Shown: positions 1 through 64,000, counted from the stretch's first letter. The stretch: DNA of 64,000 nucleotides from Amoebophrya sp. A120 (GCA_905178155.1 CAJINV010000005.1:7494989-7558988), one strand, 5' to 3'. Numbers and translations: made by a program. Notes: a model not told the origin generated them from the sequence alone.

Positions 1-622
1 AAGTAGCCTGTGCCAGAGGAAGATTTCCTGGTCACTGCTTCTGACAACAAGGCATTTTTTTTTGATTGTTCTTTCGCCCTGCTGGAGGTACGGGCACCAG
101 TTGGATGTCAGAGGAAAGGAAAGCGAAAACCATTTTTGCCTTACTCCTACAATTTCTCGGTGGTGAGCAATCTCCAGGACTACGAGTACTACGCTACCTC
201 GCTTTGTCAGCGTCAATGAAGACTCGGAAAATGAAAATCGGTATTGCGCGGGAAAAAGTCAAGCATCTGGTTGTGATGTTGGTGATGTCACTATTAATTA
301 ATTATCTCTGACGAGTTGAATTCATGGAGAAGAATGTGGTAGTGATGAAAGGTAGTTCGACGTTTGTTGCATTATGGATAAAAAAACCTCGTTGAGCTTC
401 TTGTTCATGGAGGGCAGTTATTGAACTTGCACCACAAAAACAAAATGCGGTTCTTTATCTGGTCTTTCTTTCACGAAGAATCGATGAAAGAGAAAAATGC
501 TGGCTCTCGGGGTTTTTGCGCAGCGGGGACCACCTACTTCGAGGATCATGACCACGTGGTCTAATGTGTGAAGATTTTTAGCCTCCTGCCGAAATGATAT
601 TTTTGAAGCAGTGAAGAAGAAG

Positions 623-3600
623 ATGAGCCGGAACTACCACACGATGGCTTTATCGTCCTGTCGTGGTACAAGAACTGCATCCTTATCCGGGATTATACCG
701 CATCGTGCCTGGACCGCTACTCCCAGCAGCAGCGCATCTTTAGTACCCGCTTTGTTCGTGGTCCGCAGTGGGGGAAAAAAATACCATGGGACAAGTTGTC
801 GCGCTGCGAATTCTTGTTCCCAGCCACCTTCTTGCGGCCCTGCTGTGCTGGTGAAGAACGCGTCTACTTGCTCCTACCATTTCTACTCTACTACCGCAGC
901 AGCGGCAGGAGCTCCGCCGAGCGCCTTGCACAAGAACTCTGTAGTTGATGCTGTAGTTGCCGCGCCGGCGGGCGGGAATCGTGAAGATCATGCGGGTGTT
1001 GTTTGTAGTTCCGTCAGGAGCTTCACCTCTGGTGCCCCGTCGTTGGTCGTCGCCCGGCAAACTTCTAGCACTGGCGAAGATCCAGGAGACCAGATCGTGT
1101 CGAGAAGTTCAGGCGGAGGAGGTGATCTTCATGTCGAGGACAACAAAAGTCGCGCCGTGTCTCCTGTTATTTCCAAAATTCCGGAAGAATTCCAGATCAA
1201 GCCGAATCCGAGCGACTACCGATTATCACACGAAAGAAGTGTTACAGTTACACATTGTGTTGCAAAACATGCAAGACAGACGACCTTTGTCATGCGCAAA
1301 ATGCTTGCAAGTCTCGTCTCGTGTGTTATGATCTTTGCATTGCAAGTTTTCTCTGTCATGCAGAGAATTGAATGCTGAATTGAATTCACTACAACGGTGT
1401 AACTGTAACACTCGGTTTCGTCGGATACCGATTACCGCTGTCCTACTTTCCGGAGAATCCGCCCAACGTCGTCACGGACAAGATGATATCAAATGCAAAA
1501 ATGTCTGGGTCAGGAAAGAATGGAACTTGTCATGCTAAATCTGGATCGTGCCAAAAATTTGTGTTGCATGATTACCAACAGATGTCCACTTTCGGACAAA
1601 TTCAGAGGCAGTTTCTCATGCAGGATAGGCATGATAGAGGTCTAACATAATGTGTCATGCTAGGTCCTACATGCCAGACTTCATGGGTCATGCAAAATCT
1701 GCATGACAAACTCCTGCATTCTTCCAGACCCAGACATCATTCTTGCACTTGATAGATGATTCGGGAAACCAAGCTGCGACGCCACGCATTCCAAACCGCG
1801 AAGCTGCTGTTTGAAGCGAAGCAGCGGATATGGAGGGATCAGGATCGAAATCGACGAAGTTGAAATGATTTGTGATGCATAAAACGGATACCAGTTAGCG
1901 CCCAGCTTTCAAGTGGCGCATGACAAATTTGGGTAGAGCCTAAATCCAGTTTGTAATGCTGTTTGGCTACGGAAGACGCGTTTTCTTCTGCTGCTTTAGC
2001 AGCGCTATTTCTACTACCCCTCAACAGGCTTGCAATCTTCCTCACTTGCCTACTCTGCAAGACAGGCCTTTTGTGGGTTGCATTTTATGCATCACAAGTT
2101 TTTCATCAATTTCAAGCCTGACGGTTCCATAGCGGAAGGTGTTCCATTACACGCTGGTTTTCTGGCGGTACTGCTTGGTGAAAGCCTTGAAATTTCGCTA
2201 CCTGGCGCACTGGAAACGGGACGTGGTGGTGGAACTAGCCGCATACGCACCAGAAAGCACGACCACAAACCACACGACCAGTGCTATACCTGCTCCATCT
2301 ACCCGGCAAGAAGTCCTGGAATCGTCCCTCCGTCGCTACCACCTGAGATCTCTTTTCGGCCCCTTCGGGAGCCGAGTGCTGGCCCGCTTGGAGGACAAAT
2401 TCGGCCGGGAGATTGTGCCTTTGAAAAAGTTCGCAACTGGTGGTGCGACTACAACTACTACAACTACCCTAGTCGACGGCGAAATAAATAAAGAACATCA
2501 ACCAACGGACAACAACATCAACAGTCAAGAACTGCGCCTCCGGTCCGGCGACTTTGCGCTAATGCAGGAGGCGGTGCGAGATAGCGAGACTTTTTCCGTC
2601 GCAGCGAGACAGAGCATATCCTGTGCAAAAGCATCGTGCTCGTATAAATGCATTACAAATTTCCTCAGCATGAGAAGTCAAATTTGTAATGCTGATGTAC
2701 CTTAAGTCAAAGACTTGCAATGCATGACTGCAATACGAGTACGATACGGATACTTCTGCAATGCATAGAGTATCGCGAACCAGTTCCATGAATCCCTGAA
2801 AGCGGATGGAGTGCTGAACTTCTGCTTCAAAAAACTCCTCCAAGCGATGCACCGACAGGCGGTTACGGGCTCGAGGCGGCATATGGATGTTTCAGGATCG
2901 AAATCGTCAAAGTTGAAACAGTTTTTCATGCATAAAATCGATACCAGTTGGAACTGGAAGCCCAATTTTTAAGCGGTGCATGACAAATTTCGGCACAGTC
3001 TAAATCCAGCTTGTCATGCTGTTTAGGGACAGCAGGCGTCTTTTGTCATGCTACTTTAGCAGCTCTACCGCAGACCCGAAACAGGCTGACTGTCGGCCTC
3101 GCTTGCAATCCCTGCAAGAGAGGCACTTCATGCCTTGCAATTTATGCATGAGAAATTATTTCAACTTTGACGATTCCAATCCTGACGCTTCCATACGGCA
3201 GAAGTTTGACGGCTACGACTCGTACGCGGATCTGCTTTGTGCGGGGTACTGCGAAGGGGGTAGTACAGCCGAGGCCAGCGGCGGATCATCTTCCTACGGG
3301 AAATGAAATCGTTTTGAGTTTGGCTTCTTGTCGTAGCGTAAATTTTCTCAACATATAGCATCGACTGGCATGCAATAGCCAAAGTGCTCATCTTGCGAAG
3401 TCTTGTTTTTGCAGCATGTAGTTGTGATGCAGCTTATTTTGCGCGCGCGGTCGGCCCATTTGTTTTGCCGTGCCAGCTTGAACAAGGGAACGTGAAGAAA
3501 ACACTTATGGGCATAGAGGATCACAGAGTGGTGGGTCAAGGTCAACCATCCCCATCCAATTTGTCATGCTAAACATGCATAATTTCCAGGGTTTGTCATG

Positions 3601-6073
3601 CAAAAAATCGATGGTGTTGGTGATGGGTGTTTTTTCCTGGATATGCAAGCCACGATTTCTATTTCTCTTTTTCAATACCGCCTCTCAGCTACGCCACCGT
3701 CAGGAGCATCTACTCCCAGATCAGAATATGCGAAGGAAAAAATAGAGCGCCAGATAATTGATGATCTGTCATGCAAGTAGCATGTCAGCATCACACTATC
3801 AGCATGAATGAAATGCAGCACAGATCTACCTCCACGTCCACACAAGCATCATTCACTGATACGTTCACGACCCCATCATGCATCCATCACAGATTGAACA
3901 CGGAAGTGACGAGTAGTTCATCTCAGATCATCGTAGAGGACGACCTTTTTCACTACAATACGGCGACCCTGCGCGCAATAAACGAGCACTGGGGAAGCTG
4001 GTTCCTGCGCCAAATGGAAGCACTGGACACGGAGGAAACCAAAACAGGCACTGGTATTAATTCCAAGAAGACACAACAACAACCTGCTCTTGACGCGAAT
4101 TCCGCTGCAGATGCAGCAACTACAGCCAGTACCACCGACCACGTGAAGATCCGCAGTTCCCGAGAGGGAAGTACAACGATACGCCCGTCTTGGTTCGAGC
4201 TGCAAACTTTCACGCACGACAGGCTTCTTCCGGAAACGAAGTCCCAACAGAACCAGGAGGCTTTGCTCGTCGTGGACGCGGATCTCGAGCAGTTGATGTC
4301 CTTTATCGGCACCATTGCGGGGGTGAAGCTGAAGCTCTCCCGCGCCGACTTTGATCTATCAACTGCAAAAATGTCTGGGTCTGGAAGGTCACAACTTGTG
4401 ATGCTGTCTGTGGATTCTAAAAAAATTTGTATTGCATGACCAGCAAGAGGGGTCGGGTTTGTCCTACGCGGAGAGGGCATTTCTCATGCGGTAGAGGTAT
4501 CACAAAGCCCTCTGCAAATCTGTGATGCTACGGCATACATCACAGACATCATGGCTCAGGCAAAATATGCATGACAAACCTAGAAATCATCCAGACCCAG
4601 ACACTTTTGCATTTGATATGACTCCGTCACCTACAAGCTGCTCGACCCGCCGAGGTATCCTGTGCAAAAGTATCGTACTCGTAGTAATTGCAGTCGTGCA
4701 TTACAAATCTTTTTCGTACGGTAAATCCGCATTGCAAATTTTTCTCATGCTAAGGAAATTTGTAATGCATTTATACGAGTGCGATACTTGTTTTGCAGTT
4801 CATACGAGGCACCTGCCGTACGACCAGCGTCCAGACTACTTCAATTTCCACAAGGCACAGGCCAACAAAGCAAGAACGATTTGCCTGCATTTAGGGAGCA
4901 GCATATCTGCCTCTGCCTCTTCGTCTCCGCAGAGAAATAAAAACCCACTTTCCACCACGAACCCTTTCACCAAGCGCCGGGACTCGGGTAACCTCACGAA
5001 AAACGCGAGCACCAGCAACGGGGGGCAGGACGGGTTTAGCAGAACCTACACTGGGGGCCTGTATGAGAGTGCATGACACCCCCTCTCCTCAACCTCATTT
5101 GTCATGCAAAATATCAAATACACATCTTGCCTCTATGCACAGTTTGCATGAGAAATTTTCGAGCCTCAAACAGTACTACAGCTCGTGTGCAGAAGATTTG
5201 TCATGCAGAAGCCACATTTGTGGCGTTGCTTGTGTTGCTGTTTATGCAATACATATGAGGTGGAGGGGGAGTTGTGCACTGTCATAACCTGTTCCCGGCA
5301 AACACCACGGACACCCGGGCTGCCGCGGCCATGTTCAGTGGTGGCGACACAAGGGCGTGTAATCAATGCAAATATGTCCTCTGGGTCTGGAACAAGAAAG
5401 CAAATCTGTATTGCGCATTTCGAATGAAGCTAAAATCTGTGATGCATGAAGCAGATGAGCGCCAGTAGCCTATCATGCAAAAGCGGGATTTCTCATGGTG
5501 GCTGCGCATTCTGTACCCTTGATAAAATTTCTCATGCTAGACGACGTATGGAAGAAGTTTGCATCTCATGGAGCGATCAGCATTGCAAAGTCCCAGACAC
5601 ATTTGCAATTCATAGCGTGCGCCTCGGTGTCTCACGTACCGGTTGAGACCGACGTCGTCAGGGATCCGCTCCCTTGGGCGGCGGTTTGGAACGTAAACGC
5701 GCCACAGATTCACCATCTAATATGAAAGCCTCAGGTTGGAAATCCTCAAAGTGGAAATCATTTGTAATGCATAAAATGCATGACCCGCGGTACGTGTGTT
5801 GCAGAGCAGGCAAGTGAGGCCTATTGTAAGCCTGTTTGGGGTTAAAGCTCGAGCTGCTAAAATAGCATGAGAGAATCGCTCGTCTTTGCCTAAACAGCAT
5901 GACAAACTGGATTTAGGGACCGCCGAAATTTGTCATGCGCCACTTGGAAACTGGGTTCCAGCTGGCATCCATTTTATGCATGACAAATTATTTCAACTTT
6001 GTCGATTTCAACTCTGACACATCCATATCTAAGGAGTGACACGTACTTTTTGATAGTGAGTGTCAATGTTTGA
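623..6073 (+). CDS. Multi-exon hypothetical protein with Ser/Arg/Ala-rich, transit-peptide-like N-terminus, split by at least 10 introners
   Basis: Removing each TAT..ATA element plus one 5-bp TSD gives a continuous frame, e.g. SDYRLPLSYFPENPPNVVTDKMIRETKLRRHAFQTAKLLFEAKQRKVFHYTLVFWRY... ending ...IHHLRSDTYFLIVSVNV* (TGA 6071-6073). Exon structure at 3300-3900 unresolved; could be two genes. Confidence 0.65.
1224..1427. mobile_element. Introner (tatcac..gtgttacagttac family)
   Basis: TIR tatcacacgaaagaagtgttacagttacac / gtgtaactgtaacactcggtttcgtcggata; TSD ccgat; removal restores frame. Confidence 0.85.
1487..1754. mobile_element. Introner family A (tatcaaatgcaaaaatgtctggg)
   Basis: TIRs; TSD gatga. 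Confidence 0.85.
1829..2131. mobile_element. Introner family C (tatgga..caggatcgaaatcg)
   Basis: TIRs; TSD gcgga. Confidence 0.85.
2617..2767. mobile_element. Introner family B (tat..tgcaaaagtatcgtactcgta)
   Basis: TIRs; TSD gagca/gagta. Confidence 0.85.
2882..3195. mobile_element. Introner family C
   Basis: TIRs; TSD cggca. Confidence 0.85.
4357..4618. mobile_element. Introner family A
   Basis: TIRs; TSD tgatc/tgact. Confidence 0.85.
4656..4804. mobile_element. Introner family B
   Basis: TIRs; TSD cgagg (gives canonical AG|GT..AG|G). Confidence 0.85.
5062..5286. mobile_element. Introner (tatgagagtgc family)
   Basis: TIR tatgagagtgcatgacaccccctctcc / ggagggggagttgtgcactgtcata; TSD gcctg/acctg. 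Confidence 0.8.
5360..5614. mobile_element. Introner family A (degenerate)
   Basis: TIR remnants; TSD gcgtg. Confidence 0.75.
5721..6027. mobile_element. Introner family C, reverse orientation
   Basis: Reverse complement of the 2882-3195 type; TSD tctaa. Confidence 0.85.
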
Positions 6074-6224
6074 AGTTGATTGTAAGAAATTCTCTCTTGA
6101 TGTTGGCAGGAAGACGAATGTGAAGAGCTAGATCATCGTCTCACCTCACATGAGAAATTTCCTTTGACCAAAACAAAAGCCACGTCCGCTTGCTGTCCCT
6201 TTGCGACCTGCAAGCTTTGCTGCA

Positions 6225-7190
6225 CGCGCCTAAAGTAGCTTTTTCAAAAGTACTAGATTTTTTTTTTTGATGTTTGTGCGGCACGTCGGCAACTAGCTAT
6301 ACCAAATTAGATAGAGTTAGCTAATCAAACTAGGCGGAATTTTGCATGCGTAGCCAGTTGTCTAATTCAGAGGTAGTAGATTGCTCGTCTTCCACGCAGG
6401 GCTGGCCCGCGGATCTGTCCGGAACGCTATCGGTACGTCGTGGCGAGCTCGGACATGTTTCTGTTTGCGCGCAAAGTCATCTACTCCGGTTGAAACAGTA
6501 GGGCGACCATCTCATGACGTTCGGTGTCTACTACGAATTTGCGAACGAGTTCGCAATACGCAAGTGCGGAGGCCACCTGCTGCGGACCGCAGCGAAAAGA
6601 GTAACGGGCACGCAGGCCTGCCCCAACACGGGGCCCCCAAAGGGGCCGCGAAGTGGCCGGCAAAATGGCCTACGAAACACCCCCCGAAAAAATCGCGAAT
6701 CCCGAGGCAACTACCCCTTCCGAAGAGGCCGATCAGTTGGCATCTGCGGAGAGGGGCAAACTCGGGCGAAGTTTCCCAATAGATTCGCAGAGGTTTTTTT
6801 TCCCATGTTCGACAGCTAATGCGCCGTCGCAGTGTAGGTAGCGCCATCGTGCGCCAGTATCAAGATCTGGCTGGATGTTCGGAACCAGGTATCGCAGGTT
6901 GGTAAATTCCGCGCGGTTTTTGTCGTTTCGGGCCCGTACACCTAGCCACAGCTCCGAGTAGAGGACCCTCAGCAAGGCTTGGCGACGGGACCGCTCTGGA
7001 CAGATCCATAGACCAGAGCCTCGAAGTGTACCAGCCTACTTACCTCTCGGCGCCGACGTGCTTTTGCACTTATTCGCAATGAACTTCTCTTGCATATTTA
7101 GAATTAACTAGTTTTATTGGCTAGGTTCTAGTACTGAAGCGCTTGCAAAAAGAAAATTCTAGTACTTTTGAAAAAGCTACTTTAGGCGCG
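6225..7190. mobile_element. Non-autonomous TIR DNA element, ~966 bp
   Basis: Perfect 33-bp inverted repeat cgcgcctaaagtagctttttcaaaagtactaga (6225-6257) / 7158-7190; no transposase ORF recognised. Confidence 0.75.
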
Positions 7191-7417
7191 CCATATAACA
7201 GACAGTTCGTTTACATTCAGATGACCATACTCATGACCAGAGCCACAGCTTCTAATTCCTGATTCTGCCGGCAGCGGCAGGAGCAAGGTTCTGGTCCCAC
7301 CTCGCATGAAAAATGATGTTCTCTGAACAAAATACAGACACGTTCGCTTGCTGTCCCTTTGCGACCTGCAAGCTTTGCTCCACGAGCTCGGACACGCGTT
7401 TCACTTCTGCTTGACGG

Positions 7418-7679
7418 TATGGAATGCAAAAATGTCTGGGTCTGGAACGTTGGAACTTGTGATGCTAACTTTGGATTCTAAAAAAATCTGTATTGCATGA
7501 CCAGCAAGAGGAGTCCAGTTTGTGCTACGCGGGGAGACCATTTGTCACGCGGAATAGGTATCAAGACGTCGTCAGAAAATCTGTGATGCTAGGGAATACA
7601 TCACAGAAATCACGGGTCATGTAAAATCTGCATATACAAGTTCCATTCTTTCCAGACCCAGACACTTTTGCATTTGATA
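7418..7679. mobile_element. Introner family A
   Basis: TIRs; TSD gacgg. Confidence 0.85.
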
Positions 7680-7880
7680 GACGGTTATGCGATGCAAAGT
7701 TGTTTCAACAAGCTGAGACTCTTCTTTATAGTTTGACACGAGGTTTACATGCGAAAATGAAACTGGAGGTGGATGTTCAGCTTGCACTTGCACTTATGGA
7801 AAACTAAAATCTAATTTTTCCCACTCCTTTTCGAGAATCGTCGTGGTGCGCGGCGTCAACTACATTCTCAGAACGAAACT

Positions 7881-9659
7881 TTGCAAATAAACTGCATATC
7901 TCCGCACAAGTACGAGGAACTGCGGGTGATGCAAGAGACCAAGTTGGAGCTACCCAGTACGGCGCTAGAGTATTTGGTGCAGGACCGGGACTTCATGCAG
8001 CATGTCATTGAGAATTGCCAAGTTCCCCATGCGAAAGACGTGATGCAGGATTTGAAGAGAAAGCGAAAGGAATTTGTATTGCTTTTTTCCTAGTACTGAA
8101 GCTCCAAAATTAGAATCTGCATTTTGTTTTGCCTAGGCAGCTCGTGTAGTGCCGAAGAAGCTTGTGCTAAATTGTTTTTTCTTTCCACAACCGTAAAGGT
8201 TGGTGGACGAGGACGAGAAGGTAAATAGTACACGTCGACCGCCTTCGTTTCTCTCCGTTGCTAGAGATAAAGTTAAGTAACTCCATGAGGATATTGGGAT
8301 AATTGGAGTTTTGTACGCATTTAAATTCAAACATCATGATCAGGAATCGACCCTTTCTGCTGCGGACGTGGATTTTCGAAGTTGGCTGACCACCCAACAA
8401 ATCGAGCACTGGGACCTGCAAAAAAACGCCTACCTCTTCGACACGTTATTCGGGAAAGGCGGCTTACCGGAGATGGCCAGTGGCGCCAAAAAACAAGATG
8501 ATCCAGAGAACAACATCAAATTTTCTTCAACCGAGGCACTATGCCAGTTCGCGCGAGAGAAATACGTGGAGAGCTGCGCGGGTAGGGAGTTATCCTTGTC
8601 GGAGGGCGCAGCAACTGGTGCTTGTTCATCGAGAACTACAAGCTCTGAAAATTCCATCCACTTCCACCCCCTCGGCGTTCCGGAAATTTTGTCCCTGTTC
8701 ACGCACGAAAACGCACCGCTGCTGTCGCTTTTCACGCATCAGGTCCTCCGGTGGTGGCGCGACGACCGGATATGCATTGCGAAAGTATCGTACTCGTATA
8801 AATGCATTACAAATTTCCTGAGCATGAGAAATGAAATTTGTGATGCGGATTTACCTTGAGAAAAAAACTTGTATTGCATGACTGCAATACAACGAGTACG
8901 ATACTTTTGCAAGTCATACAGGAAATGGTATCACCACTTGGTGAACCGGGTAGTACTGCTGACCACCTCGCTATCACAGGAAAAAAGTGTTACAGTTACA
9001 CAGTTGTTGCAGTAGTTTCTGCATCACAAAGTCGCTCAACATGGCAAAGAAAAACTGTGATGCGCAAACTATAAGGGAAAACACGAATGAAATGAGGTTG
9101 GCAACCATTTCCTGCATGACAGAGGTTGTCTGTCTTGCTTGTCTCCCATCAGAGTGTGTTGTAACTGTTTTATTGTTCTTCTTTGCGATACCCGCCCTTC
9201 GTGCTGTTAACCTACTGGCTCGACTGGATCGCGCAGCGCTGGTTCCCGGCAGCTTTGTTTCGCAGTCCGTTCTACTGCGTGTTTCCGAACACGGTCTCGC
9301 ATATTTTGGCCAAAGTGGAGGGCTTGCGGTTGGCGAGGCAGGAGGACTATTTGTTTCTGTTCTACCGGGATTATTGGGTGAACGGAATGATGAATGATGC
9401 GAGTGCATCAACTTCTACTGCAGCAGCTATTCCATCCACATCTTCTTCCGAGCAGATGACAGCTGCAGGAACAGGTGCTCCGGCTGGTGAGCAAGAAAGT
9501 AGACCCTCCACCTCATTGCAGCAATACTTCGATGCTATGCGGATTTCAGGAAATATTAAAACTGGTGCAGGTGGTGAGGCTGATGATGAAACAGGATCAG
9601 CAGGAGAACTGAAATTGATTCGACCGCCCGAGCAACTCCCGGACTACAAAGACTATTAG
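7881..9659 (+). CDS. Multi-exon hypothetical protein (5' end uncertain)
   Basis: Frame ...LRWWRDDRKWYHHLVNRVVLLTTSPFVLLTYWLDWIAQRWF... restored after removing 8771-8918 and 8972-9190; stop at 9659. Confidence 0.55.
8771..8918. mobile_element. Introner family B
   Basis: TIRs; TSD ccgga/cagga. Confidence 0.85.
8972..9190. mobile_element. Introner (tatcac..gtgttacagttac family)
   Basis: TIRs; TSD ctcgc/cccgc. Confidence 0.8.
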
Positions 9660-10246
9660 AGTTGTAAAATTCTTGTGCGAGATGGACTAAATGATTTTAA
9701 GGACGATTCAGAAGTCTCGGCTCAGAGGATGGACATGGACCGAAAGGTGAATTGGATGAACAAGAACAGAAAGCAGGCGTCTTTCATTTATGTGTTTATT
9801 TCCCTTGTCGTTGTCTGTGCTTTGGGCCTGACGCATCACAAATTTTGCTTGTCATAATTCTGGCCAAGTTTTTTAGCAAGCTGCTGAATCTGCAAAGCAA
9901 GGGCCGCTTGAGACTCCTGAGATGCAAGCTGTTTGTCCTTGCTGTACGAGAAGATCTAGATCACTCTTCTTTACAAAAGTAGGATCAGCTTCGAACTGCA
10001 ATATGATCCAAGCCTTGTAATGTTGATGATCCAGCACTTCTCCTCTCGAAGATGTCCCCCGCCGGAGTTGCTTGCTCTTTGTTCAAATGAAAGCTGCAAG
10101 CTGCGAACTAACAAAGAAACTCTGCGGTCCACTAAGCATTCCCATAGATTCATTGATAATTTCCGATCATTCTGCGCGTTTTGGTGTCGTGGGAAGAAGT
10201 AGATGAGAATATCACTTGTCTAAAAATAAATTTCTTCATCGATGCC

Positions 10247-11330
10247 ATGAACAAGGCCGCGCCCGTGACTTTTCTTCGCACGACCGCGAGGGCCCTTGTT
10301 ACGACTACTACAAGCGGCAGTAGCACAATCAGCAGCACAGGTGGAGCTGGAGCTCTTAATATCCCAATGGAGCTCCACCTAGTCCACGAAGCCAAGAAAC
10401 ACGGAGTCCTCATCGTCGGCGCTAGTCCCAAGCAAACTCGTGCTTCCCACGATGTCATGCGAACACTACTGGAAAACCAGGCGCTGAACTTCGACTGTAT
10501 CCCAATAAACCCCGTCGTAGCTGCTGCAGATGGAGCTGCGGAGAGCACGACGATATTGGGAAAAAAATGCTTTTCCTCTTTGACGGATTATTGTGCTACC
10601 AGCGCGACGAGGTCGAGCTCGGGATCGGGGTCAAGTTCGAAAACAACTCAAGAAGAACATCATCAAAAAACTAAAAGAGTTGTTTGCATCTTCCGCAGCG
10701 ACCCGGAGCCTATCGTTCTAGAGGCGATCTTATCAAATGCAAAAATGTCTGGGTCTGGAAACTTGTGATGCTGAAATGTGCATGATGAAAACACTTCAGA
10801 ATCATGCAGTCCAGCATGACAATTTCCCGAAACGCTTTCTCATAGGCAATCCGCATGAGAAACTGCGTTTTTGCATGACACCGTGAGGACGACCACAGGG
10901 GGTCTGTCTCAACGACGACGACGATGACAAAAGAGGCTGCGGCTTTTGTTGGTTATGCAATACAGATTTCCCAGGAATAAGCGCTAGCATTACAAGGTTC
11001 CAACCTTCCAGACCCAGACACTTTTGCCGTGCATAGATCCGACTCGGCTTTCGAAATCTGTGGCTCCAGCTTGGTTTGTTTGTTTCAGAGGAGACCGAGA
11101 AAAAGGCTATAGCAGAGGCGATTTTATCGTCATCCTGTGACGCTAGTTCATCTGGTGAAAATTTGTACAATAATTCAGGAACAACAGCTGGTGGGTCTAC
11201 AAGAACAGTTGCTAGTAAAGAAGATTCTGGTGCACCAGAGCACGTTGTAAATCTTGTGGAAGACAAATGCTTGAAAGTCGAGGCTTTACGGGCAGCTGCG
11301 ATGGGAGGAATAAAAGCTGCGAATTTGTAG
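10247..11330 (+). CDS. CoA-binding domain protein (YccU-like)
   Basis: Motifs VLIVGASPKQTRASHDVMRTLL, IPINP, ILGKKCFSSL, VCIFR, then after introner removal EAIRLGFRNLWLQLG..VEDKCLKVE. Confidence 0.85.
10731..11035. mobile_element. Introner family A
   Basis: TIRs; TSD gatct/gatcc. Confidence 0.85.
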
Positions 11331-13026
11331 TAAAAGGCTCAACAATAAAGACATAAACGCAATCTCTTCGGTAAGAGCTTTGATCTGCCGTAGGACTAAG
11401 TCGTGCTCTGTTGTTCTTTCCATGCTGCACCAATTTCAATTTCAACGAAGAAGAAGTTGCAGTGCGCTGTTTATTCAATGCACCAATTTCAATATCGTCT
11501 AGCTTGTAGTCTCATTATTTATACATCGTGATACTTCTTGTCACCTGCGATCTTTCGGTCAACCTTAAAAATGATACCGCTTCGGTGACGTGAAGAATCG
11601 TATTTTGCCAAGCCGCACCGTTTCGGTCATTTCCAACACGTTCTTGTCTAGACCTAAAATGAAAATCGGTCGTGCAGCGTATCGTGCAAAATGTTCTGTA
11701 CGTGCGTATGGTGCAAAATTTTCTTTATATTTCTGTCTGAATCGTGCAACTGCTTTTCAACAACTTCGGTGTTGGTGCTATCTCGTCCAAGGTTTGCGCT
11801 GGCTATTCTCCACCCCGTCTGTCGTGCAACTCCGAGGCAACATTTCTGGAACAGCATGTCGGTTCTTGTCGTGCACAATATTATCGTACACACAACTTCG
11901 TACGCATCAAGTACTCCGCACTGCAGATCCGCCTTCCGTGCGCGGCCTTGTTGTACGACCTCTGTGCAGCAGCTTTCGGAACTCGTGTTTGATTCGGCGG
12001 TACTTCTAGTGCAACTATTTATTTTTCAACATCATCCCATTTGTCGCTTTTCCCACGACTATTGCTTCACCGATCCCCTAACAGGTTATAGTGTTTCAGA
12101 GATTTATTCTAGTGACAACCCGCCCCAGGAGATAGAGAAAAATCCGTGTCTTTGAAGCAAATTTTTGTTTTATCGTACTGATTTTTCAAGACTTGTTGTC
12201 GCCAGTGTATTTTCTGAAACAAACCTCACTATAACTTCTTTTCCATCTTCACAAATTTTCATCAACGATTATAACTTCGAGAGTTTAATTAACGAAATTT
12301 CATTTGTCATAATTGATGGATTTTTGTGCCAGTTGTTGTATCTAATTTATTCAATTAATTACCCAACCACATACATTTTTGTTGTTGGAACTCTTGCGTA
12401 CTTACTACTAAAATTATACATCACGACTGCACAAATCAGCATCCAAAAATTTGAAAACTAGGACAGTACGACACTCACCACAGGATGTTGTGGGTGAGTT
12501 GTACATGAGTACTTCTTGTCGGCATTGTTATACGAAACAAAACTACATAATCAAGTCGTAGTTTGTTTTACGTTTTACTCTAGGGAACCACAGCGTGCCA
12601 GCCAGGAGGGCGGCACAATAGGCTGTGAGTCCAACTACACTCTCAAACTGAATTCACGAAATCAGCATAAAAATTTCATTCCTTTTTTCTCTCAGTAGTA
12701 ATATTTTCAACATTTTTAACATCGGCAGACGACTCCAATTTAACTAAACCAAGAAGAACTTCGGCGACGAAGAAGGACAGAACTCAGATTTTTATCAACA
12801 CGTAAGAATTTTCACTTTTTCCAATTTTAGAATAACTCAATAAATCTCACACGAAGACAAAAACACATCATCATTTTTTTGAATCTTTACAGCGTGGTAA
12901 GCACCACCGCGCAGCAGCAGTGGAAGCCCTTTTGGCAGCAGCTGCATTATACGAACTTTTTTCATTTTTCTAAAACATTTTTTGCGGATGATTAAAATTT
13001 TTCCTGCACGACCGACCACGCCCATC

Positions 13027-16000
13027 ATGAAGACGGGAGGAACTACACCAGGGAATAGGGGGAGCAGAGGAAAAATTTCGTCCGGACAACAACCACTGCA
13101 CCGGAGCCGCAAGACGATATCAATCACGAGCTCCAACAAACCCCACGCGTCAAGAACGGCGCTTGCGGCTACCGCAACTACCTTCTGTTGTAATGGAGGT
13201 CCAACTTCCGCGCTCCTTTCCCTCTCAGCCTGCTCATCCCCATTCGTATTTTTGCTAACCCACGCCCAGAAGCTTCGTGGCCAAGACCAGCAGGACAAGA
13301 AGGCCGCAGCTGCTGCCGCATCAACTGCCGATAATTCTGCAGCGGGAAGTTCTTGGGGCCGCGACTGGGCGTGGCCGACTGTGCACAGCCTGCTCTATGA
13401 TAATGCGCAGGATGAAGAGCAGGCCCACCGGGCCGTCGAGCATGCGGACGACGAACCCGCCCGGCCCTCCGAGCGGCTGGGCGGCTCTGGGATGGAGCTA
13501 ACGGGGAATCCGCCCCAGGAGCACTACACACAGCGCCATTCCGCGGCCGCGAAGGCGGGGTTGCCGGACATCTCCGACCAACTGTGTGAGGCCGCGAAGC
13601 TGGCGAATTCCATGGTGCACAAAATGGTGCACCGGTTCGAAACGCACGAGGGACTCAAAGTGCAGGGCGTACACGGCCCCCACGAGCTCGGCGGGAAGGC
13701 GGACGAAATCAACTACGTCCCGCACGGGCTGGCCTCCGGTAGTCTGTGGGTGGTGGCCGGCGGGTCGACCACGACGGGGTTTGTGGTATCAAATGCAAAA
13801 GTGTCTGGGACTGGGAGATTGCGTTTGCGATATTTGCCATGCTAGTCTGGTATGACTCTGAAATCAGTATTGCGTGGCCGCGAAGAGCTCCTCTCGCCTG
13901 TCATGCAAAAATGCAGTTTCTCATGCGGAGTTCGCAACTCAGAACCACGGAAAAACTTGCCATGCTGTGCAGCGCATTACAGAGCGCTCACTCTACTTCC
14001 GTTCTTTGCATCACAAGTTTCCAGACCCAGACATATTTACAATGCATATGCGGAGGAAGTCGATTACTACGTGCGGAACCAGACCAAGCTGGGCGTGCAC
14101 ATCGGCCCGCCGTTAGTCATGGACTCGGCCTCTATGCACGGGATCGGGCTGTTGCGGCAAAACGAACTGGAGAAAACCGTGCAGGACCTGCAGTCCATGA
14201 AACCCTCCAAGCGGGCGGTCTTCTGGAAAGTTTTGTCCGCGGGATTTGCGTCGCTCGCGACCCGGGCGAAGGCGTTCACGAACTATCCACGGTAAATTTC
14301 CCGTACACGACGTACAAATACAGTCTCTGCATGACAAAACTTGGCTTCGATCCTAGATTAGCATAACAAGTTTGACGCTCCAAATTGGTAGAATTTGTGA
14401 TGCATCTTGTACATGTACGGAAAATTTGTATTGCATACGAACAAAACCGAGGTCATGAAGCTAGACCTGGACCGGTTGGAGTATGACATGGAGGAGGTGA
14501 AAGAAAACCGGGACATTATGCATTGCAAATATGTCTGGATCTGGAAACTTGTGTTGCTGATTCTTGCATTGCAGACTGGCTACTTGTACGGCATAACAGC
14601 ATGATAAATTTCCCTCGGCCCTCCTTGCGGATTCATTCGCATTTAGCATGGCAAACTGCCTTCCAGCACGATAAAAAAAATGGTCAATCGTATTCCTGCA
14701 TCACAGATCTTGTTGCCCATCTCCTTTAGGGTTTGGGTTTAGGGTTTAGGGTTCAGAGCGGTCGGACGACGACGCAGGCGAAGAGAGAAAGCCCAACAGA
14801 AAAGCACCACCAGCGCCGGCAGCCGCGGCAGAAGAGCAACCAACAGCAAAGGCCCCGACACAGAAAAAAACAAAGGGCGCGGCTGGGCCGAAACCGAAGC
14901 CACCAGTAGCCACGACAGCAGGAAAAGCCCCAGCAAAAGCTCCGGAACAGAAAAAGGCGAAGGGGGCTGCCGGACCGAAGCCGAAGGCAACGGAAGCCAA
15001 ACCGCCGAAACCCAAGGCGGGCGGAAAGAAGAGATCTGCAGAGGAGGCGGAGGCGCTCCCGGGTGTGGCAAGCAAAAAACAGAAACAAACCAGCAAAAAA
15101 CAGGAGGAAGCCAACCCAGCGAGAAAAAAGCCACCACCTAAACAGAACGAGGCGCCGCGACAGGCCGCTAATTCCGCAGCGGAAAACACCGCAGAAGCGG
15201 CGCCACCGAAGAGCGAGCAAGCCGAGACACGGAAGACCCACGGAACAGAGCAACTGGCTACGCAGGGAGATCGGGAGGACGCGAAATCTGCAAACGGGCT
15301 CGGCGGGAGGGCCGAAGCAGACAAGCAGGAAACAGCGGCAACAGAGAAAAGCAAGGCACAACCGGCGAGGCCAGGTGCCATGTTTACGTCGACGAGCCAG
15401 TTCTCGATGGTCGGTGACCTGTTCCGCGAACTGGAACGCAGCCGGAACAACAGCAACCAGCCAGCCTCTCACTCCTCCTCAGCCTCTTCCTCCTCGTCCG
15501 CAAATACGAAAGCCAAGTAAAAAAAAGAAGAAAAGAAGAACCCCACTCGTCGAACCCCGGCGGATACCCCCTCAAGCCCATCCCTCCCCGCATAGTAGTA
15601 CCCCTTACCTACATGAAGAGCGAGGGACCTCGTAGCACCAGGCGGAATGGAAAATAGTAGCTACCCCCAGACGATAGCAAAGTAGCGAACGACGACCCGG
15701 AGTGCGCAGAATCGGTTGTAGACATGGCGGCAAATCGACCGACGAAAAAGAGCGCGCGAGATAACCACACTGAAACCAAGCAGACACCTGACTGACGTTT
15801 TGTACATATAGAGCTGCGCAAAGATGCAAAAAAAAAGAGAAAAAGGGAAAAAGCGCAAGCCGTCCGGCGGGGCGGCCGCTCCTATCCATCACACATCGGG
15901 GCACTCGATGTTCCTGTTCGGTCCCGGCGACGACGAGGGGTAGCGAGAGCCACAGCACGGAGCGACACAGAGGAAAAGAGAGTAATCCAAAAACGCATGG

Positions 16001-19000
16001 CCTCACGTACGTACACTTCTGCACTTTTGTCTTTGCTCCCCGAAAGGGGGTTTCCTGAGGGGGGGGGTGCGGGAAGTCTAAAAGCAAATGGAACGAAAGC
16101 CGCCTGCAAACGAAGCGATCAAAAACCACGGCAGAAGCGATGTCATGTGGGTGGTGTGGTACAGGGGCGATTGCGATCCCCCATTAGGCATGGCGATAGC
16201 AAGGGCGTTGCACGACGCGAAGATCTGTCATGCAGTTTGAACGAGCCAGAACCAAGCCCCACAGTCAAGACGACAACAGCGGCAAAGTGATCAGCCTTCG
16301 GGCGTGCGCGATGCTCGTTCCATCTACTTTTTCGACGATTCACTTCCTTCACCAGGGCCTTGCTCAACCCTGGACCAGAACGAGTAGGACCAAGGACCCA
16401 AGAGGTAGGCACTGTAGCGGAAAGTTGGAGCAAAAAATTTTTTTTTTTGAAAAAGAACCCAATAGGAGCCGACCTGCGTGGATGGTTATAAAACAGGTAG
16501 CCTGACCCCAAATGGCAATGATCATTGGGAGCAGCAGAGCGCAGCAGGACCCCGGGACTGCAACAGCTCACCCCTGTTTTAACTTAGAATCACGCAGTGC
16601 TCCGAGTATGCCACTACCTCGACCCCTCAAGAAAAGAAGTAGCCCCCCCAACTACATCACCGCCGTCCGCGATCAGGATACGACTTGTACTAACCAACAT
16701 TGTACCAACCGAGATCCCGCGGGGCACAGGGTCTGGGCGGCTCGAAGCAGAACGTGCAGCACAAGCGGGAGACAACACATCCAAAGGTGGGGATGGTCTC
16801 AGGTCGTTCAGGTCCGCCAAGGGTTGCGTCGCGCTATCAGGGTTTCGCCAACTCCGCGGGGGCGTTGCGGGTAACTCCCTAAAACACCAAAACCGGCAGA
16901 AATTAGGGCCGGCAGTCCGGGTAATTGCTCACCAGTCGTTTTGTATGACGAACCAAGAGGTGCAACGCGAACAGATAGGCATGAATTTAGCATCTCCGGC
17001 TGGTAGAGCAATCGGCTACCGAGGTACGTCAGGGGGCGTAGCTACATCAATCAATCAATCTCCTTCTTGAGGTCTTGCATTACAAATCCAGACCAAGATC
17101 GATATTTGCACTGGATTGACATTATGGTCAAGCAAAAGTACCAAACCCTACAAGTTCTCACGAAGCAACGCAAGATCGTGGAACGGTTTCGGGACGAGAA
17201 AAACACTACTACCAGTGCCACAGCGGCGGCGGTGGAACAAAATCAAAATCCAGCGGAAAATCAAAATTCTACCGAAGGTAATGGTCAAACCGGTGCTGGC
17301 GGTGCAGCGGCGACCTCTAGTACAACGACCAAGAAGAAATTTAAGCCCAAGGCGTTCAACAAACTTCCGAAGCAGGAACTGGAGCTGCTGCAGTCCCCGG
17401 GGTTGCAGCCCTTTCTGGACGAGCGGCTGAAGTTCGAGAACTTGGACACCTTGAGTCTCTATCAAATGCAAATATAATGTCTGGGTCTGGAAGGTTGCCA
17501 GGTTTGTCATGCATATTTTGCCTGACTCAGGATGTCTGTAATGCATGACGTAGCGTCACAGATTTTTAGAGACCTTCGCGACTCCTATTCCGCATGACAA
17601 ATGCCCTCCCCGCGTAGCACAAACTGGACTCCTCATCTTGCTGGTAATGCAATACAGATTTTTTTAGAGTCCGAAGTTAGCATCACAAGTTCCAAGCTTC
17701 CAGAGGACCCAGACGTGTTTGCAATGCATAGTCTCGAAGAGCTCACCGAACAGCTCGAACTGTTGGATGACGCGCACAAGCAACTGTCGCAGACCCCGAT
17801 TCCCGAGATGCCCGCCACCGGAAAGCCGCGCAAGGAGAAAATGCCGATGGCACTCGACGACTCCCCCTTGCAGGTGGAGCTTCACTATGCAATACAAATT
17901 TCCCGTACATGTACAAGATGCATCACAAATTTCACCAATTTGGAGCGCAAGACTTGTCATGCTAAACTAGGATCGAAGCCAAGTTTTGTCATGCAGGGAC
18001 CGCATCTGTACGTGTGCGGAAAATTTACTGTGGATATACACTCGAATCGCTTCACGAACGAAGACGACCTTGGCCCGGAGCTGTTTGTCGCCCTGAAGCC
18101 CTTCGTGATATGGATTGCAAAAATGTCTGGGTCTGGAAGGATGCAAGGTTTGTCATGCTTGTCTGGCATGACTGAAGAGTTTGTGATGCGTGTCCACGAA
18201 GAAGAGACACTTTTGTTTGTCATGCGAAACGCAGTTTATTGTCATGCGGAAAGCGCAACACTAAGCAGCGCCGCAAATATTTCTTGTCATGCTTGGCTGT
18301 GCATTACAAAGAGTTCACTCTTTTTCACAACTCAGCATTACAAGTTTCCAGACATCCAGACACTTTTGCAGTTGATACGTGACTATGCACGACAAGAAAC
18401 ACCCGGCCTCCGGCGAGCGAGTCAAGCGGCCCGCAGTGGTGCCGAAAGCGGAGCAGGCGGCGCTGAAGAACGAACAGGAGGAGAGCCCCTCCACCACCAC
18501 GCGCAGTGCCAGCGGTAGTGCCAGCCGGACGCCAGAACACTCGTCCACCGCTATCCTGAGTAAAAACGTCCCCACCTTCTACCCAGAGTCAAGATGGGGA
18601 CTTTGCAACACAAACCTAGGAGTTTTCTTGGGAGTCACGCATGACAAGTTACAGTCCGTCTCCGTAAGGTAGTGCAAGTTACTAGCAAGGAAAGCCGCAT
18701 CACAAGTCGATCTGCTGGTCCTGTTTAATACAGCATTACAAGTTCCTAAACACGCGTGAAAATGCCTGTCATGGGGTTGTGCGTCACAAATGTTGCTGTC
18801 ATGGCAAATCTGCAGGACAACTCTGGGGTGGGGATGGTTTTACTCAGGATAGCTGGGGGTTACTCCACCGCGGATTCCGCCGGAAAAGTGGTGTCGGACG
18901 ATATCCTGTGCAAAAGTATCGTACTCGTATAAATGCATTACAAATTTCCTCAGCATGAGAAAGAAAATTTGTAATGCTGATTTGCCTTGGTAACAAGATT

Positions 19001-22000
19001 TGTGATGCAAGACTTGCATTTATACGAGTGCGATGCTTTTGCATTCCATAGACGGCCCTCGTCCTTCTGGGTCGGAGGCCCACTCGGACGAGGGCTCGCA
19101 CTCGTCGCACTTATGGCGTTCTCAACTGTTACATTCTCAGCTGTTGCATGGGTTTGTGATGCAAGAATGGCAAAAGTCAAAGCAGGGAGGTTGCACCTGT
19201 AGCATTACAAATTCCGCACAGATTTAGGTGCTGTTTAGCCTTTCCAAAATTTGCCATGCGAAGTAGCTTCACCTTGTGAGTGTTGATGTTCGTTTTGCAT
19301 TACAAATCATGTAACAGTTGAGAGTGTAACAGTTGAGAACGCCATACCATTCCGGGTCCGAATCGGAGGGGTCGCATTCGCACGACCGGGACGAGCACGA
19401 ACAACCAAATTTGGACGTGGAACAAATGGACCCAGCGACGGAGGGCGATCTGAACGACGATCCGGAGCTTCCCTCTGAAGCAGATGGGTACGGGGAGTAT
19501 GGGGAGTGCGAAGACGACTGTGATGAGGACATGAAGCACAAATCCGCCGAGGACATCCAGGATTCCTTCGAACTTTTCCGTTATGAAATGCAAAAATGTG
19601 TGGGTCTGGAAACTTGTAATGCTGTGTGGCGTATCATGAGGAGGCCACAATTGCTGGCTCAGCATGACAAGTTTCTGAGCTTCTAGGTGTTTTGCCTATT
19701 TTGCATCACAAATTACGTTTCTGCATCACAGAAAAATGGAGCTCTTGGGTAACGTGCATGACAGATTTGAGAGTCATACCAGATCGAAGCATGACAAACT
19801 TGCGCTCTACTTCCAGGCCCAGACATTTTTGCATTCGATATCCGCCTCCAATTCTTCTCCCGCGCCGTCTGGATGTACGAGCTGACCGGGGTGCTGCAGG
19901 GCGTCGCGGTATGCAGTGCAAAAGTATCGTACTCGTAGTAACTGCAGCAATGCATTACAAATCTAGGTTGTTAAGGTAAATCCGCATTACAAATTTAGTT
20001 TGTAATGCTGAGATTATTTGTATTGCGATTTATACTTAGTACGATATTTTTGCAGTTCATACGCGCAGGCCGCCGACGATTTCGAGATCAAGGAAAAGCG
20101 CCGGTACGCAGAGGAGCAGCGCAAGCGGGTCCTGCACCTGGGTGCGAAGGAGGAGACGGAGGAGGAACTGCAGCAGCGGCTGCACAACGAACACCTCCAG
20201 ATCAATGCGGAGCTGGAAAAACGGACCATCAAAATCACCTTCGTCTATTTCGACCACAAGTTCACCGCGGAGGAACACCAGCAGCCCCCGCGCCACCTGT
20301 ACGTCAAAATCCCGATGTTGTGGTGCGTGCGCAACGTGGAATTCTGCAATCACGGGGTGCACACCTGGACCAAGCGCGCCTTCACCCATTTGAAGCACCC
20401 GATCGGCCGCGAGTCGCACAAGCTGCCGGAATATCAACTGCAAAAGTATCGTACTCGTATAAATGCATGACAAATTTTCTCAGCATGAGAAATAGAATTT
20501 GTAATGCGGATTTACCTTAAAAAAAGATTTGTAATGCAGAAATGCGATTAGTACGAGTTCGATACTTTTGCACAGGATACAGAAGAGGAATCCTTTTTCT
20601 CGGTGTCCTTCAAACCGGACAATCTCGCGGAAGTACCAATCGCAAATATGTCTGGGTCTGGAATAAACTTGTGATGCAAGGAAGAAAATACTGAAAACAC
20701 TGTAATGCGCTGCCCAGCATGACAAATAGTTTCGCTGTGGTTCATCTGAGTTGCGTACTCCGCATGAGAAACTGCACTTTTGCGCGACAGGAAAGAGGAG
20801 CGCTTCGCGGCCACGCAATACAGAGTTCAGAGTCATGCCAGACTAGCATGACAAATATATCTCCCAGACCCAGACATGTTTGCAGTTCATAGGAGGTGAA
20901 CGAGAACGACGCGCTGAAGGGGGCGGACAACTCCTACTTCTTATGCATTGCAAAAGTATCGCACTCGTAGTAATTATCGCAGTCATGCATGACAAACCTC
21001 CATCCCAAGGTAAATCAGCATGGCAAATTCGCCTTTGTCATGCTGACCCAATTTGTAATGCAAAAATTACTACATAGTTATGGTTATGCGATGCTTTTGC
21101 AGTTCATACTTTTCCGTGCGCGACATTTCGCGCCTTCTGCACGACCGGCTGCCGACGGGGGAGTTGATGTCCCTGGACCATGACGAGTCGGGGGTGATTG
21201 ACTATCACGCGGGGCTGGACATGACGAAGGAATTACACTCCCTGATGGAAAACTCCTCGCCCTTCATGGTCCAGCAGTGGCTGCAGCCGGGCACCAAAGC
21301 GAAAAACGGACAACTGATTTATGCGAGGCAAATGTGGTTGTTGTGTTTTTCTTCATCTCATCCCGCTCATTTCCTCGATATTCTGTTATATATCAGACTG
21401 CTGTGAGTAAGAAAGTATTTATTTTTTTGTCACGTGCGGCGAACCTTGCAGCTGCTCCTGAGATTTCGCACTACAACTTCATGCGCACCAGCTTCTGATG
21501 TACCAAATCAGATGAAGAAGTATCCATGATCAAAAATTGCAGCAAGGCACCCGCTAGTTGCTCCATTCAGGGTCTTGAGGAGCGAAGTGCTGTACTGGTG
21601 CTGCGCCTGTTGACACAATACAGATTTCAAGATCTTCCTCCTTCTTTTTGTTAGTACACTGCTAGCCGGTGTCAAAAACGCTATATAATTGAAAACTAAC
21701 GACATATTTGCCCCAAAACTGCATACTATTCCGCCCATCTCGAAGAATCCCAAACTACACGGGAACGCAGGCATGACAGACGAGGAAGCGCAAGCGAAGC
21801 GGTCGCACGTTTGGAAGCACCTGCAGCCAATTTTCGCGGTGCCGACCTCCCGGTCCATCAAGGGCAAGGTGCGGGTGTCCATATCCACTGCAAAAGTATC
21901 GTACTCGTATAAATGCAAGTCTTGCATTACACATCTTGTTCCCAAGGAAAATCAGCATGACAAGTTCCATTTTATCTCGTGCTGAGCAAACTTGTAATGC

Positions 22001-22462
22001 AGTTTATACTAAGTGCCTTGCTTTTGCAGTTCATAGTCCAGTCCGCGCACCGACAAACTGCTGGGGGAAATGAAGGGGAACCGGTTCGAGGAGGATTGGT
22101 TGGAGTCGCTGGTGATATCAAATGCGAATATGTCTGCGTCTGGAAATTTGTGATGCATGTCAGTGAAAAGAAAGCACACTGTAATTATTCACCGCGAGGC
22201 ATGACAGATTTATGTTTATCCTTGATGGCTCCGTGTTGCAGCGTATTCGGCAAGACAAACAGCGTTTTTGCATGACAGATAAGAGGAGCTCTTGCTGGCC
22301 ACGCAATACAGAGCTCAGTGTCATGCCCGACTAGCATGACAAATACCGCATCCTTCCAGACCCAGACATATTTGCACTTGATAGGTGAGTTACAAAAACA
22401 AGATCACCACGCCCTTCTTCACGAGCACGATTCATCACATGAACACGAAAGTGGTGGTGTGA
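13027..22462 (+). CDS. Large hypothetical protein split by 17 introners
   Basis: One frame is kept across elements starting at 13787, 14284, 14517, 17460, 17886, 18109, 18552, 18902, 19112, 19582, 19910, 20432, 20634, 20942, 21320, 21882, 22116; ends ...HMNTKVVV* at 22462. Confidence 0.75.
13787..14048. mobile_element. Introner family A
   Basis: TIRs; TSD tgtgg/tgcgg. Confidence 0.85.
14284..14437. mobile_element. Introner family D (tatccac.gtaaatttcccgtac)
   Basis: TIRs; TSD cgaac. Confidence 0.85.
14517..17117. mobile_element. Introner family A carrying a 2.3-kb nested retroposon
   Basis: Left TIR at 14517, right TIR ending 17117; TSD gacat; host frame resumes (RDIMVKQKY). Confidence 0.8.
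14727..17057 (+). mobile_element. 5'-truncated non-LTR-like retroposon with 5' TTTAGGG repeats and 3' (ATCA)n tail
   Basis: 8-bp TSD atctcctt (14719-14726, 17058-17065); (T)TTAGGG x3-4 at the 5' junction; atcaatcaatca tail; K/A/P-rich frame open to 15520. Confidence 0.7.
17460..17730. mobile_element. Introner family A
   Basis: TIRs; TSD gtctc. Confidence 0.85.
17886..18036. mobile_element. Introner family D, reverse orientation
   Basis: Reverse complement of the 14284-14437 type; TSD ttcac/tacac. Confidence 0.85.
18109..18377. mobile_element. Introner family A
   Basis: TIRs; TSD cgtga. Confidence 0.85.
18552..18851. mobile_element. Introner (tatcctgagtaaaaac family)
   Basis: TIR tatcctgagtaaaa / ttttactcaggata; TSD degenerate. 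Confidence 0.75.
18902..19050. mobile_element. Introner family B
   Basis: TIRs; TSD gacga/gacgg. Confidence 0.85.
19112..19346. mobile_element. Introner family F (tatggcgttctcaactgttaca)
   Basis: Near-perfect TIR; TSD gcact/ccatt. Confidence 0.85.
19582..19840. mobile_element. Introner family A
   Basis: TIRs; TSD tccgt/tccgc. Confidence 0.85.
19910..20061. mobile_element. Introner family B
   Basis: TIRs; TSD cgcgg/cgcgc. Confidence 0.85.
20432..20579. mobile_element. Introner family B
   Basis: TIRs; TSD cggaa/cagaa. Confidence 0.85.
20634..20891. mobile_element. Introner family A
   Basis: TIRs; TSD ggaag/ggagg. Confidence 0.8.
20942..21108. mobile_element. Introner family B
   Basis: TIRs; TSD cttct/ctttt. 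Confidence 0.8.
21320..21725. mobile_element. Old/degenerate introner
   Basis: tatgc..gcata ends; TSD tgatt/ctatt; frame restored. Confidence 0.6.
21882..22035. mobile_element. Introner family B
   Basis: TIRs; TSD gtcca. Confidence 0.85.
22116..22383. mobile_element. Introner family A
   Basis: TIRs; TSD ggtga. Confidence 0.85.
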
Positions 22463-25400
22463 TCATGTAAGATGGACGAGGAGATGAAGACATGTGAAGT
22501 ACCTGGACAAGAAGCTGTCGTGTTGAGTTTCTGTTGCAAAAACTTCTACACGTGTAGAAGATGGTGTATTAGCAGAGTTGCTCATTGTTCACAGCCTCTT
22601 GAAGATGCTTCTCCCGTCGAAAGAAGTGCTCATCTGGTCAACATTTTTAATTTACCTATCGCATCATTTTGGAACACATTTCTTGATACATATCATTTTT
22701 CATTTTTAATACACAGTAGTTTAAACCTTTACAACTTTTTCAGCACGACGCCATATTTGACATTATTTTACATGATAAAGCTTTCAACCAGCACCACTGC
22801 TCTCGTGATCGCACGTGCGAGCTGCAGGCTTTTTGTATTTCATAAACAGATTCGAAACAGGTGAAGTGAGATTAAATTGAGTTTATCTTTATTGGAATTA
22901 TGTGTAAGTAACTAAGTACCTCCTGAGAAGGTACTATGCGCCCTAAGAAAATAATCGAGTTCTTTTCGCACCAATTTCTCATCACAGGCACTACTAGTAC
23001 TACACCGATAGGGTAGTTTACTAGAAGCACCTCGATGTTGAGTCACTCAACCAAAGTAGTGCTACAACGCACTGACTGCACAAGAGATTCTATCGTGGAG
23101 ATTTCTTTTCCACGATTGACGTTGACAGGTTTAGAGTTTTTTTCTGCCACTACAAATTAATTCAAAAATCGCCGATTACGAGTTCTTCGAGTCATTTGCC
23201 ACTTGCAATTGATCGCCGATGTTAGTTTTTACTACTGAGTTGTACTAAATTTTCAGATAATTTTTATGCCGATTTCTGATTTGTATATTGTTTTGGTAAT
23301 ATGCAAAAGGGTCGCTCTTGATACAAGAATGCTCCGCTATAGGTGGACGAGGAAGCAATGCACACGGTCTATTCCGCGGAAGCAATGTGCACTGCCACTG
23401 TATCTATCATCGACTGATTTTTGCATTAGAGTAAAACAAAACGAAAACTACACGAGTTGTCTTAAATTTCAATGCCAGTTCTACTACAATTTTCGAGATA
23501 GAATTGTCATCAGACAAAATTCTTTCAATAGCGCAAGAACAGTTCTAGTTTTTCAAGCTTCAGAAAAGAAGTTAATATGCAAGACTTCCAGCAACGAAAA
23601 TTCACCCCCTACAAGAACCCCAATAAAATTTCATCGTAATTTAGTAACGGCTCAAGAACCATCAGCACATAATTAGTCGAGCACCGCCCGCAGAGGCGAA
23701 TATGCGGTGTGGGCCACAGGCTGGTAGTCCTTCCAACAATCGCCGGAGCCCGAAAATTTTACTACTTTTACTTTGAATTTCCCCACTGTTGCTCTACTGA
23801 AAGAACGTAATTACCAGCACTTGTTGTAAACCACGAATAAAAAGTAGAGTGTCGTGCCTAAAATGAGAAATGCCGGGGCCTCAGGGTCACCAGCAAGAAC
23901 CAACACAACTCACACTAAGAACAGCCAACAGGAGCACAACTTCACGCAGGAGTTGTATCTATGCGCACACTCATAGTAGAGCAACAGTGGAAAACAAGAC
24001 GTCGACACAGCATCGCCAAACGCGGAACAAGAAACACTGCACTGGTGCAGCATACTGGGAGACGCAGGAGGAGATAATGGAGTTATCCAACAACTTCTTT
24101 CTAGCTTCTACCCGCGCTGTGTAGTCGTCGTCTGAATCTGAAAATTTGTTTCTCGTCGGAGAAGCACGACGATGAACATAGTTTCTGTAGCTGTAACACG
24201 ACAACAAACTACACAACTTTTTTGTAACGAAAACGCATACGCAACACCTCCAAGCATTAATATCACACCATCACTTAAAAACACGCACCACAACTAGCGA
24301 AGCACGGTACTTTTTAACTACTTTTTCTACCGGAGAAGACAAGGACAACAAAAACGGAGACATTTTTAAGGAGGAACAGGAAGTAGGTAGACAGCAGCAG
24401 CACAAAAAATGCCCCGGTCAGGAGTGCTTCTATTGAAAAAAAATATCAAAAAAAACAAAAAAAAGCACGTCCTAACTTTTCAAACTTTGTTAAACTTTTA
24501 CATCATCACACGTTCATCCATACCTCTTTTAGATTTACATACACATTATCACAGTACTTATTCAGCTCGATATTTTCTTTTATTTTGGATATTTCATCAG
24601 TTTTTTGTTTATCATCTTCGTAGCATTTTCTTTTTGTTTTAACATGATTCATACACCCAAGTCATTTTCAGGTTTTTTGCAACAAATCAAATGTACAGCC
24701 CTATTAACCTTGTTACTCTCGACCAAAGCATCCCATTTTCCGCTGCTCTGTCTGTGCTATTTTACCACTCTGAATGTCGACTACAAAGTGCAGCCACAGA
24801 TGCTGTTGCGTTTGTGCCGCCATAAAAATAGTAGTTGCGAAAACAAAATCTCCGGCGCCCGCTACAGGAGGTAGGGGACGAAAAATGTAGAAGAGGTACA
24901 ATTTTACGTGCTGAAAATGAAGATTAGAACACCTAGCGAAAGTGCGAACTTTTTTGCGCTTGATCTCGACTTTACAACGTTTGTACCAAATTTAAAGCTT
25001 TCGTCCATCACTTCTTTGACTATGTTTTATTTCGCATAATTACAACTCAAATTTCTTATTTCTACTTATCATTTTGTACTACAACGACGTATTAAAAATT
25101 TTATCGCCCGACTCTTTATGCAAAAGATTCCTGACTACGAACTCAAAGTCAAACACTCCTGTGCTCAAGATTACGGACGCGGCTGTAACACAAATTCTCG
25201 AAAAGAAACGTGATTTGCTAGTGGTCCGGGTACACAGTTGTATTGTTGCTGGAGCAGCATGCCCAGACGGGTCTTTGCGTAACTTGCGGAAAAAAAAAGA
25301 AGCGAACCCGTACCAGTACACAAGAGCGCTATGAAACAAACCGCGGCCACCGTCTACTGGAATTGTGACAGGCGTCGAGCAGCTCAGCGCAGTACTTCTG

Positions 25401-27184
25401 AACCAAGATGACTAGCTTTCGAACACTAAGCGCCGCAAGCAACTATCCTTAAACTTTCTGGACTTTATTCAAATCAATTTTGTTGAAGGGGTGACCATCT
25501 CTACTCTGTTGGCAGAACAACATCAAGTGACGTCACGGCGTCAGAAAAACACTCTGCAGCCCCCACACTGCAGATGAAGAGTAGGAAGCCATAGATATGA
25601 TCACAGGGCCCTTTCCTCCCCCAATTTCGTTTTAGTATTTGCCGTAAAAAAACACAAGCTGACGACGCGACAAGAGCAAGAAACAGTAACAGGAGTCGGG
25701 CGGTAAAGAGAAAAGATCTTTAACGAAAAAAACTTGAGCTAGTACGTTGCCCACAGTCCTGAATGGACGAGAGTGGGTGGTCGCGGGCATCGGCAGATGG
25801 CTTTGCGAGCCCGCTGCTGAATGTGTTCGATGGCGCCGAGAAATTGTAGCTGCTTCTGCTTCTGTGTTGCTGTTGCTGCTACCATTGGACGAGCACGATG
25901 AAAGCAGTACTTCTGGTGTTGCAGCTATATCGAAGTATATTACGCTGCACATCGTGGTTCAGAATGCGTCTCGCTATTGACTTCGATGCAGTAGATTTGT
26001 GCGAAAGTAGTGTTGACTCCCCGCAGCTGTGGTATTTTTTCCCCTCTGTCTACGACTCCGTCCGACGTGGTGGAGGGTCAGCAGGGTGAATGGAAAGATA
26101 AGAAGTTGCAGCAACGGAGGGCAGTATTCATGTAGCTTTATGTCATGATCTCATCGCGCCGCGCCGAGAGCATGAACGTTATCAACCTGATGTAGTCTGT
26201 TCTTGTTATCATGGAGCATGGGAGAGAGGCCTTCGTGTCTGGATTTTTACGTATTGCCATGCCATGCATCAATGTTTACGTTTTTCATATTAGTCGTTCT
26301 TTCGCCCTACGTATTGCCCGCGCGCTACGCTCTACGGGTGGAGCGGTTGTTGGGGGGTAGAGGTCATTTTTCTTCTCTCAACACCGACGACACGCTTCAT
26401 TTTTCTGTATCTTTACTAACTCATATAGCACGCCTTGTCCCCACCTATTTCGGTTGATTTAGACTTTATAAGGCAAGGAAAAAGCAGGAAAAGTGCCAAT
26501 TTTTCTGCTTCTTTTCCTACTCGCCTTGTCCCCATCTAAAAATGAAAACTTGCAAACAACAGAGATGCTGTTTTGGTTCTAAGTCAGTAATTTTTAGGCG
26601 TAAACTGCCGTCAGCGAATTTCCTTAGTTTTTGTAGCTTTTTCTTGTTCAAATTGATCGCCGTAACAATAGAAATCAGGAATTTTTAGGCGTAAACTGCC
26701 GTCAGGATCTTCACCGCCAGGATCTTCACCACTTTCTGTTATTTTTGAATCACGGCTTGTAGCGCTTTTGAAGGTTTTCACAGTACCAAGCCCGTTATTC
26801 TGACCCTTAGCCGTGTTTTGATACCGATCTTCCAAAACTCGCACCCTCACACACACTAACACACAAAATACGAAGATCTTCACGACCTAAGAAACGTCCG
26901 TTCCTCAATTTCTAATCTGTATCTGTCACTTTTCACTACCAAAAGTACTCACTCTTTTACGGTCCCCAAAATACTCAAAGGTTTAAGGCTACCCAGGTTT
27001 TTCAATAGTTTAAGGCTTCCCAGGTTTTTCAAGTAGTTCATGGCTTCCCAAGTTTCCAGTTTTGCTGTCTGTTGAAAAAGAAAGAAGTTCTAACGCTAAA
27101 CGCAAACAAACCATTTTACGACCGATCCTGGAGCTGCGAGTGCGTGGCTTCAGTTTCGAGTCCGAGTTTTTGGGCAGATAGGCG

Positions 27185-27240
27185 CCCGTAGCCATTTTGG
27201 CTCAAGGCCTTGCGCCTTGTTGCCACGTTTCCATAGAAAA
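27185..27240 (+). ncRNA. Dinoflagellate spliced-leader RNA gene candidate (or intact SL relic)
   Basis: Exact CCGTAGCCATTTTGGCTCAAG at 27186-27206 followed by GC (possible donor); 3' end estimated. Confidence 0.7.
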
Positions 27241-29282
27241 AGGGGGCCGTGCTGCCCCACGTGCCCCCGGAGTGAGAGTTAAGATACGGTCGCGGGCAGG
27301 CGGCCACTAGATCCAAAAAAAAAACAAAAGATGCGTCGTCACTTATTCTTCTTTCACCGCCCTGGGCCGCTCTGCTTGCGGCCCAGGGGCCCCACACATC
27401 CGCCGTTCCCGGATGCTCGTGTGCGTCTTCGAAAGGACATTGACGTGCGTAGAAGATCCCGAATGTTGCCGTCTTCGATTCGGATGAGGCCCCCGGGTTA
27501 CACGCGAAAGTCGGGCGACGCTCCGCCACGTGCTCCGTGTTCGAAGTCGCCGACAGACGCCTGGTCGTCGTGGAGGCGTGGGTGTTTTTCTGGTCAAGAC
27601 GACTTTAAAGACCGAGGCGTGCTTTCTGGCCGCGGCGTGGATACATATCGCTGACCAAGCGCGTGGAGGCGGCGCCGCGGGCGGGCTGATCAGGGACTTA
27701 CTTTTTCTAGAAGTTAGCGATAGTTTTTTTGAGGCAACGATCAAGGTCATTTATTTGGGGTTCCGGTAGGAGTATGATTGCATGCCAATGGGCTACTAGC
27801 GACAAAAGAATGTTGTATCTGTCTGAAGATTAAGGCGCAGTTCATCTGCTCGGCACTGGAGTCCTAGGCTCATACACCTGGCGGGACTATTTGTCGTGCG
27901 GTGGGCTGTAGCTATTTGCATCGCGACCAACGTCCAAGCTTGTTCTTGTTATCATGGAGCATGGGAGATTTTTACGTATTGCTAAGGCCTCTCCCGATTC
28001 TGCCGCTTGGGTTTTTCTTCCTCTTTTATTCAACAGCTCGACTTAGTTAGTTTTTTCTCACGAGAAGTTCTTGCAGTAGAGCAGAGTTTTTTTTTGCCCG
28101 CTTTATTGCGCAATGGGATCTCATGCTTTTCGTTTCGCTGTATTTATCTTCGCAAGCAGTTCGGCTCACCTTCAGTTTGTTTCTCGCTACAGGATAAGAC
28201 ATTAGCATCACAGTCGTCTGTTTTTGCTGCTCCTACGAAAACATGAGGTAATCAGATTGTAGGGAAGATATTCTCGTCCGAAGAATTTCGCAACAGGAAA
28301 TATCATGTACAATCACCGTAGCGCCCTTGGTACGCTGAATCAGCAGTCAAAGCTGGTGGACTTGACCCTGAAGCGCGCGGACCGCGGTCGGTACCTCGTG
28401 AAGATAAACGAAGACTTGGACGTCATACATCACAGACATCATGGATCATGGAAAATGTGCATGACAAAGTTGTGCTCTTCCAGACCCAGCATTAGAGATT
28501 TTTAAGGCCTTCGTGTCTGGATTTTTACGTATTGCCATGCGTCATGGATGTTGTAGTTTTTACCCAAGTACTACACCAAGATTTGTAGAAGTTTTTACCC
28601 AAGTACCCAAGTGCAGATTTTGATATATAATTGTTCAAGCTTCTCATCGTCATCGTCCACAGAGCTCGTCCATGTGTTCATCTTGATCATGTGTTTTTAC
28701 TCTGTCCGCCCTGGCCGCAACTCATCGCGCCAGAACAGTCAGTTGTAGAGCACGGTCGCCGGTGGCAGCACTACAGTGCAAGAACCTTTCGGGCAAACAG
28801 AAAATGCCACATCAGGAGAGGGGTTAAGACCAGCGCACCAAAGCGGCGGCAAGAAGAAGTGCAGCACGGAAGAAATAAACACTACCCTGTGCCCGCTAGT
28901 AATCTGTCTCTTCATACCAGCAACCGTCCGTCTCTATCAGCCTGATCTTCATCATTTGCCTCAACGACGGAGCAGCTTCAAGAACCAGTGCTAGATAAGC
29001 AGTGTTCGTCAACCAGCGAGGACCGCGTAGAGGCGGATGCGGTGTGGAGCATTGGCTTTGTTCCACCTCATCTAGTTGCTTTTGTCGAAAAAAAAACAGC
29101 AGAAGTAGCGAGGAGCGGTAGCGAGGAGCTGTTCATTTCATCTTCTCCGTCCTCTAGCAGTGCGTATGCGGGGTAGCAAAGCCTGACCTCTTCGTCGTAC
29201 TTAACTACCTTCCGACCGGCGCCGGTTGCGCAGTTGTTCTTTTGCGGCGGTCTACTTCGTGCGCTTTAGCGTCGCGAACGCC

Positions 29283-32200
29283 ATGCCGGCCTCGCAAGCC
29301 TACTCACCTCGGCTGGAGTCCTTGGAACTCTCCATGCGAAACTCTGTGCAGACTATCCCACGGAAAAACTGTTTCACTGTGGTGGTTTTGCAAAATCTGC
29401 ATCACAAGTTTGCTACGCATGACACTCAAAATCTGTCATGTCGGGTTCCCAAGGGAAGACACAGCTAGAAATCAATTGTCTTGCATGTGTAGCATAACAC
29501 TCACACTTCTGCGATCCATTTTCTGCATCACAAGTTCACAGTGAAGCAGCTTCTTCTTGCGATACAGACCCTGCACGAGGTAATCGAGCAGCAGCAGAAG
29601 GAGATCCTGTTGCTAAAGACCAAGCAGGAACAGCTGAGCAAGCGGTTGGATTTCTCCGAGAAAACGAACGCGAAGCACCAGAGCGAAATCATCCAGCAGC
29701 AGGAGGCGGACAACAAAATCTTGAACCAGCTCAATGTCGTCGTGCAACAGAAAAAGCCGGACATTGAGGACGTGAATAAATCCATGGACGCGCTGGTGCA
29801 GCTGTTCGACGAGAAGCTTCTCGAGCAGTCCAAATCCTTCGTCAAATCAGACTATTTCGACGACAAGCTTCTCGACTTCCAGGTGCAATTTGACGAGCGG
29901 GCGCTGTTGCTGTGCGATGAGGAAAAGCTGTACCCAGGAAAAAACACCCATTCCCATCCAATTTGTGATGCAACACATGTATGCAGTCCTGTGTTTGTCA
30001 TGCGTAAAATGGAATGGGATCATGGTTGTTTATTCCTGGATAAGCTGCGCAAGATGGTTCTCAACGACGACAACATTGTGGAAAAGCTGCTAAAGCCGGA
30101 CGGGTATGAGTTGCAAAATCATCGTGCTTGCATTTAGTATAAATTGCATTACAAATTGAGTTAGCATAAGAGGGCGAATTCGAATTTGGGATGCTGTTTC
30201 AGTTTGGAGATACGATTTGTCATGCATATCTGCGACTAGAAGTCGAGTGCGATACTTTAATTTTTGCTATGCATAACGGATCCGACCCCATTTCCAAGCA
30301 CCTGCACGCCCTCGCCTACCAGAATTCGCAGATTGATCTGAACGTTTCGAAGCTGACCAGTTGGCGGGAAAACATGGAAATGCGGATTTCGCAAATTTCT
30401 GAGACCGAGGAAGTTCACTACGAGCAACTATTGAAGAAGTACTACGGCCTCCAGGAAGACTTTTCCGACTTCGTCCAGGAACAGAAAAACAAACCCACCG
30501 CACAGAGCCTCCTGGGCGCTTTAATCTCCGCTCCCAGCCCGAATTCGCCGACGACATCGGGCGCTGGAGAGAGTAGTTTTCCGACCGGTTCTGGGGCCAA
30601 AGACGCGTCGTCACCCGGGGGCGGGTCGAGCGGGATCGTGAGCAGAACTGGTGTCCAACACAACTTTTTCGGCGGATTGGCTTCGAACACCAATATCGCA
30701 AAAAAAAACTGTTTCACTGTAAACTTGTATATGCAGAAGATGTATCTGAGAAGTATTTGTCTTGTTACACATGCAAGACAGTGGAACTTTACGTGTGTTT
30801 TCCCTTAGGAATCTCGCATGGCAAATTTTCTTTGTGATGTAGAACAAACATGTGATGCAAAACTTGCAAAATCATTACAGTGAAACACTTTTTTCATACG
30901 ATAACCAACAACGCAAGCATAATGGCTCACAACCACAACAGTAGTGTCAAGGCGAAAGATATCCGCAGTAACTTTCCCCCCGTACGCGACGTACAAATGC
31001 GGTCTCTGCATGACAAAATTTGGCTCCGATCCTAGTCTAGCATGACAAGTGTTAGTACACTGCAAATTGGTGAAATTTGTGATGCATCTTGTACATTTCC
31101 GGGAATAAATTTGTATTGCATAAAAGACATCGAGCGCATTGTGAATTCGGAGATCGACGTGTTGCGTGCCGATGTCGAAGCGCGGTACGACGTGCTGCAC
31201 GCGAAGATACAGCTACCAAATGTAAAAGTGTCTGGGTCTGGAAGGTTGGAACTTGTGATGCTAACTCTGGACTGTAAAAAAAACCTGTATTGCATGCCCA
31301 GCAAGAGGAGTCTAGTTTGTGCAACGCGGGGAGGGCATTTGTCATGCGGAGTAGCCATCAGGAAGCCCTCTAAAAAACTGTGATGCTAAGTCGTGCATTA
31401 CAGACATCCTCGGTCATGCAAAATATGCAGGACAAACCCGGCAACATTCCAGACCCAGACATTTTTGCATTTCATAACAGCTGATCAGTGACCAAATTTG
31501 GAAGGACCAGGAAAATGCAGACTACCACTTCAAATCGCCTGCCCTGAGCGTTTATGCAGTGCAGCAAAAGTCTCACGTATTTAGTACGTACTAATTGCAA
31601 CACAAATTCTATCTTGAAAAGGAAAAACCGGATTATTTGTGATGCTGGTTCATGTATTGTAAATGAATTTGTCATGCATGTGATTGCAATTAGAACAAGT
31701 GCGTCGAAGATGTTACTTTTGCACAGGATAGCGGCAACGCAAACGCTGCCAGGAACAACGGCGGAGGATTCAAAGCGATTACGACGCCGATTTTAGATAA
31801 GGCACCAGACCAGGAAGACAACGGTGGTGGGGTTCTTGTGCCATCCGCGGCGTCGTCAGCACTTTCCGAAAGCTGTGAACAGCTAAAGCTCAATACATCG
31901 TCGAGCGGTGTAGGACAAGGACGGAATATCAGTGCAGATGACGGCAGCGGTGTCGGCGGCGCAGGAGGGGGAGCTTCAGCTTCCTCGTCCTCTTCTTCTA
32001 ATAAGGTCGCGCTGAAGCCCTCAACGCCCAGCCTGGTGTCGCCACAGGTTTGCGATTACAACTCCGCTGGAAAGGAGGAGGATCATCAACATGCTATTGT
32101 CCTCGCTGGGAACAACCCGAATCGTACCGACGAAGGAGACCACCATCAAAGAAATGACTTCGACGATTTTCTGCATAACAACAGCACGACGTTGCAGGGG

Positions 32201-35200
32201 AGCGTTGTCCTCCTTGAGGGGCGGGACGCAGCCAAGTTGAAAATCCACCACAAGGGAAACAAGCAGGCAGGTGACAGCAACAGCATGCAGATTCTGCCGG
32301 CGAATCTCAAAAAGTCTGATCTCGTCACCAAGGACCAGTTTCTCGCTCTCACAGCGTTGGTCGAGTCCAAAGTCTCCTTGGCGGACCTGCACAGCAAGGT
32401 GTGTGGAATCGTGAATAGTAAGCTGAAAAACCTAAATCTAGCTGGACAACAACCACCCGGAGCTGCCGGTGGAAGCTCGGGCGCGGAAGCAGCTGCTGCC
32501 CGGGGCAACAAGAACTCTTCGTCCTTGGTGAAGCGAAATAACTTGACCTCCAACAAGAACCGCGCAGGTGTTCACGGAGAGCAGGCTAATCTAGAAGGGC
32601 CTGCTGGTTTACTATCATCCTCACCTCCACGGCCAGCTGGGGACGAGGTAATAGCACTCAGCACGACCGCGACGGAGCTTGCAGTGGATATCCAGCCCGA
32701 ACAATTAATATCCCGACCAGGACTGCTAGGTCTATTACAACCTGAAGACTCCTCCTCGTTCCGAAGTCCGCTTCAAAGTCTCGCTCTGTCTACGGCCGCC
32801 TCGCCAGATCAGGATCCGTTGCGGGGGGACGACCACGAAAATGAGGGGCGGAGGAATTATCAACATATCAACGCAAGCAAGGTTTTCAGCGAGTATCTCA
32901 GTCGGTTCATCTCGATGGAGTCCTTTGCCGGTCCGCAGCAGGATTCAGCAAATTTCAGCACGAGAATCCCAGATTTGTACGATTTGAAGACCCCGATGTC
33001 AACATCAGTACTCGCACCAGGGCAGAACCGCTCTACCGCAACTGGGAATGACACGACCGGCTGCGGGCTAAGTAATCCCAAGAAAAAACTGCGCACTCCC
33101 CTTATAGTCAAGATGGAGATTCTTGTGCTTGACAAATCCAGAACTTCTCTTGGAACTCACACATCATGATCATGACGAGGCTACGTATGCAGTGCACGCG
33201 TCGTGGCTAGCTAGTTGAACAGCCGCATCTAGAAGTCAGTTTGTCTTTGTTGATGGTTAGAGCATGACAATTTGTTTTTCAAACAGGAAAAGAATATGGA
33301 TCTCATGGACAGGCGCATGCGAAACATTCTAGCCATGCAAGCTCAAAAATGATAATGCATTTTTACAGATCATCATGTTTATAGTGGGGTAGTAAATACG
33401 TTTTTGCGCAGGATAAGCAGCGAGAAGAGCCAGGTGGAGCAGATCTGGCAGGCGTTGCCCTCCGTGATCCAAAAACACCTGGACGTGGGGAACTACGTTC
33501 CCGTATCCTTTGTAAAAAACGCCCCGACCCCATAGTCAACCTGGGGATTTTCATTTTGCAACACAAACCTAGAAGTTTTGGGACTCACGCATCACAAGTT
33601 GCAGTCCGTAGTGTAGTGCAGGTTAGCAAGGACAAACGCATCACAAATCCATCTGCTTATCCTGGTTACAGCATTACAAATGCCAAAACACGACTTCATC
33701 TAGAAATGCCTCTCATGGAGATGCGCATTACAAATGTTCCTGTGGTTGCGAATCTGCATTACAAGAACTCTGGGGTCGGGAGGACGTTTTTACAAATGAT
33801 ATCCCGGAAACCAGATTCAGGCTTACGTGGACGCCAGACTCAACGGTCCCGTAACTGTATGCATTGCAAAAGTATCGTACTCGTACTAATCGCAATCATG
33901 CATCACAAATCTCCATCCCAACGTAAAACAGCATGACAGATTCCGTTTGTCATGCTGAGCTAAGTTGTAACGCAACAACTACTCGTACGGATGCTAACTC
34001 TGGACTGTAAAAAAAACCTGTATTGCATGCCCAGCAAGAGGAGTCTAGTTTGTGCAACGCGGGGAGGGCATTTGTCATGCGGAGTAGCCATCAGGAAGCC
34101 CTCTAAAAAACTGTGATGCTAAGTCGTGCATTACAGACATCCTCGGTCATGCAAAATATGCAGGACAAACCCGGCAACATTCCAGACCCAGACATTTTTG
34201 CTTTTGCACTGCACAGGCTGCGTTCATGCCTCCCTCGGGAAAAAGCGCAGGCACAACAGCTTCAACTTCCACTCCAAAAAAGCTTTCCGAATTGGTAGAC
34301 GACGAGCGCCGCATCAAAAACGCCTGCGAGTCGCTGTTATCCACAGTAAATTTCCCGTACACGTACAAATGCAGTCTCTGCATGACAAAACTTGCTTCAG
34401 TCCTAGTCTAGCATGACAAGTTGGACACTGCAAGTTAGCGAAATTTGTCATGCATTTTGTACATGATGTACGGGAAATTTTCACTGCATAGCTGTTGCAG
34501 AAAAACACGGGCGCGCTCTTTGCGAAGCTCCAGCAAGACCTGCAGTCCGAGCTGGCGTATTCAGTGCAATAAATTTAAATATGTCGGGGTCTGGAAAAAT
34601 GCAAGGTTTGTCATGCTCGGCTAGCAAAACTCTCAGGTCTGTCATGCACGTTACCCAAAAGCCACATTCCTTGTCATGCGGAAACTACGCAGTGTAGGCA
34701 ACACCTAGAACAAGCAAGGTCAGAAACTTGTCATGCTTCGCCATCATTTCCACTTGTGGCCTCCTCGTGATACGCCACTCAGCATTACAAGTTTCCAGAT
34801 TTCCCAGACATATTTCCAATGCATATGGCGTTGCTGTTTTTGAAGGAAACCGAGGAAACGAGCAAAAAGATGCTGCTGAAAGCCGACCTCAGTATGAATT
34901 GCAAAAGCATCCTCGCCCTAGTACACATTACATTACAAGTTTTCTCAGCATGGCAAGTTGGATTTGTCATGCTGTTTTACCTCGGAAAGAAAATTTGTTA
35001 TGCATGCCCACAATTAGCACGTGTGCGACACTTTTGCACAGGATACTCAGCGACGTGATGCAACTGCAGGACGAAGTTGAACGGAAAGTGGCGGAAAAAA
35101 TTTCGGAGTTGGCAAGTCGCGATGGCCGCCTAGTAGACTCAACGCCCCAGCAGCAGATGCAGATCAACAGCCGGGTGTGTCGCTACGTGTGGCGCGGCAC

Positions 35201-37358
35201 GGATGCCGACAAGCTGTGCGACCCCGTGTTTGAATATGAATCAGTGAATTTAGAAGTTTTCACGATGCCACACACGTACAGTGAAAGTTGGTAGTACTGA
35301 GTGGATTGCATGACAAAACTAGTAGTCCTCCTCCTCAATCATATTCAGCATAGCTCTTCTTTATGTCGGCGAAATCTGTCTTGCGTTGTGTACCTGCGAA
35401 GTGGCAAGAAACAACCGTAAATTTGTATTGCATACCGAAGATGACCTAGACGCCTCGGTGCTGTCTGACGCGGCAAGTACTGGTGACGATCGCCCCACTC
35501 CTATAAAATGCAAAAGTATCTGGGTCTGGAAGACCGCGGAAATTTGTCGTGCTGTTTTTCCGTGACACGAAAGGTCTGGCATGCAGTCTTTAGCATTACA
35601 GGGCTTCAGAAGGTGCATCAAGATCAATGCCTGATCTGCATGACAAATCCCCTCTTTCGGTGACACAAAGTGGGCCACTTTTGCTGTCCGCGTATGACAG
35701 ATTTTTGTCTGATTTGAAATGCGCATGACAAGCTCGCATCCTTCGAGACCCAGACATTTTTTCAATGCATAACGCCCCGGGCTTCGCTAAACAAAGAGCT
35801 CACGGGCGGAGGGGGTGCCAAATCCTCGTCGTGTTTTACGATGGTGGAGCGCACGGAATCTGCGGCGTCGCAACCGGACGTGCAAAAAATTTCTACCGGA
35901 GATGGTGGAGAGGTGGTGGCGAGAAAAGGTATATTTTACTTACGGTCACTTGCAGCTTTCCCCCCCCCCCCCGTGCCTAACTGACCGTGATCATAGTAGT
36001 TGTAGCAGTCGTCATCGAGCGAGGACAAGAACCATTCTGTATCAGTATCGAACTGTGATCAAAAAAGCAGCTCCGTTCGCAGTCAGTCACGACTGCGCTA
36101 CTAGAGATACGATTGAATCTGCTCCTTCATTTCCTTCTATGGTGTGTCTCGCAGAACCAGAAGCGTTTTAGGAGGCGAAGGGTCTTCTGATTGCATACTA
36201 TTTCATTCTCACAAATGCAAATTCTCCAAATCGATCTCGAACAGACCCGACGAACAGTTGCCGTCCCAGTTGTAAACGAAAGAACTTAATACCGTGGGAG
36301 GTTGAACTATTAAACACGGACCCCGCGTTGTTTCAGCAAGGCCGGCCTGATACCGGTGATGTCGCAGCGCTGCAACAAGAAAGTCGAAGTGGTTCCACTG
36401 GGGTGGATCTCCAAGTACAAGTCCAACAGCGAACAAGCGATCAGCAAACCGAAATTTTACTGACGGAAGGGGGCTATGCATTGCAAATAAGGAATCGCAC
36501 TCGTACAAATGCATATATAAATTTCCTCAGCATGAGAAATAAAATTTTTAATGCGAATTTACCTCAAGAAAAAGATTTGTAATGCAGGATTGCAATACGA
36601 GTGCGATACTTTTGCACAGGATAGGGGCCTGTACTTGATTTCCACTGCCATGTTTGGCGGCCACAGCCCGAAACTCCGTATTTTTTTGAATATCAAGTGC
36701 CAATATGTAGTCGGGGTCTGGAAAGTTGGAACTTGTAAAGCTAGTCTTGCATTTCTCCTGTGAAATCTGTCTTGCGCGACCAACGTCAAAAGTCGCAGCC
36801 TCTCTTGTACTTGTCATACCAGATGGAAGAACGCAGTTTCTCATGCGGAGTGCGTATGCGAAAGCGTTCTGCAAACTTGTCATGCTGTCCTGCACATTGG
36901 AAGTGTTTTCATGATCATGCACACTTGTCACAAATTTCCAGATCTAGAGGACATATTTGCAATTCATACCGAACGGCCGGGTCCAGCTCGAGAAATACTT
37001 GGAGAACATGGAGCCGCAGGAGGCCACGGGAATCTCCATCGTCGAATATTTCGTGGTACTTGCGAATTCTCGAATATCCAAGCAGAAAATTGTGTTCGTG
37101 TTTTTTTTGGGTGCGACAGCATCACAGATATGTTTTGCATGAGAAGAAAAGTTGTCAATGTCTTGCTGAAACTGCATATTATCCGTATCCAGCATGACAA
37201 CTAGTGCGGCCCTCTTGAATTATCGGCTGCTGCATCACAGATTTACACTAGCACAAATTTTTTTCTATGCATACCGGATTTCCGTTTCCTTTACATGCGA
37301 GATGAAGGAAGACGACTGCTATCCACCTGAGGGGTTTCTGGAGATACAGAAATTGTAG
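29283..37358 (+). CDS. Large coiled-coil protein with beta-rich (C1q/TNF-like?) C-terminal domain, split by about 17 introners
   Basis: MPASQAYSPRLESLELSMRNSVQTLHEVIEQQQKEI... heptads; reconstructed C-terminus ILLTEGGLYLISTAMFGGHSPKLRIFLNGRVQL..ATGISIVEYFVVLANSRISVSF..EGFLEIQKL* (TAG ending 37358). Exons around 33170-33420 and 35930-36400 unresolved; fold assignment tentative. Confidence 0.65.
29354..29564. mobile_element. Introner family E (tatc..aaaaactgtttcactgt)
   Basis: TIRs; TSD cagac. Confidence 0.85.
29931..30042. mobile_element. Introner family G (ta.ccaggaaaaaacaccc)
   Basis: TIRs; TSD agctg. Confidence 0.85.
30105..30275. mobile_element. Introner family B
   Basis: TIRs; TSD acggg/acgga. 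Confidence 0.8.
30694..30903. mobile_element. Introner family E
   Basis: TIRs; TSD accaa. Confidence 0.85.
30960..31122. mobile_element. Introner family D
   Basis: TIRs; TSD aaaga. Confidence 0.85.
31214..31476. mobile_element. Introner family A
   Basis: TIRs; TSD acagc. Confidence 0.85.
33504..33801. mobile_element. Introner (same family as 18552-18851)
   Basis: TIRs; TSD tcccg. Confidence 0.8.
33858..34215. mobile_element. Introner family B containing a 212-bp copy of a family A interior
   Basis: 33990-34201 is identical to 31257-31468. Confidence 0.75.
34338..34490. mobile_element. Introner family D
   Basis: TIRs; TSD gctgt. Confidence 0.85.
34558..34825. mobile_element. Introner family A
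   Basis: TIRs; TSD tggcg. Confidence 0.8.
34893..35045. mobile_element. Introner family B
   Basis: TIRs; TSD ctcag. Confidence 0.8.
35502..35771. mobile_element. Introner family A
   Basis: TIRs; TSD actcc/acgcc. Confidence 0.8.
36475..36623. mobile_element. Introner family B
   Basis: TIRs; TSD ggggc. Confidence 0.85.
36691..36968. mobile_element. Introner family A
   Basis: TIRs; TSD ttgaa/ccgaa. Confidence 0.75.
37075..37273. mobile_element. Introner (divergent)
   Basis: tatcca..gcata ends; TSD tcgaa/ccgga; frame restored. Confidence 0.7.
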
Positions 37359-39346
37359 TACTTCATTTCTTCCTGGATACGACAGTCTAGGACACCAAAG
37401 CAGGAGTTGGACGAGCAGCATGCCAAATGTCACGAACAGGAGCGGGACGGGGAGAAATAGATACATCATCTTCTACTACCTGTCGTGCGGAACGAGACTA
37501 CATCTACAACTCAGAATAGAAAGACTGTGACTGTCATGTTGCTCAAATAGAAACCTGAAAGAAGAAGAACCATCTGTGTGAGGGCTACCACGCTGCGGCA
37601 CACCAGGACTTTGTTTTCTTCCAAGAAAAAACTAAAGATGTATGAAGTCGCCGGCGGTGCTACTAGTTGTAGATGTACGTCGTGCGCGTACAAAGCAAAG
37701 AATGCTTCCTCCTGATGGCAGCTCCTGGTACTTGAATGATTCGGCTTGTTTCTTCTCGCGTTCTTTTGAGCATCGTTTTGAGGAAACATCTTACGCCGGG
37801 CGACAGCCAACATCAACTACAAAGTCCCAGCTGTCTTCCTGAAGTAGATTTTTCGTTTCGACTCATTTTGACGAACTCCTGTCACTGACTCAGATCATCG
37901 GTTGTCGGAGGTGGCCAGTAGAGGCTACGCAGTTCGGTTCGTACTTCGTGTTTGTTGCAGATTCATCAGTTCTGCCGCAAAATTTCGGCCATGTCCTCAG
38001 ACTTGACATTGTCCCATTATGTAACTAGATGAAATGGCAGAAGATGTAGAGGTGCGCATTCTTTGATGGTACAAAAGATTCTGTACGCAGTCAGAAATCC
38101 GTCGGACTGTCTTTCTCGTCGGTGACCAAAATGTGGGTTCGTTTCGTCCAATATGATGGCCATATACACCATCCGTTTTTTTGCCGCAATAAAAATGATT
38201 TCGCCACCACCGTATAACTTCGTCGGTCAAAAATGCTCGTCGTGCCCGTGCCCCTTCGTACGCATGACAAAAAACCACGTCGACCTCGATGGCACCATAG
38301 GAACAAGCTGTCGGTCGTCTACGTACTTCTACTTACTAGTTTCTCCTACCTTCTCGTTCAGTTTGTCGTGTCGTTGTCAAGAAGTTGCAGTTCGTTGTCT
38401 TCTTCAGTCGTGCCGACAAGCAGATTTCCATTTTTCTCCCCAACTGCAACACTGTCGCGACAACAAGCTTCGCCTCGGTTTCAAACTGGGCCACCTTGTT
38501 TTGCAACTCACAACCACGAAGAACCTCCTCCTCACCGAGAAGATTCTCCCAACCCAAACTAACACTAAAACCGCTCGCAAAACCACCTTTTACTAAACTT
38601 AACAACTACATTTTCATTTTCATCTAGAGCAACCTCAGCATCCCTGCGGTAGTCTAGTATCAACTTAAACTTTCAACCTTCTCACCAGCAACAATCTCGT
38701 ATTTATTCATATTTCTTAATTTCAGTATCCCTGCCTTCATTTCTGTTTTCCTTTTCAGCATTTCATTCAATCATTGTTTGTCGTATATTGCAGCATCTTG
38801 TTTTCAGTTCATTTTTCATCATCATCTCCATCACCACTAGTACATTAATATCTGAAATAAATTTACAAGTAATTGTTTCATCAAAATTTTCTGCAGTTTC
38901 GAAGTCCTCGAAGATCCAATACTATTTCTCACTACTTCATTATCACGCACCTTTAATTTATCCATTCGCTCTTCTTTTTTGTTTTTCGACCAAAGTAGAA
39001 CCAAAAAACCGCTCCAATTGCGTACCCCGCAGAGGACGGATTTTCCCACATCAAGCAACACGACGGAGCACGACGATAAGAGTAGCATGTAACCCTGCTA
39101 CCTCTACTTCCGTTCTACCTCTACTTCCGTTGCTGATACAGTGCCAGACTTCAGTTCAAGAAATTAAAAACTTTTTTCAATTACACATCACCGAGTACTA
39201 CTAGTACTTGTAAGAAGACGCGAAGTAGACGACGACAAGCAATACAACAAGAGCCTAACGGATCATCTACAACAGCTACACTCGAATCAACATCGGCTTG
39301 TTGAAAAATAAACCAGTGCTGCGCTGACACCAAGACCTGCTTCAAC

Positions 39347-39548
39347 ATGACGCGCACCAAAAGTTTTGTTCGGGTGGCCGGGAGTACCTCTTGCCTTCTG
39401 GCAACGCCCGTGCTGGTGGAGGCGACTCCGACCGAGGACAAGTACGCCTTTTTGAAGGATCCCGACGATAAGCCGGACCCAGAGGCCGTGGCCGCGTATG
39501 AGAAAGCGAAAAAGATGCTGGAAGACGGGTTGAGCAACGGGCCCGCTT
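39347..39548 (+). CDS. First exon of a probable secreted/hypothetical protein; continuation unclear
   Basis: MTRTKSFVRVAGSTSCLLATPVLVEATPTEDKYAFLKDPDDKPDPEAVAAYEKAKKMLEDG, followed by a tatcccacagaaa TIR-like start. Confidence 0.4.
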
Positions 39549-39795
39549 TATCCCACAGAAAATATAAAGCTACCACAACAACATTTGTTTCTGTTCCGCA
39601 AAAATAAATACTTAAGTGCACCAAAGAACAAACCGCAGTGAATATCCTAAATGTAAAAATCTTATGCTGTGGCTTCGCCAACGACAGTGATGATTGCTTT
39701 TCATTTCATTGTGTGCGTCTCTCGACGTTTATTGATGCATGACTCGAGAAGGATGAACATGAAGATGAACAAGTGCAGTGTGCTAGCTTCTTTCT

Positions 39796-42700
39796 ATGGC
39801 ATACGTTTGGCCTGGCGAAGAGGAGGGGCAAGGGGAGAAAGAGACCAAAGGGCGGTCCAGCTCCTCGTCGAAGGCCGGCCGGAGAAAGAAGCGCCGTGCC
39901 TCGAGCTCGGGTCGGAAAAAGGAGAAGAATGCGCGCGAAGGTGACTCGAATTCGTCCACAGCAGGCAGCGTGTTGGAGGACGATGCAGCGTCGGCTTCCG
40001 TTCTCCTCCAGACGCAAATCGCAATGGGCTTCGAAAAAATGAACAAACGCCTGGAGGATTTGGAAGCGCGCCTCGCAGAAATCCAGAGACCGGCCAGCAC
40101 GGCCTATTCTCGGAGCAGCGGGGGGGGGGGGCGGAAGTTTCGCAGCAGCGGCATTTGGAACCCAATCCCGCAAAAGAGCTGAGTGACCAACCGACCGGCC
40201 GGCCCTCGGAAAACGCCAGTGCCCCGCTCGCCTCTGCGATGGTGCAAACGCGCCCCGCCGCTACCGCGGGCGCCCTCGCCGAACTACCTGGGGCGCCCTC
40301 GCCGTTTGATGACGGCCTCCAGACACTCCGCGATGTTGAACCAGTGTGGCATCTCGTGGTACAAGGTCTGGCCCTTGAGGCTATGGTGAAGCCTTTCTTT
40401 GTTGCGGCGTATCCGGGTCTCGTAGGCGAGCCGCAGTATGTTCCCATGATGCTCAAATATTCAACAACGACAGACATGGAGAAACGGGGACATGACGCGA
40501 CCGCCGAAGAGCTCTTTGCTGAAACGCAGGCGAACATTATAAGCTGGGCGGAAGAGTTCGTTCCCCTTTCCGGTTACTCGTTACGCGGGTCCTTCCTGGA
40601 AATCTACCCTCACAAGAAAAAGAGGCCTTTTGGCGAGATCGAGCTGCCAAATAGCCTGGCAGCGGTCACGAGAGTTGTGGACGGTATGCTGCAGATAAAA
40701 AAAGCGTATCCGCAATGAGTTTCTGTTTTACGTGGCTGCGCATAGATGAAAGAGGGGCGGCGCAATGATCGCCCCTGGCCCGCCGCAGGCAGGCGGAGGA
40801 GGGGTCTGCCTGATTATAGTGGGCGCCACCCGCTTGGCGCTATGGTTCCCGCGTTGGTTGTACTTGTTGCGGCGTGGCGATTTTCATGTCTTTAGGCAGG
40901 GGGCGTGCCTAGCTGTGCCCCTTCTGTAGCTAAGCGACTGCGCCGTCTTTTTGTTACGGCGGGCCTCGGGGGGGGGTGGTTCTTTCTAGGCAAGGACGCC
41001 GCGGCGGGCGGACGGAATAAAGCGGGACGCCTTATTTTATTCGGAGCGAGCCGAGCGCCCGTCCGCGCGTGTAGCGCCGCGCGCCATTGCTGCTTTTCTA
41101 TGCCAGTGGCGACAGGCACAGACAGCGCATGGTCGTGGCTGCGCGTAGCCCAATTACTCCGCGGCGCCTTTCTCCGCCGGGGCCGGCCCTCTCGTTCCCA
41201 TACATTGCGAGCTTCGAGGAGGCGGCAGGCCTGATAGGCGTTCCGCGGAGGCGTTTCATTTCCTTCCGACCTGACATGCACCCAACCCACCGGCGCCACG
41301 GATTTTAGTTTCAGCGACGCGGCCGGGCGCGGCAGGGGGCCGGCGGGGCCGGCGGCGTGCGTGCCAGATAGCCGGCCGCCGGGGCGTTTGCTTCGCATGT
41401 TCACGAAATCAGGTAAGGTGGGGCGCCCCGTTGGGTTCGTGTCCTTCTTTTGGGTCGCTGGGGTTTGGGTCGCTGGGGGGATCTTTTATTTTTGGCGATG
41501 TGCCCATGTCCATGCTTCTCATGCTCGTTGGTTGTGGCGTTTGTTCCGCTTAGTTACTCCCTTTGATAGATTGGCTGGCCCAGGGGCGGTTGGCGAACTG
41601 CGATCGGGCCCCCGCGGGTTTTTTGTCAGCTTGGGCCCGCCAGCTCCTGTGTTGTTTACTTGATCAAACGAACCCCCGGGGAAAGGTCCTGCTTGGGCGC
41701 CCGGCCGGTTTGCTCTTTACTAGGAAGGCGCCTTGCTTTCGCGCCATCGCCTGCCTTCGCGTCATCGCCGCAGCAGACCACCCCGCCCCCCGGCGGAAAC
41801 TACTGCCTGGAGGAGGTGCGCCACTTCATCTGGTTTTGGTTGTGATTCCATTCGACGTCGCCAAGGGTGGCGGTCATTGTGTCTTTCATCCTATGTCGGG
41901 CTGCGTTTTTAGGGCCTTTCCCCATCAGAAAAAAGTACCCGACGCCGAATGGCGCAAGGATGTCGCAGAGGCTGCAGTCAAATGCGCGATCGCTGTGTGG
42001 ACGGGTATCGGAATTGCTTTAGGGGTGGCCCCGGAAGCGCGGCGCCCGTGGATTGTCAACCCCGAAGACTGCGGGGGGGAGGAGGTGTCGGCGCATACTG
42101 ATATAAAGGGCCTGGCGGCGGTCGGGATCTACAGCAGCGAACAAGTCCTGGGTCAAAGGCAGCTAAATGAGGCGGGCAAGGCTTTCGTGCTGGCACTTGG
42201 AAAAACCAAATTTTTGTGGTCTGGCCCGAAGTCGGAACAGGATTCCGCTTTCCCAGTTCCCTCAGTCGCGCACCTCCCTGTGAAGAATGCAGTCGAACAC
42301 CTCCTTCCGTATGAGGTGTTCGACTCCCCTAGCCGGACAGACGTTAATGCAGCTGGGACGATAATGAACCCCGGGACAACGTGGCCTCTCCTGACCAGCA
42401 CTGGTTCCGACGAGAAGTTCCTCATATGTCCCGAGACCCAAGATAGCAAAATCTGCAAAATCTGGAAGAAAATTTCATATGGTAGTTAAATTTTGACGGC
42501 CGTGAGAGAGAAGTAAAAACAGGAAGGAGCGCGGTAAGCGCCCACGGCATGCCCATGCGAAGCCTTGTCCTTGTGGGGCTCCGGTTTGCGCTCGTGTTTC
42601 GCTCGTATTTCCGGAAACAAAGCCCGAGCGCCCATCGATGTGAGAGAGCGAGCAAAACCGCTGAGGCAGTCGCGCGGACAAAACTCGGCGCCGCAAGCCG

Positions 42701-44100
42701 CCGCTCAAATTCCCCTGCACTTCGCCCGCCAAAATTCCGCGGCCCGGGGCCCGCCTAAAATCGACGCTGCGCGCCCGCCCCTTGGGCAAAATTTGACGCC
42801 GGGCGCCGCCAATTTTTCCGCAGCGAGCCTCGGGCCCCTGTTCCGCGGCGGAAAATTCAAAATGCAGCTTTGTGAACAACATCGCGAAAATAAACCGCAG
42901 GACCCACAAAAACCCATTGCAGTCGCAATAAAAATCGGCGCGGAGTATTTTTCTATTTTCTCGCCCGCGCCGCCTGTTTTTCAGGTTCGTTTTCGCGATT
43001 TTGTTGCAGCAGTTTAGATTTTTTCTGTTTCGGATTTTTTGTTATCTATTTTGCTTCTTGCTTATTTTTTTTGTTGCGAAATTTTGTTTCGAAATTTTGA
43101 AGCGGACTTTTTTTTCCCGATTTCAATGGGCAAAGTTCGGTCGCGGGCTCTCATGAAAATTTTGTTGCGAGTTTTTTTCGGCATCGGCAAATTTTCTTCT
43201 GCGCGGCTGCGTTTCCAAAGCCCTTTTTTTTACGCTGAAATCCGGAGTAGCATTGAAGCCGTGTTGTGGCTGTCCGGTTCGAGACGATTTTGCACAAGGT
43301 GGAGCACGACCAGCAGATGCCCAACGGAGTCCGATGATCCGGAGTGACTACTTAGAGCCACACCAGGGCGCTTGTGTGATTTCTATTTTCGTTTCTCCAA
43401 TTCATTTCCCGACTTTGTTATCTTGGTTCTCCGGGACATATGACGGCCGTGGACATGTTGCCGGACGTGATTTCGCTAGCGTCCAGAACCACCAAACAAG
43501 CCCGGGAACGCGTGTACGCATATCTCGCCCAACAAAACGCTGCGCGCCGTACCCCGACGCCAGGCAGTACTGGCGGGAGCGGCTGCGCTGAAGATGGCAT
43601 AGTCATGCCATACAGGCCCGGCCCCATGGCGGAAGGCGGGACGGGGTCCGGCTCGGGGACCAGCGACGCCACAAGCACCCTCTGTGTTCGCGTTCCGGGT
43701 TTCGATCTTGCTCGGCGCGAGGCAGCCGCACCACCCCCCGAGGACAGGCCCGGTTGATTGTTGAAAGCTGGCGCCGCGCGATGTAATCCTCCGTCCAGGG
43801 GGCAACGCATTGGCTCGGGGCCGGTTAGTAATGTTTCCAATGTACGCGGTTGCACCTGTTGAGAAGCCTGCGCGCCGCAGCCGGACAGAACGTAAAAAGA
43901 ACAGGAAAAAAGTGCAGCGGTTTGATTTTTTAAGGCAACGCACTGCCAGCAGCTGCGCCCACCTGCCAAAGCAGGCATCTCTTATAGCTTCCTTCGTGGT
44001 GTTGCTGCTGATGGTAGCTACCAGACATTTTTTTAGTAAGGATTTTTGGTTGCGCATATTGTCGACTCCGCATTGGCCTTCTGAATCTGAAGACTGATTG
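39796..44100 (+). other. GC-rich, introner-free block with frameshifted coiled-coil ORF and further ORFs; probable decayed mobile element
   Basis: ORFs 39796-40182/40155-40718 (break near a G-run) and 41563-42489; no recognisable RT/transposase motif. Confidence 0.4.
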
Positions 44101-44182
44101 TACCCAAAGCCGGCACGAAATGGGGGCCCGCCGGCGCTAGAAGTAGTTTGCTTGTTAGAAGCAAAAGGCTGAAGTTCGATGA

Positions 44183-44683
44183 TATCCACAGAAATTTTAC
44201 CGCCACCGCCAAAAGTAGCACTTCTTCATGGAAATAAAGACAAAAATTAAAATAAGTCCCTAGCTTATTTGATGCTGATCATGTGGTAAATTATGTATGC
44301 TATGAGGGTAGCTGAAGTGGTGTCCTAGTGGAGCGCAGTAAAAAATATCTAACTAGCTAGGCCCATTCGTCAGGAGGCTCGTCAATAGCCGCAAACCCGG
44401 AGGGCAGGAGCTGGCTGGCGGTCAGGACGGCTGCTGGCCCCACATGGGGCCAGCAGCAGTCTACAGCGGCGAACAGGTGCTGCGGGACTCGGGCGTCGCC
44501 TTCTTCACCAGGATCGCTGTTTGCGCCTAGCTAGTTTATCCTCAGTTGCGTTTACCTAATGCGCTTCCACTGGACGTCACTAGCTGCTTCGAGCTACTAC
44601 TGCAAATCTTTTCGCTTTTTTTTTTCAAAAAAGCCGATGTCTTTGCGCTATTTTTGGCGGTGGCGGTAAAATTTCTGTGGATA
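44183..44683. mobile_element. 501-bp TAT..ATA TIR element (atypical introner/MITE)
   Basis: TIR tatccacagaaattttaccgccaccgccaaaa; TSD gatga/gacga. Confidence 0.8.
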
Positions 44684-45877
44684 GACGAGAGAGCAAGTAA
44701 CAGCGGTCCGAAGATGGAGACGCAGCTAAAAAAGAAACTTAGCGAACTCAGCTATTGTTGCAGTGGAGAAGGAGGGTGCGCCCCCATTGTTTTTTTTCTT
44801 GTCACGAGCCTCTATTATATCATACACATATTCCTCGCATTCCTTCCAGTTCCAGCGACGTGGTCGTAGCTACTTGTCTTGATATTTATATAGGCGGGAT
44901 CCAGAAAATGAAAAATGACTTTCCGGAGGACAAGAGCGAGCGCCATTTTTTACCTATTATATGCTACATGACTGACTAGCACACGACAACGAACTTACTA
45001 GACTGCTTCTTCAAGGCAGGCTGCGTCGTGGATTCGGTCGCCGGGAGGAATCCACGACCACGCAGCCGCTTCGTTTGATTTCGAAAGCCTACCTTCATGC
45101 TTATATTTCAAAGCTTGCGTCGAGATTTCTCATGAAAATGTCCACACTTAATAATTAAAAGTCACTTTGAGTTTGATTTTCGCCAAAATCTTCTGTGTGT
45201 CGCAGCCTTTGTAGCCCTGAAGATACGCATACAGCTTTATATTGTTTCTTCCGACGAGCAAGAATGGTCGGAACTACGTCGATGTAAGTGAGGAGCAGGT
45301 CTTAGTGTCAGTAAACTCAAATTGTGGCACTTTCCCTGTAGATCTTCATGGCTGTTTTTCCCGAAAAATCAAGTAAAATGACTCTGCTTCATCCCTTCAT
45401 GAGACATCGGCGCTCGTCAGTTGACAAGGATCCAGATTCATTACCGGCAAGATTCTGTGTTTGGCGAGACCTGTAGGCTCTTGCGAGTAGATGTCACAAC
45501 AAGATAGCACCAGCAAGCAAACAAACATGATAATGGGGCAAAACACTGAAAAAAAGATCTCCGGAAGAACACGTGGCAAAGGATCTCAGCATTCTTAGCG
45601 CTTTGGGTAAGTACAAAGATTACACGACTTCAAGATGATCGGATAGTTACTCTCTGCCAGAACTTTTGTGCAAAGATGGCGGTCGCCGTAGGTTTGAGCA
45701 CAAGCTCTTGTTATTTCCAATGATCGTTTCCGCAGACTTTCTTACTGATATTTGCAACAGCGAAATACAAACTCAAACAAGAGACGTGATATCTTCGACC
45801 CCTGTATTATCTCCTGTACCTGTATTCCTTTAGTTTGTTTTCCTCGTATTTCAGTCCAACCAAAAAACCTGTCCAAA

Positions 45878-48800
45878 ATGTCGAACGGCGACAACGGTTC
45901 CAAAGAGGCCAAAGCGCTGGAAAAGGAGCGCAAGGCCATCGAAAAGATCATGAACGAGTCCGACGACATGTTTTGCGGGTTTGTGAAGCTGCAAATCCTG
46001 GACCAAGACGCCTACCCTCGGCAGATCAAGGGTGCAGACATCGGTGGGGTTGTGCATGTCGAGAAGAAGGTATGAGAGTGCGTAAGCAGTCCCGCTCCAC
46101 CCAATCTTCTGAGGGGTAAAGATGCTGTTCAGCAACACAACCAACAGCAGAAATGACACTTTTGCATGACAAATCCTAATCCACGCATGTGCCGTAGTGT
46201 GGAGTTTCGAATGTAGTTCTTGGAGCTTGTCATGCAAGGTAGTGCTCCGAGGCAGTATTTTGAGGTTCACGTTGTGTTTTTGCATCATTACAAACGAAGG
46301 TAAGAGGGAGTTCTTGCGCCCTCTCATAGAAGGAAGGCGGCAAAGTCTTCCTGAAGGCAACCTTTTCGGCGAATCCGCTGTTTTACCTGGAGTTGCAACG
46401 TGACAACAACATGTTTCTGGCTGGCGAAATGTGGTACGGAGACGCGATATTGAGAGGAAAAATTCCCCCTCACCATATTGAAAAGGTATGTTTCCGAAAA
46501 TTTGCGTTGCTGATTTGTGGCCACAAATCAGGTTTGTCTTGCAAGAAGACAAGTGCAGAGGCATCCGCCCAATTGTGAAGCGATTTGGCATTCTCTTGGT
46601 CCTAGAGGGTAGCCGTTTGCAATGCTGAACAACTAGACCTGAGTGCTCCCACCCAGGCTGCGGATCTGGCAGGGGTGCCGTACTGCAAGACAAGTCGGAG
46701 TTGTGTACAGAAATCTGCATCAGAAATTTTCATTTTGATATGGGGAGGGGGGATTTTTCATTTCGATACGCGAAGCGCGGGCCCACGAACCTGATTGGCA
46801 AGCTGATTCCGAAATCCTGTATGGAAAGAAAAAAACACGCATCACAAGCTACCACATCCGCACTTTTTGATTTTTATTGGTGCTTTTGCAATGCAAGAAG
46901 ATCTTCTCTCACACACTTAACAAAATGTGACTCTTCAGAGTGAAGCCCTGTACTGAATTCCTTGATCATAATTCTGCAATACAAGAAAAAAAAAAAATGA
47001 ATTTGTAAATGCGACTGAGAGCTGTGTTAGCGTTTCTCATGCAAAACTATCATGCAAAAGACCCGTGTAGAACTCGAGAATTGAAATTCTTGTGGCGATG
47101 GTGTTTTTGTTTTCCCTTCCATACCCTGCGAGCAGATCGTGAACCTGATGGACAAGATATCACAGGAGAAAGTGTTAACGTTAACGGAATCTGTGATGCA
47201 GTAATGCATCAAAAAACGTGCCCAAATTTGTCATGCATAGCGTGCGCGCTAGGAAACATTTGTCATGCATACTCGCAATCTATGAAAACCGTTAAGGTTA
47301 GCGCTTTTTTGTTTGATACAAGACCAAGGAACAGGAATTCACGATGAAGATGTATCGCAAGAAAAAACTGTTTCACTGTGAACTTGTGATGCAGAGAATG
47401 GAGCACAGAACGATTTGTCTTGCTACACCTGCAAGACATTGGATTTTTCAGCGTGTTTTCCCTTGGGAAGCCCGCATGGCAAATTTTCTGTGTCATGTGT
47501 AACAAACTTGTGATGCAGATCTTGCAAGATCATCACAGTGAAACAGTTTTTTCGTGGGATAAGATGGTATGAAAGTGCCCAACGAACTCGCTTTATTCCC
47601 CTCCAGTTTGTCATGCAAAGAAACAAATCCAACCTTTCCCTCGTAGTGCTGTTTGCATGACAGATTCTGGCAGACTAACTACAATGCCGACGTGCTGTGA
47701 ATTATCATGCAAAACCTGCACGCTTCCCAACGTTTCTATTGCTGTTCATGCAAATTTACAATCGACTTCGAGGGGGAGTTCTTCGCTGCGCTCTTTTATA
47801 GATGGAGATGCCCTATGAACTGCAAAAGTATCGTACTCGTATAAATGCATTACAAATTTTCCCAGCATGAGAAAGATAATTTGTAATGCTGATTTGCCTT
47901 GACAAAGAAATTACTATCTAAACTGCAACATCTGGTCAAAAATGCATGCGAGGGGTATGTTCGGGGGTATGTTCGGGGGTGTGTCAGGGGTATGCAAATG
48001 GAAGTCAATCACGACCTGAATACAAATTTTTGGCGAAAAAGCAGAAGGTGGGGTATAAACATACCCCAGACACACCCCAGACACACCCCAGACATACCCC
48101 AGACAGACCCCCGAACACACCCCAGGCAAAAAGTCCGAACATACCCCAGACACACCCCAGACACACCCCGGGCAGACTTTCGAACACACCCCGGGCAGAC
48201 TTTCGGACACACCCCGGGCAGACTTTCGGACACACCCCGGCCAAGCTTTCGGACTTTGTCATGTGGGGTCTGGACCCGAAGCCCAGTCTGTCACGCGAGA
48301 CCGCGCGGCCAAGGGGCGATCGAAAGCCCTAGGTCAGCGCGGGGACTATGTCCCCGCGCCATGACCTAGGGGCCAGCTGCGGGCGCTTCGCCCCCGGACA
48401 CCGTGCGGCCGAGGCCAAGGGGCGAAAGCCCTAGGCCAGCGCGGGGACTCGGTCCCCGCGTCATGGCCTAGGGGCCAGCTGTGAGCGCTTCCATCGATCC
48501 CGGGGGGGCACCGTGCGGCCAAGGGGCGAAAGCCCTAGGCCAGCGCGGGGACTCGGTCCCCGCGTCATGGCCAAGGGGCCAGCTTTGAGCGCTCCCTCCC
48601 CGGACACCGCGCGGCCAAGGAAGGGGCGAAAGCCCTAGGCCAGCGCGGGGACTCGGTCCCCGCGTCATGGCCTAGGGGCCAGCTGCACGCCCTTCCCGGA
48701 CACAGTGCGGCCAACGCACGGGCGAAGGCCCTACCTAGGCCAGCGCGGGGACTCGGTCCCCGCGCGCCATGGCCTAGGGGCCTGCTGTAAGCGCTCCCCG

Positions 48801-51360
48801 GACACCGTGCGGCCAAGGGGCGAAAGCCCTAGGCCAGCGCGGGGACTCGGTCCCCGCGTCATGGCCTAGGGGCCAGCTTTGAGCGCTCCCTCCCCGGACA
48901 CCGCGCGGCCAAGGAAGGGGCGTGCGAAAGCCCTAGGCCAGCGCGGGGACTCGGTCCCCGCGTCATGGTCTAGGGGCCAGCTGCAAGCGCTTCCCGGACA
49001 CCGTGCGGCCAAGGGGCGATCGAAAGCCCTAGGCCAGCGCGGGGACTCGGACCCCGCGTCATGGCCTAGGGGCCAGCTGTATGCGCTCCCCGGGGGCCGT
49101 GCGGCCAAGGGGTGAAAGCCCTAGGCCAGCGCGGGGACTCGGTCCCCGCGCCATGGCCTAGGGGCCAGCTGCAAGCGCTTTCGTTCCGGACACCGTGCGG
49201 CCAAGGGGCGAAAGCCCTAGGCCAGCGCGGGGACTCGGTCGGCCCCCGCGCCATGGCCTAGGGGCCAGCTCTGGGCGGGCGTCCCCCGGACACCGTGCGG
49301 CCAAGGGGCGAAAGCCCTAGGCCAGCGCGGGGACTCGGTCCCCGCGTCATGGCCTAGGGGCAAGCTGCGAGCGCTTCCCGGACACCGTGTGGCCAAGGGG
49401 CGAAAACCCTAGGCCAACGCGGGGACTCGGTGGGCCCCCGCGTCATGGCCTAGGGGCCAGCTGCAGCCAAGCGCTTCCCGGACACCGTGCGGCCAAGGGG
49501 CGAAAGCCCTAGGCCAGCGCGGGGATTGGTCCCCGCGTCATGGCCTAGGTGCCAGCTGTGAGCGCCCCCCGGACACCGTGCGGCCAAGGGGCGGAAACCC
49601 TAGGCCAACGCGGGGACTCGGTCCCCGCGTCATGGCCTCTCGGACGCGGTGCAGCCAAGCAAGGGGCGAAAGCCCTAGGCCAGCGCGGGGACTCGGTCCC
49701 CGCGTCATGGCCTAGGTGCCAGCTGTGAGCGCCCCCCGGACACCGTGTGGCCAAGGGGCGGAAACCCTAGGCCAACGCGGGGACTCGGTCCCCGCGTCAT
49801 GGCCTAGGGGCCAGCTGGGACGGAGCGCTCCCCGGACACCGTGCGGCCAAGGGGCGGAAACCCTAGGCCAGCGCGGGGACTCGGTGGGTGGGTCGGTCCC
49901 CGCGGCATGGCCTAGGGGCTAGCTACGAACACGGCCCGGGGGGGAACCACACCGCGCGGCCAAGGAAGGGGCAAAGAAAAATCCTAGGGCAATGTGGGGA
50001 CTCTGTCCCCGCGCCATGACCTGGGGGCCGGCTCCAGACCCGGCGCCCGTTTCTTCTTTTCTTTTTATCTTTGCGCGCGGCAGGTTAATGAATCTAGTGC
50101 GCGCAAGCAAGGGAGCCGCGTCCGCAGGCCCGTCGCGGGTCATTGAATGCAAGGCGCACCGAGATAACTAGCTGCGAGCGACCTTTCTGCCCCGTGCCAC
50201 CGCACAGACAAATGCCGGAAGGTCGCTGCACGGGGACTCTGTCCCCGTGCTCGGGCCTTGTTTGTAATGCAAGACCTGCATTTATACGAGTGCGATACTT
50301 TTGCACAGCATATGCCCTTCCTGAAGGACGCTCCGAACCGCCTGGCTCCGCTTATGGCGTTCTCAACTGTTACATTCTCAGCTGTTTCATGGTTTGTCAT
50401 GCAAATTCACAAGCAGAAAGCTCGATGCGATCAAGCTGCTTCGCATGACAAATTCTCAGAGGCCTCAGCAGGCTGATACTCTGCACCAAATCTGTCATGC
50501 AAGACGCGCAAGGTCCCCCGTTTCACTTTTGCCATTCTTGCATTACAGATTCATGTAACAGTTGAGAATGTAACGATTGAGAACCCCATACCGCTGCACG
50601 TGGTCACGAGAGAAGAAAAGTTCGTCACCAAAGTGGCTTCGATATGGCGGAAGAAAAGTTTGGGGTGTTAGGTCACAGCGAGTTTTTCGAGGAAAATTGA
50701 TTCCTGAGCAGTGGGCTTGCAGATCATCTACATGTTCTGATTCAGATTTTTTTGCAGAGGAACGAACAAATTCGAATTTGATATAAAGCAAAAAAATGGA
50801 GATTTTGACAGCAATTTGATTACCAATTTGTTTCGTGTACCTCTACCACGCGCTAATACCCCGTGTTTTCACTCCTTTCGATACTCCGTCTGCTTGGAAC
50901 TCGGCGAAAACGAATGGAAGGAGTGGAAAGAGTACAGTTTTTGTTCCGGGAGACCAAAATTTTTACTTTTCATTTTTCGTAATCAAAATTTATATTACTT
51001 GACTTTGTAATGCGTGGGAAAAGCAACCTTTCGTGTCGTAGATGTAGTGGCGCAGACGCATCCATTTTGATTTTGAGGCTAGGGCTACTTGTTTGCGCCA
51101 GACAAACCCAAATTTGAAAAAGAAAAATAACCAACAAGGTACCGTGTGCGATTCTGGAAGCAGACCAAGGCCTGGGGTGCTTCTCCCGGAGATATCCAGG
51201 AAAAAACACCCATCCCCATCCATTTTCTGCATGACACATAGTGGATCTTATGCATGTTTTGCATGACAAATTGGATGGGGATGGGTGTTTTTTCCTGGAT
51301 AGGAGACGGCGGAGACGAAGACGACAAGAAGAAGGATGAAGGCGCAGACAAGAAAGAGTA
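45878..51360 (+). CDS. ~190-aa hypothetical beta-rich protein split by 9 introners
   Basis: Reconstructed MSNGDNGSKEAKALEKERKAIEKIMNESDDMFCGFVKLQILDQDAYPRQIKGADIGGVVHVEKKEGGKVFLKATFSANPLFYLELQRDNNMFLAGEMWYGDAKRGPTNLIGKLIPKSCEQIVNLMDKTKEQEFTMKMEMPFLKDAPNRLAPLHV..YRVRFWKQTKAWGASPGDGGDEDDKKKDEGADKKE*. Confidence 0.75.
46071..46328. mobile_element. Introner (tatgagagtgc family)
   Basis: TIRs; TSD gaagg. Confidence 0.85.
46448..46768. mobile_element. Introner (tattgagaggaaaa family)
   Basis: TIRs; TSD cgcga. Confidence 0.85.
46820..47123. mobile_element. Introner (tatggaa..aaaacac family)
   Basis: TIRs; TSD tcctg/ccctg. Confidence 0.8.
47158..47318. mobile_element. Introner (tatcacagg family)
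   Basis: TIRs; TSD caaga. Confidence 0.8.
47353..47561. mobile_element. Introner family E
   Basis: TIRs; TSD agatg. Confidence 0.85.
47568..47800. mobile_element. Introner adjacent to the previous one
   Basis: TIRs; TSD gatgg, overlapping the previous TSD. Confidence 0.8.
47951..48255. repeat. 11-12 bp (acacaccccag) and ~23-bp (acacaccccgggcagactttcgg) minisatellites, with an inverted ggggtatgttc block
   Basis: Direct reading. Confidence 0.85.
48301..50030. repeat. Tandem array of ~18 GC-rich, palindromic ~97-bp units
   Basis: Unit ggccaaggggcgaaagccctaggccagcgcggggactcggtccccgcgtcatggcctaggggccagct[variable]ccggacaccgtgc. Confidence 0.95.
50353..50590. mobile_element. Introner family F
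   Basis: TIRs; TSD ccgct; empty site in the copy near 55389. Confidence 0.85.
51193..51301. mobile_element. Introner family G (109 bp)
   Basis: Perfect 29-bp TIR; TSD ggaga. Confidence 0.9.
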
Positions 51361-52548
51361 GGCGTGTATGTGGAGCAAGGTTTTCTAGATTAGTACTAAC
51401 TTCTCTGAAACATCACATGCATCATAACCCACAAAACGGTTTCTGCACCCAGGATTTATGTCGTATATACTTTTTGAACGCAAGAACAGGAAAAACTTTT
51501 TCAAGACGGCCTAAGTTACATCAGCAAAGACAAAATGAATTATGAGAATTACGCCCACAAAAACGACAATGCTCCACAAGTACCAGTAGTTGACTGTTGA
51601 CGGGAGGTCTGTCGCCGCGAGATTTGCATGATGGAATGCGACCACAGCTACTATTTACTGAATTAGCTCGGCACGTCGAGTCAGCATTAGATGAGTGGTT
51701 TGATTTTGATGAACGTCAACTACACCGCCGGTTTGAATCTGTCATGTGGACAAGAAGATTTTGCTGATGTTTCACTTTGTGACCCAGCAGCAGCCTGGAC
51801 AACAGAAATCAGATTGTCGAAGTCATCGTACTAGCATCGCTGTTTTTACAACATTAAGAGGAACATCTTTCTTGAGTTTGAACACAAAAGCTAATGACCA
51901 CTTTTTCGAATTTCTTCCCTTCTAGCGCAACCCGGGTAGTGGACGACGAGCAGGTGCGCCTGCGCTTGCATCCAATCCGAGATATAGTTTGCTTAACCTC
52001 GCCGCGCTGACCGGCGGCCTGGCCTCAACAACGCACTTAGGTCGACCCGCTATCATGTAGAAATGAAAAAAAAAAGATGAAAAAACCGTCTACAGAAACC
52101 GAAACGTCGCAGCTACTAGGCGTGCTGTCTAGGCGTTGTATAATACCGTCGTGCGTAGCGCTTGTTCATCCCGATGATTGATACGTTGGATTGCGTATCC
52201 AAGCCGTCTTCAATGATTGAAGATGACAGATTTCTGCCTGTTGTGCACCTTTAAGTGGCTTTGGCCCTCGATCCCAGCGTTGATGCTTTTTTTTGGATTC
52301 CACGTCACGGTCTTCGAATAAAGAGCCTTGTCCATTCGGTCAGATGAAGATTATTTCAGTTTTTCTCCGAGAAGAAGCTAGATCTTCATTTTCAAGAACG
52401 ATTTTACATTCCAAAACTCCAACTTGGAAAGACTGAAAAAGATGAGGCTTTTCTGTCTATTATTTCTGGTCGACCATCGTATTGGTATTCGTAGGTCTAG
52501 GTGTGTCTCCTGAATCAAGCAGATTTCCTCGGAAATAAGTTCTTGAGT

Positions 52549-52565
52549 CGTAGCCATTGTTCAAG
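52549..52565 (+). other. Degenerate spliced-leader relic upstream of an ORF
   Basis: cgtagccatt-gt-tcaag versus CCGTAGCCATTTTGGCTCAAG, ~60 bp before ATG 52625. Confidence 0.45.
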
Positions 52566-54052
52566 ATGCTTTACATTTGCTTTTCGGTTCTCCTCTAAAG
52601 AACGCAACAACTTCTCCACCTACCATGCCTGATAAAATGAGAGGTCGTGGCTCCCCAACATCCGCCTCCGACAAGACCGCTCAACATGGTGGCGCGCCAA
52701 CATCGAGATTGTGCCTTCCAGCAATGAGTAGGCTGTTTTTTACAGCTCTGGCCGTCGATCCCCTTAGGGTGATGCTTTTGCTCGATCTCCGTTCCCTCTT
52801 CTTTTCCCCGAGCGCCACCGAGACCAGAGGCGAAAGTAACCAGAGCGGGATGATGAAAGATGAAGGACGAGTCGGAGTCTCGTCAATCTGGAACTACCAT
52901 GACAAAGCATCGTCTATATCTCTGCTTTCTCAACACTTACACTTCTGCCACGCGCACCGGATTGGACGACATGCCACACGTAAAACCAGGATCATGCGGA
53001 AAAAGTCGAAAATCAAGGCTGCCATCGCGACGGCTTCTAATCCTGTTGAGGATGTCCATGTCGATGCCGGGATGGACTTCGAGGACACACACGAGCAGGG
53101 TAAGGAGCCGGCATTATCCTCGAGGAAGCCTTCTGCTGCTGCTTCGCAAGCGCTTTTTTCAGCGGATGCGCGACAAGGTGGTCCTGGATCTTCTGTTTTC
53201 GCCTCCAGTGGGAGCTCTTCGTCCTCAGCATCATCGCTAAAAACCTCCACAGCATCAAAGCAGGAACCTAGACTACCGATAGCAGTAGCGAGATCTTCCA
53301 AGCATAGAACGCGCAGACACGACGATTCTCCTGCACCAGACGAGAGGAGGTACAAGAGCAACGAGAACGACCACGAACAGCAAGACTTCATGCAACAGCA
53401 ACTTCCGGCTCCGGCAGAAGCTGTAGCGGTGTCTTTTTCTTCAGACAAAGCAAACAAGGTAGTTTCTTCTCATCGTCGCCACCCTCGGGCGAAAACAAAC
53501 GGTCCCATTCGGGAGCCACTAGACCCAGGCTGTGGTAGTTTTTGGCCCTCGACCACCGGCGGACAATGTCTACAGCACGATTGCGCAGCACCACGACCAG
53601 CAGTTCCCTGTGTTGACGGTTGTACTTGCCTGCCTTACGTTCCCACCAGTTTCAGTCACTTCCAGAGCCACCTGCAGGGGTACTACCCAACGACAAAGAA
53701 TTGTCTGTCGTTCATTCACTCGCTGCCCTCGCGCAGCAGCCGGAGCTCCCCGAGTTCGCCGACCCGAAGCTTGAGCTCGGTTTTACTTCATAGCAGAGAA
53801 GACGGGCACGAGGTGGAGAACCATGGCGACTCCTCGACGCACAAAAACTCAGGCAGAAGTCCTCAGTGTCACGGGACGAAAGACGCAGCATCTTCGTTGA
53901 ACTTCTGTTCGTCCCCGAAGATGTGCTTGGTGGACAGCCGAGCAAGACTTGGTGCTCAGTGGCACTCAGTGGATCATCGAGTTCGAGTAAGACATCATGA
54001 TCATTTCAGAAATGCAAAAATAAGAACCCAAAACACAAGAAGTACTTACACC

Positions 54053-54700
54053 ATGAGCCGTCCCCGTGTGCTGTACGTCTTTCTGCAAGCCGACCCGGAC
54101 AACAGTTTTCACCCGGCTATCAAGCAGTTGTGCGAACAAACGCAAGAAAACGCCGCGGTGGAATTTCTCATCAAGCTTCGTCCAAAACTGCCGGAAGACC
54201 TGCCGTTCTGCGAAAAATGCGAGATTTTGATGATCTCCCCTTTCACCGGCGGGGGCAATGGTGCGTTGCTGGCGAACTGTTTGTCTAACCTGAAAAATTT
54301 GAAATGGATTCACTCCCTCTCCGCTGGCGTGGACATGATCGTCCCGACGCTGCAACAGCACTACCTCGGTGGCATGATGAGCACAACAGGGTCTACTTCA
54401 TCTTCTGCCGGTGCCGCAGCACAGCTGAAAATGCCACCTTTGACGAACGCGAAGCACGTATGGGAGTGTCAGGATCGAAATCAACAAAATCGAAGTGATT
54501 TGTGATGCATAAAGCCGATACCACTTGGAGCCTCAGTTTCCAAGTGGCGCATGACAAACTTCGATAGCACGAAAAGCCCGTCTGTCATGCTGTTTGGGCA
54601 AAGAGGACTGCTCCTATCGTGCTGCTCCGGCAGCACGATAGGAGCAGTCTGTGACATGGCCTCCGTTTCGCTAATTCCGGATGGGGCGGTAAGTACTTAT
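54053..54700 (+). pseudogene. Truncated copy of the 2-hydroxyacid dehydrogenase 5' region
   Basis: Near-identical to 61413-62475 but lacking two introners; then jumps to a piece matching 63957-63992. Confidence 0.85.
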
Positions 54701-56613
54701 TTGATTTTGTGATATTCATATTGAAGAAACTTGTGATGTGGATTGAGCACCATCGTCAACCCGTCTGTGATACGAAAATCAGCATGGCGAATTATCCTAT
54801 AAACAATCGTATCAAACAGATCTTCGTTTCCCTTGGGCGTGGTTCGTGTGTGGACGAGCAGGCGTTGATTCAAAATGCACCTCTATGATGCGAAAAATTA
54901 CTAGCACACGTGACTTCTGCATCGGTATTTTTGTGAAGAAGCAGAAGTAGATCTGTTCTGTAACAACTGTCGTACGAGGATCTGTCATGAAAACGTGACC
55001 TCCAAAGCGCAAGCAATGCAAAGTTGTAGCTGTGACGGAAGACGCAGCATCTTCGTTGAACTTCTGTTCTTCCCTCCAAAATGTCGAATTTCTCATGCAA
55101 TAAAACCTGCAAGCTTCCCAACGCTTCTATTGCTGCTCATGCATTACAATTGACGTCTAGGCGGGGGAGTTCTTCGCTGCGCTCTTTCATAGATGGAGAT
55201 GCCCTATGAACTGCAAAAGTATCGTACTCGTATAAATGCATTACAAATTTTCCCAGCATGAGAAAGAAAATTTGTAATGCTGATTTGCCTTGACAAAGAA
55301 ATTTGTAATGCAAGACCTGCATTTATACGAGTACGATACTTTTGCACAGCATATGCCCTTCCTGAAGGACGCCCCGAACCGCCTGGCTCCGCTGCACGTG
55401 GATGACAAGAGAAAGAAGATGACGAAAGACGCAGCATCTTCGTTGAACTTCTGTTCGTCCATGAAAGTGGTGCACAACGAACTCGCTTTCTCCTCCAGTT
55501 TGTCATGCAAAGAAACACATCCAAGTCCGACCTTTTTCTCGTGGTGCTGCGTCTGCGGGTTTTTCTGTGTTTCAAGGTCAGAGCACAAACTCGGATAGCA
55601 CTCTCGTGCCCTGGCCTGCAGAAGTGTGCTCCTAAGATTTCTTGATATCGAACTCAAATCCGAGAATTCCTCAGATGCGAGCTCACATCCGAGAACTCCT
55701 CACATGTGAGCGCACATCCAAGAGTTAGAAGGTCAGAAGAACTGCGCAGCATAATCTTACGCGACAGGCTTACAGCAGTGCGCTCTTTGGATTTGTGTGT
55801 TGCGCCTCCAATTGCCTCACTTGGAGTCGCGGTTCAAACTTTCACACGCAGAGCGCGGCGATTCGCAAGTTTAGCCGAATGCGTAGGGATTCCTGAAACT
55901 TGTGGATTCCTGAAGTCGAAATCCTGGGAACTCATTTCTGTAAGTCCGTTGCGTAGGATTTGCACTCAGGTGGGGATTACCGATCGAAATGCAGATCCTA
56001 CGCAACCTACTTACAGAAATGAGTTCCCAGGATCCCACATCCGAGAATTCTCGGACGTAAGTCCACATCCGAGAAATTTTCGAACGTGGACTGACATTCG
56101 AGAATTCCTCGGATTGCAGCTCACATCCGAGAACTTCGCGGATGTGAGCCGCAAGAGAACTTTCGCGCGCAAAGTGCCGAACTTTGGCGCCCTGCTCGTG
56201 AAAGTTCGATCCGCGTGTCCAAGTGGGGTGATTGCAGAAAAAACCCGGAAATCCTGGGAACTCATTTCTGTAAGTCCGTTGCGTAGGATTTGCACTCAGG
56301 TAGGATTTGCACTCAGGGACGGAAGACGCAGCATCTTCGTTGAGCTTCTGTGCTTCCCAAGGCACAACTACTTTTGTGCAAGAATGATGGGGAACATGCC
56401 GCCAAGTTTTCGCCGAAGTTTTCAGCAGAAGTCCTTTTCCCAATGATCGTTTCATCACAAGACCTTCTTTATTGATGTTTGCAACAGCGAAATAGAAACT
56501 CAAACAAGACACGTGATATACCTATACCAAGGACCCCTGTATTATCTACTGTACCTGTAATCTTTTCAGTTTGTTTTCCTCGTATTTCAGTCGAACCCAA
56601 AAACCCGTCCAAA

Positions 56614-57667
56614 ATGTCGAACGGCGACAACGGTTCTAAACAGGCCAAAGCTCTGGAAAAGGAGCGCAAGGTATCCCTTGTGAAATCGCGATTAGCAGCT
56701 TCAATTTGTAATGCAATGATGCGTATGATAGCAAGCTATCAGACATCATTTGATTACGCATTACAAGTTGGAACAGCTGGCAAGGATGATTTTACGTAGC
56801 ATGCAAGGCCATCGAAAAGATCATGAACGAGTCCGACGACATGTTCTGTGGGTTCGTCAAGCTGCAAATCCTGGACCAAGACGCCTACCCGCGGCAGATC
56901 AAGGGTGCAGATATCGGCGGGGTTGTGCATGTGGAGAAGAAGGTATGAGAGTGCCTAAGAACTCCTACTCCACCTCATCTACAGAGGGGTAAAGATGCTG
57001 CTCAGCAACACAACCAACAGCAGAAATGACGCTTTTGCATGACAAATCTTAATCCGTGCATGTGCCGTAGTATCGAGTTTTGAATGTAGTTCTTGGCGCT
57101 TGTCATGCAAGGTAGTGCTCCGAGGCGGTATATTGTTATTGAGGTTCACGATCACGTTGTGTTTTTGCATCATTACAAACGAAGGCAAGAGGGAGTTCTT
57201 GCGCCCTCTCATAGAAGGAAGGCGGCAAAGTCTTCCTGAAGGCAACCTTTTCGGCGAATCCGCTGTTTTACCTGGAGCTGCAACGTGACAACAACATGTT
57301 TCTCGCCGGCGAAATGTGGTACGGAGACGCGATATTGAGAGGAAAAATCCCTCCTCCCCATATTGAAAAGGTATGTTTCCGAGAATTTGCGTTGCTGATT
57401 TGTGACCACAAAGCAGGTTTGTCTCGCAAGAAGACAATCGCAGAGGCATTCCCCCAATTGTGAAGCGATCTCGCATGCTGTTGGTCCTAGAGGGTAGCCG
57501 TTTGCAATGCTGAACAACTAGACCTGAGCGCTCCCACCCAGGCTGCGGATCTGGCAGGAGTGTCGTACTGCAAGACAAGTCGGATTTGTGTACAGAAATC
57601 AGCATCAGAAATTTTTATTTTGATATGGGGAGGAGGGATTTTTCATTTTGATACGCGAAGCGCGGGC
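56614..57667 (+). pseudogene. Truncated copy of the 45878 gene 5' region with one extra introner (56672-56803)
   Basis: Shares introners 56944-57213 and 57333-57653 with 46071-46328 and 46448-46768. Confidence 0.85.
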
Positions 57668-60600
57668 GGGGGGGGGACGAAAGACGCAGCATCTTCGTTG
57701 AACTTCTGTTCTTCCCCGACGAGTTATAATTTCGCGACCTCCTCATCTTCTTCCTCTTCGCCTGGCGGGTATTTTGATCCGGGAGGCTGTGGTGGGCGCA
57801 GGTCTACGGACTTCTGCCGGTCCTTCATCGAAGTAGACCGGGACGGGCGGGAGCGACAAAAACGAGGACAATCCCTGCCGCCGTGTGGTGCTATCGGTCA
57901 GCTGTTTGCTTCTGGTAGTCGTCGTGTACTAGCCGGAGGTACTGTGGGAAACAACAACTACGAATCTGCCGTTCTTGCATCAGCGGGAGACAGTTCAGTT
58001 GCAGAGGCATCTTCAAAAAGCGGTGATAGTTGTAGCAGTCCGTGGGGCCAACGCCGCCGAAACCGGTTTGTCGCAGTGACACCGGCAGCGGCATCTTCGG
58101 CACGAAATGCGACCGACTCTGCTGCCAGAAAGAGCGTCTGCAACTACGTGGGAGCTGCCTCTGCAGCCAGTAGACAGCACAGCCGTGATATGGAGATCGA
58201 CGAATGCCCAGCAATAAAGCCGGAGGGCCAGTCCGCTTCGGAAGGTGCAGTACGACATGATGAAACTACGAGCGCACCGGCCAAAAGAACTTCATCTCCC
58301 TCCTGTTTTCTATCCGGTGTAAAGTGTCATCTACACAGACCACCTGGCGCAGGGAACGAGGACTTTGTCATGCGTGATAGAAATCATGCGTTTCACTCCG
58401 TAGTAGACATGTGCGCATGACAGGTTGAGTTGGTCGTCGTCGTAAAGGCTTTCTTTACACATGTTGATAGTTTCACTACATCCTCCAGGCGACGCCAGCG
58501 GGGATCGGCGGTGGTGGATCACCAGCTGCAATGGTTGCAGCTCAACATCATATGAAGCGATCTCGTTCGGCGGGAAGGTCGACTTCATCTGCAGGTTCCG
58601 AAAACAAAAACTTCTCTGCGGCCGCACAACTTCTAGTTGGCGTTGGATCTGCTCAAGTAGAACCGGGAGCAGGAGAAGTGGATGAAAGTAGAACCCTACC
58701 GCGAGAAGAAAAGTACATTTCGCCAGAAAAAGTTCTCACACCGGGTTTGCAACCTCCGTGGCTGATGACTTCTTCCAGGAGCCCGGTAGATGAGCAGATG
58801 GAGAACTGTTTTAATAAAGGCGGCGAATCTAGTACTGATGCGCAGGAGATTCTTGCGCAGGATGTCGATAAGCCGCGGTCTTCAGGATCACAGGACTCGG
58901 TGGACGACTGCTCACGATTCTCACAGCCTGGTGATGCTCGTACTCCGAGCGAGCACGAGATGGGGACTACGGGGAGTCGTAGTCGACCACACGCAGAAGA
59001 TGCTGCTAACAGGGCAAAAAGCAGGGAAAAGATGAAGACAACCTCCAGTGGCCTCACAACTCGCAATCCAATTTCCCCCGTTCTCCGCGACGAGGATTAC
59101 ACACCGCAAGACACGCCGACCCCGCCGGTTGCGCAGTGGCCGCCGGGGCCAGCACGGGCAAATGATGGCTCGAGAAGCAACTCTCCTGAGAATGGTGGTC
59201 GTGGTACGCAAGGAAACCCCGACCCGATGGGCTCCTCGCCCAGAACAGGTACAAGAGCCTCGTCTTCGCCTTCCGCCGCCGATCGAAATAGGGACCAACG
59301 TGGCACCAGCTACGGCCGACGCGGACACAATGGCAGCTCAAGTTCTACATCGACTACAGCTGTTCCGTGTTCACCGGTCGAGCCACAAATTGGCCCGCAC
59401 TACAACCAGGAGGACACAAGTACTTCTAGCCCTCGTCAAGAACAACAGCCACAGCCACACGGCAACCTGCGGCGGCCGCAAGAGGAGCGGCTTCTGACTG
59501 CAACTACCGGTGGCATCAACGCTCCCGCTTCTAGTGGTGGCCCACCGGCCGGGAAACATGAACTCGACCAAATCACCTGCATCCTCTCGGCGCACCGAAG
59601 CCGGCGCCGCCAGGCGTTGTTGAGCCGAACAGTCGCCGGGCAGCATCGGATTTTGCTGGAGCAGCGCGCTGCCACTGCTACGGGGGCCTCTTCATCTACA
59701 GCAGGAAAAAGGAAAAATGGGAACAATCGTCCTCCAACAGCTCCTTCTACGGGCGGAATAAACGCAAGTGGCGGAAGGGCCACAAGTGCATGGGACCACG
59801 CGGCCCAGGAGTCGTGGCTGAGCTCACTATCAAATGCAAATATGTCTGGGTCTGGACGAATGCGGAAGTTTGTCATGCAGGTTTTGCGTGACCCAGAAGG
59901 TCTGGTATGTAAGTCCTAGCATGACACGTCTTGTTGAGATGAATGTGTCTCAATGCCTAATCCGCATGACAAACTCCTTCTTTTGGTGCCAAGTTTTGGG
60001 CGGCGTTTGCTGTTCATGCATGACAGATCTTTGTGTTGTGTGAAATGTGCATCACAAGTTGATGCACCATCCTTTCAGACCCGGACATATTTGCAATGCA
60101 TACTCAGCCCCGTCGGACGAAACACAGCCCGTACGGAACTCTTCGGGCCGGAGAAATACAAATAGCAGAAGGGTCGCTGGCCGAGAGAACGTCGGACCAG
60201 ATGGCGCCACCAGACAGCGCCGGCGGGACCGACTGTATCAATGCGTGTCCAGTCTGCTCGGGGGCGGGTGTCGGTGAAGGAATGAATTAGTAGAATCAGT
60301 AACTTCTACTTCAACTTCTGCATCTGGTATAACACGAACGACGTCGTTACAACGGCTCCTGCAGGAAGACAAAGTGCTGGTGAAAGGCACCATTTTTGCA
60401 ATTCAATTTTGCCATTTTTTGAGAAACCAGTTAGAATGCCCTTTTACGTGTCGTGTTTTTGCTGGAGCAAGAGGATACACTTTCTGTCAAAACCTGAAGA
60501 TTCTGATTTTCTGCAACATGCATTTTTTTGTGGAGCTCCGATTAAGTAGTTTTTTGACGCGAGACCAAGATGTTAGCGACCCTGTGCACCGTTCTTGCCG

Positions 60601-61412
60601 TGGAAGCGGTCAAGTATTGACGAATGCACATGGTAGCCGTAGCGGGCCTCGTGCAGCCTTCTTTTTTCTGCGAAACAAATTTACATCTATACTATGCATC
60701 TGTAGATGATTTGCAGCATTACAATATTCTTTCCTTTCCTTATCTTTTGTTCCCTTTCCCATTTTTGAGATTACAGTAGGTATTTCCGGTTGTTGGGTTC
60801 AATCTTTATTTCTTCGAGAATACATGAGTACAAGCTGTAGTGTCAGATAAGAGGGGACGACGGTTGTGGATTTCTCTTTTTTCATCTTCTCCACCCTGTC
60901 CCGCAATCGAACCCACAAGCTAACTCACGGTCCGTGACGACGCTGTGCTGATACTGCATTCTGAGCTCGGACGATCTTGTCTTCTTTCAATGTGTTCGAG
61001 ATCCTCAACGTCAAGGATCTCGGTTTTCTAAATTTAGGGCGTTGAAAAAGCACCAATTGCTTCTTCCAGTACATAGCATGCATGGACTATCGGATTGTTT
61101 TTTCGGATTGTTTTTAGTGTGTAGAGTCATTGTTGTTTTTTACGCAACTGTATCTATCGGAGATCCTGATGACCCGAGCTAATAAATCATCTTTGTAACT
61201 AAGCTGAAGCCTCGCAGACGCAGTAGCGGCGCGGGTGCGCCATTTTCTTGTTGACACCCGGGTGCCGTACAATGCAATAAATGTCCCAGTTTTTGGGTCC
61301 GCAACTCGTACTTCCCACCTTTTGAACTTCACGTTCGCGGGTGGATCATCGAGTTCGAATAACATATCATTCAAGAAAGGGAAAAATAACCCAAAACAAA
61401 AGTAGTTACACC

Positions 61413-64000
61413 ATGAGCCGTCCCCGTGTGCTGTACGTCTTTCTGCAAACCGACCCGGAGAACAGTTTTCACCCTGCTATCAAGCAGTTGTGCGAGCAAA
61501 CGCAAGAAAACGCCGCGGTGGAATTTCTCATCAAGCTTCGTCCGAAACTTATCAAAATGAAAAATCCCCCCTCCCCATATTGAGACGGAAACTTCTGTTG
61601 CTGAATTTGTGTACACAAATCAGCCCTGTCTTGCAGTGAGGCACTACAGGCAAAGCCCCAGCCTGCGTATGGGTGTTTTGTTGTAGGCTCTTGGCATAGG
61701 AGAGGCCTGCCATGTAGGTGAAACAGCATTACAAATCGCCTCCATAAGGCGGCGGATTCTTTGGCTTTGCCTTCTTGCAAGACAGATGTGATTTGTGACC
61801 TCAAATCCGCAACACAAATTTTTGCAAGCATACCTTTTCGATATGGGGAGGGGGGATTTTTCCTCTCAATAAAATTGCCCGAAGACCTGCCGTTCTGCGA
61901 AAAATGCGAAATTTTGATGATTTCACCCTTCACCGGCGGAAGCAATGGTGTATGCATCGCAAAAAAAGCGTACTAGTACAAACTGCATGGCAAATTTGCT
62001 CAGCATGAAAAATGGACTTTGTCATGGTGGTTCACCCTGGGTGGTAGATTTGTCATGCCTATCTGCAATTCGTCACAAACTTTTGCAATGCATATGCCGC
62101 GTTGCTGGCGAACTGTCTGTCGAACCTGAAAAAGTTGAAGTGGATTCACTCCCTCTCCGCAGGAGTGGACATGATCGTCCCGACGCTGCAGCAACACTAC
62201 CTCGGCGGCATGATGAGCACATCAGCAGGGTCCACTTCATCTTCTACCGGCGCCGCAGAACAGCTGAAAATGCCACCTTTGACGAACGCGAAGCACGTAT
62301 GGGAGTGTCAGGATCGAAATCAACAAAATCGAAGTGATTTGTGATGCATAAAACCGATACCACTGGGAGCCTCAGTTTCCAAGCGGCGCATGACAAACTT
62401 CGATAGCACGAAAAGCCAGTCTGTCAGGCTGTTTGGGCAAAGAGGACTGCTCCTATCGTGCTGCTCCAGCAGCACATCGCCCTCCTCTAAACAGGCTTGG
62501 AATCGGTCTCATTTGCCTGCTCCCCAACACAGGCCTTACTTACCCTACATTTTATGCATTACAAGTTTTTCGATTTGGTCGATTTCAAACCTGACGCTTC
62601 CATAGCACGCCTTCTCCTACTCGCTCGCGGAGTACGCTTTGTTTGCGATCCTGTTTTTCACGAAGCAGGCACGGCGGCTGCTCGAGTATGCAATGCAAAA
62701 GTATCGTACGTAGTAGAAATTGCATTACAAATTCCCCCAGCATTACAAATTCAATTTGTAATGCTGATTTACCTTGAGAATTGGATTTGTAATGCATAAA
62801 TTCAATTACTACGAGTACGATACTTTTGCACAGGATATCGAGAACCAAAGGACGAAGACCTGGGACCGGTTCCAAATGAACTGGCTTGCGGGGGGCAGTG
62901 CGATAGCAGGGACGAATAGTGGCAGCGCGAATCTTAAATCGCAACCCGCACTGGGGAAAAAACTCGGATTCATCGGGTTCGGCAGCATTGGGAAGGCGTG
63001 CTACGATATCGTACGAAAAAAGTGTTTCACTGTAAGGATTTTGCAAGGTTTGCGTCACAAGTGTGTTTTACATCACAGAGAAACTTTGCCATGCGAGATT
63101 CCTAAGGGAAAACACAGGCAAAAATCCATTGTCTTGCATGTGCAGCAAGACAAATACTTACATTTTCTGCATTACAAGTTTACACTGAAACAGTTTTTTC
63201 TTGCGATATACGATTTGCTTGTCGGCAGCAAGAGGAGAACGCAGCTCGCCACGCCCGGTGGCCCGGCCGGCACCGGCGGCATATCGTGTGCAAAAGTATC
63301 GTACTCGTACAAATGCAACTCTTGCATTACAAATCTTGTTTGCAAGGCAAATCTGCATATACAAATTTCATATTCTCATGCTGAGGAAATTTGTAATGCA
63401 TTTATACGAGTACGATACTTTTGCACTTCATACGGCATTCCCTGGAGCCAAGTGCTCGTACACCGAAGAACCCGGGACAGTGCGACTGCAGGGAGTGACG
63501 GCGGGGGAATTGCGACTGCCGGTGCACTATCAAATGCAACTATGTCTGGGTCGTCTGGAAGCGTGGAAAGTTGTCATGCAGGTTTTCCATGACCCATGAG
63601 GTCTGGAATGCGGGACCTAGCATGACACAGTCTGCGAGGTCTCTGCCATGCCTGTCCTGCATGAGAAACTCCCTCCTAACTTTGTCGAAAGTGGACGGCT
63701 TTTGGCACTCATGCAACACAGATTTTAGCATTATTCGGATTTAGCATGACAAGTTCCAGACCCAGACACTTTTGCAATCCATATGCACAATCCGCGATCA
63801 CGTTTCAAGAGGACTTTTCAACCAGTGAGGAACAGTTGGTTGAGACCCACCCAGACTACCTGCTCGGCGAGTACGCCAGCAAAGAAGATGTTTTCGCGAA
63901 ATCGGACGTGATCATATGCACGTTGCCGGGCACGGCGGAGACGCACCATTTCTGCGACATGGCGTCCGTTTCTTTGATTCCGGATGGGGCGGTACTTACT
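61413..64000 (+). CDS. D-isomer-specific 2-hydroxyacid dehydrogenase, NAD(P)-binding (runs off the window end)
   Basis: LKWIHSLSAGVD, LTNAKHAFSYSLAEYALFAILFFTK, Rossmann LGFIGFGSIG, SDVIICTLPGTAET; 7 introners at 61550-61871, 61951-62094, 62298-62604, 62687-62837, 63007-63208, 63282-63432, 63528-63783. Confidence 0.92.

Follow-up and report, generated by a model that had tools for sequence, protein, structure and literature searches.

What process sets five copies of one short piece of a coding exon in a row, with pieces of the two neighbouring genes and of transposons between them? The question is raised by a locus of Amoebophrya sp. A120, which we analysed within a window of 64,000 nucleotides (the whole stretch of DNA considered here). 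A preliminary description had read the locus as a CRISPR- or integron-like array that captures gene fragments, or else as the product of a polymerase that repeatedly re-primed at a hairpin during template-switch repair.

A repeat made of host coding sequence

The repeat search of the window reveals five direct copies of a 39–49-nt repeat, R, at the places where the preliminary description had put them (Table 1). The other copies are 82–96% identical to copy 1, a core of ~39–43 nt, ACG[A/G]AAGACG...TG[T/G]C[G/T]TCC, is common to all five, and 49 nt are common to R1 and R5 only. In R2–R4, the start of R varies by 0–2 nt and its end within 1 nt. R translates as TKDAASSLNFCSS(P) within the long ORFs on both sides of the array, as had been claimed, and R1 and R5 are continuous, on their outer sides, with the reading frame of the host gene, H. 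A search of the whole 115.5-Mb genome with a 27-nt R core, allowing <=3 mismatches, finds five forward and no reverse matches (control, 0), all five at the array locus, indicating that R is neither a chance sequence nor a common dispersed element, a possibility that the preliminary description had raised. The core was not found in metagenome contigs. The self-complementary ends that had been ascribed to R are present in copy 1 only and are not conserved among the copies, and DNA folding of the five copies is no better than that of shuffles (z −0.5 to −1.2).

The insertion split H into two annotated genes, one an in-frame chimera of the upstream part with a fragment of gene D and the other the downstream part. 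Specifically, the upstream protein P0001 (626 aa; NCBI/EukProt) matches at 100% identity and contains spacer 1 in frame with H, and the upstream part is covered by an RNA contig (52700–53904). The downstream part is annotated separately as P0003 (547 aa, Amoebophrya sp. A120), which starts at an internal Met with 209 open codons upstream of the annotated start; the reading frame is open across an RNA splice (58306^58471), and the R5 exon is spliced in frame to the downstream ORF. No paralog of H was found in the genome, and no homologue in the protein libraries searched.

Table 1. Coordinates of the array, its host gene and its source genes in the window
Feature	Position	Strand or orientation	Remarks
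Parent gene X	45658..50620	+	source of spacers 2, 3a and 4 (pieces 45658-46782, 47569-47651, 47696-47912+50261-50352+50591-50620)
Host gene H, upstream coding part	52625..53872	+	start of annotated protein P0001; ORF 52577-54505
R repeat family	53873-53921, 55032-55080, 55419-55467, 56316-56364, 57674-57722	direct	spans given by the repeat search
R1	53873..53921	+	native left target copy; 49 nt common with R5
Filler, 5′ joint of spacer 1	53922..53968	+	47 nt; no match in D, X or H; unique in genome
Spacer 1	53969..55034	+	copy of D 5′UTR, N-terminal exons and introns; BLAST to 61341-64344, 84-94% identity
R2	55035..55074	+	GTG just before R2 comes from parent D
Spacer 2	55082..55418	+	X deep-intron sequence and X exons C and D; matches X 47696-47912, 50261-50352, 50591-50620
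R3	55421..55460	+	core identical to R1
Spacer 3a	55461..55549	+	copy of X intron 47569-47651
Spacer 3b	55554..55891	+	internal fragment of longer dispersed transposon TE-A; 97-99% identical to copies elsewhere
Spacer 3c	55918..56315	+	second transposon piece, TE-B; ends in 17-nt stutter abutting R4
R4	56316..56358	+	most diverged copy; spanned by DNA contig 56272-56832 and RNA contig 56310-56671
Spacer 4	~56368-57667	+	copy of X 5′ region, exons A and B, an introner; matches X ~45658-46782
Filler, joint of spacer 4 and R5	57668..57673	+	six G
R5	57674..57722	+	native right target copy
Host gene H, downstream part	57723..59919	+	exon to 58306, intron 58307-58470, exon from 58471; ORFs 57560-58420 and 58531-59919
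Parent gene D (2-hydroxyacid dehydrogenase)	61341..64000	+	source of spacer 1; continues to 64344, past the window

The order of the spacers across the 3.8 kb is that of the assembly, and contig support covers separate joints. Short-read contigs from two other data sets reproduce the R1-spacer 1, R3-spacer 3 and TE-R4-spacer 4 joints with 0 mismatches, and break inside R1, R3 and R5. An assembly artefact, arising from chimeric long reads or from a collapsed or expanded repeat, could draw on the assembly-derived order and on these breaks, but it is extremely improbable: the copies differ from their parents by 7–8% and by the presence or absence of introners, which marks them as distinct loci, and the sequence matched by the contigs is array-specific.

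Sources, joints and ages of the spacers

The four spacers (~1110, 345, 855 and 1310 bp) all come from the genome's own DNA, and, fillers of 2–47 nt excepted, every one can be traced to X, to D or to dispersed transposons. BLAST bears out the origins first proposed for the D and X pieces and assigns the remainder of spacer 3 to two transposon fragments, so that this spacer combines three sources, which no R separates. X and D lie 3–10 kb off, one on either side and in direct orientation; all gene-derived spacers are in the sense (+) orientation, with the X-derived pieces in reverse order along the array. Spacer 1 has a weak Pfam match to 2-Hacid_dh. RNA contigs, a check that the preliminary description had advised, show that spacer 1 is transcribed and its intron (54688–54818) spliced, and also span the R4 region.

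Some introners are common to the spacers and the parent genes; spacer 1 lacks those that only its parent, D (61341–64344), has, and spacer 4 has one (56672–56802) that X is without. A MITE lies inside spacer 2 at 55205–55353. The mRNA of X splices 46447^50313 in an RNA contig, so that 46448–50312 of the parent is intron; the cargo holds such deep-intron sequence, indicating that the template was unspliced. At the 3′ ends of the cargo there is no common tail, no poly(A) and no element 3′ tail, and similarity to a spliced-leader relic is no better than in random windows. The cargo bears no positive sign of RNA templating, and DNA templating fits equally well; unspliced nascent RNA is compatible with the retained introns and the tail-less cargo.

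The gene-derived cargo of spacers 1 to 4 has diverged from its parents by 7.3, 8.3, 7.5 and 7.8% in substitutions, respectively, and this near-equality points to one episode of gene-cargo insertion. At the array joints, microhomology is 0–3 nt in most cases, with one possible 5-nt match, and five joints carry fillers of 2, 6, about 9, 17 and 47 nt.

The TE-A piece is young, 0.9% from its nearest copy; there is no other copy of TE-A within the window, and in the copies elsewhere the flanks run on into the element, beyond the piece present in spacer 3b. Being far younger than the gene cargo, it implies at least two episodes at the same nucleotide, for which recurrent nicking is a better fit than a single event. 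Two variants are common to R2 and R4, although these copies are not adjacent, a sharing that a clean single event does not predict.

Proposed templated insertion and its alternatives

The array fits stacked insertion with target-site duplication, since R derives from a single-copy stretch of the host, R1 and R5 pass without a break into H and the spacers are sourced elsewhere. The earlier proposal that R was originally one site, re-duplicated at each joint, is supported, and R behaves as a long target-site duplication. Those of non-LTR retrotransposons are usually 5–20 nt, and 40–70 nt is far longer. In the same genome, duplications of 15–72 nt flank 10 of 11 copies of the retroelement-like E1 family (~1.1 kb), in which the 3′ joint is exact and the 5′ side shows fillers and truncation. 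An SL-capped retrocopy of ~1.34 kb carries a 26-nt duplication. Furthermore, a second repeat-delimited array was confirmed on the same contig, 5.4 Mb away, in which five copies of a 43–69-nt non-repetitive target with variable boundaries alternate with ~1.1-kb retroelement-like elements. Each insert there has a duplicated interval of its own length (72, 55, 56 and 35 nt), and two of the inserts are related, as diverged copies from a single family. The claim that the architecture is unique does not survive this recurrence and the E1 duplications. Both arrays alternate several copies of a target piece with inserts at one nucleotide, but the cargo of the second is transposons from distant loci, whereas the original cargo of the H array consists of pieces from the two flanking genes that are all equally old.

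A dedicated acquisition system of the CRISPR or integron kind, as first proposed, is scarcely credible. The array is transcribed and, like a CRISPR array, alternates a short repeat with unrelated spacers, and no other point favours it. CRISPR spacers are uniform (~20–70 bp) and derive from foreign elements, whereas those found here are long, uneven and from the genome itself, four cargos copying X or D and the rest being resident transposon sequence. Integron attC sites are conserved imperfect inverted repeats, which R is not, and no integrase (tyrosine recombinase) was found next to the array. More broadly, no relevant Pfam domain of a cas, recombinase, nuclease or integrase gene is present in 25 ORFs of the window, a scan of limited reach, since introns interrupt the ORFs. 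R is restricted to a single locus, has no significant fold and is ordinary coding sequence of the gene broken by the event, and all gene spacers are of one age, contrary to serial acquisition.

We propose instead that the array records templated insertion at a single break in an H coding exon, with the two nicks widely staggered. R would be the stretch between these nicks, ~40–49 nt apart, and a template-jumping polymerase would have healed the break; we give this explanation an even chance of being right. The break would have left complementary 3′ overhangs. The polymerase, either the reverse transcriptase of a retroelement or a repair enzyme akin to Pol-theta, would start from the right-hand overhang and extend it leftwards along a template close by, potentially nascent pre-mRNA or, within an R-loop, the displaced sense strand of the DNA. 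It would then switch to the left-hand overhang at its 3′ end and copy R up to the duplex junction. With the joint not sealed, the polymerase would jump away again, and four rounds would give R-sp1-R-sp2-R-sp3-R-sp4-R; a transposon fragment was joined later, at the start of R4. Such a polymerase would explain why R starts and ends at nearly constant places, as well as the small fillers and stutter and the uniform sense orientation. The sequence features that speak for the staggered break are the unique R, the in-frame flanks, the sourced cargo in sense orientation, the equal age of that cargo and the long duplications in the same genome. Serial template jumping is established in vitro for non-LTR reverse transcriptases (PMC8857657; bioRxiv 10.1101/2021.04.30.442027). 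The suggested re-priming at a hairpin stands in part, in that repeated re-copying comes close to this model, but the hairpin is not significant.

The array shares features with several known routes. As in target-primed reverse transcription by non-LTR elements and in chimeric retrocopies, direct host repeats bound the insert, one boundary is fixed, fillers and stutters occur and an insert (spacer 3) is mosaic, and in E1 the 3′ joints are exact, the 5′ ends truncated and the duplications long; unlike that route, the duplication here is reiterated between cargos, and the cargo consists of unspliced neighbour-gene pieces with neither poly(A) nor an element tail. Pol-theta end joining and paired-nick duplications (PMC5068794, PMC12426944) are alike in that fill-in of a staggered break duplicates the inter-nick stretch and repeated priming leaves templated fillers and stutters, but the pieces here (0.1–1.3 kb) are much longer than typical Pol-theta insertions. 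Pack-MULE and Helitron capture likewise places fragments of several host genes side by side, transcribed and with chimeric ORFs possible; here, however, TIRs and Helitron ends are absent, the repeat at the borders is direct, locus-unique host target sequence, and the unit is not mobile.

Alternatively, H may have been cut at the same two nick sites independently four or five times, for example by a site-preferring retroelement endonuclease, each time gaining one cargo and one copy of R, which we regard as rather unlikely. Insert-specific intervals and diverged family members in the second array speak for it, as does the clearly younger transposon block exactly at an R start. The four gene-derived cargos, however, are indistinguishable (7.3–8.3% divergence), the R boundaries are near-constant compared with 15–72 nt among single E1 insertions, and the R variants fit no order-preserving duplication tree. 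Moreover, it would be unexpected for the two immediate neighbours to be picked four times if the events were independent and acted in trans.

A replicative rearrangement (FoSTeS/MMBIR), unrelated to the long-duplication route, is in our judgement quite improbable; a stalled or broken fork in H would have switched templates within ~10 kb and gone back to H four times. Well-documented templated-insertion chains of this type (PMC8421209, PMC13065848) string nearby segments at one site with orientation kept and small complex joints, and the proximity of X and D on the same chromosome, their direct orientation, the introns in the cargo, the R-less mosaic of spacer 3 and the stutter and fillers are all in keeping with it. 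Four returns to the same start and exit of one 40-nt anchor are nevertheless not predicted, the 0–3 nt of microhomology at most joints straddles the lower end of the ~2–15 nt expected at such template switches, and a hairpin in R, by which a fork might be stalled, has no significant fold. Local fork switching also does not explain the same repeat-cargo layout in the second array, with mobile elements from distant loci.

Very improbable, too, is an origin in which five 42-nt (14-codon) coding repeats first stood in tandem in H and later received fragments at each boundary between units. R is exactly 13–14 codons, the peptide after R5 (TSYNFATSSSSSSSP) is loosely like the R peptide, and the a-b-a-b pattern of R variants resembles a higher-order tandem repeat. 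In contrast, the letters before R4 and R5 are GG/GGG, matching the unique context upstream of R1, where a tandem unit boundary would call for CCG; four insertions would need the same phase; and the targets in the second array are non-repetitive, with variable boundaries.

Consequences for gene structure

Through the array, the downstream part of H has come to lie behind a copied 5′ region of a neighbouring gene, and the host N-terminus has been joined in frame to a dehydrogenase N-terminal domain. Such splitting and fusion could feed gene fission and exon shuffling; the Amoebophrya lineage is known for very fast protein evolution (PMC7789003). New here are the purely local gene cargo, including deep-intron sequence, its equal divergence of ~7–8%, and the later transposon fragment exactly at one R start. 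About 2.9 kb from two flanking genes was copied, introns included, which, if the staggered-break mechanism is true, constrains the enzyme to copy-paste, template jumping and template choice by proximity; the array would then be this genome's clearest evidence that the long-duplication route needs no transposon ends. Repeat-spacer layouts in this genome are not to be read as defence or capture systems. As a tentative possibility, Amoebophrya may use a so far undescribed templated-insertion route in which, at a break with overhangs of ~40–70 nt, a template-jumping polymerase alternates between any available template (transposon RNA or, at H, nascent transcripts of neighbours or their R-loop-displaced strand) and the overhang of the break itself, producing arrays that shuffle exons and split genes.

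Five in-frame copies of a host coding sequence

A repeat search of the window identifies five direct copies (R1–R5) of a target sequence, R, starting at 53873, 55032, 55419, 56316 and 57674, and the five-copy repeat-spacer array of the preliminary description is thus real. The core common to all five copies spans 39–43 nt, or 13–14 codons, and 49 nt are common to R1 and R5. In the 115.5-Mb genome (401 contigs; window C5:7494989-7558988), a 27-nt R core allowing ≤3 mismatches matches these five places only, all in the forward orientation, which rules out a transposon end as well as the common dispersed element that the preliminary description had considered. Over 5 × 40 nt, 7 substitutions distinguish the copies, similar in magnitude to the divergence of the spacers from their parents; R1 and R3 are identical, and a G at position 7 and a T at position 39 are common to R2 and R4. 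The self-complementary ends noted earlier are present in R1 but in no other copy, and a structural hairpin is ruled out, as the DNA folds no better than shuffles and the fold is not kept among the copies.

Specifically, R reads TKDAASSLNFCSS(P) in the ORF at 52577-54505 and again in the ORF at 57560-58420, verifying that it is in-frame coding sequence of the host gene H on both sides of the array. The exon on the R5 side is spliced (58306^58471) in frame to an ORF at 58531-59919. In the annotated protein P0001 (626 aa), the upstream half of H (H-up), R1, a linker and the N-terminal part of the copy of D, the downstream 2-hydroxyacid dehydrogenase gene, are joined in a single frame. The protein of the downstream half (H-down), P0003 (547 aa), begins at an internal Met, upstream of which lie 209 open codons, R5 included. 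Both locus proteins bear the NCBI label 'unnamed protein product [Amoebophrya sp. A120]'. In RNA contigs from a second study, H-up is covered, as are the passages from R1 into spacer 1 (with 54688-54818 spliced out), from R3 into spacer 3 and, more weakly, from R4 into spacer 4; coverage is ~1 over TE-B, a transposon fragment in spacer 3, and again just before R5, and higher over H-down. The two proteins and this coverage pattern indicate that one gene became two transcription units, and the insertion caused gene fission of H.

No paralog of H-up or H-down was found in the genome, a protein search found no homologue of H-down and returned for H-up its own annotated protein and one low-complexity match, and the R core was not found in metagenome contigs; an empty site, with one R and an intact H, was not found via paralogs, protein homologues or metagenome contigs. 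A tandem coding repeat already present in H is an unlikely origin of the copies, since the G-run that belongs to the unique sequence upstream of R1 is also present at R4 and R5.

The possibility that the array is an assembly artefact is contradicted by two observations. The copies differ from their parents by 7–8% and in their content of introners (MITE-like introns), indicating separate loci, and contigs assembled from outside genomic short reads (X1, in which the intron 58307-58470 is kept) and from outside RNA reads (X3) match array-specific sequence with no mismatches. These contigs cover three R-spacer joints and break inside R1, R3 and R5, because 31-mer graphs must break there. The spacer order is taken from the assembly.

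Sources and age of the spacers

The four spacers match D and the upstream parent gene X, bearing out the origins first proposed for them, a dehydrogenase 5′ part and pieces of the upstream gene. All cargo has the + orientation, with the order of the X pieces reversed. The composition of spacer 3 is mosaic, an X piece (spacer 3a) being followed by the transposon fragments TE-A and then TE-B. TE-B contains a 57-nt direct repeat (55918-55974 and 56248-56304) plus inverted copies at 55990-56033; a TE-B copy at G000:C4:10681662 has the same internal layout, so the repeat is a feature of the element itself rather than the result of local duplication. By eye, R-like motifs stand beside parental fragments, for example TTGAACTTC upstream of D and GTTCGTC in X, and these may be microhomology only.

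Features of the array and of related insertions (window positions unless a locus is named; the final 344 nt of the D source lie beyond the window and were fetched separately)
Feature	Position	Strand	Description
P0001 fusion	52625-54505		host N-terminus, R1, translated filler and 5′UTR, ~135 residues of 2-hydroxyacid-dehydrogenase N-terminal domain; transcribed
Spacer 1	53969-55034	+	copy of D 5′UTR, first exons and introns (61341-64344)
Spacer 2	55082-55418	+	copy of X 47696-47912, 50261-50352 and 50591-50620
Spacer 3a	(89 nt)	+	copy of X 47569-47651
TE-A	55554-55891		internal fragment of a longer dispersed transposon, in spacer 3
TE-B			second transposon piece, after TE-A in spacer 3; stutter at its end abuts R4
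Spacer 4	~56368-57667	+	X 5′ region, first two exons and introner (~45658-46782)
Low-divergence MITE/introner pair	55205-55393		versus 47814-47912 + 50263-50352
Low-divergence MITE/introner pair	54449-54636		versus 62285-62475
E1 family	L023-L033 (11 loci); L009 6243-7274 and 8109-8771		~1.1 kb, non-coding

Relative to the parents, substitutions number 61/837 (7.3%) in spacer 1, 11/133 (8.3%) in spacer 2 outside the MITE, 6/80 (7.5%) in spacer 3a and 87/1111 (7.8%) in spacer 4, divergences that cannot be told apart, and TE-A differs by 0.9% from its nearest genomic copy. These values indicate that a single episode brought in the gene cargo and that the transposon block followed later. Stepwise independent insertion at the same site is supported by the young transposon block, which is joined exactly at the start of R4, but the equal age and purely local origin of the gene cargo and the constant R boundaries speak against it. 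MITE/introner segments differ less between copy and parent (3/189 in spacer 2 and 6/188 in spacer 1, or 1–3%) than the flanking copied sequence does (7–8%), which may be due to gene conversion between MITE copies or to constraint on them.

The published A120 genome contains MITE-like introners with inverted ends and 3–5-nt direct repeats, non-canonical splicing, unidirectional gene clusters and fast-evolving proteins (PMC7789003, PMC12130899). The features of the array match these, one example being an AT..AT splice that removes the MITE at 55199-55352 in a transcript contig. Stretches of the parents without counterpart in the copies (61550-61870, 61951-62098, 62476-63950 and 50353-50590) have TAT...ATA ends and a short duplication, as in the introner, wherever ends were read; the 1.5-kb stretch at 62476-63950 is assigned solely from MITE matches inside it. 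Furthermore, the pseudo-copy of X exon 1 contains an introner at 56672-56802 (GTATCC...TAG, with a 5-nt duplication GCAAG) that is absent from the functional parent; introners thus insert into non-functional copies too. The introner ends and the copy-only introner indicate that the differences between parent and copy are insertions after duplication and do not testify to splicing, and retro-copied intron-less cargo is ruled out, the segments missing from the copies being introners. A G+C-rich block in X (47913-50260; 2.35 kb, ~70% G+C) splits a MITE that is intact in the array copy. Lying inside the large intron of X, it comprises tandem palindromic units of ~96–104 nt (48294-50045) and also holds 11- and 23-nt ACACCCCAGAC-type repeats (48059-48251); since this satellite block is missing from the array's copy, it arrived after duplication. 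An X transcript contig joins 46447 directly to ~50313 (read on the array as 57332 to 55353), indicating that 46448-50312 of the parent forms a single large intron. Deep-intron copies thus make up spacer 3a and most of spacer 2, which points to DNA or unspliced RNA as the source of the cargo.

Joints and a proposed template-jumping mechanism

At the cargo-to-R joints, entry into R always falls between (G)G and ACG, preceded by no filler after spacer 1, AT after spacer 2, a 17-nt stutter after spacer 3 and six G after spacer 4. At the R-to-cargo joints of R2–R4, exit follows TCC or TCCC, with ~0–9 unassigned nt between R and cargo; after R1 come 7 further shared nt and then a 47-nt filler. Microhomology at the joints is 0–3 nt. 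The 47-nt filler is unique in the genome and is ruled out as a fifth source. By eye it resembled a spliced leader (SL) relic, but SL relics at the cargo 5′ ends are ruled out by local alignment, the dinoflagellate SL scoring at each joint no better than 13–99% of random 61-nt windows.

We propose an overhang/template-jumping mechanism. Two nicks ~43 nt apart would yield complementary 3′ overhangs, and the right-hand overhang would prime synthesis leftwards along a free template. The growing strand would next switch to the left-hand overhang at its 3′ end, copying R as far as the duplex, and each failed sealing and fresh jump would add one more cargo and one more R. The fixed start of R would thereby correspond to the end of the single-stranded template and its fixed end to the tip of the overhang, and repeated jump-and-copy would explain why fillers occur, why one spacer is a mosaic and why the orientation is uniform. 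Non-LTR reverse transcriptases are known to jump serially from template to template (PMC8857657; bioRxiv 10.1101/2021.04.30.442027), and polymerase theta is known to carry out templated synthesis in iterative rounds (PMC5068794); a literature search found no paper on reiterated long duplications in Amoebophrya. In the proposed order of synthesis, the template 3′ ends (46782, 47651, 50620 and 64344) move steadily downstream along the transcription unit X-H-D, and just 44 nt of X separate the 3′ end of spacer 3a from the 5′ end of spacer 2. This order would fit successive sampling of a growing nascent transcript or R-loop strand, although with four pieces it is only suggestive.

Long target duplications elsewhere in the genome

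The same contig contains, 5.44 Mb upstream, a second array (L009 6174-9646) with five copies of a 43–69-nt target, 0.7–1.1 kb apart. Its duplicated interval varies from insert to insert, which supports stepwise insertion, and its spacers consist of dispersed elements that occur in many other places. Fork-based template switching accounts for the local templates of the R array, but neither for the four identical returns to R nor for related arrays that carry cargo from distant loci.

The retroelement-like family E1, which is represented in the second array, begins TATCTAGCACGGGCGG and ends GCCGTATAGTATATAGGGTATT. Direct repeats of 15–72 nt (64, 55, 72, 51, 15, 56, 35, 29, 46 and 50 nt) flank 10 of the 11 single copies fetched, and the duplications often finish in GTA or TA at the 5′ joint. 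The 3′ end of E1 lies flush against the downstream repeat, 19–28 nt of filler are frequent at the 5′ joint, and one copy is 5′-truncated; this geometry is as would be expected from target-primed reverse transcription at widely staggered nicks.

The canonical dinoflagellate SL has 76 dispersed genomic copies (0 in the control), and GT follows none of the 7 copies examined. One of the 76, an exact 21-nt SL at 27186-27206 of the window that is not followed by GT, is probably a trace of the retroposition of an SL-capped RNA rather than an SL RNA gene. At another locus (L022; G000:C1:13502241-13505261, minus strand), an SL-capped insert of ~1.34 kb lies between direct repeats of 26 nt (23/26 identical). 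The repeat on the upstream side stops 2 nt ahead of the SL, and the insert provides one case that links RNA-derived insertion to long target duplication. The duplications at E1, the second array and the SL insert together indicate that the insertion machinery of this genome characteristically makes long target duplications, and R, at 40–49 nt, falls within the range of target duplications in this genome.

The array is an instance of stacked long-duplication insertions; a dedicated capture system is contradicted, and the CRISPR/integron-like interpretation initially placed on the array is not supported. Among such stacked insertions the locus is unusual in that its original cargo came from neighbouring genes only, and it caused a gene fission.
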